Shown one piece after another: positions 1 through 64,000 of a stretch of DNA of 64,000 bases. The notes below the pieces were generated by a model. It was not told where the DNA came from. It saw nothing but the letters and a program-made list of their open reading frames with translations, and ran no database searches. The translations under genes and the position numbers were made by a program. Source of the stretch: an uncultured Pseudomonadota bacterium. Lineage in GTDB: Bacteria > Babelota > Babeliae > Babelales > Vermiphilaceae. Every line of letters begins with the position of its first letter. Position 1 is the first letter of the stretch. The stretch spans positions 271,774 to 335,773 of the forward strand of contig CAZKLV010000002.1 in NCBI GenBank assembly GCA_964553945.1. The letters run 5' to 3'.

Positions 1-52
1 CGGCCAATACCGCAGCACCAAGTAAGATGAGTAATATGCCTAATTCAACCAT
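1..52 (-). CDS. N-terminus of a membrane-anchored protein that runs off the left window edge (possibly RNase Y)
   Basis: The ATG at 52, read leftwards, gives MVELGILLILLGAAVLA, a hydrophobic anchor. It lies co-directionally downstream of zapA. The product guess rests only on the N-terminal anchor and the recA/zapA neighbourhood. Confidence 0.35.
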   Translation of the reverse strand, partial: MVELGILLILLGAAVLA

Positions 53-170
53 AAAATTTCCCAGTTAAGGTTACAGCTGAACAAAGCATCAAATGTGTAC
101 AAGCGTACACGAGAGAGGAGTATTACAAAAAGAACAGTTCCGCGATTCGATTATTCATTCTACTTTCAAA

Positions 171-461
171 TCAATGGCCAGATGGTTGCAATTGCTTTTC
201 AATTTTCTCAATTAAGCTCTGGCAATGATCCATATCGCGCTCACGTTCCCCTTGTATATGAAGCAACTCGCTGGCAATCTGCAAAGCGGCTAATATAGCC
301 GCTTTGGTTTGATCTGCCAAGCGAGATTTTTCGAGAACTTCTTTCATGAGCAAATCAACCTTTTGCACAGTTTTTTGAATATGTGCTTCCGGTTCATCAC
401 TCACGAGAGAATATTCATGGTCTAGAATCGTGATCTTATACTGCTTAGTTTGTTTCATCAT
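171..461 (-). CDS. zapA: cell division protein ZapA
   Basis: 96 aa. The pattern YKITILDHEYSLVSDEPEAHIQKTVQKVDLLMKEV...AAILAALQIASEL is typical of the ZapA family. Its start overlaps the stop of the upstream coiled-coil gene (ATGATGA). Confidence 0.7.
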   Translation of the reverse strand: MMKQTKQYKITILDHEYSLVSDEPEAHIQKTVQKVDLLMKEVLEKSRLADQTKAAILAALQIASELLHIQGERERDMDHCQSLIEKIEKQLQPSGH

Positions 462-784
462 TGTTGACTTTCGCCTTCTACCAAGGCATCAATGCCTTGA
501 ATAAGGTTCAACAGATCTTCAACGGCAGTTTTGGTTGCTTCTCTTTCTTTGCTTAATTTTTGCAATTCTTTGCTTTCTTGTGATACAAGACCATTCGCAT
601 CGGCAAGTTGCGCTACTAATTGATCTATATCCTCGATAAGCCTTGCATTCTCTTTCTTAAGCTCCTGGTTCTCTAATTTCAATGCTTCGTTGCTTGCGTG
701 CAACCCAGAGTTCAATTCCTTCAACCCTTTAACGAGTGCGACTAGAGACTGTATTTTTTCCTCTAATACACCTAATGTCTTCAT
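458..784 (-). CDS. ZapB-like coiled-coil cell-division protein
   Basis: 108 aa with heptad-rich Leu/Glu/Lys/Asn sequence (LKLENQELKKENARLIEDIDQL). It sits immediately upstream of zapA and is translationally coupled to it. Confidence 0.5.
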   Translation of the reverse strand: MKTLGVLEEKIQSLVALVKGLKELNSGLHASNEALKLENQELKKENARLIEDIDQLVAQLADANGLVSQESKELQKLSKEREATKTAVEDLLNLIQGIDALVEGESQQ

Positions 785-865
785 AGCCCTATCCCCTTTT
801 TTTATATGGCTTAGTTTTTCAGCATCATCAGTCTAGTAAGACCAATTTTGCAAAGTCAACAGTTC

Positions 866-1216
866 TTATTGACCCTGCACCATGCTGACCAACTTGCCAA
901 ATGCTTCTGGTTCATAAATAGCAATTTGGCTCAACATTTTTCTATTGAGTTGAACGTTTGCTTTATTCAAACCATGGATGAAGGCATTGTATGAAATATT
1001 TCGTTCATTGCACGCCGCTTTGATACGGGTGATGAAAAGAGAGCGCATATCGCGTTTTTTAAGCTTACGGCCCTTGAAAGCAAATGCCATTGCACGCATT
1101 AAGGTTTCTTTAGCACGGCGGAAAACGTTTTTACGTTGGCCCCAAAAACCTTTTGTGCGTTTAAATAGACGTTTATGTCTTTTTTTAACAACTATACCGC
1201 GTTTGACTCGTGTCAT
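866..1216 (-). CDS. rplT: 50S ribosomal protein L20
   Basis: MTRVKRGIVVKKRHKRLFKRTKGFWGQRKNVFRRAKE is the canonical L20 N-terminus. The gene order infC-rpmI-rplT is conserved. Confidence 0.95.
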   Translation of the reverse strand: MTRVKRGIVVKKRHKRLFKRTKGFWGQRKNVFRRAKETLMRAMAFAFKGRKLKKRDMRSLFITRIKAACNERNISYNAFIHGLNKANVQLNRKMLSQIAIYEPEAFGKLVSMVQGQ

Positions 1217-1266
1217 TATTTATCCTAGATCAAATAATCGAATGTTTAATTAAATATAACCAACCA

Positions 1267-1467
1267 TTAATATGGCAATAATTTTAAAATACGTTTGTAA
1301 TCAGATTCACTTACATACGCACCTTCACGCAAGCTACGCTTGGTGTTACGAGATTTTTTTGTAAGCAAATGACGGCGGAATGCTTTTGCGCGTTTAATTT
1401 TTACTTTTGCTCCGCCAACTTTTTTGAAGCGTTTTTTTGCTGCTGATTTAGATTTTACTTTAGGCAT
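1267..1467 (-). CDS. rpmI: 50S ribosomal protein L35
   Basis: 66 aa, very basic, [38 protein letters not shown]. It lies between infC and rplT. Confidence 0.95.
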
Positions 1468-1476
1468 AATAAGTCC

Positions 1477-2040
1477 TTACTTTGCATAATATATACGCGA
1501 CCAAGTTGATCCCATGGTACTTTCACCTTCTTTAACTAAGTTAGAAGCAAATCCACTATCATGGAAACTTTGCTCAACTCGCGCAAAAAGCTCTGGACCA
1601 CGCTCATGCTTGGTTGCATTTTCACGCCCACGGAAGAACAGAGTGATTTTCACTCGTTTTCCAGCTTTTAAAAAATCGACTGCTTGTTTTATCTTGGTTT
1701 GATAATCATGTTCGCCGATTTTTGGGCTCAATTTAACTTCTTTAACTTGAATAACCTTCTGATGCTTTTTCGCCTCAGCTTGCTTCTTCTTCTTTTCATA
1801 GAGAGATTTCCCAAAATCCATGATCTTGGTTACTGGCACGCCCTCTTTTCCACGCTCTGCAATCATAACAAGATCAAGACTTGCATCCATTGCTCGTTGT
1901 AATGCTTCAGCTTTAGAAACGACACCAATATTTTCTCCACGCTCATCGATTAACTGAACTTTTGGCGCACGAATGCGTTCATTAATCAGTGTCGTTGCCT
2001 CGCGGCGCGGGTTCGGATTGTTATTGTTTGTATTATTCAC
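1477..2040 (-). CDS. infC: translation initiation factor IF-3
   Basis: INERIRAPKVQLIDERGENIGVVSKAEALQRAMDASLDLV and the C-terminal KEVKLSPKIGEHDYQTK...RGRE are IF-3 N- and C-domain signatures. The exact start is uncertain because IF-3 often uses atypical start codons. Confidence 0.9.
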   Translation of the reverse strand: MNNTNNNNPNPRREATTLINERIRAPKVQLIDERGENIGVVSKAEALQRAMDASLDLVMIAERGKEGVPVTKIMDFGKSLYEKKKKQAEAKKHQKVIQVKEVKLSPKIGEHDYQTKIKQAVDFLKAGKRVKITLFFRGRENATKHERGPELFARVEQSFHDSGFASNLVKEGESTMGSTWSRIYYAK

Positions 2041-2069
2041 TTGGTTTTTAGTTTGGTTAAAAATAAATA

Positions 2070-3188
2070 CTATTCTTCACTCAACTGCTCTTCATCTTCA
2101 TCTTGAGCCTCTTGCCCCGATTCCATCGGAACGAGCATGGCTTCTTTTACTTTTGCGTAAATTTCATTTGCAAGCGCTTTATCTTTTTTGAGCGCAATCA
2201 GTGCCTGATCTCGGCCCTGAGCTACTTTATTGCCTGCATATGAAATCCATGCACCAGATTTTTGCATTACTTCATAATGTAATGCTGCATCGAGCAAATC
2301 AAGCTCACGGCTAATTCCCTCAGTAAATAGAAGGTCAACTTCTACTCGTCTGAATGGAGGGGCAACCTTATTTTTCGCGACCTTCACGGCAATACGATTG
2401 CCAAAATGAATATCATTCTTTTTGAGGCTCGCTACACGGCGCACATCCAAGCGCAATGATGCATAGAATTTCAATGCTTTACCACCTGTCGTGGTTTCTT
2501 TATCCGCAAACGGAAGCGCATTAATCGTTTGGCGAATCTGGTTAATAAAAACCAAGACCGTTTTTGATTTATGCACAACCGGCGTTAACTTTCGCAATGC
2601 TTGAGACATCAAACGTGCTTGAAGACCCATATGAACATCGCCCATATCTCCTTCAAGCTCTGCTTTTGGCACCAAAGCTGCTACAGAGTCAACAACAATA
2701 ATATCAACTGCGCCGGAACGGACTAACATTTCTGCAATATCAAGTGCTTGTTCGCCATAATCTGGCTGAGAAATGATCAATTCATCAATGTTAATGCCAA
2801 GATTCTTCGCATGATTTGCATCTAGCGCATGTTCGGCATCAATAAATGCACAAATGCCACCATTTTTTTGCGCCTGAGCAATAGTATGTAAAGCGAGAGT
2901 TGTTTTACCAGATGCTTCAGGTCCGTAGATTTCAACTATACGCCCACGCGGCAAGCCGCCAACGCCCAACGCGTGATCAATAAGAATTGAACCGGTTGAA
3001 ATAGCCTCCACTTTATTGCCGCCAGTTTGACCCAAAAGCATAACAGCTCCGTTGCCATACTGTTTATCAATCTGAGAAAAGGTTACTTCAAGCGCCTTCT
3101 TTTTAAACTCACGTTCTTTTTCAAGTGATGCATCAAACGCAGGAATCATCGAGTCGTTCGCCGTACCTCTTGCTGTTTTACTTTTCAT
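2070..3188 (-). CDS. recA: recombinase RecA
   Basis: Walker A motif [16 protein letters not shown], plus FIDAEHALD and [20 protein letters not shown] motifs, and an acidic C-terminal tail. Confidence 0.97.
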
Positions 3189-3201
3189 ATTGTAATTTTC
3201 T

Positions 3202-5106
3202 TTACTGTAGATGCTGCATTAACGATTCATTAATTTCTATTCTAGCATTTCTCGCCAAAGAAGCAACAAATCCGAGGATTAGGTCCCCTCTGCGCTCTTG
3301 TTCAAGAGACCGAGTAATGCCTACTTCTTTTTGTTTGAAATCCGCTTGATTAATTGGCTCAATTTCCTCTAATCTGACGATAAATCCAGCTGTTTGGCCA
3401 TCATGGATAATGGTACTGCCGGCCTTTTCCATTTGTAACATTGCAGTCACAGGCACACCACGCTTAGAAAGCGCTTCAAAGCCTTCTCGTTTTTTGCTCG
3501 TTAACCAATCAGTTTTTTCAAGGGTTCCATGGGTAATCGAAGCTAATTCCTGAGTCGAAACTGTTGACGCTTTGTGTTTCATATCTTCAAGTAAGGTGGC
3601 AAGCTTTTTGCGAGCCTTATACTCGTAATAGTCGCTAAGCACCTGAGCACGAACTGCTCCAAAGTTTGGCGCGTATGATTGTTCAATATTATTTAATTGA
3701 ATGACATACCCAACCCCTTTATCAACATAGAATGCAACGCCATTTTCTTTAAGGCCAAAAAGCTTCTGTGCTTGTGCTGATGCATCTTTGGTTACATGCT
3801 CAAGCTTTTGAGATGTTGCCCCTTTTTTATGTGCAAGATCTGCAAGGGAAGCTGATTTTGATTCAGCAGTTCTGGTAATGCGTTTGAGATCATCTGTAAA
3901 TGAATCTTGGAACTTACGTTGAGCCATCATCTCTTTGATTTCTTGTTTGACCGCACTCAATGGTTTGAATGTACGATTTTTACGGTCAACGCGTTGCAAT
4001 AATTCATACCCATTATCAGTCGCAACAACTGGAGAAATATCTCCATTTTTAACGAGTGAAAATGAAGCTTGCTCAAATGTTGAACCATAATCACTCTCAT
4101 CGCGAGCAAAGAATGAAGTTAATTGACTCTTTTTAGCAAACTGTTCAGGATTTTTAATAAACTCCTGGCGAGCAGCTTCTGCTTGATTTTGATCAGGATA
4201 GATAATGCGACGAACCTGCACCTTAACTGGCTCATCCACATAAAGTTTCATTTTATTTTTTTCATAGTACGAACTAATCACCTCATCAGAAGGCTGTACT
4301 CCATACGCATCCGCCTTGAAGGTCCATACGGTACCAGATCGCTTTTCGGGAACCCAATAACGTTTGCTTTTAGTGTTTTCAAGATTAAAGAACTGCTCTA
4401 AATCAGCATCCTTCACTTCATTCTTCTTTTCCTGATTGATAAGGGTTTCAAGAGAAATGGTGACAATCGAATATTTTTTACCCACATATTCGGCAATATA
4501 TCGCTGTAACACATCAAACCTTGGCACGTAGACAGCTGAGCTTAATATCTCGAGCATAGTACGACGAACCAATGCGCGAGCAACTGCTTCTTCAAACTCA
4601 GCAATATTCATGCCACGTCGACGCAAATGCGCCTGAAGAGCTTCTCGATTAATACCACCGGCTTGATCAAAGACTTGCGGAGGAACAAGTCCCATCAACG
4701 ATTGTTCTCGCATGATAAACATACGATCTGCAAGTTTTTGAGTTATAAAATCTGACCCAATTTGAACCCCAAGCTCTTTACCCATTTGATCAAGAAGCTC
4801 CTGATCAACGAGTCCCTGATATGCAAGCGAATAGGGATCCATTGATATTCCTTGGGATTCAAAGAGCATTTGCGCATATGGACCATACTGCTCTTTTATA
4901 TATGCGATCCGTTCTTGTTCTTGCGCTACCTGTTGAGCAAATATACGATCGGAAATTTCTGAACCATTAACCATTATTGCCCAATTACCTTTGCCATCTT
5001 TTAATAGCATTGGCAGAATATAGCCAACTGCAAGTGCAAATAAAATTACCCACATTGCGTATCGAAGTGACTCACCTTTAAACTGTCTTCGTATCGTTGT
5101 AATCAT
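3202..5106 (-). CDS. PpiD/SurA-like periplasmic chaperone (degenerate parvulin PPIase)
   Basis: 634 aa with a single N-terminal TM segment ([19 protein letters not shown]) followed by a long soluble region with PpiD-like organisation. ATGA overlap with the upstream SPOR gene. Confidence 0.6.
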
Positions 5107-5768
5107 GACAATGTATCCTTTTCGCTTCTAACTATTCGTACACCACGTAACTTTTCTTCTTTGGTTATGCGAGCAACTACCGATTCAAGCTCCGCTTTAT
5201 CGGTATAATCTTGAGTAATCACTTGATACCAAGATCGAGTTTTCCCCTTTGATGACTTACTCGTCTTGGTTTCGACTTTTGCAGGAATCCCTTTTTTACA
5301 CAACTTTTGTGCAAACTTTTGAGCTTGCGCCATCGTTCCATATCCAGCAAGTTGCCCATGATGCACGGGCTCCGCATTTATTTGAACATCGTGCTTAACG
5401 ATCTGAGGCTCTGCATTTGGATCAATAGATTCAACCTGATCAATTATTTCTGGCTCAAGTTCCGATTCTGCATCAACCGCTGTCGCTATATCTGCTGGCG
5501 ATTCGGAATTTTGAGTAACCGTATCTTGAGTTGTCGGGGCTTCTGATTCGGAAAGCTCACACATAGAAGTATAAATACGATCGGCGAATGTCGATTGCTC
5601 AACACTCATACAAAACTGAGAGATAGCATTACTTTTGCCCCAGAAATATCCGGAAATGAATGTAATGAAAACAATGAAAAAACCAGCTGCCACAAGCAAA
5701 CTCGCTTGGCGTTTGGTCATTGAAAAAATAACCGATTGATCTTGAGTTGGTTCATTTTCGAATAACAT
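5103..5768 (-). CDS. SPOR-domain membrane protein
   Basis: One TM segment (LLVAAGFFIVFITFISGYFWG), an acidic linker, and a C-terminal SPOR-like block HHGQLAGYGTMAQAQKFAQKLCKKGIPAKVE...WYQVITQDY. The start is trimmed to the Met at 5768, 1 nt after the miaA stop. Confidence 0.6.
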   Translation of the reverse strand: MLFENEPTQDQSVIFSMTKRQASLLVAAGFFIVFITFISGYFWGKSNAISQFCMSVEQSTFADRIYTSMCELSESEAPTTQDTVTQNSESPADIATAVDAESELEPEIIDQVESIDPNAEPQIVKHDVQINAEPVHHGQLAGYGTMAQAQKFAQKLCKKGIPAKVETKTSKSSKGKTRSWYQVITQDYTDKAELESVVARITKEEKLRGVRIVRSEKDTLS

Positions 5769-5769
5769 A

Positions 5770-6741
5770 TTACACTCCGCCTGGCCACACTTTTTTAAAT
5801 GATGTTTCAATTTTAGTCACACAATCGCCATGTACAACATCAATCTCATTGATAATCGATTGTGAAAGATTGCTATCAGTGTACTCAGATAGGGCATCTT
5901 GTAAATCTTTTTGCAACGAACGCCAAAAAGTGAACTGTCGTTTTGCATAATTGCGAGTTTTAGTTTGGATTTTTTCAACCAATATTTTTTTATCGGTAAT
6001 TGTTTTTTTTGTGCCAAGGTAATAAAGAATATCATCATATCCAATAATCTTTTTCTCAAGGATAAATTGCTCCCACGGTGAACCTTGCAATTGACTCACT
6101 TCGGCCTTCCAACCTGCGTCTAACATATCCTTTACTCGTTGATCTATGCGAGCATATAATTTTTCACGTTCACGAGTTAAAAAATAGAGCGCAAAAGGAG
6201 CAATTGGCTCGAATTTTGGTTGATATTCCGAGGGCTTTATACCAGTTGAATACCATATATCAAGCGCCCGACGGATACGATATAAGTCATTGCGATTAAT
6301 TGAGTAAGCGCGAACCGGATCAATGTGCTTCAAATGATCCCAAAGCTCTTTTTCTTGTATGTGCGCATAGCCATCACTTTCATGAACACTTGCACCAGAC
6401 GGTGGAAAGAATAATGATTTGAGATAGAATCCAGATCCGCCTACTAAAATAGGAGTTTTTTTACGCGCCCATATATTTTCAAGTAAGGGCATTAAAAGAG
6501 CTCGATACTCAACAACAGTTAAGTTGCGTGGCGTATCAATTACATCAAAAAGATGGTGTGGAATGGTACATTTTTTCCAGTCTGGTTTTGCGGTACCAAT
6601 AGTTAATGGGGTATAAAGCGCACCCATATCCATATTGATAATTTCACCGTTTACACGATTGGACAATTCAAGAGCGCAATCAGTTTTGCCTACCCCAGTG
6701 GGGCCATATAAAATAATGAATGGTTTTATTTTTTTCTTCAT
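5770..6741 (-). CDS. miaA: tRNA dimethylallyltransferase
   Basis: P-loop ILYGPTGVGKTDCALELS, plus YTPLTIGTAKP and LVGGSGFYLKSL, which are MiaA signatures. Confidence 0.9.
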   Translation of the reverse strand: MKKKIKPFIILYGPTGVGKTDCALELSNRVNGEIINMDMGALYTPLTIGTAKPDWKKCTIPHHLFDVIDTPRNLTVVEYRALLMPLLENIWARKKTPILVGGSGFYLKSLFFPPSGASVHESDGYAHIQEKELWDHLKHIDPVRAYSINRNDLYRIRRALDIWYSTGIKPSEYQPKFEPIAPFALYFLTREREKLYARIDQRVKDMLDAGWKAEVSQLQGSPWEQFILEKKIIGYDDILYYLGTKKTITDKKILVEKIQTKTRNYAKRQFTFWRSLQKDLQDALSEYTDSNLSQSIINEIDVVHGDCVTKIETSFKKVWPGGV

Positions 6742-6776
6742 AGAGGTACTTATAATTCAACACTGCTTAAAAGGTG

Positions 6777-6812
6777 AAAAATAGGGCTTGAATACTCAAA
6801 CCCTATTCTTTT
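6777..6812 (-). terminator. hairpin downstream of carD (weak intrinsic terminator)
   Basis: aataggg/ccctatt 7-bp stem with a 14-nt loop and a T-run on the minus strand, 20 nt after the carD stop. Confidence 0.4.
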
Positions 6813-6831
6813 GATTACACGAATTCTATAA

Positions 6832-7371
6832 TTATGCGTTTTTATCTTTTATAAAAGAATCTTTGGATCCAATCTTACTTACATATGTCCTGAGTTCCTG
6901 AGCCGCATGCTCCTCAGCAACATTTTTAACGAGTGCAATTTCCTGCGCAAGTAGCATTTCCGTTTGATTCAATAGACTTTTTTCACCAAACGTTAGTTCC
7001 TTTGATTCTTCTGTTCGCTTTAAATCTCGGTAAATTTCGCAAATATCACGCAAATCTCCAGATCGAATTTTGCTTTGATATTCTTTATTTCGCTTGTTCC
7101 AATTGGTGGCCAAGGTTTCGGGATGGGCCGGTTGTCGCTGCATAGGTTCGGTTAAAATTTTAAACACATTATTAATGCGCTCTTGCGAGCTTATTTTACG
7201 GATCCCTACGGCTTCAACATTGGTGACCGGAACAAGAATTGTCATATCTTTATTGAGAAACTTCAATTCATAAAAGGTGAACTTTTCAGTGCCGATCTTT
7301 TTTTCAATGATGCGATTTATGAATGCGACTCCGTGGCCTGGGTAAACAACTCGTTCATTTTGCTCAAACAT
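6832..7371 (-). CDS. carD: CarD/CdnL-family RNA-polymerase-binding transcription regulator
   Basis: MFEQNERVVYPGHGVAFINRIIEKKIGTEKFTFYELKFLNKDMTILVPVTNVEAVGIRK is the CarD N-terminal (TRCF-RID-like) domain. The start is trimmed from 7434 to the Met at 7371. Confidence 0.8.
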   Translation of the reverse strand: MFEQNERVVYPGHGVAFINRIIEKKIGTEKFTFYELKFLNKDMTILVPVTNVEAVGIRKISSQERINNVFKILTEPMQRQPAHPETLATNWNKRNKEYQSKIRSGDLRDICEIYRDLKRTEESKELTFGEKSLLNQTEMLLAQEIALVKNVAEEHAAQELRTYVSKIGSKDSFIKDKNA

Positions 7372-7563
7372 GCGCACCCCTTTGAATAAGGCATAGCAGA
7401 CGTTTATAGAAAAACTTCTTTTACCCAGCTCCAATAGTATATCACAATTTTTACTTTCTGATGATGCTAAAAATAGTCCAACGTATAAAATAATGATTTT
7501 GGCTATAAATAAAGGCTTTTTGGGGTATACTAAGAATATAAATTAGTTAGGGAGCGGTATTAA

Positions 7564-8922
7564 ATGATACCTTTTTATACAAACTTTCGCCATACATTTA
7601 CGTGGGTAACCCTCGAATCATTGACCTATTACGGGTTACTTTCATTGCATCAAATAGTCCTTTTTCAATATACCTCGCCTGAGGTTTATGGGGTCATCGG
7701 TACCACCTATGCATTAAGTTACCTCTGTGTTTATTTTTTGATTGCTGCTTTTGATAAAGCGCTAGCTCCTTTTTTTGCACGATTCACCACAGGTCAGGAT
7801 TCGGTATGGTCACTCGTGCGATATCAAGCGATCCCAACCTATGCAGTCGCCTCCATTATCCTTTCGCTTCTTTATCTTGCCAAACCATACTTGGCAACCA
7901 AGTTCAACTATTTTGATTATATTTCCGACTCACTTTTCCTATTGCTTGCGGCCAAAATACAGATTGAAATGACTCGCAAGGGTTTCAAAACATTCTTAAA
8001 CCTGACCCATCAATCCCATGTAGCGGCCGTAGCCGAGATCATTGCTATGCTCATTTACATAGTGGTAGTCTGGTCGCTTTTCATACTCACTGGCACTATA
8101 ACTTTAATGACCGTCTTTGTTCCGCTGGTAGTTGCTATTTTAATTTCGACTCTCATTATGATATGGCGGGTTGCTGGCTGGTACCACACATTACCTCTCT
8201 GTGGCGAACCGATTACTCGCGCTACTCATCTGCAATTTGCCAAAAATCGAATCGCAACCATGGGCTTTCATATGAACCGTCTCTTCTTCACAGCAGACTT
8301 TTTGGTTCCTTTCTTTGCCTACAAGTTCGGGCTCGCTGCTGCCGGTATCCTCAAATTAGCAAGCAAGATAGTTTCAACTTTCACGATTATTATCAGACGA
8401 ATTTTTGAAACTTCATCAAACGTCATGATGGCCAATGTTCGTGAATGCACTTTAGAAGATCGCATCTCTATGTTTTCATTCATCACCAATTGGATCAATC
8501 AGGTGATCTATGCACTCATCATCTTTTTTGCGATCAATCATCGCTGGTTATTCATGACCCCGCAAATAGCTTCGGACCAATTGGGTATTGCCGAGATTGC
8601 ATATGCCTATCTTTTTTTAAGTTTGACCGACAACCTCTTTATTGCATATGAACAATTTTATATTGCACAAGAAAAAGCATACTATCTTCTTGCGCTCAAC
8701 ATCATGAGCTTGCTCACTTTTATCGGTGCGACTTTGATGCTTCACACTCTTTCACCGATTACCACCATTACCTTGCTTGCATCTATTCGATTAATCGCCT
8801 GTATTTTACTGGGTTTTTACTCATACGCACAATGGCGCATCAAACCATCCTTACAGATCAAAATGACTCCAATACTAGGAGCAACTGCCATATCGATTCT
8901 CGCATTTTTGATTTTTGGATAA
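7564..8922 (+). CDS. polytopic membrane protein, MOP/Wzx-like flippase fold suspected
   Basis: 452 aa with at least 12 hydrophobic segments. It is a paralogue of 9518-10918 (shared FLVPFFxYxxG block). Confidence 0.45.
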   Translation: MIPFYTNFRHTFTWVTLESLTYYGLLSLHQIVLFQYTSPEVYGVIGTTYALSYLCVYFLIAAFDKALAPFFARFTTGQDSVWSLVRYQAIPTYAVASIILSLLYLAKPYLATKFNYFDYISDSLFLLLAAKIQIEMTRKGFKTFLNLTHQSHVAAVAEIIAMLIYIVVVWSLFILTGTITLMTVFVPLVVAILISTLIMIWRVAGWYHTLPLCGEPITRATHLQFAKNRIATMGFHMNRLFFTADFLVPFFAYKFGLAAAGILKLASKIVSTFTIIIRRIFETSSNVMMANVRECTLEDRISMFSFITNWINQVIYALIIFFAINHRWLFMTPQIASDQLGIAEIAYAYLFLSLTDNLFIAYEQFYIAQEKAYYLLALNIMSLLTFIGATLMLHTLSPITTITLLASIRLIACILLGFYSYAQWRIKPSLQIKMTPILGATAISILAFLIFG

Positions 8923-9517
8923 AATTTTAAGTCAAAAAATTTGAAAAACGAAAATGAGGATCAACGCTATCAAAACTTTTCACATTGATCCACGCCATAA
9001 ATCGATATGGTTAATTTAAAAAAAGTAGGACAAATTTCGACGTGTGACTTTTCTAAATTTTTGACATACAAAAAACCCCATTGATATCCAATATGAAATA
9101 TACCGCCAGCAATTTCATATTGAAATCAAGGTCATTGTTTCGGTAAGTTTTATTTCGATGTGAAACTCGTAGCCGAATTTCACAAAAAGAAACATTAATT
9201 GTTTTTTGAGTTTTTTTGTTGTGTATTTGCATGGAAGGAACCAAAAACATCGAATTTAAAAGGGTTTTAAAAACCGATGCAAAATTTAAGCAATAGCGCA
9301 CGATTTAAAATCATATAGACCCATAAGATGCATTCGACAAATGGGAGAATCTGGTTGAGATGCGAGCTGAAATTTTTGATTTCTTTTTTTGATCTCAAAA
9401 TGAAATATTTGCTTCTCTAAAATCTAGATTTATTGCGCACAATTGGGCATATGAATGAGTGCTTGAATGTAGTATCATGAAAACAATCAAATCAATTAGT
9501 TGTGGTGAGAATTCCGA

Positions 9518-10918
9518 ATGACCCTTCAAGAATTATTGAGTAAATTCAGCTGGTCCCATGGATGGAACGCATTTTCATATGTCGTCTATAAAATACTTTC
9601 GACCAGCCTAACCTTCATACTCTATTACCGACTTTCGAGCCAAGATTTTTCTACATGGGCAAACATTCATTGCACCGCATTTTTAATGATTTTATGGGTC
9701 GATTGCGGATTTCGAAAATCGATTCCGCGCTATGCGCCCGAATATGCGCACAATAAAATTGCACTTCACCGCTTCATCAATAACATAGTACTTTTCCAAA
9801 TGGTAGTACTACTTGCAAGCGTACCACTCTTTCTTTTGGTTACTCGAAATCTACTTAACGCCGATTCATCATTCATCTATTTGGGATGCGCGCTCTATAT
9901 TGCCGAAGGAATATTAGCCATATTACAACTTATTTTTCATGCTTATTTCTGGAACAAGCAGTACAACCTTTGGGCTACATCAGTACTCGTTTTTCAGATG
10001 ATTATCAATCTGATTTTGCTTATGAAAATCGAGGAGAGCCGTTTTCTAGCGATGAGTATTTTGGCAACACGCATCATTGCAGCCGGTGTTATTATGTGCG
10101 CAAGTTTTATCTTGATCAAACGCTTAAAAAAAGATGAATTTGATCCGATTGTGCAGCATTATGATTCATCTTTCATAAATCGCAAATTCATCAAACATTC
10201 AGCCCTGATGTGGGCAAGCAATGTTATCAAAAGCTTATCCGAGCGTAATTTTTTGGTACCCTTTTTTACCTATACCTTGGGGCCAATTCCCGCCAATCTT
10301 TTTAAAATTGCCAATGATGGCGCACTATTTTTTTATCGCATTGTGATCAAAACAATTGGCACGACCGATACTGCATTATTGGCTCATGTAGAAGCCTCAC
10401 CGGAGAAGCGACCCCATATGGATGTTGCATTCAAAAAGTTGATTTTCAAAATGGCCGCACTTAGTATCCCGATGGTTGTGGTGGTTGCTACCCTCTATGC
10501 CTCAAAAGCAATCAGCTTGACCAACCAATTCATGTCCACTGCATTAACACTCATGGCAATTGCCTATCTGATCGAATCATTATTCTTACCCTACGAACGA
10601 ATACTCGAAGTCAAGCAGGAATACTGGTATATCTTTTATTCATATATTCCCTATGTGGCCATTGTGGCACTTTTCATTTCGAGCTCGATCATTCAGCGCC
10701 TTGGACTCTTCGAGAGCATTCTGGTTATTCATGCCATTCGCTTGATGAGCCTTTTTGCGATGGTAGCATTCGCAAGTAAATTATACGCCACATATTTTCC
10801 ATTCAGATTTATTTTATTAGTCTTAATTTATTCAAGTGTAGCTGGGTTGCTCCTTGTTCCTGTTGTTGCATATCTTGTTAACGGGTATGGAGCTAGCTTC
10901 CTGAATCTATTTTGTTAG
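9518..10918 (+). CDS. polytopic membrane protein, paralogue of 7564-8922 (MOP/Wzx-like suspected)
   Basis: 466 aa, many TM segments, NFLVPFFTYTLGPIPANLFKIAND aligns with DFLVPFFAYKFGLAAAGILKLASK of the neighbouring gene. Confidence 0.45.
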   Translation: MTLQELLSKFSWSHGWNAFSYVVYKILSTSLTFILYYRLSSQDFSTWANIHCTAFLMILWVDCGFRKSIPRYAPEYAHNKIALHRFINNIVLFQMVVLLASVPLFLLVTRNLLNADSSFIYLGCALYIAEGILAILQLIFHAYFWNKQYNLWATSVLVFQMIINLILLMKIEESRFLAMSILATRIIAAGVIMCASFILIKRLKKDEFDPIVQHYDSSFINRKFIKHSALMWASNVIKSLSERNFLVPFFTYTLGPIPANLFKIANDGALFFYRIVIKTIGTTDTALLAHVEASPEKRPHMDVAFKKLIFKMAALSIPMVVVVATLYASKAISLTNQFMSTALTLMAIAYLIESLFLPYERILEVKQEYWYIFYSYIPYVAIVALFISSSIIQRLGLFESILVIHAIRLMSLFAMVAFASKLYATYFPFRFILLVLIYSSVAGLLLVPVVAYLVNGYGASFLNLFC

Positions 10919-10970
10919 CACTTATAGATACACACAAAATAAAACAGCTATCAACAACTTCGAAAACTAC

Positions 10971-11924
10971 ATGAAACACCCATTCCTCATCATTATTTTA
11001 TTCAGCATCAGTTCATGCCTTCCTGGCATCTTGAAAGCCATGAATACCCAGGATCGGGAATTGTTTGAGAAATTCTTGGAAAATTATACATATAAGGATA
11101 GGATTCTGAGCAACCTCCAAACCGAAATCAACATTATTCAGGAGGATAAACTCACTCTTTTACAGAAAGCTGCGCTTGAGAAAAACGAAATAATCTGCTG
11201 CAAACTACTTGAAATGGGCGCTAACCCAAATGTTCGCTACCTTGATGATAAACCAGCGCTGCTGATTGCGATTGGGAAACATCTATCGAAAGCAAGTTGC
11301 CTTATGATCCAAAAAGGAGCTTACATCTATATAAGCGATAACAAATCAACAACTTTACAACTCGCCTGCAAAGAAAATCTAACCGATGTTTGCTTGATGC
11401 TCATAGCTAAAGGAGCAAGTGTCGAGTCAAAAGAATTTACTTATACACATCCATTGCAGACAGCAATCGATAAAGATAATTATAGGGTATGCCGAGCATT
11501 GTTAAGACGAAACGCACCGATGGGTAGCAAATTGGATAAACGCTTAGGAGCAACACCTTCAGCGTTGCGATATGCTGCACGGGACAAAAGGGGAAATGCA
11601 TGCCGCGCAATTCTTGCTCATACATTGTTTCAATCAAAAGAACCGATTTTTAAATTACTGCTTATCCTGCGCAGGATGCGCCAATCTCAATTAGATTGTC
11701 CATCATTACTGTATTCAAAGTTCAAAGAACTCATGGCTCGCCCCATGCTCTATATATTAGCAATTGAGAATAGAAATGATCTTATTCAAAAACTTGAGCA
11801 TAACAAGCACTTCAAAGATTTTCCCATCGATCTACTTGATATCATGCATATAGATCAAACTATTCAGGTATTAGTGAAAGAAGAGCTCGATAACATTCAA
11901 AACTCTGAATTAAAGAATGTATAG
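10971..11924 (+). CDS. leader-bearing ankyrin-repeat protein
   Basis: Leader MKHPFLIIILFSISSCLPGILKAM. ANK repeats include LTLLQKAALEKNEIICCKLLEMGANPN and TTLQLACKENLTDVCLMLIAKGASV. Confidence 0.8.
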   Translation: MKHPFLIIILFSISSCLPGILKAMNTQDRELFEKFLENYTYKDRILSNLQTEINIIQEDKLTLLQKAALEKNEIICCKLLEMGANPNVRYLDDKPALLIAIGKHLSKASCLMIQKGAYIYISDNKSTTLQLACKENLTDVCLMLIAKGASVESKEFTYTHPLQTAIDKDNYRVCRALLRRNAPMGSKLDKRLGATPSALRYAARDKRGNACRAILAHTLFQSKEPIFKLLLILRRMRQSQLDCPSLLYSKFKELMARPMLYILAIENRNDLIQKLEHNKHFKDFPIDLLDIMHIDQTIQVLVKEELDNIQNSELKNV

Positions 11925-12352
11925 AAAAATAAAATCAGAGAGAAGCATGGTATTAAAATTGGTAGATCGAGAAGTGCGCGCGCCCTGTTTCCCTTTTGAG
12001 GGTTCTTTTTTTATCTGTTCTTGAGTAGTAATGATGTTATATTCTTTTGACCATAATGGTTTTTAAACAATAATCAAAATAATGAGTAGATAGAGGTTCA
12101 AGAGAAGAATAAGAATATACGTGTATTGGTACGTATACGCGTGTATGTGTTTAAGTTACGTTCGATTGGTTCGTGTACTTATCATATGTACGCGTTATGA
12201 GCATTGACTACTTATACTAACAACTCCTATATGATCACCCTTCTTTATACTCTGCATACACATGAGTACTATTGGACCTCATTACTCCCTACTGTGCATA
12301 CTACAACAATAATTACGGTGACATAGTCTTGAGAAATGATAAATAATTAAAA

Positions 12353-12390
12353 AAACGCCTTTAAAGCCGGCGTTTCGCAAGAAACGCCGG
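12353..12390 (-). terminator. two overlapping GC-rich hairpins; the distal one is followed by a T-run on the minus strand
   Basis: ccggcgttt-cgcaag-aaacgccgg is a 9-bp stem (12367-12390). It is mutually exclusive with aaacgcc/ggcgttt (12353-12375), which is followed by TTTTT on the minus strand. Confidence 0.4.
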
Positions 12391-12654
12391 GGTGTTTAAG
12401 GGGTAGTTTTGTAATTCCTTTTCTCTTATTTTTTTTCTTGTCTTGTAATATGGCATGAGAGTGAGCAGCATCAAGGATTACTATCTCTAGTATTCGTATT
12501 ATATTGTTAGAATGAGTAATTCAGAAAATTGATAATAATAGACTCAATGGGGGATCGAAATGGGCTTTAGAATAAATGGTTTACTCGATTGCGATTTTAA
12601 TATTTTTAAATTGATTATTTCTTCAATCAATTCCGATTGTTTTCTTCTTAAAAA

Positions 12655-12775
12655 CACGAAGCCGCAGGCTTCACCCCCCATCTCGTGCCCCCATGCTCGA
12701 GTGGGGTGAGAGCCGGAGGCGGAGTGGTCTGCGCGCCCGCGCGGCAACGGGCAACCGGACGCAAGGATATAAAAA
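12655..12775 (-). other. GC-rich structured island in a gene-free AT-rich region (candidate small RNA or decayed GC-rich palindromic repeats)
   Basis: About 120 nt, much more GC-rich than its surroundings. Contains internal stems cccca/tgggg and gcccg/cgggc. It ends on the minus strand with gaagcc-tgc-ggcttc followed by GTGTTTTT. No match to tmRNA, RNase P, SRP or tRNA signatures that I could recognise. Confidence 0.3.
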
Positions 12776-12883
12776 TAATGACGGCTTCAATATTCAAAAA
12801 AAATAGTTCAGAAAAAAATTCCTATGAACACAATGCTCACACGGGGAATTTGTAAATTATCGGACTTGAATATTCTATTTGTG

Positions 12884-13618
12884 TTATCTTAAGAGGGAAA
12901 CCAATTCATCGATATATTCAATCACTTGAGCTGCAGGACTTCCTTGAAATAATCGCTCATTGGTGGAATTTAGATAATAAAGAGCATAATCATCATCCGA
13001 TTTTACAACAGAGGCGAGCACCCAATGCCCGCCAGCATTGATCACAAAATGCACAACATGATTTTGCAAAATAAGCTCAATGAGCGGTTGTTTTGACGTA
13101 ACATCCTGAAATGAAACAAGCTCCGGCTCGCTCAAATAAATCACATGAAAAGGCATATTATATTTAGCGCGAACATCTTTCTCAGCAATTTCCAATTCAT
13201 GTGGTTCAGCAGGTAAAATACCTTCTCCATTGAGCAATAATTTGAATGAGGCAGATTGCGTCATGATAATTGCAAAACAACATTCGGCATAATAGCGAGT
13301 CGCCTCAGTAGTAATTGGTAATCCTTCAATGCATTGCCGTTCTAGAGCATAGGCATTTGCAAGAGAATTGAATCCACAAGAACTATATATTTGTTGATGA
13401 GAAATAAGATGATGAAGAGGTGTCTTCGTTTTAACAGAGTGTGCAATACTCAATCCATGAGATGCCTCAAAAGCATCGAGCGATTTAACGCGTGCCAAAA
13501 TCATCGCAGTATTGCCAAACCACTTATTTCGCAAACCATTACCTGAGTTTTCCATCGCACAAGCATACGGCGCAATCAGAATAAGATATGAAAAAATAAT
13601 GCGAAATAGACAGTTCAT
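12884..13618 (-). CDS. leader-bearing Josephin-like papain-fold cysteine protease (putative deubiquitinase)
   Basis: Leader MNCLFRIIFSYLILIAPYACAM. Cys motif HQQIYSSCGFNSLANA and His motif GGHWVLASVVKSDDDYALYYLNSTN. The start is trimmed to the Met at 13618. Confidence 0.6.
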   Translation of the reverse strand: MNCLFRIIFSYLILIAPYACAMENSGNGLRNKWFGNTAMILARVKSLDAFEASHGLSIAHSVKTKTPLHHLISHQQIYSSCGFNSLANAYALERQCIEGLPITTEATRYYAECCFAIIMTQSASFKLLLNGEGILPAEPHELEIAEKDVRAKYNMPFHVIYLSEPELVSFQDVTSKQPLIELILQNHVVHFVINAGGHWVLASVVKSDDDYALYYLNSTNERLFQGSPAAQVIEYIDELVSLLR

Positions 13619-13854
13619 AGATAGGACCCCCATTTATGATTATTACATATAGTATCAGCATAGATCAATAAGCCCTACCTGTAAAAAGCCCTTTTTCACC
13701 TTGAATACTATCAACCCTGGGCCGAACCTGGCACCTCAGATATAATTGACAAATATAAAATATAGTATAAATTTATAATATCTGCCTCTTGAATGATTTT
13801 AAGGGGAGAATAGTATTAATAATGGAGCCTAAAACAGATTCAAATGGAGGTCCA

Positions 13855-15144
13855 ATGAAAAAAGTCTCAATTAAATTACTTTTGACCACCCTTCTATTTA
13901 CAGCCTCTCTGGGCGCAATGCAGCATCCAGAAGGCAAAACATCATTACATTTGCATGCCATAGCAAAACGACCAGACTACATTCTGAATATATTAGAAAA
14001 TTATAAAACACCACATATTGATGCACGTGACATCTACGGCAATACCCCTCTGCATGAAGCATGTTATTTTGGTTGTTTTGAATCTGTTTGCATCTTGCTC
14101 GATTTTGGCGCTAATATCAATGCAGTCAACAAAAATGGCCTCACGCCGGTTGATAAAGCATTCAACGGCAAACAAGAGGCAATTTTAGAATTATTACTCG
14201 AATATGGTGGTGTATCCGGGCAACAGATTGCTCCAGGGCGCGTAAAAAATCCGGTGCAACCAAATCCGGTTCAAAAACCAAAGCATCCATTAAACCCGAT
14301 TCAACCGGCTCAAAAAAAACAACCGGTGCCTCAACCAGCTAAAAAAATACAACCAAATCAAAAGCCTGCATACCAACCAATGCCGGCTGCTCCGAAACAT
14401 GCTCAACCAACTGCGCCCAAACATCAACCATACGCTCCGTCAAAAGCTGCAATCGCTCCATGTATATATGACCAGCGCGACTTACTGCACCTTCCAGGAC
14501 TAACAGGCGGCGCATTAAAGCTTCCAGGGGTATACCACGTCTATAGCGAAGCGCCAGTAGCAACCGACAAAGGATGGGCATGCGCATTCCACTCGCTTGA
14601 TAATATGCGCCAGCTTGAATATGAAATTTGCGGACGTCAAATTTCAGATCAAACATTCATCAATGCTTGTACAAAGAATTGCACTACTATCAAAAGCGGC
14701 TCAAACTGCATACAACAATACAAAATTGCTCAACAAATGGGCTTGCCTTACATGATAAATTTAGAAATCAATGATCAAGGGCGAGGCACCGAAATCGTAT
14801 TTAAAAGCGATACGTATTATGAATGGCGCGATGGCGAAAGCGAAGAATACGCCTATCAGCGCGCTGAACGAAATCGCCAAGACCAAGAATGGAACCGACT
14901 AGTTCAATTGTTCAAAACCTCTCGCGAACCAATTTGCATTCACTTCTGCGCAGGAATCATGTCATACCTCATTGATAATCCTGGCAGAGGCGAAGGTCAC
15001 GGGATCGATATCTCCGTAATCAAAGATAAAAATGGCGCCGTAGCACTCTACATATTTGATAACATCAATGACGCTGAAGCACGAACATCTCAAGATGCTA
15101 TTCGTCGGCACGTTGAGTTTATATATCGTAAATTCATAGCGTAA
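13855..15144 (+). CDS. leader + ankyrin repeats + Pro/Gln-rich linker + Josephin-like cysteine-protease domain
   Basis: GGAGG precedes the ATG at 13855. ANK repeats (GNTPLHEACYFGCFESVCILLDFGANINAVNKNGLTPV), a PxQ-rich linker, then GWACAFHSLDN ... GHGIDISVIKDKNGAVALYIFDNIND. Confidence 0.6.
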   Translation: MKKVSIKLLLTTLLFTASLGAMQHPEGKTSLHLHAIAKRPDYILNILENYKTPHIDARDIYGNTPLHEACYFGCFESVCILLDFGANINAVNKNGLTPVDKAFNGKQEAILELLLEYGGVSGQQIAPGRVKNPVQPNPVQKPKHPLNPIQPAQKKQPVPQPAKKIQPNQKPAYQPMPAAPKHAQPTAPKHQPYAPSKAAIAPCIYDQRDLLHLPGLTGGALKLPGVYHVYSEAPVATDKGWACAFHSLDNMRQLEYEICGRQISDQTFINACTKNCTTIKSGSNCIQQYKIAQQMGLPYMINLEINDQGRGTEIVFKSDTYYEWRDGESEEYAYQRAERNRQDQEWNRLVQLFKTSREPICIHFCAGIMSYLIDNPGRGEGHGIDISVIKDKNGAVALYIFDNINDAEARTSQDAIRRHVEFIYRKFIA

Positions 15145-15164
15145 TTTTAATATAGGGAAAATAT

Positions 15165-15353
15165 ATGGACCCTCTGCAGAAATTAAAACATATTGCATCA
15201 CCATCACTTGCTCAATGTTATCAAGAGTATAAAAACAATCCTCCTTGCATGAAAGTTGATCGCCAAAATCATGCTGAGTGTTGTGGATGCAAAGAGCCAT
15301 GCTGCACCATACAAATACCAGCCATACCAAAAGACCAAAAGGAGCGAGAATGA
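15165..15353 (+). CDS. possible small Cys-rich protein (62 aa), ATGA-coupled to the WD40 gene
   Basis: Open frame MDPLQKLKH...ECCGCKEPCCTIQ with 7 Cys. Its TGA overlaps the ATG at 15350. No homology recognised, so it may be non-coding. Confidence 0.25.
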   Translation: MDPLQKLKHIASPSLAQCYQEYKNNPPCMKVDRQNHAECCGCKEPCCTIQIPAIPKDQKERE

Positions 15354-16825
15354 AGAGAATCATATTGCTTGCTGGATTGCTATTAAATCTTCAGGCGCTC
15401 ATCGCCATGGAGAGACCACCCAAGAGAATGTCAATAGAACAGATCAACACCATAAAACATACGTTTTTAAACGATCATGAAACCTTTAAAAACCTCTATC
15501 AAACTCGCGCGAGGCTACCCCTAGATTTAAGCAAATTACTTGCACAGATGATTATTACTCCCGCAATAAAACTCGCGTGCCAAAACGTAGCTGTTCCGTA
15601 TAAAGTACTTAAGCATAAAGACCGACATGTTGATTGCGCAAAGTTTAACCCGGCAGGAACGGCCATTGTTTCTGGTACACCAGACGGACTTGTACATATA
15701 TGGGATGTTGCAAGCGGTAAAGAAATTCAGACCATCAAAGCTCATGAACACGGCGCTTATGAACATGGTCAAGTCTTGGTAGCAAATTTCAGCCCAAACG
15801 GCCAGCTTATTATTACAGGATCATCACAAGGAACTGCTAAAGTATGGAATTTGCAAGACGGATCCTGCTTATTTACAGCAAATCATCCAAGCGATAAACT
15901 GGGAAGCAGCTTAGTTACAACAGCAGCTTTCAATTCGAGCGATACTGAATTGGTAACGGCATCAAGGAGTGGCTTCGCTTATATATTCACTAACTGGGCA
16001 AAACCAGGAACACCTGCTCTTCATATTAAAGCTGAAAAAGGAATCGCAAAAGCCATGATCCAGCCACACGGAAAGATCATCGCACTTGGTTTAATGAATG
16101 GCAATATTGTGCTCTGGGATTTTAATAAAGGCGAGTGCCTCAAACAACTCGAGGGGCACACCGGATGCATTGACTATGTTCACTTCAATCCAGATGGAAC
16201 CCTTCTTGCCTCAGCAGCAGAAGATAAAACGGTAAAAATATGGGATATCAATACCGGAAAATGTATTCATAACCTCACTCAACACCAAGCAAGAGTATTG
16301 TGCGCTGAGTTCGATTCAACGGGCGCCTTCTTAAGCTCCACAGATACCTGTGGAAACACTAAAATATGGGATGTTTCTACCGGAACATGCTTGCGCACAC
16401 TTGATCTCCATACATGCTTGATTCATATGACTGAACATAGAGATGACCAATGGTTTGCCCGCACAACCTCTAAGCAAGTCCCAGCCCGGGTTCGCTCAGC
16501 ATCATTTAGTCCAGACGGAAAACGCCTTGCAACCGCCTCACATGACTATACAGTGCGAATCTGGGATTTAAAAGACTTCATGGAATCGATCGAATTTCTA
16601 AAAAAGAGCCTTACTCTTGAACAAGCACTCCTTATTAATTTGATCTTTGAAACTGCACAATTAAACAAGCTATGTGAAAAACGCACCAAGAATCCAATCA
16701 CGCACCAACTGGATTTTTCAAAATTTGAACACCTTAAAACCTATTTCCAAGAACTACCCGAGCCAATTCAAAACGCGCTCAAACCATATATAAAACAAAA
16801 AGAAGAGGGCTGTGTAATTTTTTAA
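15350..16825 (+). CDS. leader-bearing WD40 beta-propeller protein with C-terminal CaaX box (CVIF)
   Basis: AAAGGAG precedes the ATG at 15350. Several WD repeats are present (GTPDGLVHIWDV, SSQGTAKVWNL, AAEDKTVKIWDI, DTCGNTKIWDV, ASHDYTVRIWDL). The protein ends in EEGCVIF followed by the stop. Confidence 0.85.
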   Translation: MKRIILLAGLLLNLQALIAMERPPKRMSIEQINTIKHTFLNDHETFKNLYQTRARLPLDLSKLLAQMIITPAIKLACQNVAVPYKVLKHKDRHVDCAKFNPAGTAIVSGTPDGLVHIWDVASGKEIQTIKAHEHGAYEHGQVLVANFSPNGQLIITGSSQGTAKVWNLQDGSCLFTANHPSDKLGSSLVTTAAFNSSDTELVTASRSGFAYIFTNWAKPGTPALHIKAEKGIAKAMIQPHGKIIALGLMNGNIVLWDFNKGECLKQLEGHTGCIDYVHFNPDGTLLASAAEDKTVKIWDINTGKCIHNLTQHQARVLCAEFDSTGAFLSSTDTCGNTKIWDVSTGTCLRTLDLHTCLIHMTEHRDDQWFARTTSKQVPARVRSASFSPDGKRLATASHDYTVRIWDLKDFMESIEFLKKSLTLEQALLINLIFETAQLNKLCEKRTKNPITHQLDFSKFEHLKTYFQELPEPIQNALKPYIKQKEEGCVIF

Positions 16826-16874
16826 AAAATGCACATAGCCAATAGATAAAAAAATCAAAATCCACAAAACAATT

Positions 16875-16908
16875 AAATTCCCCAGCAAATCTAACTGCTG
16901 GGGAATTT
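16875..16908. terminator. bidirectional hairpin between convergent genes
   Basis: Perfect 12-bp stem aaattccccagc/gctggggaattt with a 10-nt loop, between the WD40 (+) and C11 (-) stops. Confidence 0.6.
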
Positions 16909-16932
16909 AGTTTCATATAAAAATGAAGATCT

Positions 16933-18192
16933 CTAACTATTAATATACCCATCAAGCATCTGCGCCCATACGCTATCTTGGCCCCATTGAGTTGATGCAT
17001 AATCTGAATCAAGATACGCATTGCGCTCAAAATAAAAACTAATTCCAGAAGCACGTGGAAAATCTGATCCTTTTACTTGCGCAAGAACCGTTGATTTGAG
17101 TGCTTTGACAGCTGCCGCAATCGCATTATTGAGTTGCTTCAGTAATGCTTTGTCACTCACTTTTGCTTTACCAAGATTTGCTTTGAGATTATTCAAAAAA
17201 TCACCAATATCGATAAAACTATTCTCTGTGAAGAAGGTACAACGATTTGGATCGGCGCTTGCTTGAATTGCGAGTTTAATAACATCCGCATCTTTTGAGC
17301 TCAAAAATGATAGAATAACAGTTGCAACATGATCAAGCGCTGCTTTAAAGCCGGCAATTTGAGATAAATCGATTGCAGAAAGCGTGTAATCGGTTGTAAT
17401 GCTGTTATATAATGCGCCGTAATCTTTCACCATATCTTGCGCCATCTTGACAGCTTTAAGATTCGGCTTTGATGCCAAATTCAATGCAGTATCATACGGA
17501 TACCCTTGGCCTGGAATTGTTTCTTCAGATGCAACCAAGTATTTTGCATAAGAGCTGGCCGCATAAGCAACTTCAACATTTGCCATTAAACATGCATCGA
17601 ATGCGACAATATCAACTTTTTTACCGCCGCGTAATTGCACCGCTTGCTCAAGAACCGCGATCAAATCTTGATCGGTAAAATACGATCCGGTTGTATCATC
17701 ATAGCAAAATGCGCGATCCGCCGGAGTGCCCCACGGCTTGCCAAAGAATGTACTCACGAGCCCATTACGATTTAATGGTCCAGAGCCATGGTTCCAGAAA
17801 ACTATCACAAAATTATCTGACGGAAACTTTGACGTTGCCCATGTAACCGCATCGATTGCTGTTTGCGCAGCACCGCTATCCTTATCCATATCAGGGCCAT
17901 CTTGTAGAGCCTGGCCCTTTTGAACAACCAATGCACGAGTCCACTTAGAAGAATTATCTTTTGAGCTGACGTAGGCAAGAATATTCACATTTTGATTCGA
18001 TCCAATCTTTTGCATCTCTTCTAAATCCAAATGAATGAAATCGGCCAAACTATTATCGCCCGCAATATAGACAAGCACCGTTGCTTGTTTTTTGGCAAGC
18101 GGCGATGCTACATCTTTGCGTTGCCATGATAACGCAAATGCGTTCATTGAAATGAGCAAACCAATGCTCAATGATATTTGTTTTTTGTACAT
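16933..18192 (-). CDS. secreted clostripain-family (C11) cysteine peptidase
   Basis: His motif FVIVFWNHGSGP and Cys motif DIVAFDACLMANVE form the C11 catalytic dyad context. N-terminal leader MYKKQISLSIGLLISMNAFA. GGGAG precedes the ATG at 18192. Confidence 0.8.
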   Translation of the reverse strand: MYKKQISLSIGLLISMNAFALSWQRKDVASPLAKKQATVLVYIAGDNSLADFIHLDLEEMQKIGSNQNVNILAYVSSKDNSSKWTRALVVQKGQALQDGPDMDKDSGAAQTAIDAVTWATSKFPSDNFVIVFWNHGSGPLNRNGLVSTFFGKPWGTPADRAFCYDDTTGSYFTDQDLIAVLEQAVQLRGGKKVDIVAFDACLMANVEVAYAASSYAKYLVASEETIPGQGYPYDTALNLASKPNLKAVKMAQDMVKDYGALYNSITTDYTLSAIDLSQIAGFKAALDHVATVILSFLSSKDADVIKLAIQASADPNRCTFFTENSFIDIGDFLNNLKANLGKAKVSDKALLKQLNNAIAAAVKALKSTVLAQVKGSDFPRASGISFYFERNAYLDSDYASTQWGQDSVWAQMLDGYINS

Positions 18193-18276
18193 ATGTGGCT
18201 CCCAGAAAAGAAATGAAACATTTTGTACAGATAATGTGATAAATTTCATAAAGTGACCGCAATAGTTTTGATAGGA

Positions 18277-19347
18277 TCAACAAAAAATATCTCGAAATAC
18301 AAAAGTTAGCCCAGTTGCTTTTGAAAGTTGCGCCCCAATTGCATATTGAACAATGCATGCATTCAATGCTCTCTTTGCAGAAGCTATATTTTTTCTCAAT
18401 TGCCCGTATATCGATTTACCTGCGATTTCTGCTCGTGCAATCTGCGATTGCAGATTGGCTAAAAAATGTCCAAGGTCCAACCGACTTTGTTCCCCGAAGA
18501 AAGTACAATTGCTACAGCAAGAACTTTCGATTAACATTTGTTGCAACATACTCTTGGCACCCTTTAATATTTCATGAACCGAAAGAACAGTCTTATCCAT
18601 TAGCTCTGATAATCTTTGTACCTTGGAAAGATCTATTGCGCAGAGCGAATAGTCACTTCGGATTTGTTCATATCTCTCTTCATATGCATTGCACATATCA
18701 AATGCCATTCTGCCAGCACAGAAGAAAACATCTTTTACCGCATATTTTAATGCCGCAAGATAAGGAAACCAATCGCTCGATTTATACCCCTCAGATGCAA
18801 CCATGAACTTTGCGCAAGGAGCCAACATACGCGCTATCTCCAGACTTGCCATCATATCTGCATCAAATGCAACTAGATCTATCATCGTGCCTCGCACAGC
18901 AAAAAGATACGAGACGATTTGCTGGATTTGCTCGGCGGCAAGGGGCGATCCTCGTGATGATGCACAAAAAACCAAAACAAACTTCTCCGAAGGAAACTTT
19001 TCATGCGCCCAGCGGCAAGCATTGATTCCATTGTTCACCCAAGACTCTTCAACATCAATATTTTCTCGATCCTCAAAGAGGGAAGCCTTATCGCCAATTG
19101 GAGCCTGAATCACTTTTCCCGCACCATTCATTAATGCAGAATAAACTAAGACGTTAACACTTTCAGTTGCAGCAACTTTTTGCAATTCTTTACAAATCAT
19201 TTGGACATAATCAAGCGGAGTGTCTTGCGAAATATAAATCAAAATGGTGACTTGTTTTATCGGACAAGCAGTATTGGTATCTACACACCCAGAAGCGGCA
19301 AAGAAAACAATTTGAAAAAGACCAAAAACAACCACCTTAATATTCAT
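18277..19347 (-). CDS. C11-like pseudo-peptidase (both catalytic residues substituted)
   Basis: Collinear with 16933-18192, but the His motif reads FVLVFCASSRGSP and the Cys motif reads DLVAFDADMMASLE. The leader has a possible lipobox, FFAASGC. Confidence 0.7.
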   Translation of the reverse strand: MNIKVVVFGLFQIVFFAASGCVDTNTACPIKQVTILIYISQDTPLDYVQMICKELQKVAATESVNVLVYSALMNGAGKVIQAPIGDKASLFEDRENIDVEESWVNNGINACRWAHEKFPSEKFVLVFCASSRGSPLAAEQIQQIVSYLFAVRGTMIDLVAFDADMMASLEIARMLAPCAKFMVASEGYKSSDWFPYLAALKYAVKDVFFCAGRMAFDMCNAYEERYEQIRSDYSLCAIDLSKVQRLSELMDKTVLSVHEILKGAKSMLQQMLIESSCCSNCTFFGEQSRLDLGHFLANLQSQIARAEIAGKSIYGQLRKNIASAKRALNACIVQYAIGAQLSKATGLTFVFRDIFC

Positions 19348-19500
19348 TAATATCTCCTAAGATCTATATAACCCTTAAACCCTATCCCCCTTCTCCCTCT
19401 AACCATGGAAGAAAACGGACCTCATGGTCAATTTTTCTCTAATTTCTTCATTTGAAGGTAGAGTGAGAGGGCTCGATTTTAATACAAAACAAAATCTACA

Positions 19501-19523
19501 AATCTTCATCATTAATGAAGATT
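19501..19523. promoter_or_regulatory. 9-bp perfect inverted repeat upstream of dnaK (candidate operator)
   Basis: AATCTTCAT-catta-ATGAAGATT lies 138 nt upstream of the dnaK ATG. It is neither a CIRCE nor a canonical HAIR sequence. Confidence 0.25.
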
Positions 19524-19660
19524 ATCATTAATCCCAGTTGATATCTCACCTGAAAAACCCTATAATTATAAGCAACAAACAAGTGCATTCAATTTTAGGG
19601 GGATGCATAAAAAAAATAAATCCGAAACTCAGATCATCATATAAAAAGAGGTACATATCT

Positions 19661-21550
19661 ATGGCAAAAATTATCGGTATTGATTTGGGAACAACCAACT
19701 CTTGCGTATCCTTCATGGAAGGTGGAGTCGCAAAGGTTATTCCAAACAAAGAAGGTGATAACACCACCCCTTCGGTCGTGGCGTTCACCAAAGACGGCAA
19801 ACGGTTGGTCGGTGTTTTGGCAAAGCGCCAAGCGATTACCAACCCTGAAAATACCATATTTTCAGCAAAACGCCTGATCGGACATAAATTTGAAGAGGTC
19901 CAAGCCGAAACGAAGCGCCTTCCTTATAAAGTTGTCCGTCGCGAGAATGGAGATTGTGCAATCGAAGCACAAGGAAAATTGTATAGTCCACAAGAAATTT
20001 CAGCAGCCGTTTTGAGCTACCTCAAACAAGCAGCGGAAGATTACCTTGGCGAACCGGTAACCCAAGCGGTTATTACCGTTCCAGCCTACTTCAATGACCA
20101 ACAACGCCAAGCAACCAAAGATGCAGGTAGAATTGCCGGCCTAGACGTCAAACGTATCATCAACGAACCAACCGCTGCGGCACTTGCCTACGGCTTTGAT
20201 AAAAAGAAAAGCGGTAAAGTTGCGGTCTTTGACTTTGGTGGTGGAACATTTGATATTTCAATTCTTGAAATATCAGCTGACGGTGTAATTGAAGTCAAAT
20301 CAACCAATGGCGATACTCACCTTGGTGGCGATGATATCGATTCACTCATCATCGATTTCTTGGTTAGCGAATTCAAACGCGAACAAGGCATTGATCTACA
20401 CTCTGATAAAATGGCACTCCAACGCCTCAAAGAAGCTGCCGAAAAAGCAAAAAAAGAACTTTCAAGCATGCCTGAAGTTGAAATTAACTTGCCATACATC
20501 ACAGCGGATGCAACTGGCCCGAAGCATTTAATCGTAAAACTATCGCGCGCAAAACTCGAATCATTGTGTTCAGATATTTTCCGCCGCTTACTCGAACCAT
20601 GCAAAAAAGCACTTGCCGATGCGAAGATGAATGCAAGTGAAGTCGATCAAGTAATTTTAGTTGGCGGTTCAACTCGTATGCCAAAAGTACAACAATTGGT
20701 TAAAGACTTCTTTGGTAAAGAACCAAACAAATCGGTTAATCCTGATGAAGTAGTTGCCGATGGTGCAGCAATTCAAGGTGGCGTACTCACTGGCGAAGTA
20801 ACTGACGTGCTTTTACTTGATGTTACTCCACTTTCTCTTGGCATCGAAACTATGGGCGGCATTGCAACAAAATTAATTGAACGCAATACCACGATTCCAA
20901 CTCGCAAATCACAAATATTTTCAACTGCTGAACCAAATCAAACGGCAGTTGATATTCGCGTGGTTCAAGGTGAACGAGAGTTTGCAAAAGACAATAAACT
21001 CTTGGGCCAATTCCGCCTCGAAGGTATTCCTGCAGCTCCACGTGGCGTGCCACAAATCGAAGTAACTTTTGATATTGATGCGAATGGCATTGTACACGTA
21101 TCAGCTAAAGATAAAGCAACCAATAAAGAACAAAAAATTGCTATCACTTCAGGTAGCGGCCTTTCAAAAGAAGAAATCGAAAAAATGGTACAAGATGCGA
21201 AAATTCACGAAGCTGAAGATAAAGCAGCTCGTGAAGCGGTCGAAAAACGCAATCGGCTCGATAGTACTATTTTGGAAGTTGAAAAAACTCTCACCGAGCA
21301 CAAAGAAAAATTGAGCGCGGATGAGGTAAGCAAAACAGAAGCAGCTCTTGAAAAAGCAAAACAAGCTCTTAAGGACCATGCAAATAATCCAGAAGAGCTC
21401 GAGAAGGCTACGCAAGAATTGATTCAAGCTTCGCATAAAGTTGCTGAGATTCTGTATAGCCAAGCGCAAGCTTCACAAACTCAAAGCCAAGGCCAATCAG
21501 AAGAAAGCAAGCCCGAAGCTGATCCGATTGATGCTGAAATCAATAATTAA
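19661..21550 (+). CDS. dnaK: molecular chaperone DnaK (Hsp70)
   Basis: [28 protein letters not shown]-type motif ([14 protein letters not shown]) and [21 protein letters not shown] precedes the ATG at 19661. The upstream extension to 19538 was rejected. Confidence 0.97.
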
Positions 21551-21574
21551 AAACTAAGAAATCAGAGCAATTTG

Positions 21575-21606
21575 AAAGCCCGCCACCAAAAATGGCGGGC
21601 TTTTCT
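21575..21606 (+). terminator. intrinsic terminator of dnaK
   Basis: aaagcccgcc-accaaaaat-ggcgggcttt followed by T residues, 25 nt after the stop. Confidence 0.8.
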
Positions 21607-21728
21607 GTACCGCGCAAACCTGAAAACCCCTTAAACAAAGCACTTTTATTGATTTTCATACTCCTATTTTGTTAAATTAAAAGTGTAAAAAGGTTTAAAG
21701 TATTTTATCGCCCCAAAAAGGAGAGGTT

Positions 21729-21833
21729 ATGAATACCTATGAAAAAAATGAAAAAACATGCGAAATCTGCGGATGCGAATGCGAATGCAAAGGCTGCGAC
21801 TGCGAATGCGGATGCAATTGCGGATGTGAGTAA
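21729..21833 (+). CDS. 34-aa (CxC)n cysteine-rich peptide, metallothionein-like (not in the ORF track)
   Basis: AGGAG lies 5 nt upstream of the ATG. Translation is MNTYEKNEKTCEICGCECECKGCDCECGCNCGCE, with 11 Cys in 34 residues. A hairpin terminator follows. Confidence 0.5.
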   Translation: MNTYEKNEKTCEICGCECECKGCDCECGCNCGCE

Positions 21834-21873
21834 GAAAAAAAAGAAAAGTAGCTCTTCATTACTCGAATTTATG

Positions 21874-21917
21874 AAAAAACCCGTCAAATCCTAAAGGAAA
21901 TGACGGGTTAATCTTTT
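21874..21917. terminator. bidirectional terminator shared by the micro-ORF and the DUF378 gene
   Basis: aacccgtca/tgacgggtt 9-bp stem flanked by an A-run and a T-rich tract, between convergent stops. Confidence 0.6.
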
Positions 21918-21926
21918 CTAAAGATA

Positions 21927-22187
21927 TTACTTACCAGAACAACTTGGGCAAGAATCACTACCGCAATGGCAATGTCCGGTCAATGTTTTAATAAACATAA
22001 CCAAGCAAATCAAACCAGCTACACCAATAACATAATGAAGCGGCGCATTCAAAGCAGGATATTTAACCATTAAAAAATCACTTGCAAAAACATCATAACC
22101 GAATGGCGCAAGACCAACGTTGATTGATGCAAGCGCAGTTATTACCCATGCCAAAAAACCAACAAAACGATGTAGAGTAGACTTCAT
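21927..22187 (-). CDS. DUF378-family small membrane protein with Cys/His-rich C-terminal tail
   Basis: FLAWVITALASINVGLAPFGYDVF...LHYVIGVAGLICL matches the YuzA/DUF378 pattern. There is an extra tail, TGHCHCGSDSCPSCSGK. Confidence 0.65.
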   Translation of the reverse strand: MKSTLHRFVGFLAWVITALASINVGLAPFGYDVFASDFLMVKYPALNAPLHYVIGVAGLICLVMFIKTLTGHCHCGSDSCPSCSGK

Positions 22188-22372
22188 TCGCCTTCTCCCT
22201 TCTTAAAAAAGTTAAACGATACTTCCTTCTAGACTCTCTCTTCATAACATAAAAAATTTTGAGGTGCAATCCTTCGATACATTTTTTCATTAATGTTCAA
22301 AAACATCCTTTGATAAACTCAGAACAGTTCTCAGGACAAGCGGCTTAATTATTAAAAAATTTATTCCATTTT

Positions 22373-23416
<1,044 letters not shown>

Positions 23417-23503
23417 ACTCGTCCTTTGAAAAGATATAGTATTTTTTCTCTGCGAGTATCGCATAAGATTTACTCGAATCTCAATTGATCGAAAATAATT
23501 GAA

Positions 23504-24793
23504 TTATTTAACAATCAATAACTCTCGCCAATCGGTGGTGAATCGTGCCGATCGATTTGTCCGATCGGTTTGCGTCATTTTGATATTGGAAATACCAACC
23601 GCTCCGCTAATAATCGTATGCCGGCCCCACTTTGCATTGATTCGATCCATCGTTTTCATAAGCGTATGATGAGCCGAAATGTTTGGCACATGTTCAAATG
23701 CATGAATTTGAACATGATCTCGCGGCACAAAATCAAAGAGCAAAACTCCTGCTTGCTTGTAATCGTACCCATCGCGATAAATCGCTTCAAGCGCTCGGCG
23801 CGCGGCCGTAATTAATATTGGGGTGTAGTCGGTCGGCTCTGGAAGTTCAACGGTATAGGCATTACTGTAATAGACATCATGATTAAATCTACTTGTCGTG
23901 ATAAATACTTGCAATGCCCCCGCTTTGCAATCTTGATCGCGCAATTTGGCAGCTGCACGTGAAATATAGGCCGCGATCGCTTCCATCAGGTGGGTGAATG
24001 TTCGTTTTGGTGTACTAAATGAACGCGTACATGCAATGGTCTGTTTATCTTCAACTTGTTCATCGATAGTAATGCACGAAATGCCACGTAATTCATGTGC
24101 AGTGCGCAGTCCAACAATGGTGAAATTTTTACGGATCCATTCATCCTTTTGCTGTGCAAAATCATACGCCGTATAGAGTCGATACCACTGTAATTTTTTG
24201 GTATATTGGCGCCCAATGCCCCATACATCTTCAACGGGAACAGCCTTCAGGATTTCATCCCACGGCCGTTCGTTGCCAAGAATTGAGGAATCTTGCGACC
24301 GTATTAAAAACACGCCCCCATACTGCGAATTCTTTTTTGCAATTTTAGTCGCAATTTTTGCAAGCGTTTTGGTTGGCGCGATTCCAATCGAGATGGGAAT
24401 GCCGGTCCACTGTTTGACCATTTTACAAAGCATGCGCCCATGCTCTTCCAATTGCTCAAGCGGGACATGCTTCATGCACAAAAACGCTTCATCGATCGAA
24501 TAGACTTCCACATGCGGCACAAACTGCTCAAGCGTTTGCATTACGCGTGCGGACATATCGCCATAGAGTGCAAAATTAGAAGAATAGACATGCACCTTAT
24601 TGCGAGCAACTACACCGGCACATTCAAATAATGGTTGTGCCATTTTAATGCCAAGCGCTTTGGCTTCATTAGAGCGCGCAATAATACATCCATCATTATT
24701 AGAGAGCACCACGACCGGCTTTCCATTTAATTTAGGATTGAATACCCGTTCACACGAGACATAGAAATTATTGCAGTCGACTAAAGCAATCAT
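23504..24793 (-). CDS. umuC: Y-family translesion DNA polymerase subunit UmuC
   Basis: [51 protein letters not shown] is the UmuC/ImpB N-terminus. An alternative start exists at 24811. Confidence 0.9.
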
Positions 24794-24950
24794 AAAAATT
24801 TCATGATCCATTCGTATATAATACTCACCGGCTCGATCATTCGAGAACCTTAGAATCTGAAAAAATATTTGGATTAATATTTATTTATGAAGATCTAAAT
24901 TAACAAACTCAATTCGGCCTGCGCATGCAAGTTAAGAGCAAAAAATATAA

Positions 24951-25865
24951 TTATTCTTTCTCAATACTTTCGCGCAAACCACTATATAGATATTCCACAA
25001 GTAATCGCTTTGCCACTACTTTTAAAAAACCGTCTAAAACCGCATCTATATCATTCAACATACGTTGAACTTCAGAGCATAAATCAGTATCATTCAAAGC
25101 GCGTAATTTTTTTACTTCAGTAAGATTATAAATTATCGGCACATTCTTAACTATTGGCAAATATGCCATCGGCATTAACGCTCTTATTAACTGCTCATCA
25201 AATTCATATTTATTAAATAATAAAACAACATCTTCAGGTATACGATAATGATCAGGCAGATAACGTCGAAAGATGTTTAAAAGTCGAGTATGACATTCTA
25301 GTGGTCCTTTTAAAGACGCATAGACTTTCATCGTTCGTTTCGGCCTCTTTTCCATCAATAAACCAAGTAATTTCTTATGACAATTTTCAAATGAATTGAA
25401 ATATATGGAATCATCCTCAATTTCCTCAAGAAAAAAATCCATGCATCCTCGATCCGCTTTAACTTTATCAACCAAATAATCAACAACTTTTCCCGATTGT
25501 TCAAATTTTAAAGACGATGCATAAAATAATCCAAATACGATACGTCGTTGTAGATCTTCAGCCGGTATAAAAATTTTGCGCAACCAAGATCCTTCACATT
25601 TTTGCTTTATCGTTGCAACATCATTGTTTTGAATCAATTGGCCAAGATTTGAACCAGGAATCTCCATTAAAGCGAGCTTTTTATTTCTCCCAACCACGCA
25701 CATAGCATCATTCAAACTATTGGAAGCACTCTCACTCAATATTTTATTTTCTTGAACTGAATTATTATACGGAGTTTGCAGCTGCATATCTCTCATCTGC
25801 GGCACAACCATCGCTTGTGACCAGCAAATAAAACTGATGCTTAAAATCAACCCAATATACTGCAT
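24951..25865 (-). CDS. leader-bearing orphan protein inserted between umuD and umuC
   Basis: Leader MQYIGLILSISFICWSQAM. Its N-terminal domain is paralogous to that of 26409-27509 (WLRKIFIPAEDLQRRIVFGLFY vs WRKIVHWFLMDEDRLRISLIQSFIY). Confidence 0.6.
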   Translation of the reverse strand: MQYIGLILSISFICWSQAMVVPQMRDMQLQTPYNNSVQENKILSESASNSLNDAMCVVGRNKKLALMEIPGSNLGQLIQNNDVATIKQKCEGSWLRKIFIPAEDLQRRIVFGLFYASSLKFEQSGKVVDYLVDKVKADRGCMDFFLEEIEDDSIYFNSFENCHKKLLGLLMEKRPKRTMKVYASLKGPLECHTRLLNIFRRYLPDHYRIPEDVVLLFNKYEFDEQLIRALMPMAYLPIVKNVPIIYNLTEVKKLRALNDTDLCSEVQRMLNDIDAVLDGFLKVVAKRLLVEYLYSGLRESIEKE

Positions 25866-25901
25866 ACTTACTCCTCATATCATTAAATAAAATTTGTATT
25901 T

Positions 25902-26348
25902 TTAAACACTATGTATCACAAAAGTCACCACACCCCAGACATCAAATGACATTTCATCTGTAATGCGTTGCGGTTTATAATTTTTATTTTCCGGCACCAA
26001 ATAGGTGTGCCGTGCGCGATGCTCAATTCTTTTGACCGTAAATTCACCATTAATCTGAGCCACCACGATGCGCCCATGCCGCACTTCAAGTGCACGATCA
26101 ACAATTAAAAGATCACCCGAGTAAATTCCGGCATTGATCATGGAATCGCCTTCAACGCGAATAAAAAATGTAGCAGCAGGATGTTGTATGAGAAATTTAT
26201 TCAGATCAAGTTGATTCTCAACGTAATCATCAGCAGCAGATGGAAATCCGGCGGAAATATAATCAAGAACAAACGGGATTTCGCAATCCGAGGGCGCTAC
26301 TTTGGGAATACCAAAAGCGGTAATAATAAGATCTTTTTTTGATAACAT
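25902..26348 (-). CDS. umuD: UmuD / LexA-like S24 peptidase
   Basis: GFPSAADDY, VEGDSMINAGIYSGDLLIVDR and INGEFTVKRIE carry the Ser and Lys dyad motifs of the S24 family. Confidence 0.85.
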   Translation of the reverse strand: MLSKKDLIITAFGIPKVAPSDCEIPFVLDYISAGFPSAADDYVENQLDLNKFLIQHPAATFFIRVEGDSMINAGIYSGDLLIVDRALEVRHGRIVVAQINGEFTVKRIEHRARHTYLVPENKNYKPQRITDEMSFDVWGVVTFVIHSV

Positions 26349-26408
26349 TATGGGCCCTCGCGCAGATATATTCAGATCAATTGAAATAGAGTTTTTTCAC
26401 TTCTTTTC

Positions 26409-27509
26409 TTAAAAAAGAAGCTTGCGCAAAGGCAAACACCCTTCCTTCTGATTTGATGTAACATTGTACCAACAGGCTTCTTCCTTTGCCATGCCAAACT
26501 TCTCGCGCAATTTATTTGCGATCTCAAGCCCTTCGATTGAGGTATCTGGCCCACACACAGCTCCGCGAGCAAGCAACTCCCGCACCTCATCTACAAGAAT
26601 CCTTTTATCATACAATAGAGCATCCAATGGTGTACGCTTTTTTGTTATGATATTACCCTTTTCGTCTATTTTTAGAGTTCCATTCGCATCCACATCCTGA
26701 AAGAGCGTAAGACAATTAATAACGCGATCAGGGACCTTCTTAATTAACTCACGAAGCAATGAAAACTGCTTAACAATTGCCATGTGGAGCACAGAACCAT
26801 CGTTTAAATTACAATAAGCAAGGCTTACATTAAATTTCGCTAATATAATTGCAGCATTCGTTTTATCATTGTAAAGCGCCTCAATAAGCAAGCGGTTATT
26901 AAACTTTGATGCAGCCTTTGCGCATCTCATAAGCAACGATGTATGATTCATTTGAAGAGCATGGTGAGCAACACTGGTTATCGCATAATGCATAATTGGG
27001 TGCTCTAGTAGCTCAACCAATATCTGTTCATGCTCATTTTCAAAAGCATTCAAAAGTATACAATTTCCATCATACGCAAGGATAGCTGGCAACCCGTTTT
27101 CGCATTCAGAATTATGCACGCACCCCCTCTTTATTTTACCCCAAAGATACATAGCTACTTGGCCCGTTGTTTCAGAGGGATATTGCATGGCATAGATAAA
27201 ACTCTGTATAAGGGAAATCCTAAGCCGATCTTCATCCATTAAAAACCAATGCACTATCTTGCGCCATCCAGCTGGACCATCAAAATAATTACGTACCGCT
27301 TGCACATCATCAGTTACAATGGCACACCCCAAAGGTGAATCCTCTATTTCTCGGATTGAAGGATCATGGTAACGAATACCATTACACGCATAAGGAGATT
27401 CGTGACTCATTATTTTCGGAAAAGAAAATGACGGTGAGCAAACCACCTTTTGAACCATGCCGGATACGGGCGCCGCGATAAAACTTAAAAAAAGAAGAAA
27501 ATAAACCAT
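26409..27509 (-). CDS. leader-bearing protein, N-domain paralogous to 24951-25865, C-terminal ankyrin-like repeats
   Basis: Leader MVYFLLFLSFIAAPVSGM. It shares an N-terminal block with the umuDC-internal gene. ANK-like segments include GSVLHMAIVKQFSLLRELIKK and RTPLDALLYDKRILVDEVRELLARGA. Confidence 0.6.
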   Translation of the reverse strand: MVYFLLFLSFIAAPVSGMVQKVVCSPSFSFPKIMSHESPYACNGIRYHDPSIREIEDSPLGCAIVTDDVQAVRNYFDGPAGWRKIVHWFLMDEDRLRISLIQSFIYAMQYPSETTGQVAMYLWGKIKRGCVHNSECENGLPAILAYDGNCILLNAFENEHEQILVELLEHPIMHYAITSVAHHALQMNHTSLLMRCAKAASKFNNRLLIEALYNDKTNAAIILAKFNVSLAYCNLNDGSVLHMAIVKQFSLLRELIKKVPDRVINCLTLFQDVDANGTLKIDEKGNIITKKRTPLDALLYDKRILVDEVRELLARGAVCGPDTSIEGLEIANKLREKFGMAKEEACWYNVTSNQKEGCLPLRKLLF

Positions 27510-27642
27510 GCTATTTGAAACCTTTAACTAAAAAAAGAATGAAATTCATGATAACTGAGATGCATTATTTTGAAAAGTAAAAACCATAAAAATATGCTAT
27601 ACTAAAGGCATAAATTAGAAATTCATACGGAGTAAAAATCAA

Positions 27643-28755
27643 ATGGCAATTCAAGCAGGCCTGGTTGGCCTTCCAAACGTTGGGAAATCAACCCTTTTTA
27701 ATGCCCTCACCAAATCAAGTGTTCCAGCAGAAAACTACCCTTTTTGTACCATAGACCCTCACTTGGCAATTACCGAAGTACCGGACCCGAATCTCGATAA
27801 ACTCCTGGAAAGCTATGGCTCGCAAAAGAAAATTCCAGCAACGGTCACGTTCGTCGATATCGCAGGGCTCGTTAAGGGTGCCGCTGCCGGCGAAGGCTTG
27901 GGCAACCAGTTTTTAAATCACATTCGGGAAGTCGATTTGATTTTGCATGTACTGCGCTGCTTTGAAAACCAAGATATCATTCATTCTCATGGAGTCATCG
28001 ATCCAATTGCCGATTATGAAACTATTGTGGCCGAACTCATGCTCAAAGATTTAGAATCGGTCGATAAACGCCTCGAACGCTTGCCAAAATATATCAAAAC
28101 GGCAAAAAATCCGGCAGAAAAGAAAGAACTGGAGGATGAGCTTGCTCTGACCGAAAAAATTAAAGCGGCACTTAATGAAGGAAATCCTGAATTGGTGCGC
28201 TCCTATGCGATTCAAGCAACTCAAAGCAAAGTTATTCTCGTCCCGTTGCTCAGCGCAAAAAAATCAATCGTCATTGCCAATATTTCCGAAGACGAAATCG
28301 AATCATACCAAAACAACAAACATTACCAGGCGCTAGTAAATCGATTTGGTGCAAGTAATGTGATTCCTGTCTGCGTTCGCACTGCGTATGAACTTTCACA
28401 GCTCGATGAAGCTGATGCTCTAGAAATGATGGCAATGCTTGGCCTCAAAGAAAAAAGCTTGGATACCATTATTCGCCGTACCTATGAAAACCTTGGCCTC
28501 ATTACCTTCTTCACCTGCGGGCCAAAAGAAGCACACGCCTGGCCAATTCGTAAAGGGATCACCGTTCGCCAAGCAGCCGGCGAGATTCACTCTGATTTAG
28601 AACGTGGATTCATTTGTGCCGAAATCTTCAATTGCAAAGATCTCTTTGAGCTGGGCTCTGTAGCAAAGGTCAAAGAAGTAGGTAAAATGCGAACCGAAGG
28701 CCAAGATTACATCATGAAGGATGGAGATATTATTAACGTGAAATTTAACGTGTAA
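27643..28755 (+). CDS. ychF: ribosome-binding ATPase YchF
   Basis: [45 protein letters not shown] and a C-terminal TGS-like region, [22 protein letters not shown]. Confidence 0.95.
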
Positions 28756-28781
28756 TCTACTACAATTTTTTAAGATCAAAG

Positions 28782-28814
28782 AATGCCACGGCAAAAACCG
28801 TGGCATTTTATTTC
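28782..28814 (+). terminator. intrinsic terminator of ychF
   Basis: aatgccacgg-caaaaa-ccgtggcatt followed by TTATTT. Confidence 0.75.
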
Positions 28815-28903
28815 TAATTGCCATCATCCACCTGCATCCAATTGCATTCCTTTCCCCAAATGCCCATACTAAATGCATAAGCATGTTTTACCGTGGAGTT
28901 TTG

Positions 28904-30493
28904 ATGAATTCAATCAGATTACGATTAACAATTATCGCCCTTTTTGCCCTTCCCACCTCGACCCTGGGAATGAAATATTTTGCCTCTCATCTCTGGAAAT
29001 CACTGACCAACGATTCGAAGGCTGCTCAGGAGGAGCCCTTTGAGTGGCCGGCCGATATCGGTGATGGTACAGCAATTGGTACAAAAATCGCCAAAGCCCT
29101 TGCGAACAAAAGTTATTCGGACCAATTTCTTTTTGGAGCATCAACCTCCGAGCATCAATGCAGCAAACAATGCACCCCTGATATTTGCTCGTGGGAACGG
29201 TTTGCAGAACAAAATAATCTCAAGCATCCATCAGATATACACTATCCCATTGATCTCTGGAACAATTATCGTTCCTATATAACAACCGCCAAAGAAGTAC
29301 TTGGGCTCAACTCACTCCGATTCTCAATCGAATGGGCACTCGTGCAACCCAATGGACCCGATTCATTTGATCAGCGGACCCTTGAACATTATGCCGATAT
29401 ATTTTGCTACTGCATTCAAAAAGGCATAACACCCATCATTTGTTTTCATCATTACACCGATCCATGCTGGTTCATAGACATGGGCGGATTTGAACGCGAA
29501 GAAAACATCGCATACTTTGTGCGCTACTGCGCAACCATCTACCAAACCCTGATGAATCAATTGCGAAGAAATACACGCGCTCGAATCCAATATACATCTG
29601 TGCACCACCCTCTTTTTGCCACCTTCAATTCACCAGAAGGGTATGCATTTAAAGCCTATTTGCAGATGAAAGCACCACCAGCTGATCCAACAAAAAAAGG
29701 GTTGCGACATGTTGCAAATGTACTCAAAAATATGATGGAGGCTCATGTAGCGGTCTATTATGAACTCAAAGAAGTATATGCTACATTCGATCCAATTCTT
29801 AAACAATCGGTGAATGCGCCACAAATTGGATTTTTAAAAAATATCATTCAGCTCGATCCATCGCGCACAACATTTGGCGAGCGCATCATGGCAGGGTTTA
29901 CTCGCATGGCATGCGCGATTGGTAACATGCTCCAAAACGAATGTATTTATCGATTTTTTACACGCGGTGAATTTCGCGTCTATGTACCGGCAAAAGTTGC
30001 GCTTAAACATGTGAATAAATCGGCAATCGGCGCACTCGATTTTATCGGTATCAATTATTACTCCAATCGCTACATGTATTTTGGCACATCTTTAACCGAA
30101 TCAGATGAAACTTATCGTACCGATAACAGCAATTATCGAGTTCATCCACAAGGATTGTATCGTGCCATTGTGGAAGTAAATGATAAGCTCGCCGCTCCGC
30201 TGGGTATACCGATGTATGTGACAGAAAACGGTATTGCAACACATAATGATCAAAAACGAAGCGACTTTTATCGGCATTATCTTTACGCCCTTTCTCGCGC
30301 ACTAGAAGATGGTTATGATGTGCGCGGCTATTTAACCTGGACCTTGGCGGATAATTATGAATGGCCAAATTTAGAAGATAATACTCCTCGAGTATATGGC
30401 TTGTGTTCAGTCAGTGCAACGCGACCATCAGAGTTGGTGCTGAAGGATGGAGGCAAGGCGTATGTGGAGATTGTCAGACAAGTGTTGGGATAA
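28904..30493 (+). CDS. leader-bearing glycoside hydrolase family 1 protein with NSP in place of the NEP acid/base motif
   Basis: GH1 blocks are present: FLFGASTSEHQ, LRFSIEWALVQP, ICFHHYTDP, the nucleophile motif YVTENGIA, and WTLADNYEWP. The acid/base position reads TFNSPEG. GGAG precedes the ATG at 28904. Confidence 0.85.
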   Translation: MNSIRLRLTIIALFALPTSTLGMKYFASHLWKSLTNDSKAAQEEPFEWPADIGDGTAIGTKIAKALANKSYSDQFLFGASTSEHQCSKQCTPDICSWERFAEQNNLKHPSDIHYPIDLWNNYRSYITTAKEVLGLNSLRFSIEWALVQPNGPDSFDQRTLEHYADIFCYCIQKGITPIICFHHYTDPCWFIDMGGFEREENIAYFVRYCATIYQTLMNQLRRNTRARIQYTSVHHPLFATFNSPEGYAFKAYLQMKAPPADPTKKGLRHVANVLKNMMEAHVAVYYELKEVYATFDPILKQSVNAPQIGFLKNIIQLDPSRTTFGERIMAGFTRMACAIGNMLQNECIYRFFTRGEFRVYVPAKVALKHVNKSAIGALDFIGINYYSNRYMYFGTSLTESDETYRTDNSNYRVHPQGLYRAIVEVNDKLAAPLGIPMYVTENGIATHNDQKRSDFYRHYLYALSRALEDGYDVRGYLTWTLADNYEWPNLEDNTPRVYGLCSVSATRPSELVLKDGGKAYVEIVRQVLG

Positions 30494-30497
30494 GGAA

Positions 30498-30589
30498 TGC
30501 CCTTCGAGCACCTCAGGGCGAACGGATTTAATAAAAATTTTTCTGATAAGCCATTCCCTTACCGTTCGTCCCGAGGCGCTCGAGGGACA
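30498..30589. repeat. GC-rich imperfect palindromic extragenic element
   Basis: 28-nt arms tgcccttcgagcacctcagggcgaacgg and ccgttcgtcccgaggcgctcgagggaca match at 23 of 28 positions as an inverted repeat, separated by AT-rich sequence. The ccgttcgt motif recurs at 39287, and ccgctcgt occurs at 38013. Confidence 0.5.

Positions 30590-64000: not shown

Follow-up and report, generated by a model that had tools for sequence, protein, structure and literature searches.

Leader-bearing propeller proteins of a Dependentiae relative end in a conserved CaaX box and are candidate host-prenylated effectors

We analyzed a 64,000-nucleotide stretch of DNA (the window) and describe here two of its genes, A and B, each encoding a propeller protein with an export-type leader at one end and a CaaX box, a eukaryotic lipidation signal, at the other. 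Judged by their sequences, A and B appear to be a new family of the host-prenylated kind of bacterial effector, coming from a new phylum and carrying a Sec-type leader. We regard it as rather probable that both proteins would be exported, delivered to the host cytosol, prenylated there by the host, and anchored to membranes as propeller effectors. The two genes and their parts are placed in the window as follows.

15339..15344, + strand: Shine-Dalgarno sequence AAGGAG of gene A, 5 nt 5′ of the ATG, read from the sequence
15350..16825, + strand: gene A, 491 aa, with leader, N-block, 7-bladed WD40 propeller, C-block and CaaX (CVIF)
15350..15406, + strand: predicted leader of A, MKRIILLAGLLLNLQALIA, then Met20-Glu (hydropathy and motif scan)
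15431..15577, + strand: N-block of A, residues 28-76, three to four helices, IKHTFLND...LPLDLSKLLAQMII, family-specific
15587..16567, + strand: WD40 beta-propeller of A, residues 80-406, seven blades (Pfam, AF2, Foldseek)
16571..16789, + strand: C-block of A, residues 408-480, four helices, LTLEQALLINLIFE...DFSKFEHLKTYFQELPEPIQ
16811..16825, + strand: CaaX of A, Cys488-Val-Ile-Phe plus TAA, read from the DNA
61021..61024, + strand: Shine-Dalgarno-like GGAG of gene B, 5 nt 5′ of the ATG
61030..62442, + strand: gene B, 470 aa counted from MKKTIFF
61030..61101, + strand: predicted leader of B, MKKTIFFKALVTGLVLSITSRSFT, then Met25-Glu-Glu-Glu (hydropathy and motif scan)
61261..61410, + strand: N-block of B, residues 78-127, ENIVHMFLHDPEQYEATYGALPHELQLALGEKVLQAVP
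61423..62187, + strand: likely degenerate beta-propeller of B, residues ~132-386 (hhalign, PDB profile search, AF2, Foldseek)
62206..62367, + strand: C-block of B, residues 393-446, ITLDQAITLCVLFQMKRQNKLGNIDQVPHLRSYCENLP
62428..62442, + strand: CaaX of B, Cys467-Val-Ile-Leu plus TAA, read from the DNA

Both genes are intact and have Shine-Dalgarno sites. The NCBI record of B (P0121) is 16 codons longer than the version starting at MKKTIFF; the homologues described below start at an MKK/MKS position equivalent to the ATGs of A and B. At the DNA level, gene A ends in GAG GGC TGT GTA ATT TTT TAA (stop at 16823-16825) and gene B in TCT GAA TGT GTA ATA TTG TAA (stop at 62440-62442). An earlier sequence-only reading of this DNA had reported the two ORFs, several peptide strings from them, and the ends GCVIF-stop and ECVIL-stop; we recovered all of these.

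That reading had also called A and B collinear paralogues. Comparing the two directly by BLASTP, we find weak similarity (E 1e-4 for the C-block and E 0.059 for the N-block). We turn to a profile of the B type, made of five proteins (B and four homologues) with A left out. When it was run against the 394 ORFs of the window, A was the sole non-self match (E 2e-17, 57.7 bits), and the second-best ORF stood at E 0.16. The match to A falls into three collinear segments, covering the N-block with the first blades (6e-6), further blades (3e-4), and the C-block with the CaaX (2.5e-6). This match makes A and B distant paralogues of common architecture, as had been claimed. The layout is identical in the two proteins: leader, helical N-block, beta-propeller, helical C-block, disordered tail, and CaaX.

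The family is very small and confined to intracellular bacteria of the Dependentiae-like kind. When 1.84 billion representatives of ~15 billion proteins were searched exhaustively with an HMM, only B, P0122, P0128, P0129, and P0130 matched. With A added, the family has six members, every one a singleton cluster. A whole-protein search with A gave no A-type orthologue; generic WD40 proteins dominated it, the best at 34 % identity. Neither the N-block nor the C-block was present in any of the 120 best WD40 matches to A, and a Cys at position -4 occurred in just one of these 120 (P0009), which ends in CVEE and not in an aliphatic CaaX. HMMs of the two blocks detected no additional copies among the window ORFs. 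Profile searches found no relative in genome contigs (B+P0122 alignment) and no match in metagenomes (A+P0130 alignment) or in viral contigs. Looking up the exact sequences of A, P0121, and P0128 among contigs gave no match. A metagenome search with the membrane protein neighbouring A yielded one syntenic contig, L084 (71 % identity), which stops short of the A locus. Pfam and NCBIfam hold no model for the N-block/propeller/C-block family, and NCBIfam was uninformative.

The central domain had been described beforehand as a WD40 or degenerate propeller, and this description fits, A being the former and B likely the latter. A is a canonical seven-bladed WD40 propeller: it matches Pfam WD40 (PF00400) at E 8.9e-46 with five repeats scored, and its AF2 model (pLDDT 82, pTM 0.79) has seven blades, with the propeller mostly at >90 pLDDT. 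In Foldseek, this propeller superimposes on the WD40 domain of Thermomonospora curvata (5yzv) with a TM of 0.94, an rmsd of 1.7 Å, and 28 % identity; plain WD40 propellers, G-beta, LIS1, and ODA16 are among the best 50 matches. The top sequence matches of A are bacterial 'WD40 repeat proteins' (24-34 % identity), which differ from A in missing both blocks throughout the 120 best matches. B has no match in Pfam, and one of its homologues gives weak WD40-type Pfam matches (E 0.003-0.2). Aligned by hhalign with the WD40 blades of A, B scores a probability of 80 % (E 1.4e-5), and the B-type family profile finds WD40 chains in the PDB at E 0.0015-0.02. The region is all-beta in an AF2 model of pLDDT 65, for which Foldseek lists WDR5 and the clathrin propeller at E ~1e-6, yet with a TM of 0.15-0.2.

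We then consider the C-termini, which carry the main argument. The terminal tetrapeptides of the six members are CVIF, CVIL, CTIV, CLIL, CIIL, and CAIL, so that 6/6 have the form C-aliphatic-aliphatic-L/F/V (the second residue of CTIV being Thr). Aligning the C-block and tail, we find three invariant columns and no others: one Pro of the C-block, Cys(-4), and Ile(-2). The linker from the C-block to the Cys is unconserved and variable in length, with insertions of up to ~20 residues. The tails are hydrophilic, with Lys/Arg, and are predicted to be disordered (AF2 pLDDT <50 for residues 483-491 of A and 447-470 of B). Kept in the homologues while the flanking tail drifts, the motif is, on this alignment, under selection. 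The CaaX box of A and B is very likely functional, since none of the six known members departs from it. Among the C-termini of 60 window genes, a strict CaaX of the form C[AVILM][AVILM]X was observed 2 times against 0.13 expected (P 0.008), and a Cys at -4 was observed 5 times against 1.0 expected (P 0.004); this window enrichment is modest and, taken alone, weak, since A and B are paralogues and not independent. The conservation across the six members is the stronger evidence, given by six sequences from few lineages.

The nature of the last residue, L or F, indicates a substrate of the GGTase-I type. In a yeast reporter, human GGTase-I geranylgeranylates CVIL, CIIL, and CTIL to completion (PMC11152559). 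Less typical as substrates are CTIV, whose X is V, and CVIF, which lies outside that data set. The CaaX box proposed earlier for A and B is upheld, as one of the geranylgeranyl type and with the motif in every member of the family. As the last four residues form a conserved eukaryotic CaaX, the host cell most likely lipidates A and B through it, which would tether both proteins to host membranes.

Similar ends are present on other genes. One of them lies in the window.

58553..59695, + strand: ankyrin-repeat protein unrelated to A and B, with a leader of like type and a farnesyl-type CaaX-like end, CSVQ

This protein is possibly the third prenylation candidate of the window. Outside it, an ankyrin-like leader-bearing gene adjoining P0130 ends in CTIL, and on the P0129 contig the upstream ORF has CPMQ as its end. 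CaaX ends are seen on several unrelated leader-bearing proteins, namely the WD40-like family and the ankyrin proteins ending in CTIL and CSVQ. No prenyltransferase domain and no CPBP/Rce1-like protease domain was found among the 32 window proteins scanned with Pfam.

Scanning hydropathy and motifs, we find that the leaders of A and B are signal-peptide-like and predicted to be of the Sec type, in agreement with the export-type leader that had been assigned to both. In A, the elements of a Sec signal peptide are all present, from the basic N-terminus through the hydrophobic core to the small residue at -1, here Ala. Leaders in this lineage nearly always end in a small residue followed by Met. 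Cleavage ahead of this Met, if it occurs, would leave the mature protein with an N-terminal Met, as in native cytosolic proteins of eukaryotes.

The source organism is, by its sequences, a relative of the Dependentiae (Babeliales); among its nearest RecA matches (69-79 % identity) are those of 'Candidatus Babeliales' MAGs. Dependentiae are widespread, almost uncultured, obligate parasites of protists. Both A and B are surrounded by leader-bearing ankyrin and protease genes. In Chromulinavorax, signal peptides are present on 44 % of CDS and on 78 % of ankyrin proteins (PMC6561590); across the Dependentiae, the current view is that ankyrin proteins with signal peptides are released into the protist host. 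Sec together with the type II secretion system is the only recognised export route of the Dependentiae, with outer-membrane vesicles possible, and Babela grows within a vacuole.

Putting these elements together, we propose the following course. A and B would be made with the lineage-typical Sec signal peptide (hydrophobic core, small residue, Met) and would leave the bacterium by Sec and type II secretion, possibly in outer-membrane vesicles. In the protist cytosol, the flexible tail would display the CaaX with X = L/F/V, and an isoprenoid would be put on the Cys by host geranylgeranyltransferase I, or by farnesyltransferase for some members. Processing by Rce1 and ICMT would take off the -aaX and methylate the C-terminus so exposed. 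The lipid would then hold the protein to a host membrane on its cytosolic side, where the WD40-type propeller, capped by the N- and C-blocks, may act as a putative protein-binding platform for a host target. Against this mechanism, a Sec signal peptide leads to the periplasm, whereas the prenyltransferases are cytosolic enzymes of the host; the outer membrane and any vacuolar membrane would have to be crossed to meet them. To our knowledge, the proven CaaX effectors all use a T3SS or T4SS and none uses Sec/T2SS.

In an alternative reading, A and B would stay in the envelope, as periplasmic or outer-membrane propellers like BamB or YncE whose C-terminal motif is unrelated to prenylation and serves, for example, as a disulfide, metal, or sorting/processing site. 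The periplasm is the default meaning of a Sec-type leader, periplasmic propellers are common (E. coli YncE is the rank 41 Foldseek match of B), and Dependentiae are not known to have dedicated machinery for translocation into the host. We nevertheless consider this reading unlikely. No known bacterial signal has the form Cys(-4)-aliphatic-Ile-L/F/V-stop, while the motif equals, residue for residue, the best GGTase-I substrates (PMC11152559). Moreover, like endings stand on unrelated leader-bearing ankyrin proteins, the leader-bearing ankyrin/WD40 proteins of Dependentiae are generally held to be host-directed, and no family member from a free-living bacterium was found among the 1.84e9 representatives. 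A further reading accepts the lipid and looks for a model in host signalling: the C-block would be related to RB pocket B (cyclin fold), and/or the whole protein would be a fused G-beta/G-gamma mimic, with cell-cycle or G-protein signalling at membranes as the target. We give it hardly any credence, even though the C-block profile, searched against the PDB, matched RB pocket B alone (1gux_B residues 53-115, E 0.0011, 66 columns). One member also reached E 0.009 with Pfam RB_B (PF01857), hhalign to the RB B domain gave 44 %, and RB used as the query put P0130 first of 524 sequences (E 0.0013). However, a profile of reversed sequences, run as a control, reached a best PDB E of 0.0014; with a decoy scoring equally, the RB match is at noise level, and all of these scores are below the Pfam threshold. 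The G-protein version has in its favour the layout of an N-terminal helix, a seven-blade propeller, a helical segment, and a G-gamma-type CaaX (CAIL, CIIL), together with G-beta chains among the best Foldseek matches of A, in alignments longer than those of bare propellers; but any seven-blade WD40 protein is expected to match G-beta. A G-gamma similarity of the C-block (GGL) was rejected, as hhalign against five G-gamma sequences gave 4 % over five columns, which are the CaaX box only.

The N-block raised a different question. Its motif G-x-L-P-x-E-[LIV]-x-x-x-L is conserved in the family, and the sequence-only reading had taken it for F-box-like and the proteins for mimics of FBXW substrate receptors. 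On this account, a divergent F-box would recruit host Skp1/Cul1, and A and B would be membrane-anchored SCF receptors like AnkB or FBXL2/FBXO10. The idea is tempting, as the LPxE-type motif recalls how helix 1 of an F-box begins, Dependentiae genomes are reported to contain F-box domains (PMC4776705), and prenylated F-box proteins exist in eukaryotes (FBXL2 and FBXO10, each with a geranylgeranylated CaaX box; PMC9988375, PMC11042265) and in Legionella (PMC2916131). The results make it very improbable. The Pfam models F-box, F-box-like, and F-box_5 (PF00646 and PF12937 among them) matched none of the six members with a cutoff as loose as E <= 10, whereas six control F-boxes all matched Pfam F-box models at E <= ~1e-12. 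Aligning the N-block profile with a profile of six genuine F-boxes by hhalign, we obtained a probability of 0.6 %, with seven columns around LPxE aligned, and a PDB profile search with the N-block brought up no F-box protein. In the AF2 models, the LP motif starts the third of four short helices and one helix follows, at an N-block pLDDT of just 47-77; the sequence after the LP helix is unconserved and without the V-C/S-K/R-x-W helix, and in A the first blade follows the LP motif after just ~25 residues. FBXW7, beta-TrCP, and Cdc4 do resemble A and B in having helices at the N-terminus ahead of a WD40 propeller, but they are absent from the best 50 Foldseek matches of a whole-model search dominated by the propeller, and the likeness is confined to LPxE. 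The nearest matches to the WD40 repeats of A are bacterial WD40 proteins, which gives no sign of a eukaryotic FBXW origin. Of the Pfam domains that the earlier reading had brought up, WD40 was found in A but not in B, and the F-box in neither. The A/B family are very probably not F-box proteins and not FBXW mimics, and an F-box/E3-ligase annotation of these genes, unsupported as it is, is now corrected.

Host prenylation of A and B, the reading we prefer, has known parallels. Legionella AnkB/Pel/CMP and Salmonella SifA and GtgE come from bacteria that live inside amoebae or macrophages and, like A and B, end in CaaX, and host FTase/GGTase-I has been reported to lipidate such effectors and bring them to host membranes for Legionella AnkB/Pels and Salmonella GtgE (PMC2916131, PMC13081727, PMC13423502). 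The Legionella precedent invoked earlier is apt. In the Pels, the CaaX is attached to unrelated interaction domains; here it is attached to WD40 and, in neighbouring genes, to ankyrin. The systems also differ. The Legionella and Salmonella effectors come from Pseudomonadota and carry a Dot/Icm or T3SS signal, while A and B come from Dependentiae and have a Sec-type leader. A and B resemble no Pel and no AnkB in sequence, are built on a WD40 propeller, and are prenylated by prediction; AnkB has an F-box, which was not found in the A/B family. Closer to the source organism, the eukaryote-like ankyrin/WD40/F-box proteins known from Babela massiliensis, Chromulinavorax destructans, and TM6 MAGs share with A and B the like leader, the setting in repeat-gene islands, and a presumed secreted role in host interaction (PMC4378268, PMC6561590, PMC4776705). 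A C-terminal prenylation motif is not mentioned in the available portions of these three papers, and 'prenyl' occurs 0 times in PMC6561590. No paper came up in a full-text literature search combining Dependentiae with CaaX.

Taken more broadly, prenylation by the host may serve Dependentiae as a general means of placing effectors exported by Sec/type II secretion, without an injection system; we offer this as a tentative suggestion, and on balance doubt it. If it is true, an unrecognised pathway must carry periplasmic/vacuolar proteins into the host cytosol, and the CaaX would be a sequence marker for the cytosol-directed part of the Dependentiae signal-peptide secretome. For A and B themselves, the conserved eukaryotic lipidation signal is sequence-level evidence that some signal-peptide proteins of these bacteria reach the host cytosol and act on host membranes. 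The finding would widen the range of host-prenylated effectors from Legionella and Salmonella to another phylum, and to proteins that lack a T3SS/T4SS signal, and it raises the question of how Sec/T2SS cargo enters the host cytosol.

The sequence-only reading had placed two genes, here called A and B, in the window, and reading the DNA we found both exactly as described, termini included.

15339-15344, plus strand: Shine-Dalgarno AAGGAG of gene A, 5 nt before the chosen ATG
15350-16825, plus strand: gene A, 491 aa, ATG at 15350, TAA at 16823-16825
61021-61024, plus strand: Shine-Dalgarno motif GGAG of gene B, 5 nt before the chosen ATG
61030-62442, plus strand: gene B, 470 aa, ATG at 61030, TAA at 62440-62442

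The last codons of A (TGT GTA ATT TTT TAA) encode C-V-I-F-stop, and those of B (TGT GTA ATA TTG TAA) encode C-V-I-L-stop. For B we prefer the start at 61030 to the more upstream one of the public entry (P0121), because the homologues in other assemblies begin at the equivalent Met-Lys-Lys/Ser. With their ribosome-binding sites, both genes look expressed.

A belongs to the WD40 superfamily (Pfam WD40, E 8.9e-46). Its AlphaFold2 model, built from a 40-sequence alignment (pLDDT 82, pTM 0.79), shows three helices at residues 29-76 (pLDDT 47-68), a seven-bladed propeller at about 80-406 (pLDDT mostly > 90) and four helices at 408-480 (pLDDT 55-82). Performing Foldseek, we could superpose this propeller on the bacterial WD40 domain 5yzv with a TM of 0.94 and an rmsd of 1.7 Å. 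B has no Pfam match. That it is a degenerate propeller is indicated in three ways: hhalign matched the middle of B to A's blades (probability 80 %, E 1.4e-5), the B-type family profile retrieved WD40 chains from the PDB at E 0.0015-0.02, and the AlphaFold2 model of B (pLDDT 65) has an all-beta central region that hit propellers in Foldseek at E ~1e-6 but with poor TM. Of the earlier "WD40 or degenerate propeller", the first applies to A and the second probably to B.

Pairwise BLASTP between A and B was weak (E 1e-4 in the C-block, the helical segment after the propeller). We built an HMM from B and its four homologues alone, leaving A out, and ran it against 394 window ORFs. It found A at E 2e-17 (next-best ORF, E 0.16) in three collinear segments: the N-block (the helical segment before the propeller) with the first blades, further blades, and the C-block with the CaaX box, the C-terminal prenylation signal. 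This makes A and B distant paralogues that share a layout, which bears out the collinearity proposed earlier. Profile searches of the window ORFs gave no further ORF with either block, and the family is without a Pfam or NCBIfam model.

Apart from B itself, a word-indexed search with B returned a single JGI protein, P0122 (35 % identity); searching 1.84 billion representatives exhaustively with HMMER brought in P0128, P0129 and P0130. The family is very rare, as it has only six members, each a singleton on one contig.

C-terminal endings of the six family members
A: GCVIF
B: ECVIL
P0122: GCTIV
P0128: SCLIL
P0129: GCIIL
P0130: ICAIL

The CVIF and CVIL endings are real, and a CaaX box is kept in 6/6 members. 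In the alignment of C-block and tail, just three columns are invariant, a Pro within the C-block, Cys(-4) and Ile(-2), while the stretch between the C-block and the Cys is unconserved, with insertions of up to ~20 residues. The tail has drifted in sequence and length and the Cys-to-stop distance has been kept, a signature of selection on the C-terminal CaaX box. Judged from its residues, the box is of the geranylgeranyltransferase-I type (X = L, F or V; a2 always Ile). Prenyltransferase substrates need a disordered tail, and the tail is disordered in the models of both A (residues 483-491) and B. CVIL, CIIL and CTIL are reported to undergo complete geranylgeranylation when presented to human GGTase-I in a yeast reporter system (PMC11152559).

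The window, ~40 % G+C, is part of a bacterial chromosome and carries recA, dnaK, two clostripain-like peptidases, glycosidases, one collagen-like protein and, among the ORFs scanned, at least 16 ankyrin-repeat genes. In one-genome-per-species collections, the nearest RecA proteins, including those of 'Candidatus Babeliales bacterium' MAGs, share 69-79 % identity and all others ≤ 61 %, which therefore places the source within the phylum Dependentiae (TM6), whose members live as obligate parasites inside protists. A metagenome contig of a related bacterium (JGI Ga0163144_10012719) shows synteny with positions 1-10 kb of the window (recA, a SurA-like/PPIase gene and neighbours; a membrane protein at 9518-10918 with 71 % identity) and stops short of the position of A. 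The surroundings of A and B are as follows.

13789-15144, plus strand: ankyrin protein directly upstream of A; its long linker is rich in Pro, Gln and Lys, and its C-terminal domain (~200 aa) has no Pfam match
16933-18249 and 18277-19347, minus strand: two tandem clostripain-family (Peptidase_C11) genes directly downstream of A on the opposite strand; hydrophobic N-termini, possibly secreted proteases
22373-23464, minus strand: protein with collagen triple-helix repeats (Pfam Collagen, E 1.3e-15) and a hydrophobic N-terminus; its last residues are SCVPT, with Cys at -4 but a poor CaaX because a2 is Pro
28883-30493 and 32152-33792: leader-bearing GH1 and GH3 glycosidases
~42500-63000, plus strand except one gene: ~20-kb island with B near its end, in which ten or more ankyrin-repeat genes lie together with several ORFs that have a leader and no Pfam match
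58553-59695, plus strand: leader-bearing ankyrin protein unrelated to A/B; its last residues, NCSVQ, are CaaX-like and of the farnesyl type

Of 60 window genes, at least 24 encode an N-terminal hydrophobic leader with a small residue at its end and Met directly after it (LIA-ME, LGA-MQ, LFA-ME and SFA-MQ, for example). The junction is [A/G/S/T/C]-Met, a dipeptide class that occupies 0.7 % of positions overall, and the next residue is usually E, Q, N or K (also LKA-MN, LLA-MK), as in the genes starting at 10971, 12884 (minus strand), 13789, 15350, 43615, 50968, 52323, 54715, 55461, 57597, 58553, 59753, 61030 and 62478. On other Dependentiae contigs, homologues follow this pattern as well (AME, GME, AMV, AMK). 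Signal peptidase I sites do not usually have an invariant Met at +1. If the leader is cut before the Met, the mature protein would start with Met, like native eukaryotic cytosolic proteins; alternatively, the Met may be an internal start. The leader frequency agrees with the figures published for Chromulinavorax, with signal peptides on 44 % of CDS and 78 % of ankyrin proteins (PMC6561590). Repeat proteins with such leaders, in this host-dependent organism, are regarded as factors secreted to interact with the host.

Counting window C-termini, we observed two strict CaaX boxes against 0.13 expected (P 0.008), although A and B, being paralogous, are not independent, and five with Cys at -4 against one expected (P 0.004). 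The enrichment is modest. Besides CSVQ in the window, two endings lie next to homologues of B on other contigs.

Contig of P0130, 1309-2085, plus strand: adjoining ankyrin-like gene, 258 aa, leader ...ALA-MKQ, ends DDSCTIL-stop
Contig of P0129, 1-207, plus strand: partial ORF upstream, ends VVCPMQ-stop

With CSVQ, CTIL and CPMQ nearby, the CaaX-like ending is not confined to the A/B family; these organisms also carry it on unrelated proteins.

The N-block had been read as F-box-like, making the proteins FBXW-type E3-ligase mimics. The Pfam F-box, F-box-like and F-box_5 models gave no match at E ≤ 10 in the six proteins or their isolated N-terminal pieces, so the Pfam check upheld WD40 for A only and F-box for neither gene. 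As positive control we aligned the F-boxes of Skp2, beta-TrCP, FBXW7, Cdc4, TIR1 and Legionella AnkB, and all six matched the Pfam models (best E per model, 6e-12 to 5e-22). Profile against profile, N-block and F-box aligned with an hhalign probability of 0.6 % over just seven columns around 'LPxE', and the PDB sequence-profile search with the N-block returned no F-box protein. On these results the proteins do not belong to the F-box family. In the models, LP opens the third of four short helices, leaving only one more helix, itself unconserved, between it and the first blade; in a genuine F-box all three helices come after LP. The Foldseek top 50 for A and B held WD40 proteins such as WDR5, G-beta, LIS1, ODA16 and PRP4, and no FBXW7, beta-TrCP or Cdc4, a test that is only indicative, since the search is driven mainly by the propeller and the N-block is modelled with low confidence. 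An F-box/SCF role thus seems very improbable, and the FBXW mimicry is not supported.

Other resemblances were also checked. A fused G-beta-gamma would have a similar layout, with a helix, a seven-blade propeller, a short helical segment and then CaaX, and the family's CAIL and CIIL endings are reminiscent of G-gamma subunits; we rejected a G-gamma likeness of the C-block, as against five G-gamma sequences only the CaaX box aligned (hhalign probability 4 %). Below E 0.01, the C-block profile matched solely retinoblastoma pocket B chains in the PDB (E 0.0011, 66 columns), a stretch that presumably contains part of the LxCxE-binding cleft. The supporting signals were weak: Pfam RB_B hit one member at E 0.009, hhalign gave 44 %, and P0130 was the top match with RB as query. 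Since a decoy profile of reversed sequences scored equally well (E 0.0014), the similarity of the C-blocks (16571-16789 and 62206-62367) is unproven and at chance level at present.

On balance, we favour a host-prenylated, membrane-anchored effector as the most likely account of A and B. The data show a leader of the type common in this lineage, a propeller between helices specific to the family, and a disordered tail with a strictly conserved, high-quality GGTase-I motif. The leader would be cleaved, the protein would leave the bacterium via Sec and T2SS or in vesicles and arrive in the host cytosol, and host enzymes would geranylgeranylate, trim and methylate its C-terminus; on a host membrane, the propeller could then bind a host protein. 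The nearest functional counterparts are the effectors Pel/AnkB of Legionella and SifA/GtgE of Salmonella, with which the family shares, at the level of sequence, the position and composition of the box, its conservation, an exposed linker and tetrapeptides that are proven substrates. Topology is the weakest link of this account, as a Sec leader delivers a protein only as far as the periplasm, and Babela grows inside a vacuole. The proven CaaX effectors all travel via T3SS or T4SS (PMC13081727, PMC13423502, PMC2916131), whereas the A/B family apparently uses another export route. We consider the main rival improbable, namely that these are proteins of the envelope in which the Cys motif at the C-terminus serves some other purpose.

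A full-text literature search gave no paper linking Dependentiae with CaaX, and 'prenyl' is absent from the Chromulinavorax paper (PMC6561590). Host prenylation of A and B would be, by analogy, the expected extension of the Legionella paradigm, in a new protein family, a new phylum and apparently with a different export route. It may even be a general Dependentiae device for Sec/T2SS-exported effectors, which would imply an unknown route from periplasm to host cytosol and may mark the cytosol-directed subset of a very large secretome.

Follow-up and report, generated by a model that had tools for sequence, protein, structure and literature searches.

A putative C11 pseudo-peptidase retained beside an intact paralogue at the dnaK locus of Babeliales (Dependentiae)

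Two clostripain-family genes beside dnaK

The window (the whole 64,000-nt stretch of DNA analysed) carries two adjacent minus-strand genes, B upstream and A downstream, that face away from dnaK (Table 1). Its host is an uncultured amoeba-associated bacterium of the order Babeliales (Dependentiae). The original prediction had described the pair as an active clostripain-type (C11) peptidase and a catalytically dead paralogue, and both open reading frames exist as it placed them and pass the threshold of family PF03415 (cut-off 25.8 bits): A with 176.2 bits over model positions 1-357 of 359, B with 56.5 bits over positions 121-283. The motifs that it quoted are likewise present, namely WNHGSG, FDACLM, DYTLSAIDLSQ and CTFFTENSFIDIGDFLNNL in A and (CA)SSRGS, FDADMM, DYSLCAIDLSK and CTFFGEQSRLDLGHFLANL in B. 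Its claim that the genes are collinear along their whole length holds as an approximation (31% identity over 365 BLASTP columns, E = 7e-55) and fails in two places: just behind the His position B is missing ~30 residues, the Arg-Ala site among them (a 29-residue BLASTP gap against A), and it has no counterpart of the last ~25 residues of A. In our tree, A and B are sisters with support 100/97.

Table 1. Coordinates of the two C11-family genes and associated features in the window
Feature	Position	Strand	Basis
dnaK, divergent neighbour, synteny anchor on all related contigs	19661..21550	+	tblastn
Promoter-like TTGAAT-16-TATAAT in the dnaK-B divergent gap	19565..19592	-	consensus scan; site count not above shuffled sequence
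Gene B, predicted catalytically dead C11 (clostripain-family) paralogue, 356 aa	18277..19347	-	ORF; PF03415; AF2; Foldseek; B clade
B putative signal peptide with lipobox-like end (MNIKVVVFGLFQIVFFAASG/C21)	19285..19347	-	read from sequence; genome encodes Lgt, LspA
B Thr43 at the conserved GDN Asn position (PmC11 Asn50)	19219..19221	-	alignment column
B CASSRGSPL, junction of ~30 missing residues (activation/autoprocessing linker in active C11)	18940..18966	-	BLASTP gap
B Ser130 (TCA) at the catalytic His position	18958..18960	-	alignments; just after predicted strand 120-128
B Asp162-Ala-Asp164 (FDADMM): S1 Asp kept, nucleophile Cys replaced by Asp (GAT)	18856..18864	-	alignments; just after predicted strand 156-162
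B-A spacer, 84 nt, with GGGAG 7-11 nt before the A start	18193..18276	-	sequence and scan
Gene A, predicted intact C11 peptidase, 419 aa	16933..18192	-	PF03415 full model; PDB sequence matches; orthologues
A putative signal peptide (MYKKQISLSIGLLISMNAFA/LSW)	18133..18192	-	read from sequence; conserved in orthologues
A catalytic His135 (WNHGSG)	17788..17790	-	aligned to W+HG+G of solved C11 proteases
A linker PLNR...ADR/AFCYDDTT	17689..17778	-	alignment to 9cip; Arg160 at 17713-17715
A S1 Asp199 and catalytic Cys201 (FDACLM)	17590..17598	-	alignments
Terminator-like hairpin, 15 pairs, 24 nt past the A stop	16874..16909	-	consensus scan only

By its motifs, gene A is predicted to be an intact C11 peptidase. 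It matches the PDB sequences 6n9j, 6mzo, 9cip and 3uws, and its His135, Asp199 and Cys201 align to the W+HG+G and FDAC motifs of the first three, so that both the dyad and the S1 Asp are present. Activation cleavage takes place in the loop after the His, at Arg190 in clostripain and Lys147 in PmC11 (PMC4850288), and in the alignment to 9cip the A sequence ADR/AFCYDD falls on the clostripain cleavage site LNR/AICWDD, making Arg160 a putative activation site. A thus resembles PmC11, clostripain and the Bacteroides C11 enzymes (3UWS, 9CIP, 6N9J, 6NAG, 6MZO, 5DYN) in its His/Cys dyad and S1 Asp, and it has an Arg-Ala pair aligned with the clostripain cleavage site; membership of PF03415 extends to both A and B, as does, by prediction, an alpha/beta/alpha sandwich followed by a C-terminal domain. 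Orthologues of A, at 59-69% identity, occur on ~10 contigs.

Translation of A most likely begins with the ATG at 18192 (MYKKQ...) rather than that at 18249, to which the frame extends, because GGGAG stands 7-11 nt upstream of the former and the orthologues begin MYKK or MFKK. Our scan found no terminator-like or promoter-like site in the B-A spacer, and the hairpin beyond A is the probable end of a B-A transcript, which would probably start in the dnaK-B gap. The genes also lie in a common frame across a TGA and nine codons, an arrangement with a chance probability of 1 in 3; a read-through fusion was rejected because the two are out of frame on contig L038.

The N-terminal signal of B ends in FAASG/C21, which fits the usual lipobox pattern by eye, that of A ends in AFA/L, and the genome itself encodes Lgt (165 bits) and LspA (103 bits). 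These signals suggest that both proteins are exported and, given the lipobox, that B of the window is probably a membrane-anchored lipoprotein.

The altered active site of gene B

In 75 homologues, the column of B Ser130 is occupied by His in 100% and that of Asp164 by Cys in 96%; among the other C11 homologues of related genomes the same columns hold His in 27/27 and Cys in 26/27. A phmmer search of the PDB sequences with B alone returned no match, and NCBIfam holds no model matching B; a profile of B-type and A-type sequences was needed to reach the solved C11 sequences, on which it places the B-type fcahGsG over WSHGTG and FdadlM over FDACYM. The AlphaFold (AF2) model of B (pLDDT 86.4, pTM 0.87) retrieves only C11 structures at PDB ranks 1-11 in Foldseek (TM 0.57-0.67), and the substituted residues occupy the canonical dyad places in this model. 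Profile and predicted structure together fix the positions that the original prediction had named, both dyad residues are gone from the upstream copy, and the alignment to characterised C11 enzymes reveals no shift that would restore a dyad. The replacements require three base changes (CAT to TCA) and two (TGT to GAT) and are therefore not read errors.

The damage extends beyond the dyad. The Asn of the GDN motif, the equivalent of the substrate-binding Asn50 of PmC11 (PMC4850288), is present in 97% of intact homologues, while B-types carry Thr, Lys or Gly in this column. The solved C11 enzymes thus differ from B in three respects: in B the dyad positions hold Ser and Asp, and neither the activation linker nor the GDN motif is present. 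With all three gone, B is predicted to be unable to work as a C11-type cysteine peptidase. Cys128, two residues before the His position and common to three B-types, was considered as an alternative nucleophile and rejected, because the fourth B-type has His there and the residue lies inside a predicted strand.

B-type genes in relatives and the selection acting on them

Genes of the B type are present on four other metagenome contigs (proteins P0004, P0006, P0153 and P0236). A word-indexed protein search with B alone returned B itself and two distant matches only; the orthologues surfaced in an exhaustive HMMER search that yielded P0006 and P0004, the latter scoring 224 bits where B versus A scores 169 bits, with P0153 coming from a further protein search and P0236 from cluster membership. 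No genome of the GTDB relatives set contains a B-type, the best outside match there being an ordinary active C11, and dN/dS was therefore computed on the metagenome contigs. The B clade is monophyletic (support 100/99) and nested in a 100/100 clade with the A orthologues. All members lack the activation linker (~30 residues) and all are open frames, with the exception of the copy on L037. We rejected this frameshift as a sign of decay and regard it as a probable assembly error, because the dnaK of the same contig is also full of frameshifts and an intact, ~96% identical copy lies on L048.

The dnaK gene, identified by tblastn at 88-98% identity on L038-L045 and L048, allows the loci to be compared at one syntenic site, where A stands alone in seven lineages, a B-type alone in one and both in three (absence referring to this locus only). 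The order dnaK, B, A is conserved on L038 and on a Logan contig (ERR12037361); in the L048/L037 lineage a B-type occupies precisely this syntenic position and A is missing from the locus, and the A-only loci contain no B remnants detectable by tblastn. Since B is absent from seven close relatives, any function it has must be dispensable.

These locus states bear on the suggestion that B is a dedicated partner of A, that is, a lipid-anchored pseudo-enzyme that docks onto, inhibits, activates or is processed by its neighbour, much as MCA4 relates to MCA3 in T. brucei or cFLIP to caspase-8. B lies immediately before A, separated from it by an 84-nt spacer free of terminator-like sites, and the B-then-A order recurs on two other contigs; both facts speak for this idea, as does the pairing of a lipobox-like signal in B with an ordinary one in A, which parallels the membrane-bound MCA4/MCA3 pair (PMC3220528). 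Against it, the lipobox is confined to the window's copy, its Cys missing in the other B-types, and PmC11 is monomeric (PMC4850288), which leaves no known C11 dimer interface to exploit. An obligate partnership is further weakened by the seven relatives that have A without B, one of these A proteins being 87% identical to an A accompanied by B, by the lineage that has B alone, and by the lack of any A residue that co-varies with the presence of B (3 lineages with B against 7 without, a comparison of low power). The partner idea of the original prediction thus finds weak support here, and we regard it as possible but doubtful.

The patterns of substitution argue for constraint on B. Among metagenome-contig pairs, dN/dS is ~0.3 for B against ~0.12 for A, values that are rough because dS is saturated for most pairs. 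Between the window and L038, dN is 0.06 for DnaK, 0.26 for A and 0.62 for B with dS of ~2; two A pairs give dN/dS of 0.20/1.41 and 0.047/0.45, and the B-types of L038 and L037 give dN 0.40 and dS 1.19. The A-versus-B dN/dS is uninformative, because dS is saturated at ~2. Neutral simulation over the same distance leaves 8-17% identity and 20-23 stops, with 0/500 runs remaining open. The original prediction had held that the dead copy is retained and not decaying, a view borne out by the B-types on four other contigs, by their dN/dS of ~0.3 with no sign of neutral evolution, and by an identity above the neutral expectation. Purifying selection, as read from these comparisons, has kept the B-type gene in several related lineages.

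The copy in the window is the most diverged of the B-types, with an end branch of 1.66 against 0.27-0.57 in the others, and keeps 60 of 156 A-invariant columns where they keep 84-95. This long branch, the additional loss of the His and the repeated loss of B in relatives would suit a functionless relic heading for loss, its open frame being temporary. Yet the 356-codon frame is intact where shuffles of B expect 23.5 stops and none of 20,000 stayed open, identity to an orthologue follows codon position (0.56/0.60/0.38), the Shine-Dalgarno sequence and signal peptide are preserved, and the orthologues are under purifying selection. By a rough estimate, not computed, any neutral phase compatible with the intact frame would have to be recent and brief, at less than ~0.05 substitutions per site. 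We consider it very improbable that B of the window is such a relic.

Where B diverges is informative about which part of the protein may matter. Identity among B-types compared with that among A proteins is 0.55 against 0.78 in the N-lobe, 0.60 against 0.71 in the middle and 0.53 against 0.57 in the C-terminal domain. It is in the catalytic domain that B has diverged further than A, with the C-terminal domain about as conserved in both. Seven residues are invariant in B-types and absent from A: Cys111, Tyr202, Phe209, Glu223, Ala304, Arg305 and Lys319. The dyad positions themselves are variable, the His position being occupied by Ser, His or Arg and the Cys position by Asp in the window's B and by Asp, Pro, Ser and Ser in the four other B-types, suggesting that selection no longer acts on the site itself.

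This variability also bears on a role as substrate trap or decoy, in which the old cleft would bind Arg/Lys ligands or host protease inhibitors without cleaving them. The window's B does keep the S1 Asp (FDAD) and the overall fold. Across the B-types, however, two of four carry Asn in place of the S1 Asp and none keeps the GDN Asn; the IPGxG loop is variable, as is the residue at the Cys position, and conservation is lowest in the catalytic domain. Substrate trapping, a role that the original prediction had also entertained, is on these alignments unlikely as a conserved function if it relies on the S1 pocket, and we give the trap or decoy reading as a whole a very low probability.

A proposed accessory role and its known parallels

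Our preferred reading, to which we give a probability of roughly 60%, is that B is a C11 pseudo-peptidase kept by selection for an accessory role in the C11 protease system, as an exported protein that binds or scaffolds. B would have originated when A, the gene of the secreted C11 peptidase next to dnaK, was duplicated in tandem close to the root of a narrow Babeliales (Dependentiae) clade. The nucleophile Cys, the activation linker of ~30 residues and the substrate-binding GDN motif may then have disappeared early in the B lineage, followed later by the His of the window's copy, while the C11 fold, the export signal and the C-terminal domain would have been kept, the last under as much constraint as in A. 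From the conservation patterns, binding would involve surfaces outside the old active site, in the C-terminal domain and around the seven B-specific residues. B would act not as an enzyme but as an accessory, for example by binding the protein targets of the enzyme or the enzyme itself. Such a gene may be useful without being indispensable, a common situation among the host-interaction genes of intracellular symbionts.

Dead protease paralogues are common and rarely understood, and examples in clan CD include the regulators cFLIP and MCA4. cFLIP with caspase-8, and CspA and CspC of C. difficile, are dead paralogues found beside or with active relatives that now serve as regulators or receptors; their heterodimerisation or signalling roles have been demonstrated, whereas that of B is a proposal. 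To our knowledge, the C11 enzymes studied so far are monomers. The C11 literature that we found covers active enzymes only and describes no pseudo-peptidase, and a full-text literature search returned no paper on Dependentiae and clostripain.

B is reminiscent of metacaspase 4 (MCA4) of T. brucei, a clan CD pseudopeptidase processed by the active MCA3 (PMC3220528): both are inactive clan CD paralogues that keep the peptidase fold, coexist with active paralogues and are retained by selection, and MCA4 is lipid-anchored, as the window's B is predicted to be. MCA4 differs from B in being eukaryotic, in belonging to family C14B rather than C11 and in having Ser at the Cys position; moreover, it is processed by MCA3, whereas any interaction of B with A or processing by it would be hypothetical, and some B-types have no active copy beside them. 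Cyanobacterial pseudo-orthocaspases have Tyr-Ser in place of the His-Cys dyad (PMC6426788). They resemble the B-types as prokaryotic clan CD proteins with both dyad residues replaced that form a conserved, coherent clade, and they differ in belonging to family C14 and in their fixed Tyr-Ser pair, the B-type replacements being variable.

Taken together, B has the hallmarks of a pseudo-peptidase, namely replaced catalytic residues, a retained fold, open-frame orthologues and dN/dS <1, and a conserved but dispensable pseudo-protease is an already known kind of protein. A bolder version, which we put forward tentatively and consider unlikely, is that the B-types form an undescribed, Dependentiae-specific class of C11 pseudo-peptidases repurposed through the C-terminal domain, the window's B being a lipid-anchored surface receptor or scaffold that captures the active C11 enzyme or host targets. 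If true, this would be the first bacterial C11 system built from one active and one dead component, an analogue of MCA4/MCA3 in trypanosomes. The practical value is modest, since the bacterium has not been cultured, relatives can do without the gene and its function is inferred. The three states at one syntenic site beside dnaK (A, A with B, and B-type alone) nevertheless constitute a compact natural experiment, and the locus draws attention to the C-terminal domain of C11 proteins, a poorly understood part, as the one that still matters once catalysis is gone.

Sequence and structure of the gene pair

The window carries two adjacent C11 peptidase-like genes near dnaK, the upstream B and the downstream A, in which all the motifs quoted by the original prediction are found. 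Their products are 31% identical over 365 columns (BLASTP, E = 7e-55), and PF03415 (Peptidase_C11; cut-off 25.8 bits) matches A over the whole model with 176 bits and B over model positions 121-283 with 56.5 bits. Judged from its sequence, A is an intact C11 peptidase of the ordinary kind: aligned with C11 proteases of solved structure (6n9j, 6mzo, 9cip (clostripain), 5dyn, 3uws), it has His135 in the conserved W+HG+G and Cys201 in the conserved FDAC, Asp199 at the S1 position and ADR/AFCYDD opposite clostripain LNR/AICWDD. Activation cleavage sites are Arg190 in clostripain and Lys147 in PmC11, and Asp177 and Asn50 of PmC11 bind substrate (PMC4850288).

The ATG at 18192 is the most likely start of A (N-terminus MYKKQISLSIGLLISMNAFA/LSW): it has GGGAG 7-11 nt before it, and the orthologues all open with MYKK/MFKK. 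This start leaves a B-A spacer of 84 nt, in which a consensus scan found no promoter-like or terminator-like site. Because the hairpin 3' of A (15 pairs) and the promoter-like site in the dnaK-B gap are mere consensus matches, we infer a B-A operon only tentatively. B and A are also in frame with each other: between them, up to an ATG at 18249, stand a TGA and nine sense codons. This is probably chance, as the two genes are out of frame on L038, a contig of a relative.

The source bacterium is uncultured and belongs to the Babeliales (Dependentiae), judging from the names under which homologues of A are deposited; its assembly totals 1.47 Mb at 96.7% completeness. Ankyrin, WD40 and collagen-like proteins are among the products of neighboring genes. 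A third C11 gene of the genome keeps the dyad and falls in a different C11 clade, one that most Babeliales genomes searched also carry. The small ORF that lies before the WD40 gene in the window has tblastn matches at 55-69% identity on nine other related contigs, where it usually follows the C11 gene closely, in opposite orientation; this conservation supports it as a real gene.

Positions of features in the window, its source genome and contigs of relatives
Feature	Location	Strand	Remarks
Gene A ORF	window 16933-18249	minus	438 aa as listed
Gene B ORF	window 18277-19347	minus	356 aa
Shared-frame stretch	window 18193-18279
Hairpin	window 16874-16909		consensus match only
Promoter-like site	dnaK-B gap		consensus match only
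Small ORF	window 15165-15320	plus	~62-66 aa
Third C11 gene	G000:C1:324061-325269 (own genome)	minus	502-aa frame
Tandem C11 pair	L049 2352-3563 and 3700-5073
C11 array member with Asn for Cys	L018 (G035:C19) ~12237-13647	minus	470-aa frame; array of four genes
Toxin-antitoxin pair	L046 154-687		YafQ/ParE-type
B-type gene	L048 873-2042
B-type gene	L037 3687-4765
Inserted gene	L037 4975-8466		1163 aa
Frameshifted dnaK	L037 1400-3400

Loss of the catalytic dyad and the B-type subfamily

Alignment and structural modeling show B to lack the catalytic residues at their canonical sites. The columns of its Ser130 and Asp164 hold His in all others and Cys in 26 of 27 C11 homologues from 20 related genomes; of the 75 sequences outside the B-types in a 79-sequence alignment, 100% have the His and 96% the Cys. 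A profile of B and A types sets fcahGsG and FdadlM opposite WSHGTG and FDACYM of 6mzo, so that comparison with C11 structures' sequences, proposed as a check by the original prediction, upholds the substituted dyad. An AlphaFold2 model of B (mean pLDDT 86.4, pTM 0.87; 79-sequence alignment as input) has C11 structures at all of ranks 1-11 in the PDB (Foldseek; TM 0.57-0.67, full-length chains), and would place Ser130 after predicted strand 120-128 and Asp164 after strand 156-162, the clan CD arrangement. Both dyad codons differ by more than one base (CAT to TCA, TGT to GAT). B is also missing the whole activation linker with its Arg-Ala site, a stretch of ~30 residues that immediately follows the His position, and the last ~25 residues of A; a Thr of B aligns with the GDN Asn. 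In mature B, 14 of 336 residues are Cys, compared with 3 in A and 6-8 in other B-types (B-like homologues without the nucleophile Cys), which suggests a marked gain of cysteines in a putatively exported protein, with possible disulfides or metal binding.

A word-based protein search with B gave no close match, and no closer relative than A itself was found in 40 related GTDB genomes. An exhaustive HMMER search recovered P0004 (363 aa; 224 bits, above the 169 bits of B versus A) and the fragment P0006; P0153 and P0236 (intact, 389 aa) came from additional look-ups. Every B-type has lost the linker and the Cys and carries two extra residues after AxK, and in two of the four Asn replaces the S1 Asp. 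The His and Cys positions hold Ser and Asp in window B, His and Asp in P0004 (L038), His and Pro in P0153 (Logan ERR12037361 contig) and Arg and Ser in P0006/P0236 (L037/L048). In a maximum-likelihood tree the four form one clade (support 100/99) nested in a 100/100 clade whose other members are only the ten A orthologues, pointing to a duplication near the base of a narrow group. The window copy is the most degenerate, with a branch of 1.66 versus 0.27-0.57 and 60 of 156 A-invariant columns kept versus 84-95; given also its lost His, it may have lost function recently, in its own genome only.

Other C11 proteins lack dyad residues as well. A separate tandem pair on a Logan SRR28285705 contig (L049) has Val and Asp (P0077, FDSDSM) and Ala and Ser (P0139, FDASRM), with no intact C11 gene within the 6.9-kb contig. 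Among the 150 best representatives, both residues are lost in four full-length proteins (P0077, P0139, P0073, P0111), and P0085 and P0125 align without the His. In a tandem array from another Babeliales family (L018), one member (470-aa frame) keeps the His and has Asn for Cys (DANLM), and looks like an independent dead copy.

Distribution at the dnaK locus and selection on B

B precedes A in the window, on L038 and on the Logan ERR12037361 contig. A occurs without B on L039, L040, L041, L042/L043, L044 and L045, with dnaK ~250 nt upstream, and on L046, where a toxin-antitoxin pair takes dnaK's place; no B remnants were found at these A-only loci. A B-type stands alone in A's slot on L048 (order dnaK, B-type, p66, p370) and on L037, where an extra gene without a Pfam match is inserted downstream. 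In this lineage the dnaK locus has no C11 gene apart from the dead B-type, which keeps an A-like signal/N-terminus and C-terminal tail. As the relatives are metagenome contigs, these absences apply to the locus only. In the tree, A proteins from lineages with B are intermingled with those from lineages without it, and one of the former shares 87% identity with two of the latter; the locus must therefore have lost B at least twice independently, and A once.

Pairwise divergence at the locus
Comparison	Amino acid identity	dN	dS	omega
DnaK, window vs L038	91%	0.06	1.1	~0.06
A, window vs L038	67%	0.26	~2.0
B, window vs L038	37%	0.62	~2.2 (saturated)
B, L038 vs L037		0.40	1.19	~0.34
A, L038 vs L042		0.20	1.41	~0.14
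A, L042 vs L044		0.047	0.45	~0.11

Neutral simulation over 1-2 substitutions per site gave 8-17% identity and 20-23 stops, with 0/500 runs still open, and 0/20000 shuffles of B stayed open. Together with dN/dS and the open frames, this indicates purifying selection on B-types, about threefold more relaxed than that on A. The claim that the upstream copy is dead but retained is thus supported, including by the dN/dS across relatives suggested for it (L038 versus L037). A frameshift in the L037 B-type was rejected as decay: it is a probable assembly artefact, dnaK on the same contig (ERZ25039473:contig_172611, ENA) being full of frameshifts and an intact, ~96% identical copy lying on L048. Since dnaK is essential, gene breaks on the L037 assembly are unfit as pseudogene evidence. 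The relaxation is localized: B-B versus A-A identity is 0.55 versus 0.78 in the N-lobe, 0.60 versus 0.71 in the middle part and 0.53 versus 0.57 in the C-terminal domain. Every B-type shares seven residues that no A protein has.

Possible roles of B

B may regulate, inhibit or trap its neighbor A, as hypothesized, with mixed circumstantial evidence. The gene order and short spacer fit a membrane-anchored partner of A, as does a lipobox-like signal in B versus a plain signal in A in a genome that encodes Lgt and LspA. However, the A-only and B-only states count against an obligate A-B partnership, which is weakened, and no A residue tracks the presence of B, a comparison of low power. Substrate trapping in the old cleft is an unlikely conserved function, since that cleft is the least conserved part of B-types.

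The closest functional analogue of B within the same clan is Trypanosoma brucei MCA4, a pseudopeptidase that is lipidated and undergoes processing by active MCA3 (PMC3220528); cyanobacterial pseudo-orthocaspases offer a prokaryotic parallel (PMC6426788). B is a conserved but dispensable pseudo-peptidase and, with pseudo-enzymes already known in clan CD, constitutes a case in family C11.

Follow-up and report, generated by a model that had tools for sequence, protein, structure and literature searches.

To our knowledge, few bacterial metallothioneins have been described, essentially SmtA/BmtA and MymT, and these were found one by one. SmtA/BmtA proteins hold a Zn4Cys9His2 cluster in a zinc-finger-like fold, use His ligands and bear a recognisable family signature. 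Patterns made of CxC only are typical of copper thioneins, and the M(II)4 alpha-cluster in the alpha-domain of mammalian metallothionein is held by eleven cysteines. In MerF, short Cys clusters on the cytoplasmic side of the membrane handle thiophilic metals. Metallothioneins as a whole form at least 15 convergent families, with motifs that include CXCXC and CXCXCXC (PMC7216689), and in the copper thioneins of ciliates (CuMTs) CXC represents 92% of the clusters (PMC4862169). MymT, whose 4.9-kDa Cys-rich ORF had been missed by annotation, is a bacterial Cu(I) thionein that binds several Cu(I) ions and is required for copper resistance (PMC7558416). CopY carries a C-terminal CxCxxxxCxC motif, also a short Cys cluster for thiophilic metals on the cytoplasmic side (PMC12648655, PMC7558416).

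The stretch of DNA analysed here (the window, 64,000 nucleotides) contains a micro-ORF at 21729..21833 on the forward strand, with an ATG start codon at 21729 and a stop codon at 21831-21833, which encodes the 34-aa product MNTYEKNEKTCEICGCECECKGCDCECGCNCGCE. A Shine-Dalgarno box, AAGGAG, is located on the same strand at 21718..21723, and 5 nt separate the end of its AGGAG from the ATG. The sequence and coordinates agree exactly with the initial annotation, which had reported a 34-aa micro-ORF with 11 Cys and an AGGAG 5 nt before the ATG. The total of 11 Cys stands as well, whereas the nine alternating Cys described there have to be corrected, since 10 of the 11 lie within two CxC runs (C14-16-18-20 and C23-25-27-29-31-33). 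The Cys core, CX2CXCXCXCX2CXCXCXCXCXC, occupies 24 codons at 21759..21830 (forward strand) and is a degenerate 6/12-nt repeat according to TRF, which detected periods of 6 and 12 across 21768-21826. Cys makes up 32% of the peptide and 11 of 23 core residues; the spacings in the core are CxC and CxxC only, there are no Cys-Cys doublets, and the spacer residues are mainly Glu/Asp. The core of the window peptide has no aromatic residue, its single Tyr being N-terminal, and one core Phe is found in each of two relatives. The peptide bears 8 acidic and 3 basic residues and has no signal peptide.

The peptides of this family are smaller than 10 kDa (34 aa in the window, 52-58 aa in relatives), rich in Cys arranged as CxC and CxxC, and poor in aromatic residues, which are the operational features of metallothioneins. 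The label metallothionein-like, used previously for the micro-ORF, is thus borne out by composition, while it does not extend to membership of a known metallothionein sequence family, for which no match was obtained. Nine peptides searched against Pfam, including the Metallothio_* models, at E<=10 gave no relevant match, NCBIfam gave none for the Cys peptide family, and phmmer and hmmsearch against the PDB returned only chance matches to cytochrome c3 (E about 0.9). The micro-protein thereby differs from SmtA/BmtA, as it has no match to SmtA in Pfam, NCBIfam or PDB. It shares the dominance of CxC with the eukaryotic copper thioneins (ciliate subfamily 7b and fungal Cu-MTs), compared with which its unbroken 4+6 Cys alternation and its Glu/Asp spacers are unusual, and the Cys density of its core (11/23) is above the usual 25-33% of thioneins. 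MymT is similar in being a very small, Cys-rich cytoplasmic peptide encoded by an unannotated ORF, and the bacterium that makes it lives inside phagocytic cells; none of the searches linked the two by sequence, no MymT model in Pfam or NCBIfam being matched, and by description MymT differs in having fewer Cys and mixed motifs with His. MymT also sits in a copper-responsive regulon, whereas the surroundings of the micro-ORF show no metal regulator. From these comparisons, where MymT enters by description only, the Cys peptides are best read as a new sequence family of metallothionein-like peptides.

ORFs with at least 8 Cys per 25 residues are represented in the 64-kb window by the micro-ORF alone, and 40 Markov-simulated windows gave overall one such Cys-dense ORF, with a maximum of 8 Cys versus 11 in the micro-ORF. 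The Cys array exceeds chance, and stronger evidence is provided by the identical pattern in eight diverged sequences. Seven versions were found beyond the window (L001, L006, L011, L012, L094, P0019 and P0020), five from assemblies and two as called proteins (P0019 and P0020), and the pattern CX2CXCXCXCX2CXCXCXCXCXC is the same in 8/8 versions. In the six lineages for which DNA is at hand, positions 1 and 2 of the Cys codons are fixed at 11/11 sites, while position 3 alternates between TGC and TGT at 7/11. The summed pairwise pN/pS was 0.21 for the Cys frame (pS 0.52), compared with 2.6 for an overlapping Ala-rich +1 frame (21739-21894, forward strand) and 4.3 for a 60-aa ORF with a hydrophobic product on the minus strand (21705-21887). 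Because variation in the Cys codons is confined to the wobble position and pN/pS is frame-specific, the micro-ORF is a protein-coding gene in the Cys frame. On the evidence of the aligned codons, the Cys positions are shown to be under selection. TGC accounts for 53 of 66 Cys codons, versus a share of 59% among the genes of the window (p = 3e-4). Upstream of the ORF, AAGGAG and ATG are the only invariant columns among seven related loci, with no conserved operator or palindrome besides the Shine-Dalgarno box, and P0019 and P0020, which are independent gene calls, begin at the same Met. It is therefore the reading frame, beyond the mere DNA repeat, that is kept in relatives, a point on which the initial annotation had made its own proposal depend; its description of the 60-aa minus-strand ORF as a non-coding mirror image of the repeat also agrees with the pN/pS of 4.3. 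The Cys, Ala and mirror frames are open in every lineage, and public gene callers either skip the Cys ORF or take the Ala frame, which yields 38 aa in L001-L005 and 71 aa in L094-L096.

Among the contigs that carry homologues of the neighbouring 86-aa membrane protein (two-TM protein, see below), a Cys-rich ORF was found at the same convergent spot in L001-L003, L005, L006, L008, L009 and L094-L096. When the 52-aa orthologue of L001 was used as a query in a homology search, two called proteins were obtained, on contigs L011 and L012, where the two-TM gene is again convergent and downstream of the Cys ORF. Among 1.84 billion representative proteins, four matched the profile of the Cys peptides, all belonging to the same Cys family, of which P0019 and P0020 were new. 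Scanning the contigs of 185,579 species genomes with the two-TM alignment revealed no relative, and the gene pair is therefore absent from the GTDB representatives. No metagenome sequence matched the DNA pattern of C[DE]C[DE]CGCNCGC, a zero that is barely informative because the collection does not contain the JGI carriers L001-L005. For nucleotide-level mapping of the distribution of the micro-ORF, TGYNNNTGYNNNTGYNNNTGYAAYTGYGGNTGYGA is proposed as a search string. The micro-ORF is limited to a narrow clade of uncultured bacteria.

The peptides of the relatives (52-58 aa) consist of a hydrophilic, His-containing N-terminus (MNDHNHK...QKPSPK), the core and an acidic tail (DEPLVEEEE). The window copy is the shortest one. 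Compared with L094, about 42 nt are missing from its N-terminal region, and a GAA>TAA nonsense change at 21831 ends the ORF directly past the core. A remnant of the acidic C-terminus of the relatives is left behind the stop codon at 21834..21851 (forward strand), where GAA AAA AAA GAA AAG can still be aligned; aligned with the DNA of L094 and L001, the window reads GAG TAA GAA AAA AAA GAA AAG TAG versus GAT GAA GAA GAA ATC AAA GAA GAA GAT TAA. According to the alignment, what the window copy retains is exactly the part that is invariant across the relatives. Since the leader segment and the acidic tail are lost, this copy may be decaying.

Two loci that are close to the window by their two-TM protein have no Cys gene. 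L010 has no small ORF, and an ankyrin-repeat gene lies 84 nt beyond its two-TM gene. L093 has, at the position of the micro-ORF and in the same Shine-Dalgarno context, a Cys-free 68-aa ORF rich in His, Gln and Lys. This ORF is 47.6% identical (E 1.7e-10) to the second small gene of L001, which is located directly 3' of dnaK, and has about 11 N-terminal residues in common with the Cys peptide (E = 0.007). It had been considered as an orthologue of the micro-ORF deprived of its core, an assignment that was abandoned because it is better regarded as the orthologue of the second small gene of L001. Judging by the common N-terminal residues, the Cys-free gene of L093 and the Cys peptide may be paralogues.

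The upstream neighbour of the micro-ORF is dnaK (19661..21550, forward strand, co-directional), which the micro-ORF also follows directly in L011. A dnaK terminator hairpin, GCCCGCCA/TGGCGGGC followed by TTTTCT, is located at 21575..21606 on the forward strand, about 120 nt ahead of the micro-ORF, and separates dnaK from the micro-ORF unit. Downstream, a 32-nt bidirectional intrinsic terminator hairpin (21878..21909) lies between the stop codons of the micro-ORF and of the two-TM gene and serves both convergent genes. The intergenic RNA fold has an energy of -22.8 kcal/mol (z = -5.2), 0 of 200 shuffles being as stable, and equivalent hairpins, in which an A-run and a T-run flank a GC stem whose sequence differs between loci, occur at the same place in 6/6 related loci read. 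The clean hairpin that had been noticed between the two genes is thus well founded. In the centroid of the whole transcript fold it is the only structure kept. A promoter and terminator consensus scan of 21300-22600 detected nothing, its loop-size limit excluding the actual hairpin, and the window had no Rfam match at the gathering thresholds.

The convergent neighbour (21927..22187, minus strand) encodes an 86-aa membrane protein with two helices, preceded by the ribosome-binding site AGGGAGAAGG (22191..22200, minus strand, given as the reverse complement of the window sequence). Its C-terminus is formed by the Cys/His tail GHCHCGSDSCPSCSGK (21930..21977, minus strand), which bears the motif GHCHCGSxxCPSC, is predicted to be cytoplasmic and is kept in close homologues; the Cys/His extension that had been pointed out is indeed conserved in the seven homologues of the protein, which share 64-75% identity with it. 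A wider family was assembled from a profile search and a metagenome scan (33 loci). The window protein itself has no match to PF04070 at E<=1, and family members match this model in 5 of 12 cases in one set (best E 6.5e-4) and in 12 of 26 in another (best E 5.4e-7). Because members of its family match PF04070, the 86-aa protein can be placed by transitivity in a divergent DUF378 branch, and this sequence-based assignment of the family as such a branch is supported to the same extent. The DUF378/YuzA label of the initial annotation is therefore right about the two transmembrane segments, fails for the window protein itself against PF04070 and is backed indirectly, through its homologues, 12 of 26 of which match. 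JGI labels one homologue YuzA. As in PF04070/COG2155, the proteins of the branch have about 70-90 aa and two transmembrane helices; they differ from DUF378 at large by their Cys-rich, often His-bearing tail and by their synteny with ychF and dnaK. The literature on DUF378 assigns no function to the domain.

Two hydrophobic 18-mers were present in 33/33 sequences scored (32 complete metagenome ORFs and that of the window). The AlphaFold model of the 86-aa protein, of low confidence (mean pLDDT 66), has helices at residues 4-29 and 44-70. The tail contains Cys in 33/33 family members scored, with 1-8 each and often together with His, as in CCPGCGSCPCTCNKM, GGGCCCGSCHHGHGSKDHAHKGM and HCRCCE. Summed over the 33 sequences, the N-terminus has a net charge of +41 and the tail one of +35, with -18 in the loop. 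This charge distribution, read with the positive-inside rule, places both termini inside, and the tail would therefore lie in the reducing cytoplasm. On this topology model, the Cys/His tail is probably cytoplasmic.

In the metagenome loci, the two-TM gene nearly always diverges from ychF, and many of them have it converging directly on dnaK, the gap often being below 100 nt. DnaK is 74-77% identical to that of the window in distant loci and 88-89% in close ones. Neither a Cys-rich nor a related small ORF was found in the 33 metagenome loci or in L098-L101. These wide loci without micro-ORF indicate that the ancestral order was ychF <-> two-TM -> <- dnaK. By this comparison of gene orders, the micro-ORF is a recent insertion between dnaK and the two-TM gene in one clade, in which umuDC and further genes also came to lie between ychF and the two-TM gene. 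The two-TM family is far older and wider than the micro-ORF.

The arrangement of the micro-ORF, next to dnaK and convergent with the two-TM gene, recurs in six lineages. The initial annotation had proposed a thiol module of two genes: their adjacency in six lineages is confirmed, while operon structure and obligate pairing are not, the pairing being recent and absent from L010. The two genes do not form an operon, because they are convergent and have separate promoters. Likewise, L010, L093 and the two-TM loci free of micro-ORF indicate that the pairing is recent and dispensable and that it is not an obligate module.

The window also encodes 15 Pfam-confirmed ankyrin-repeat proteins, a WD40 protein, two clostripain-like peptidases and a collagen-repeat protein. 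As judged by YchF (62-69% identity), the nearest genomes, which are MAGs, have chromosomes of about 1.4 Mb. A host-associated lifestyle fits the ankyrin, WD40 and clostripain-like genes together with the size of about 1.4 Mb of the nearest genomes, and the bacterium is probably host-associated, with a protist as host. In intracellular life, copper and zinc intoxication by the host is to be expected. Within the 64-kb window there is no metal exporter, metallochaperone or copper/zinc regulator. The only MerR-type regulator in the window, encoded at 36915-37376, was considered as a metal sensor and rejected, as it is Cys-free.

The likeliest function of the micro-protein, with what we regard as about an even chance of being correct, is that of a cytoplasmic metal-thiolate buffer for Cu(I) or for Zn/Cd. 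The micro-ORF is an independent and probably translated gene with its own ribosome-binding site, delimited by the dnaK terminator upstream and the bidirectional terminator downstream. Its product is a leaderless, strongly acidic peptide of 34 residues, whose sole strictly conserved feature is the 11-Cys array; being leaderless, it is predicted to be cytoplasmic. According to this proposal, the apo-peptide would be unfolded and its thiolates would surround several ions of a soft metal, Cu(I) or else Zn(II)/Cd(II). In a bacterium whose home is probably the interior of protists, the peptide would thereby act as a buffer against metal stress or thiol-oxidative stress. Metal binding, the identity of the metal and the stoichiometry are what we infer. 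Several observations speak against a metallothionein-like function, namely the absence of sequence matches to known metallothionein families, the Glu/Asp spacers, versus the Lys, Ser and Gly favoured by classical thioneins, the absence of a copper or zinc regulator, exporter or chaperone within 64 kb, the fact that the gene is dispensable in close relatives and the shortening of the window copy at both ends.

Other explanations of the same locus have to be weighed against this one, and some of them question the gene itself. That the real conserved element is the DNA repeat, or a gene in the Ala-rich 21739-21894 frame or in the minus-strand 21705-21887 frame, could be argued from the three frames being open in every lineage, from the choice of the Ala frame by gene callers and from the period-6/12 repeat detected by TRF; given the pN/pS values of these two frames against that of the Cys frame, the clustering of substitutions at Cys wobble positions and a Shine-Dalgarno box that belongs to the ATG of the Cys frame, this explanation is almost certainly wrong. 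The micro-ORF could also act as a regulatory leader, in which pausing at the 11 Cys codons would sense Cys-tRNA and control read-through of the shared terminator, antisense to the two-TM gene. A dense run of a single codon just 5' of a terminator does recall classical attenuators, and the read-through would be antisense to a gene with a Cys-rich tail. Such a role is nonetheless very improbable: the next gene is convergent, so that no co-directional gene lies downstream, no alternative antiterminator pairing was seen, with the terminator standing alone in the centroid fold, the hairpin lies at very different distances from the stop codon in the relatives, and these conserve their Cys-free N-terminus and their acidic tail as protein. 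It is somewhat easier to imagine, though still improbable, that, in this particular genome, what is left of the gene is decaying or close to neutral and is heading for a loss of the kind undergone by its sister lineages. The GAA>TAA change that removes the tail, the deletion of about 42 nt that shortens the N-terminus relative to L094 and the loci closest by two-TM protein, of which L010 has no small gene and L093 a Cys-free one, point in this direction, whereas the 11 Cys codons, the Shine-Dalgarno box, the ATG and the terminator are all intact and the retained portion is the one conserved in every relative.

The remaining explanations accept the gene and concern what its thiols are for. Instead of binding metal, the peptide might buffer the thiol redox state, act as a sacrificial antioxidant or store cysteine, its 11 thiols cycling between thiol and disulfide or scavenging HOCl, ROS and electrophiles together with the dnaK and ychF stress locus. 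In its favour, dnaK immediately precedes the gene both in the window and in L011, the two-TM gene nearly always diverges from ychF, a "redox-regulated ATPase" in NCBIfam, and acidic spacers are atypical of classical thioneins. We consider this proposal unlikely: the fixed spacing of the 11 Cys at a pS of about 0.5 suggests a defined coordination geometry and not bulk thiol, and CxC neighbours give strained disulfides. Metallothioneins scavenge oxidants too, so that the redox proposal overlaps with that of a metal-thiolate buffer. A precursor of a modified peptide had been put forward in the initial annotation as the alternative; the peptide would then be a RiPP precursor giving an azoline/thiazole or thioether product, with its N-terminus as leader and the Cys array as core. 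Although the leader-like N-terminus (MNDHNHK...QKP), the Cys-rich core and the acidic follower of the relatives fit such a layout, no YcaO, radical-SAM/SPASM, lanthipeptide or other maturase gene, and no export or protease gene for it, was found among the 51 long ORFs of the window or in the related flanks. The window copy moreover has 10 residues before the core, and the genomes appear small, about 1.4 Mb. The precursor proposal is without support in these loci and highly unlikely.

A further possibility is that the micro-protein and the cytoplasmic tail of the DUF378-like protein work together as the two parts of a thiolate relay on the inner side of the membrane, which we hold to be doubtful, with a small chance of being correct. 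Such a relay would follow the logic of hand-over from MerP/MerF to MerA, with a metallothionein-like acceptor instead. In their favour as partners, the peptide and the tail are both thiol-rich and would both be on the cytoplasmic side, where a hand-over of metal to or from the Cys/His tail of the neighbour might take place. The 86-aa protein, with two transmembrane segments and a juxtamembrane Cys tail, has the same layout as MerF, a likeness that is architectural only. No MerF, MerE or MerT model appeared among the Pfam matches of 38 members of the 86-aa family, and CopY was likewise unmatched. In contrast to MerF/MerE, the 86-aa gene has no mer or cop operon context, its neighbours being ychF, dnaK, umuDC and ankyrin-repeat genes. 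The relay is weakened because its support is adjacency in six lineages of one clade and the two-TM gene is widespread without the peptide. If true, it would provide the first function for a DUF378 branch, as well as a new minimal metal- or thiol-handling system at a ychF-dnaK stress locus in an uncultured, probably protist-associated lineage. The tight link of the Cys-tailed DUF378 branch with ychF and dnaK is in itself a lead toward the function of the domain.

The micro-gene appears to be young: a 6/12-nt repeat seems to have expanded between two old stress genes and given rise to it. A comparison of sister lineages allows its birth, its trimming and its loss to be traced. The family is invisible to annotation, as gene callers skip it or choose the wrong frame. 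If its members are metallothioneins, they would represent a further, unrelated bacterial family with an extreme design, in which half of the core is Cys in strict alternation.

The gene for a Cys-tailed, DUF378-like protein with two predicted transmembrane segments (2-TM gene) occupies a conserved position. In 33 metagenome loci (L102-L134) and in loci L098-L101, it is almost always divergent from ychF, with a gap of about 170-200 nt, and is often directly convergent with dnaK; a GH1 gene lies on the far side of ychF. This ychF/DUF378-like gene/dnaK synteny is kept across lineages whose YchF proteins are 58-72% identical to that of the window. The Cys tails are duplicated or greatly lengthened in some members of the family (the 102-aa protein P0011; L110, L112 and L125), GHCNCDSGSCSSCKGSACNCGSSSCPSCKGKM being one example. 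With an E value of 0.045, one member weakly matches Metallothio_11, a model of fungal metallothioneins. Like the core of the convergent 34-aa Cys micro-ORF, the tail seems to have evolved by repeat expansion.

The Cys codons of this micro-ORF are strongly biased towards TGC, which accounts for 10 of the 11 in the window copy (21759-21830). When the homologous cores are added, TGC represents 53/66 Cys codons over six lineages, compared with 59% in the long ORFs of the window (p = 3e-4). Either translational selection or an origin of the core from a repeat may lie behind this bias. At this locus, the genes called in public data are incorrect or over-extended. In two lineages, the callers picked the wrong, Ala-rich +1 frame as a gene (L001, 5363-5479, minus strand; L094, 758-973, minus strand), and the called starts of proteins P0009 and P0010 are placed 13-23 codons too far upstream.

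A second small gene was found in two related loci, directly after dnaK in L001 (7708-7902, minus strand) and at the place expected for the Cys micro-ORF in L093 (2308-2514, minus strand); the window lacks it. Its product of 64-68 aa is devoid of Cys but contains many His, Gln, Lys and Pro residues (MNNHNKRP...QKP...). It has the start context AAAAAGGAGnnGTTATG in common with the Cys micro-ORF, and its likeness to the Cys peptide is limited to about the first 11 residues.

Immediately upstream of the 86-aa 2-TM gene of the window, a gene (22373-23464, minus strand) encodes a 363-aa protein with collagen-like Gly-X-Y repeats over about 100 residues (Pfam Collagen, E 1.3e-15); at this position, relatives have a gene of 370 aa or 409 aa without a strong Pfam match. 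Further genes encode the error-prone polymerase V, umuC and umuD (23504-24811 and 25902-26348, minus strand), separated by a 304-aa ORF of unknown function. These three genes form an insertion between ychF and the 2-TM gene that is found only in the clade of the window.

The Rfam scan of the window (1-64000) gave no family at gathering score, and no tRNA, rRNA or riboswitch was detected. The MerR-family regulator at 36915-37376 (plus strand) lacks Cys and has an acidic C-terminus; for this protein, a role as a heat-shock repressor of the HspR type is more likely than one in metal sensing. Eukaryote-like repeat proteins are unusually dense in the window, with 15 Pfam-confirmed ankyrin-repeat genes, several of them in tandem, together with a beta-propeller protein of the WD40 type and two C11 peptidases that resemble clostripain and are encoded next to each other (genes of these types at 10971-11924, 42542-43576, 44764-60907, 15278-16825 and 16933-19347). 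This crowding of repeat proteins and peptidases suggests a host-associated lifestyle.

Follow-up and report, generated by a model that had tools for sequence, protein, structure and literature searches.

The umuD and umuC genes of this uncultured member of the Dependentiae (Babeliales), contained in a window of 64,000 nucleotides (the whole stretch of DNA analyzed), appear to constitute a canonical and still functional umuDC locus that carries one lineage-specific passenger, orfB, at the umuD/umuC junction and has a second orphan gene, orfA, as a resident at its side, a reading to which we assign a probability of about 0.78. The preliminary description of the locus, made from the letters of the sequence, had reported the minus-strand order orfA, umuD, orfB and umuC, and this order was confirmed for all four open reading frames together with their coordinates, their strand and the spacers of 60 nt, 36 nt (25866–25901) and 157 nt (24794–24950) that separate them. 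That umuD and umuC are split by a leader-bearing orphan which is paralogous to the gene upstream is thus real. The features of the locus and its surroundings are as follows.

27643–28755, plus strand: ychF, the conserved upstream anchor of the locus, divergent from orfA (Pfam YchF-GTPase_C and MMR_HSR1)
27548–27576, minus strand: promoter-like site of orfA found by consensus scan (TTTTCA, 17 nt, TATCAT)
26409–27509, minus strand: orfA, 366 aa, leader-bearing, highly divergent ankyrin-repeat protein
26420–26437, minus strand: weak hairpin with a T-run that resembles a terminator, located at the 3' end of orfA and found by consensus scan (6 pairs, 3 of them G-C)
26349–26408, minus strand: orfA-umuD spacer of 60 nt with a Shine-Dalgarno-like GAGGG site
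25902–26348, minus strand: umuD, 148 aa, intact
24794–25901, minus strand: segment of 1108 nt that the closest relative lacks (spacer of 36 nt with GAGGAG, orfB and spacer of 157 nt)
24951–25865, minus strand: orfB, 304 aa, leader-bearing, all-helical orphan, 34% G+C
23504–24793, minus strand: umuC, 429 aa from the ATG at 24793, intact Y-family polymerase
22373–23464, minus strand: collagen-like gene (Pfam Collagen), flanked by umuC and the gene of the small membrane protein
21927–22187, minus strand: 86-aa gene (small membrane protein), conserved, which anchors the locus on its downstream side
2070–3188, minus strand: recA, 372 aa, with the Walker A motif GPEASGKT and the loop-2 motif

The unsplit state of the locus is preserved in the closest relative found, the Logan metagenome contig SRR33375185_395199 (L066), which encodes a YchF, a UmuD and a UmuC that are 91, 86, and 77% identical to the proteins encoded here and which shows the order GH1, ychF, orfA homologue, umuD, umuC, 86-aa gene and dnaK. 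This contig has the same neighbourhood and differs from the present locus in that orfB and the collagen-like gene are missing, and since its umuC ATG lies only 2 nt behind the umuD stop codon, the 1108-nt segment consisting of orfB and its flanks appears to be an insertion specific to the present species and placed exactly at the umuD/umuC junction. The UmuC of L066 begins with MIALIDCNNFY, which shows that the umuC start was rightly placed at the ATG at 24793 in the preliminary description and that the start of the longest open reading frame at 24811 is wrong. In L066 the homologue of the 86-aa gene directly follows umuC, and the collagen-like gene likewise appears to be a second lineage-specific insertion, here at the junction of umuC and the 86-aa gene; in a comparison among four close relatives, lineage-specific genes were found at three of the six junctions of the neighbourhood. 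Two further contigs, L064 and L067, carry ychF, an orfA homologue and the 86-aa gene in this order and are devoid of umuDC. Across L064, L066, and L067 ychF is 87–91% identical and the 86-aa gene 69–74% identical, and the region of approximately 100 nt upstream of the latter is conserved with L064. No integrase or transposase gene was detected between ychF and dnaK among the open reading frames and Pfam matches, no repeats above background flank the orfB insert, and the insert does not belong to a mobile island.

Both genes of the polymerase are preserved in their functional features. UmuD matches Peptidase_S24 (PF00717) with an E-value of 9e-33 in Pfam and aligns with UmuD of E. coli (8gmt_B) with an E-value of 7.5e-36, and in this alignment ISAGFPS is matched to VQCGFPS and GDSM to GDSM and FTVK is present, i.e., the Ala-Gly cleavage site, the catalytic serine in GDSM and the catalytic lysine in FTVK are kept. 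UmuC is the sole Y-family polymerase match in the genome; it matches IMS (PF00817, 2.8e-38), IMS_C (PF11799, 1.4e-18) and DUF4113 (PF13438, 8.5e-14) in Pfam and contains the acidic motifs, the N-terminal DCNNFY and SIDEAF. RecA, the co-protease required for processing of UmuD, is encoded in the same window. The dN/dS values of umuD (0.08) and umuC (0.05) are as low as the value of ychF (0.04) and suggest that both genes remain under strong purifying selection, although dS is saturated and the values, being averages over both lineages, would conceal a recent relaxation confined to this lineage. The adjacency or overlap of the two genes is absent here, as orfB intervenes and a distance of 1108 nt separates them; moreover, no Shine-Dalgarno site is visible in the sequence upstream of umuC, and its translational coupling to umuD has presumably been lost.

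The inserted gene is an orphan. OrfB has no Pfam match, a search among 5.8 billion proteins returned only OrfB itself, and no homologue was matched in the 260 other Dependentiae genomes. One paralogue is present in the same genome on contig C1 (G000:C1:453708-454592), which is 43% identical over the full length and diverges from orfB in a coding-like manner (pN 0.36, pS 0.80). Furthermore, the N-terminal ~150 residues of OrfB are homologous to OrfA, with residues ~40–172 of OrfB matching the N-terminal part of OrfA; this paralogy of the two orphans had been noticed before and is substantiated by BLASTP with 31% identity over 146 residues and an E-value of 2e-8 for a single comparison, and a three-way alignment of orfA, orfB and the second paralogue contains 43 invariant columns. 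The AF2 model of OrfB has a pLDDT of 52.8 and its best PDB match an E-value of 1.1, which amounts to no fold match, and the homology to the N-terminal part of OrfA is its only link to ankyrin proteins, as neither its sequence nor its fold has an ankyrin match. Taken together, orfB is a member of a tiny family that evolves fast and was encountered in this genome only; the proteins of this family are all-helical, have a hydrophobic N-terminal leader and show a relationship to ankyrin-repeat proteins. Most likely, orfB goes back to the duplication or transposition of a paralogue; the flanks of the paralogue on contig C1 are dissimilar to those of orfB. Within the 1108-nt segment no match to an Rfam family attains the gathering score, and the spacer sequence between umuD and umuC folds no better than shuffles (z 0.03). 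The 157-nt spacer could hold a promoter that is missed by a consensus scan, promoters of Dependentiae being uncharacterised.

The label of an ankyrin protein, given to OrfA in the preliminary description, finds no support in the sequence of OrfA itself, which has no Pfam match even at E ≤ 10, but it is upheld by its homologues and by its predicted fold. Five full-length homologues are 32–35% identical to OrfA and all of them match Pfam Ank_2 (best E 2.5e-13). The AF2 model has a pLDDT of 79.6 and a pTM of 0.73, and its top 50 PDB matches are all ankyrin-repeat proteins with probabilities of up to 1.0, albeit with E-values of only 0.01–0.1 and low TM-scores. The dN/dS of orfA against the L066 homologue is 0.41. 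Homologues of orfA are syntenic with ychF in L064, L066, and L067, and in the four related contigs L064–L067 the orfA homologues are preceded by the same conserved arrangement, TTTGCA/TTTTCA-17-TAnCnT. The terminator-like hairpin at the 3' end of orfA is weak evidence, since such sites are no commoner in the region than in shuffles. Because L064 and L067 keep ychF and orfA side by side in the absence of umuDC, orfA is regarded as a resident ankyrin-repeat gene of the secreted type, which goes together with ychF, is not part of the umuDC operon and merely happens to be its neighbour. A joint colonisation of an SOS operon by both orphans is therefore not supported; only orfB was inserted.

The leaders of both orphans are predicted by a crude hydropathy score, the hydrophobic 11-residue window scoring 2.6 in OrfA and OrfB alike, and neither protein has a positively charged n-region. 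A putative leader ending with QAM/SGM is common to OrfA, OrfB, the paralogue and the homologues. The product of orfB is probably exported, and the same may apply to that of orfA. Leader-like N-termini are found in 24–47% of the open reading frames of this genome, so that a leader on an inserted gene is expected by chance. For Chromulinavorax, 44% of the coding sequences were reported to encode a signal peptide (PMC6561590), and the ankyrin proteins of C. destructans were put at 98, of which 78% carry a signal peptide (PMC6561590).

The absence of lexA from the window, as described before, was confirmed, and no lexA was found in the genome either, an absence that is not absolute as the genome is 96.7% complete. 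Only two S24-domain proteins are encoded in the genome, UmuD and an XRE-HTH protein, and neither contains the LexA DNA-binding domain. In agreement with the earlier failure to recognise a LexA box upstream of umuD, no palindrome is shared by the umuD upstream regions of 41 genomes above the level of shuffles, and the 60-nt orfA-umuD spacer shows no conservation when compared with its 43-nt counterpart in L066. From these data we infer that umuDC is not regulated by LexA.

A survey of 261 Dependentiae genomes places the split locus in a wider context. umuC was found in only 48 of these genomes, and umuD and umuC are adjacent in 41 of the 49 pairs and disrupted in the other eight (~16%). Besides the present genome (G000), two small leader-bearing genes occupy the junction on the same strand in G039, opposite-strand inserts separate umuD and umuC in G133, G060, and G045, a MITE-like element lies at the junction in G010, and the pair is disrupted by inversion in G119 and G120. 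The inserts are unrelated, in either orientation or non-coding, three of the five gene-carrying ones being on the opposite strand, and the same-strand inserts of G000 and G039 have no detectable homology. Within the phylum, the junction has been disrupted in several independent events. In G133 and G060 umuC is intact behind the opposite-strand inserts, which shows that independent expression of umuC is possible in the phylum and that it must have its own promoter there.

These observations bear on the suggestion that effector-like genes were recruited to a damage- or stress-induced operon, by which Pol V and a secreted, host-directed protein would be produced jointly. Such a coupling would fit the position of orfB on the same strand, tightly spaced at 36 nt from umuD and provided with a strong ribosome-binding site, the lack of a terminator, the two leader-bearing genes in the same slot and orientation in G039, the leader-bearing gene that overlaps the umuD start in G133 and the presence of cargo in roughly one-sixth of the Dependentiae loci. 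However, orfA is unlinked to umuDC, no fewer than seven further disruptions of the junction have occurred in the phylum, caused by unrelated genes on either strand, a MITE-like element or inversion, the leader on the insert is at chance level, and neither LexA nor an operator nor any other sign of inducibility of umuDC was seen in this lineage (genome and 41 umuD upstream regions). The repeated hits by unrelated inserts point to tolerated passengers rather than to a selected link between effectors and the SOS response, and we consider adaptive coupling improbable. The same doubt applies to its broader form, a speculation that host-dependent bacteria with small genomes generally use the umuD/umuC junction as a cargo slot, the genes of which ride on a stress-responsive, low-level Pol V transcription, so that here secreted, host-directed OrfB would be made with the mutagenic polymerase upon DNA damage in the host through a LexA-independent circuit. 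Only slightly less unlikely is a decay of the operon, in which umuDC is being lost from the phylum and the split is the first step to pseudogenisation. The patchy occurrence of umuC, the lack of umuDC at the locus in two of the three syntenic relative contigs, the frameshifted umuC at the split locus of G045, and the umuC without coupling or ribosome-binding site in the present genome would be in line with it, but both frames are intact with all catalytic residues and are as constrained as ychF. Finally, the orfB segment might be misjoined in the metagenome bin, as the assembly consists of 54 contigs and the G+C content of orfB is below that of its neighbours; yet orfB lies on a 464-kb contig (public record), both flanks are in perfect synteny with the relatives and the insert is bordered exactly by the umuD stop codon and the umuC start codon, its intergenic sequence being clean, which renders an artefact highly improbable.

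The reading we prefer, a passenger in a functional operon, can be put as a sequence of steps. orfB, most likely derived from duplication or transposition of a paralogue, would have inserted exactly at the umuD/umuC junction of a functional Pol V operon and would be a tolerated passenger of the kind that turns over at many junctions in these genomes. It is probably co-transcribed with umuD and umuC, because it lies on the same strand at a gap of 36 nt, has the strong ribosome-binding site GAGGAG 6 nt before its ATG, and no terminator-like site was found from umuD to umuC in the consensus scan; transcription would then read through into umuC, which would be translated without coupling to umuD, and orfB would ride on whatever signal drives umuDC. 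A variant that keeps the same history but splits transcription is possible, if less probable than not: umuD and orfB would form one transcript and umuC would be expressed from its own promoter, located in or brought with the AT-rich 157-nt spacer. The spacer has a G+C content of 30%, gaps of more than 150 nt make up only 27% of the same-strand gaps in the genome, and G133 and G060 provide a precedent for a separate umuC promoter; on the other hand, no sigma-70-like site was found by consensus scan on the minus strand of 24794–24950, no terminator follows orfB and umuC lacks a ribosome-binding site.

Compared with known systems, the split umuDC departs only modestly from a well-known operon. 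It shares with E. coli umuDC (DNA polymerase V, UmuD'2C) and its plasmid homologues mucAB, impAB, and rumAB the S24 fold of UmuD, the Ala-Gly site and the Ser/Lys dyad, the Y-family UmuC with a C-terminal DUF4113, the succession of umuD and umuC on one strand and the presence of recA. While the genes of those operons overlap, the ones described here are separated by a foreign gene, and unlike there one finds no lexA, no recognisable operator, no ribosome-binding site of umuC and no coupling. The SXT/R391 ICEs reportedly carry a variable region inserted in rumB, so that rumAB, too, is a umuDC-type operon in which the insertion of accessory genes is tolerated; there, however, the insert disrupts the polymerase gene and resides on a mobile element, whereas here it is intergenic, leaves both genes intact and has neither mobility genes nor terminal repeats. 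OrfA and its homologues resemble the signal-peptide-bearing ankyrin proteins of other Dependentiae (Chromulinavorax destructans, Babela massiliensis) in combining a hydrophobic leader with ankyrin repeats and in being fast-evolving and lineage-specific, but OrfA is too diverged for any Pfam ankyrin model, and OrfB keeps only the N-terminal helical domain without a confident fold.

The locus provides a clean and dated example of how the turnover of orphan genes breaks up an operon in a lineage of obligate intracellular bacteria, for which the ancestral unsplit state, the exact insert of 1108 nt and the paralogue can all be identified, and in which both polymerase genes appear strongly constrained despite the lost overlap and coupling. 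For the Dependentiae, it adds to a picture in which Pol V is patchily distributed, LexA is missing and the adjacency of umuD and umuC is broken in about one of six loci. The present evidence favours neutral passengers; if the junction were indeed a preferred site for co-expressed cargo across phyla, this would give new insight into how accessory genes gain stress-linked expression.

On the minus strand of the window, umuD and umuC lie among two further genes, here called orfA and orfB, in the layout and at the coordinates proposed in the preliminary description:

orfA, 26409-27509, minus strand, open reading frame
umuD, 25902-26348, minus strand, Peptidase_S24 (Pfam)
orfB, 24951-25865, minus strand, open reading frame
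umuC, 23504-24793 (longest open reading frame extends to 24811), minus strand, IMS, IMS_C and DUF4113 (Pfam)
recA, 2070-3188, in the same window

The spacers measure 60 nt (orfA-umuD), 36 nt (umuD-orfB) and 157 nt (orfB-umuC), and the paralogy suggested for orfA and orfB was recovered as an alignment of about 146 residues with 31% identity (E 2e-8). UmuD aligns with Escherichia coli UmuD at E 7.5e-36 and retains Ala-Gly at the cleavage site, the serine of GDSM and the lysine of FTVK; the umuD and umuC frames are both intact with their catalytic residues present, and a search of the genome, which belongs to a member of Dependentiae, order Babeliales (1.47 Mb, 54 contigs, 96.7% complete), found no Y-family polymerase other than UmuC. 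Its proteins place the system in the umuDC family, and it departs from two defining features of that family, namely the operon architecture with adjacent genes and the regulation by LexA. In the literature searched, we found neither a link between Dependentiae and umuC nor a description of a gene between umuD and umuC.

The closest relative found (L066, Logan contig SRR33375185_395199) carries, in this order, a GH1 gene, ychF on the opposite strand, an orfA homologue, umuD, umuC, a homologue of the 86-aa gene that lies downstream in the window (21927-22187), and dnaK, with identities to the window of 91% for YchF, 86% for UmuD and 77% for UmuC. There, umuD ends in ...VIHSV-TGA and two bases further on umuC starts with ATG ATA GCA (MIALIDCNN), which fixes the start of umuC in the window at the ATG at 24793. 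On this comparison the arrangement in L066 is the ancestral one, with umuDC unsplit. The extra DNA in the window amounts to 1108 nt (24794-25901), made up of the 36-nt spacer, orfB and the 157-nt spacer, and orfB was thus inserted in the lineage of this species. A second lineage-specific insertion at the locus is a collagen-like gene (22373-23464) that separates umuC from the 86-aa gene; L066 lacks it and has the 86-aa gene immediately after umuC. Two further relatives (L064 and L067; 87-89% identity to the window in YchF, about 89-90% in DnaK) contain ychF, an orfA homologue and the 86-aa gene and lack umuDC altogether, and gene order therefore identifies orfA as a resident partner of ychF, with or without umuDC. 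The idea that both orphans had colonised umuDC thus holds for orfB, which was inserted at the umuD-umuC junction, but not for orfA, a resident gene unrelated to the insertion. As control for the frequency of such events we used the local turnover of junctions among the four close relatives in place of a phylum-wide gene pair; ruvA and ruvB, which were weighed as such a pair, are non-adjacent in the genome carrying the window. Between GH1 and dnaK, three of the six junctions hold lineage-specific genes, i.e., orfB, the collagen-like gene, two ankyrin genes (L067) and a small gene (L064). Gene turnover at junctions is the norm here, and the insertion between umuD and umuC needs no special explanation.

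Constraint on the locus was estimated from dN/dS against L066; umuD gave 0.08 and umuC 0.05, as low as the 0.04 of ychF, with dS near saturation and both lineages averaged. These values show umuD and umuC to be still constrained, and they argue against a long-standing decay of the two genes, although a very recent relaxation could escape dN/dS. For orfA the ratio is 0.41, by which measure it is a fast-evolving gene. Among 1.84 billion representative proteins, five full-length homologues with 32-35% identity were retrieved for it; orfA and orfB themselves gave no match in a Pfam search, and all five homologues of orfA match Ank_2 (best E 2.5e-13). Ankyrin-repeat proteins account for all 50 best PDB matches of the AF2 model of orfA (pLDDT 79.6, pTM 0.73), at weak E-values of 0.01-0.1. 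The public gene call of orfA begins at Met34 (P0002, 333 aa) and thereby loses the hydrophobic leader (window 27411-27509); as this leader is kept in the homologues P0003-P0006, the 366-aa orfA is the better model.

For orfB, homologues were found neither in a word search of 5.8 billion proteins nor in the 260 other Dependentiae genomes, and a tblastn match in a Clostridia MAG (L001, 34% identity over 88 residues) was judged spurious. The genome itself holds a full-length paralogue (C1:453708-454592, 43% identity) and a second, weak match in the N-terminus of a 566-aa protein. Relative to the paralogue, pN is 0.36 and pS 0.80, as for a genuine coding gene; the AF2 model of orfB is all-helical and of low confidence (pLDDT 52.8) and shows no fold match in the PDB. 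DNA similarity between the orfB and paralogue loci is limited to a coding core of 176 nt, with unlike flanks, and no convincing direct or inverted repeats border the orfB insert. The orfA-umuD spacer matches the NSFEN-coding regions over 29 nt (69% identical), probably by chance. The products of orfA and orfB, like the paralogue and the homologues, start with hydrophobic leaders that resemble each other and end in ...QAM/SGM. Such a leader is not distinctive in this lineage; a leader-like N-terminus occurs in 24-47% of the open reading frames of the genome by a crude hydropathy measure; in Chromulinavorax destructans, a signal peptide was reported for 44% of the CDS and for 78% of 98 ankyrin proteins (PMC6561590).

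Across the phylum, UmuC and UmuD were searched in 261 Dependentiae genomes, matches on the same contig were paired and gaps were counted from match to match. UmuC was found in 48 of the 261 genomes, and 41 of 49 umuD/umuC pairs are adjacent, with gaps of mostly 5-33 nt and at most 196 nt; the other eight (16%) are disrupted.

Disrupted umuD/umuC pairs in Dependentiae (genome; gap; content of the gap)
G000 (genome of the window); 1111 nt; orfB, same strand
G039; 1049 nt; two small leader-bearing paralogues, same strand (gap of 25 nt in the sister species G137)
G133; 1605 nt; single leader-bearing gene, 516 aa, opposite strand
G060; 767 nt; single 224-aa gene, opposite strand
G045; 2814 nt; three leader-bearing genes, opposite strand; umuC frameshifted
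G010; 1047 nt; MITE-like element with inverted arms of ~55 nt, no ORF of at least 90 aa
G119 and G120; 206 and 518 nt; umuD and umuC divergent (inversion)

None of the other split-locus genomes, which are part of the 260 searched, contains relatives of orfA or orfB. Disruption of the junction has therefore happened on many separate occasions, by differing causes and with inserts in both orientations; that it is a preferred slot for inserted genes is improbable. The gap in G010 (L011 3963-4988) holds only short ORFs, the longest of 71 aa, a 54-nt direct repeat and the inverted arms of the MITE-like element at L011 4173-4227 and 4680-4732. Other genera, too, have leader-bearing genes immediately 5' of umuD, as seen from a 130-aa gene in G133 (L015 3900-4292), whose end overlaps the umuD start by ATGA, and from two paralogous genes of 583 and 649 aa on the same strand in G008 (L014 708-4480). 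UmuC of the window is closer to UmuC of other families (G133 57%, G149 and G070 53%) than to that of its own family (44-48%), which together with the patchy distribution (48/261) may point to exchange of umuDC between members of the phylum or to rates that differ strongly. Both the window (28883-30493) and the distantly related G045 (L017 7556-8968) have a GH1 glycosidase gene near umuDC, in different arrangements, which may be a coincidence.

LexA is absent from the genome carrying the window (96.7% complete), which encodes only two S24-domain proteins, UmuD and a 225-aa XRE-HTH/S24 protein outside the window (G000:C1:465611-466285; locus L003 1126-1803). The latter occurs in 255 of the 261 genomes at 75-91% identity and has alanine where UmuD has its nucleophile serine; among 81 homologues this position is occupied by L (35), A (19), Q (9), G (4), S (3) and others, with the lysine kept. 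It was considered as the autocleaving LexA of the lineage and rejected because the serine position is variable and because its near-universal distribution is uncorrelated with that of umuDC; its sequence suggests a pseudo-peptidase regulator that is highly conserved throughout the phylum, in a lineage lacking LexA. Operators were sought as palindromes with half-sites of 4-5 nt and spacers of 0-14 nt in the 240 nt that precede umuD, in 41 genomes. No palindrome common to these regions rose above shuffles, only A/T runs recurred and no SOS box was found, in agreement with the preliminary description, which had seen no LexA box at umuD. A TATACT -10-like box lies near the umuD start in many of the genomes searched.

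Further sequence signals bear on how umuC may be expressed behind orfB. No terminator-like site was detected between umuD and umuC, a weak hairpin with a T-run lies at the 3' end of orfA (26420-26437), GAGGAG precedes the orfB start by 6 nt and no ribosome-binding site was seen before umuC; the predicted folding of the 157-nt spacer does not stand out from that of shuffles (z 0.03), and nothing in 22000-28000 came near the Rfam gathering score. While orfB entered an operon that was ancestrally coupled, we infer that umuD, orfB and umuC now form one transcript. Its promoter would lie in the orfA-umuD spacer, a stretch that shows no conservation between the window and L066, or transcription would read through from the conserved promoter of orfA. 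By virtue of this co-transcription orfB would be a passenger sharing Pol V expression, and translation of umuC would now be uncoupled from umuD. The main rival, in line with the separate transcription of umuC raised in the preliminary description, places a promoter for umuC alone within the AT-rich 157-nt spacer, which is plausible because umuC is intact behind the opposite-strand inserts of G133 and G060. The adaptive reading, in which effectors colonised an SOS operon, is weakened by the independence of orfA from umuDC, by the mixed orientation of the inserts in other genomes and their lack of detectable homology, and by the high background of leader-bearing genes.

Finally, the divergent spacer between ychF and orfA (27510-27642) contains blocks that five related genomes have kept. 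The first block, TGCCTTTAGTATAGCA, reads on the other strand as a TATACT -10 box for ychF, and the second is TTTGCA-17-TAnCnT for orfA; a promoter-like TTTGCA/TTTTCA-17-TAnCnT is conserved 5' of orfA in all five genomes (the window and four related contigs). These blocks are a helpful starting point for describing Dependentiae promoters.
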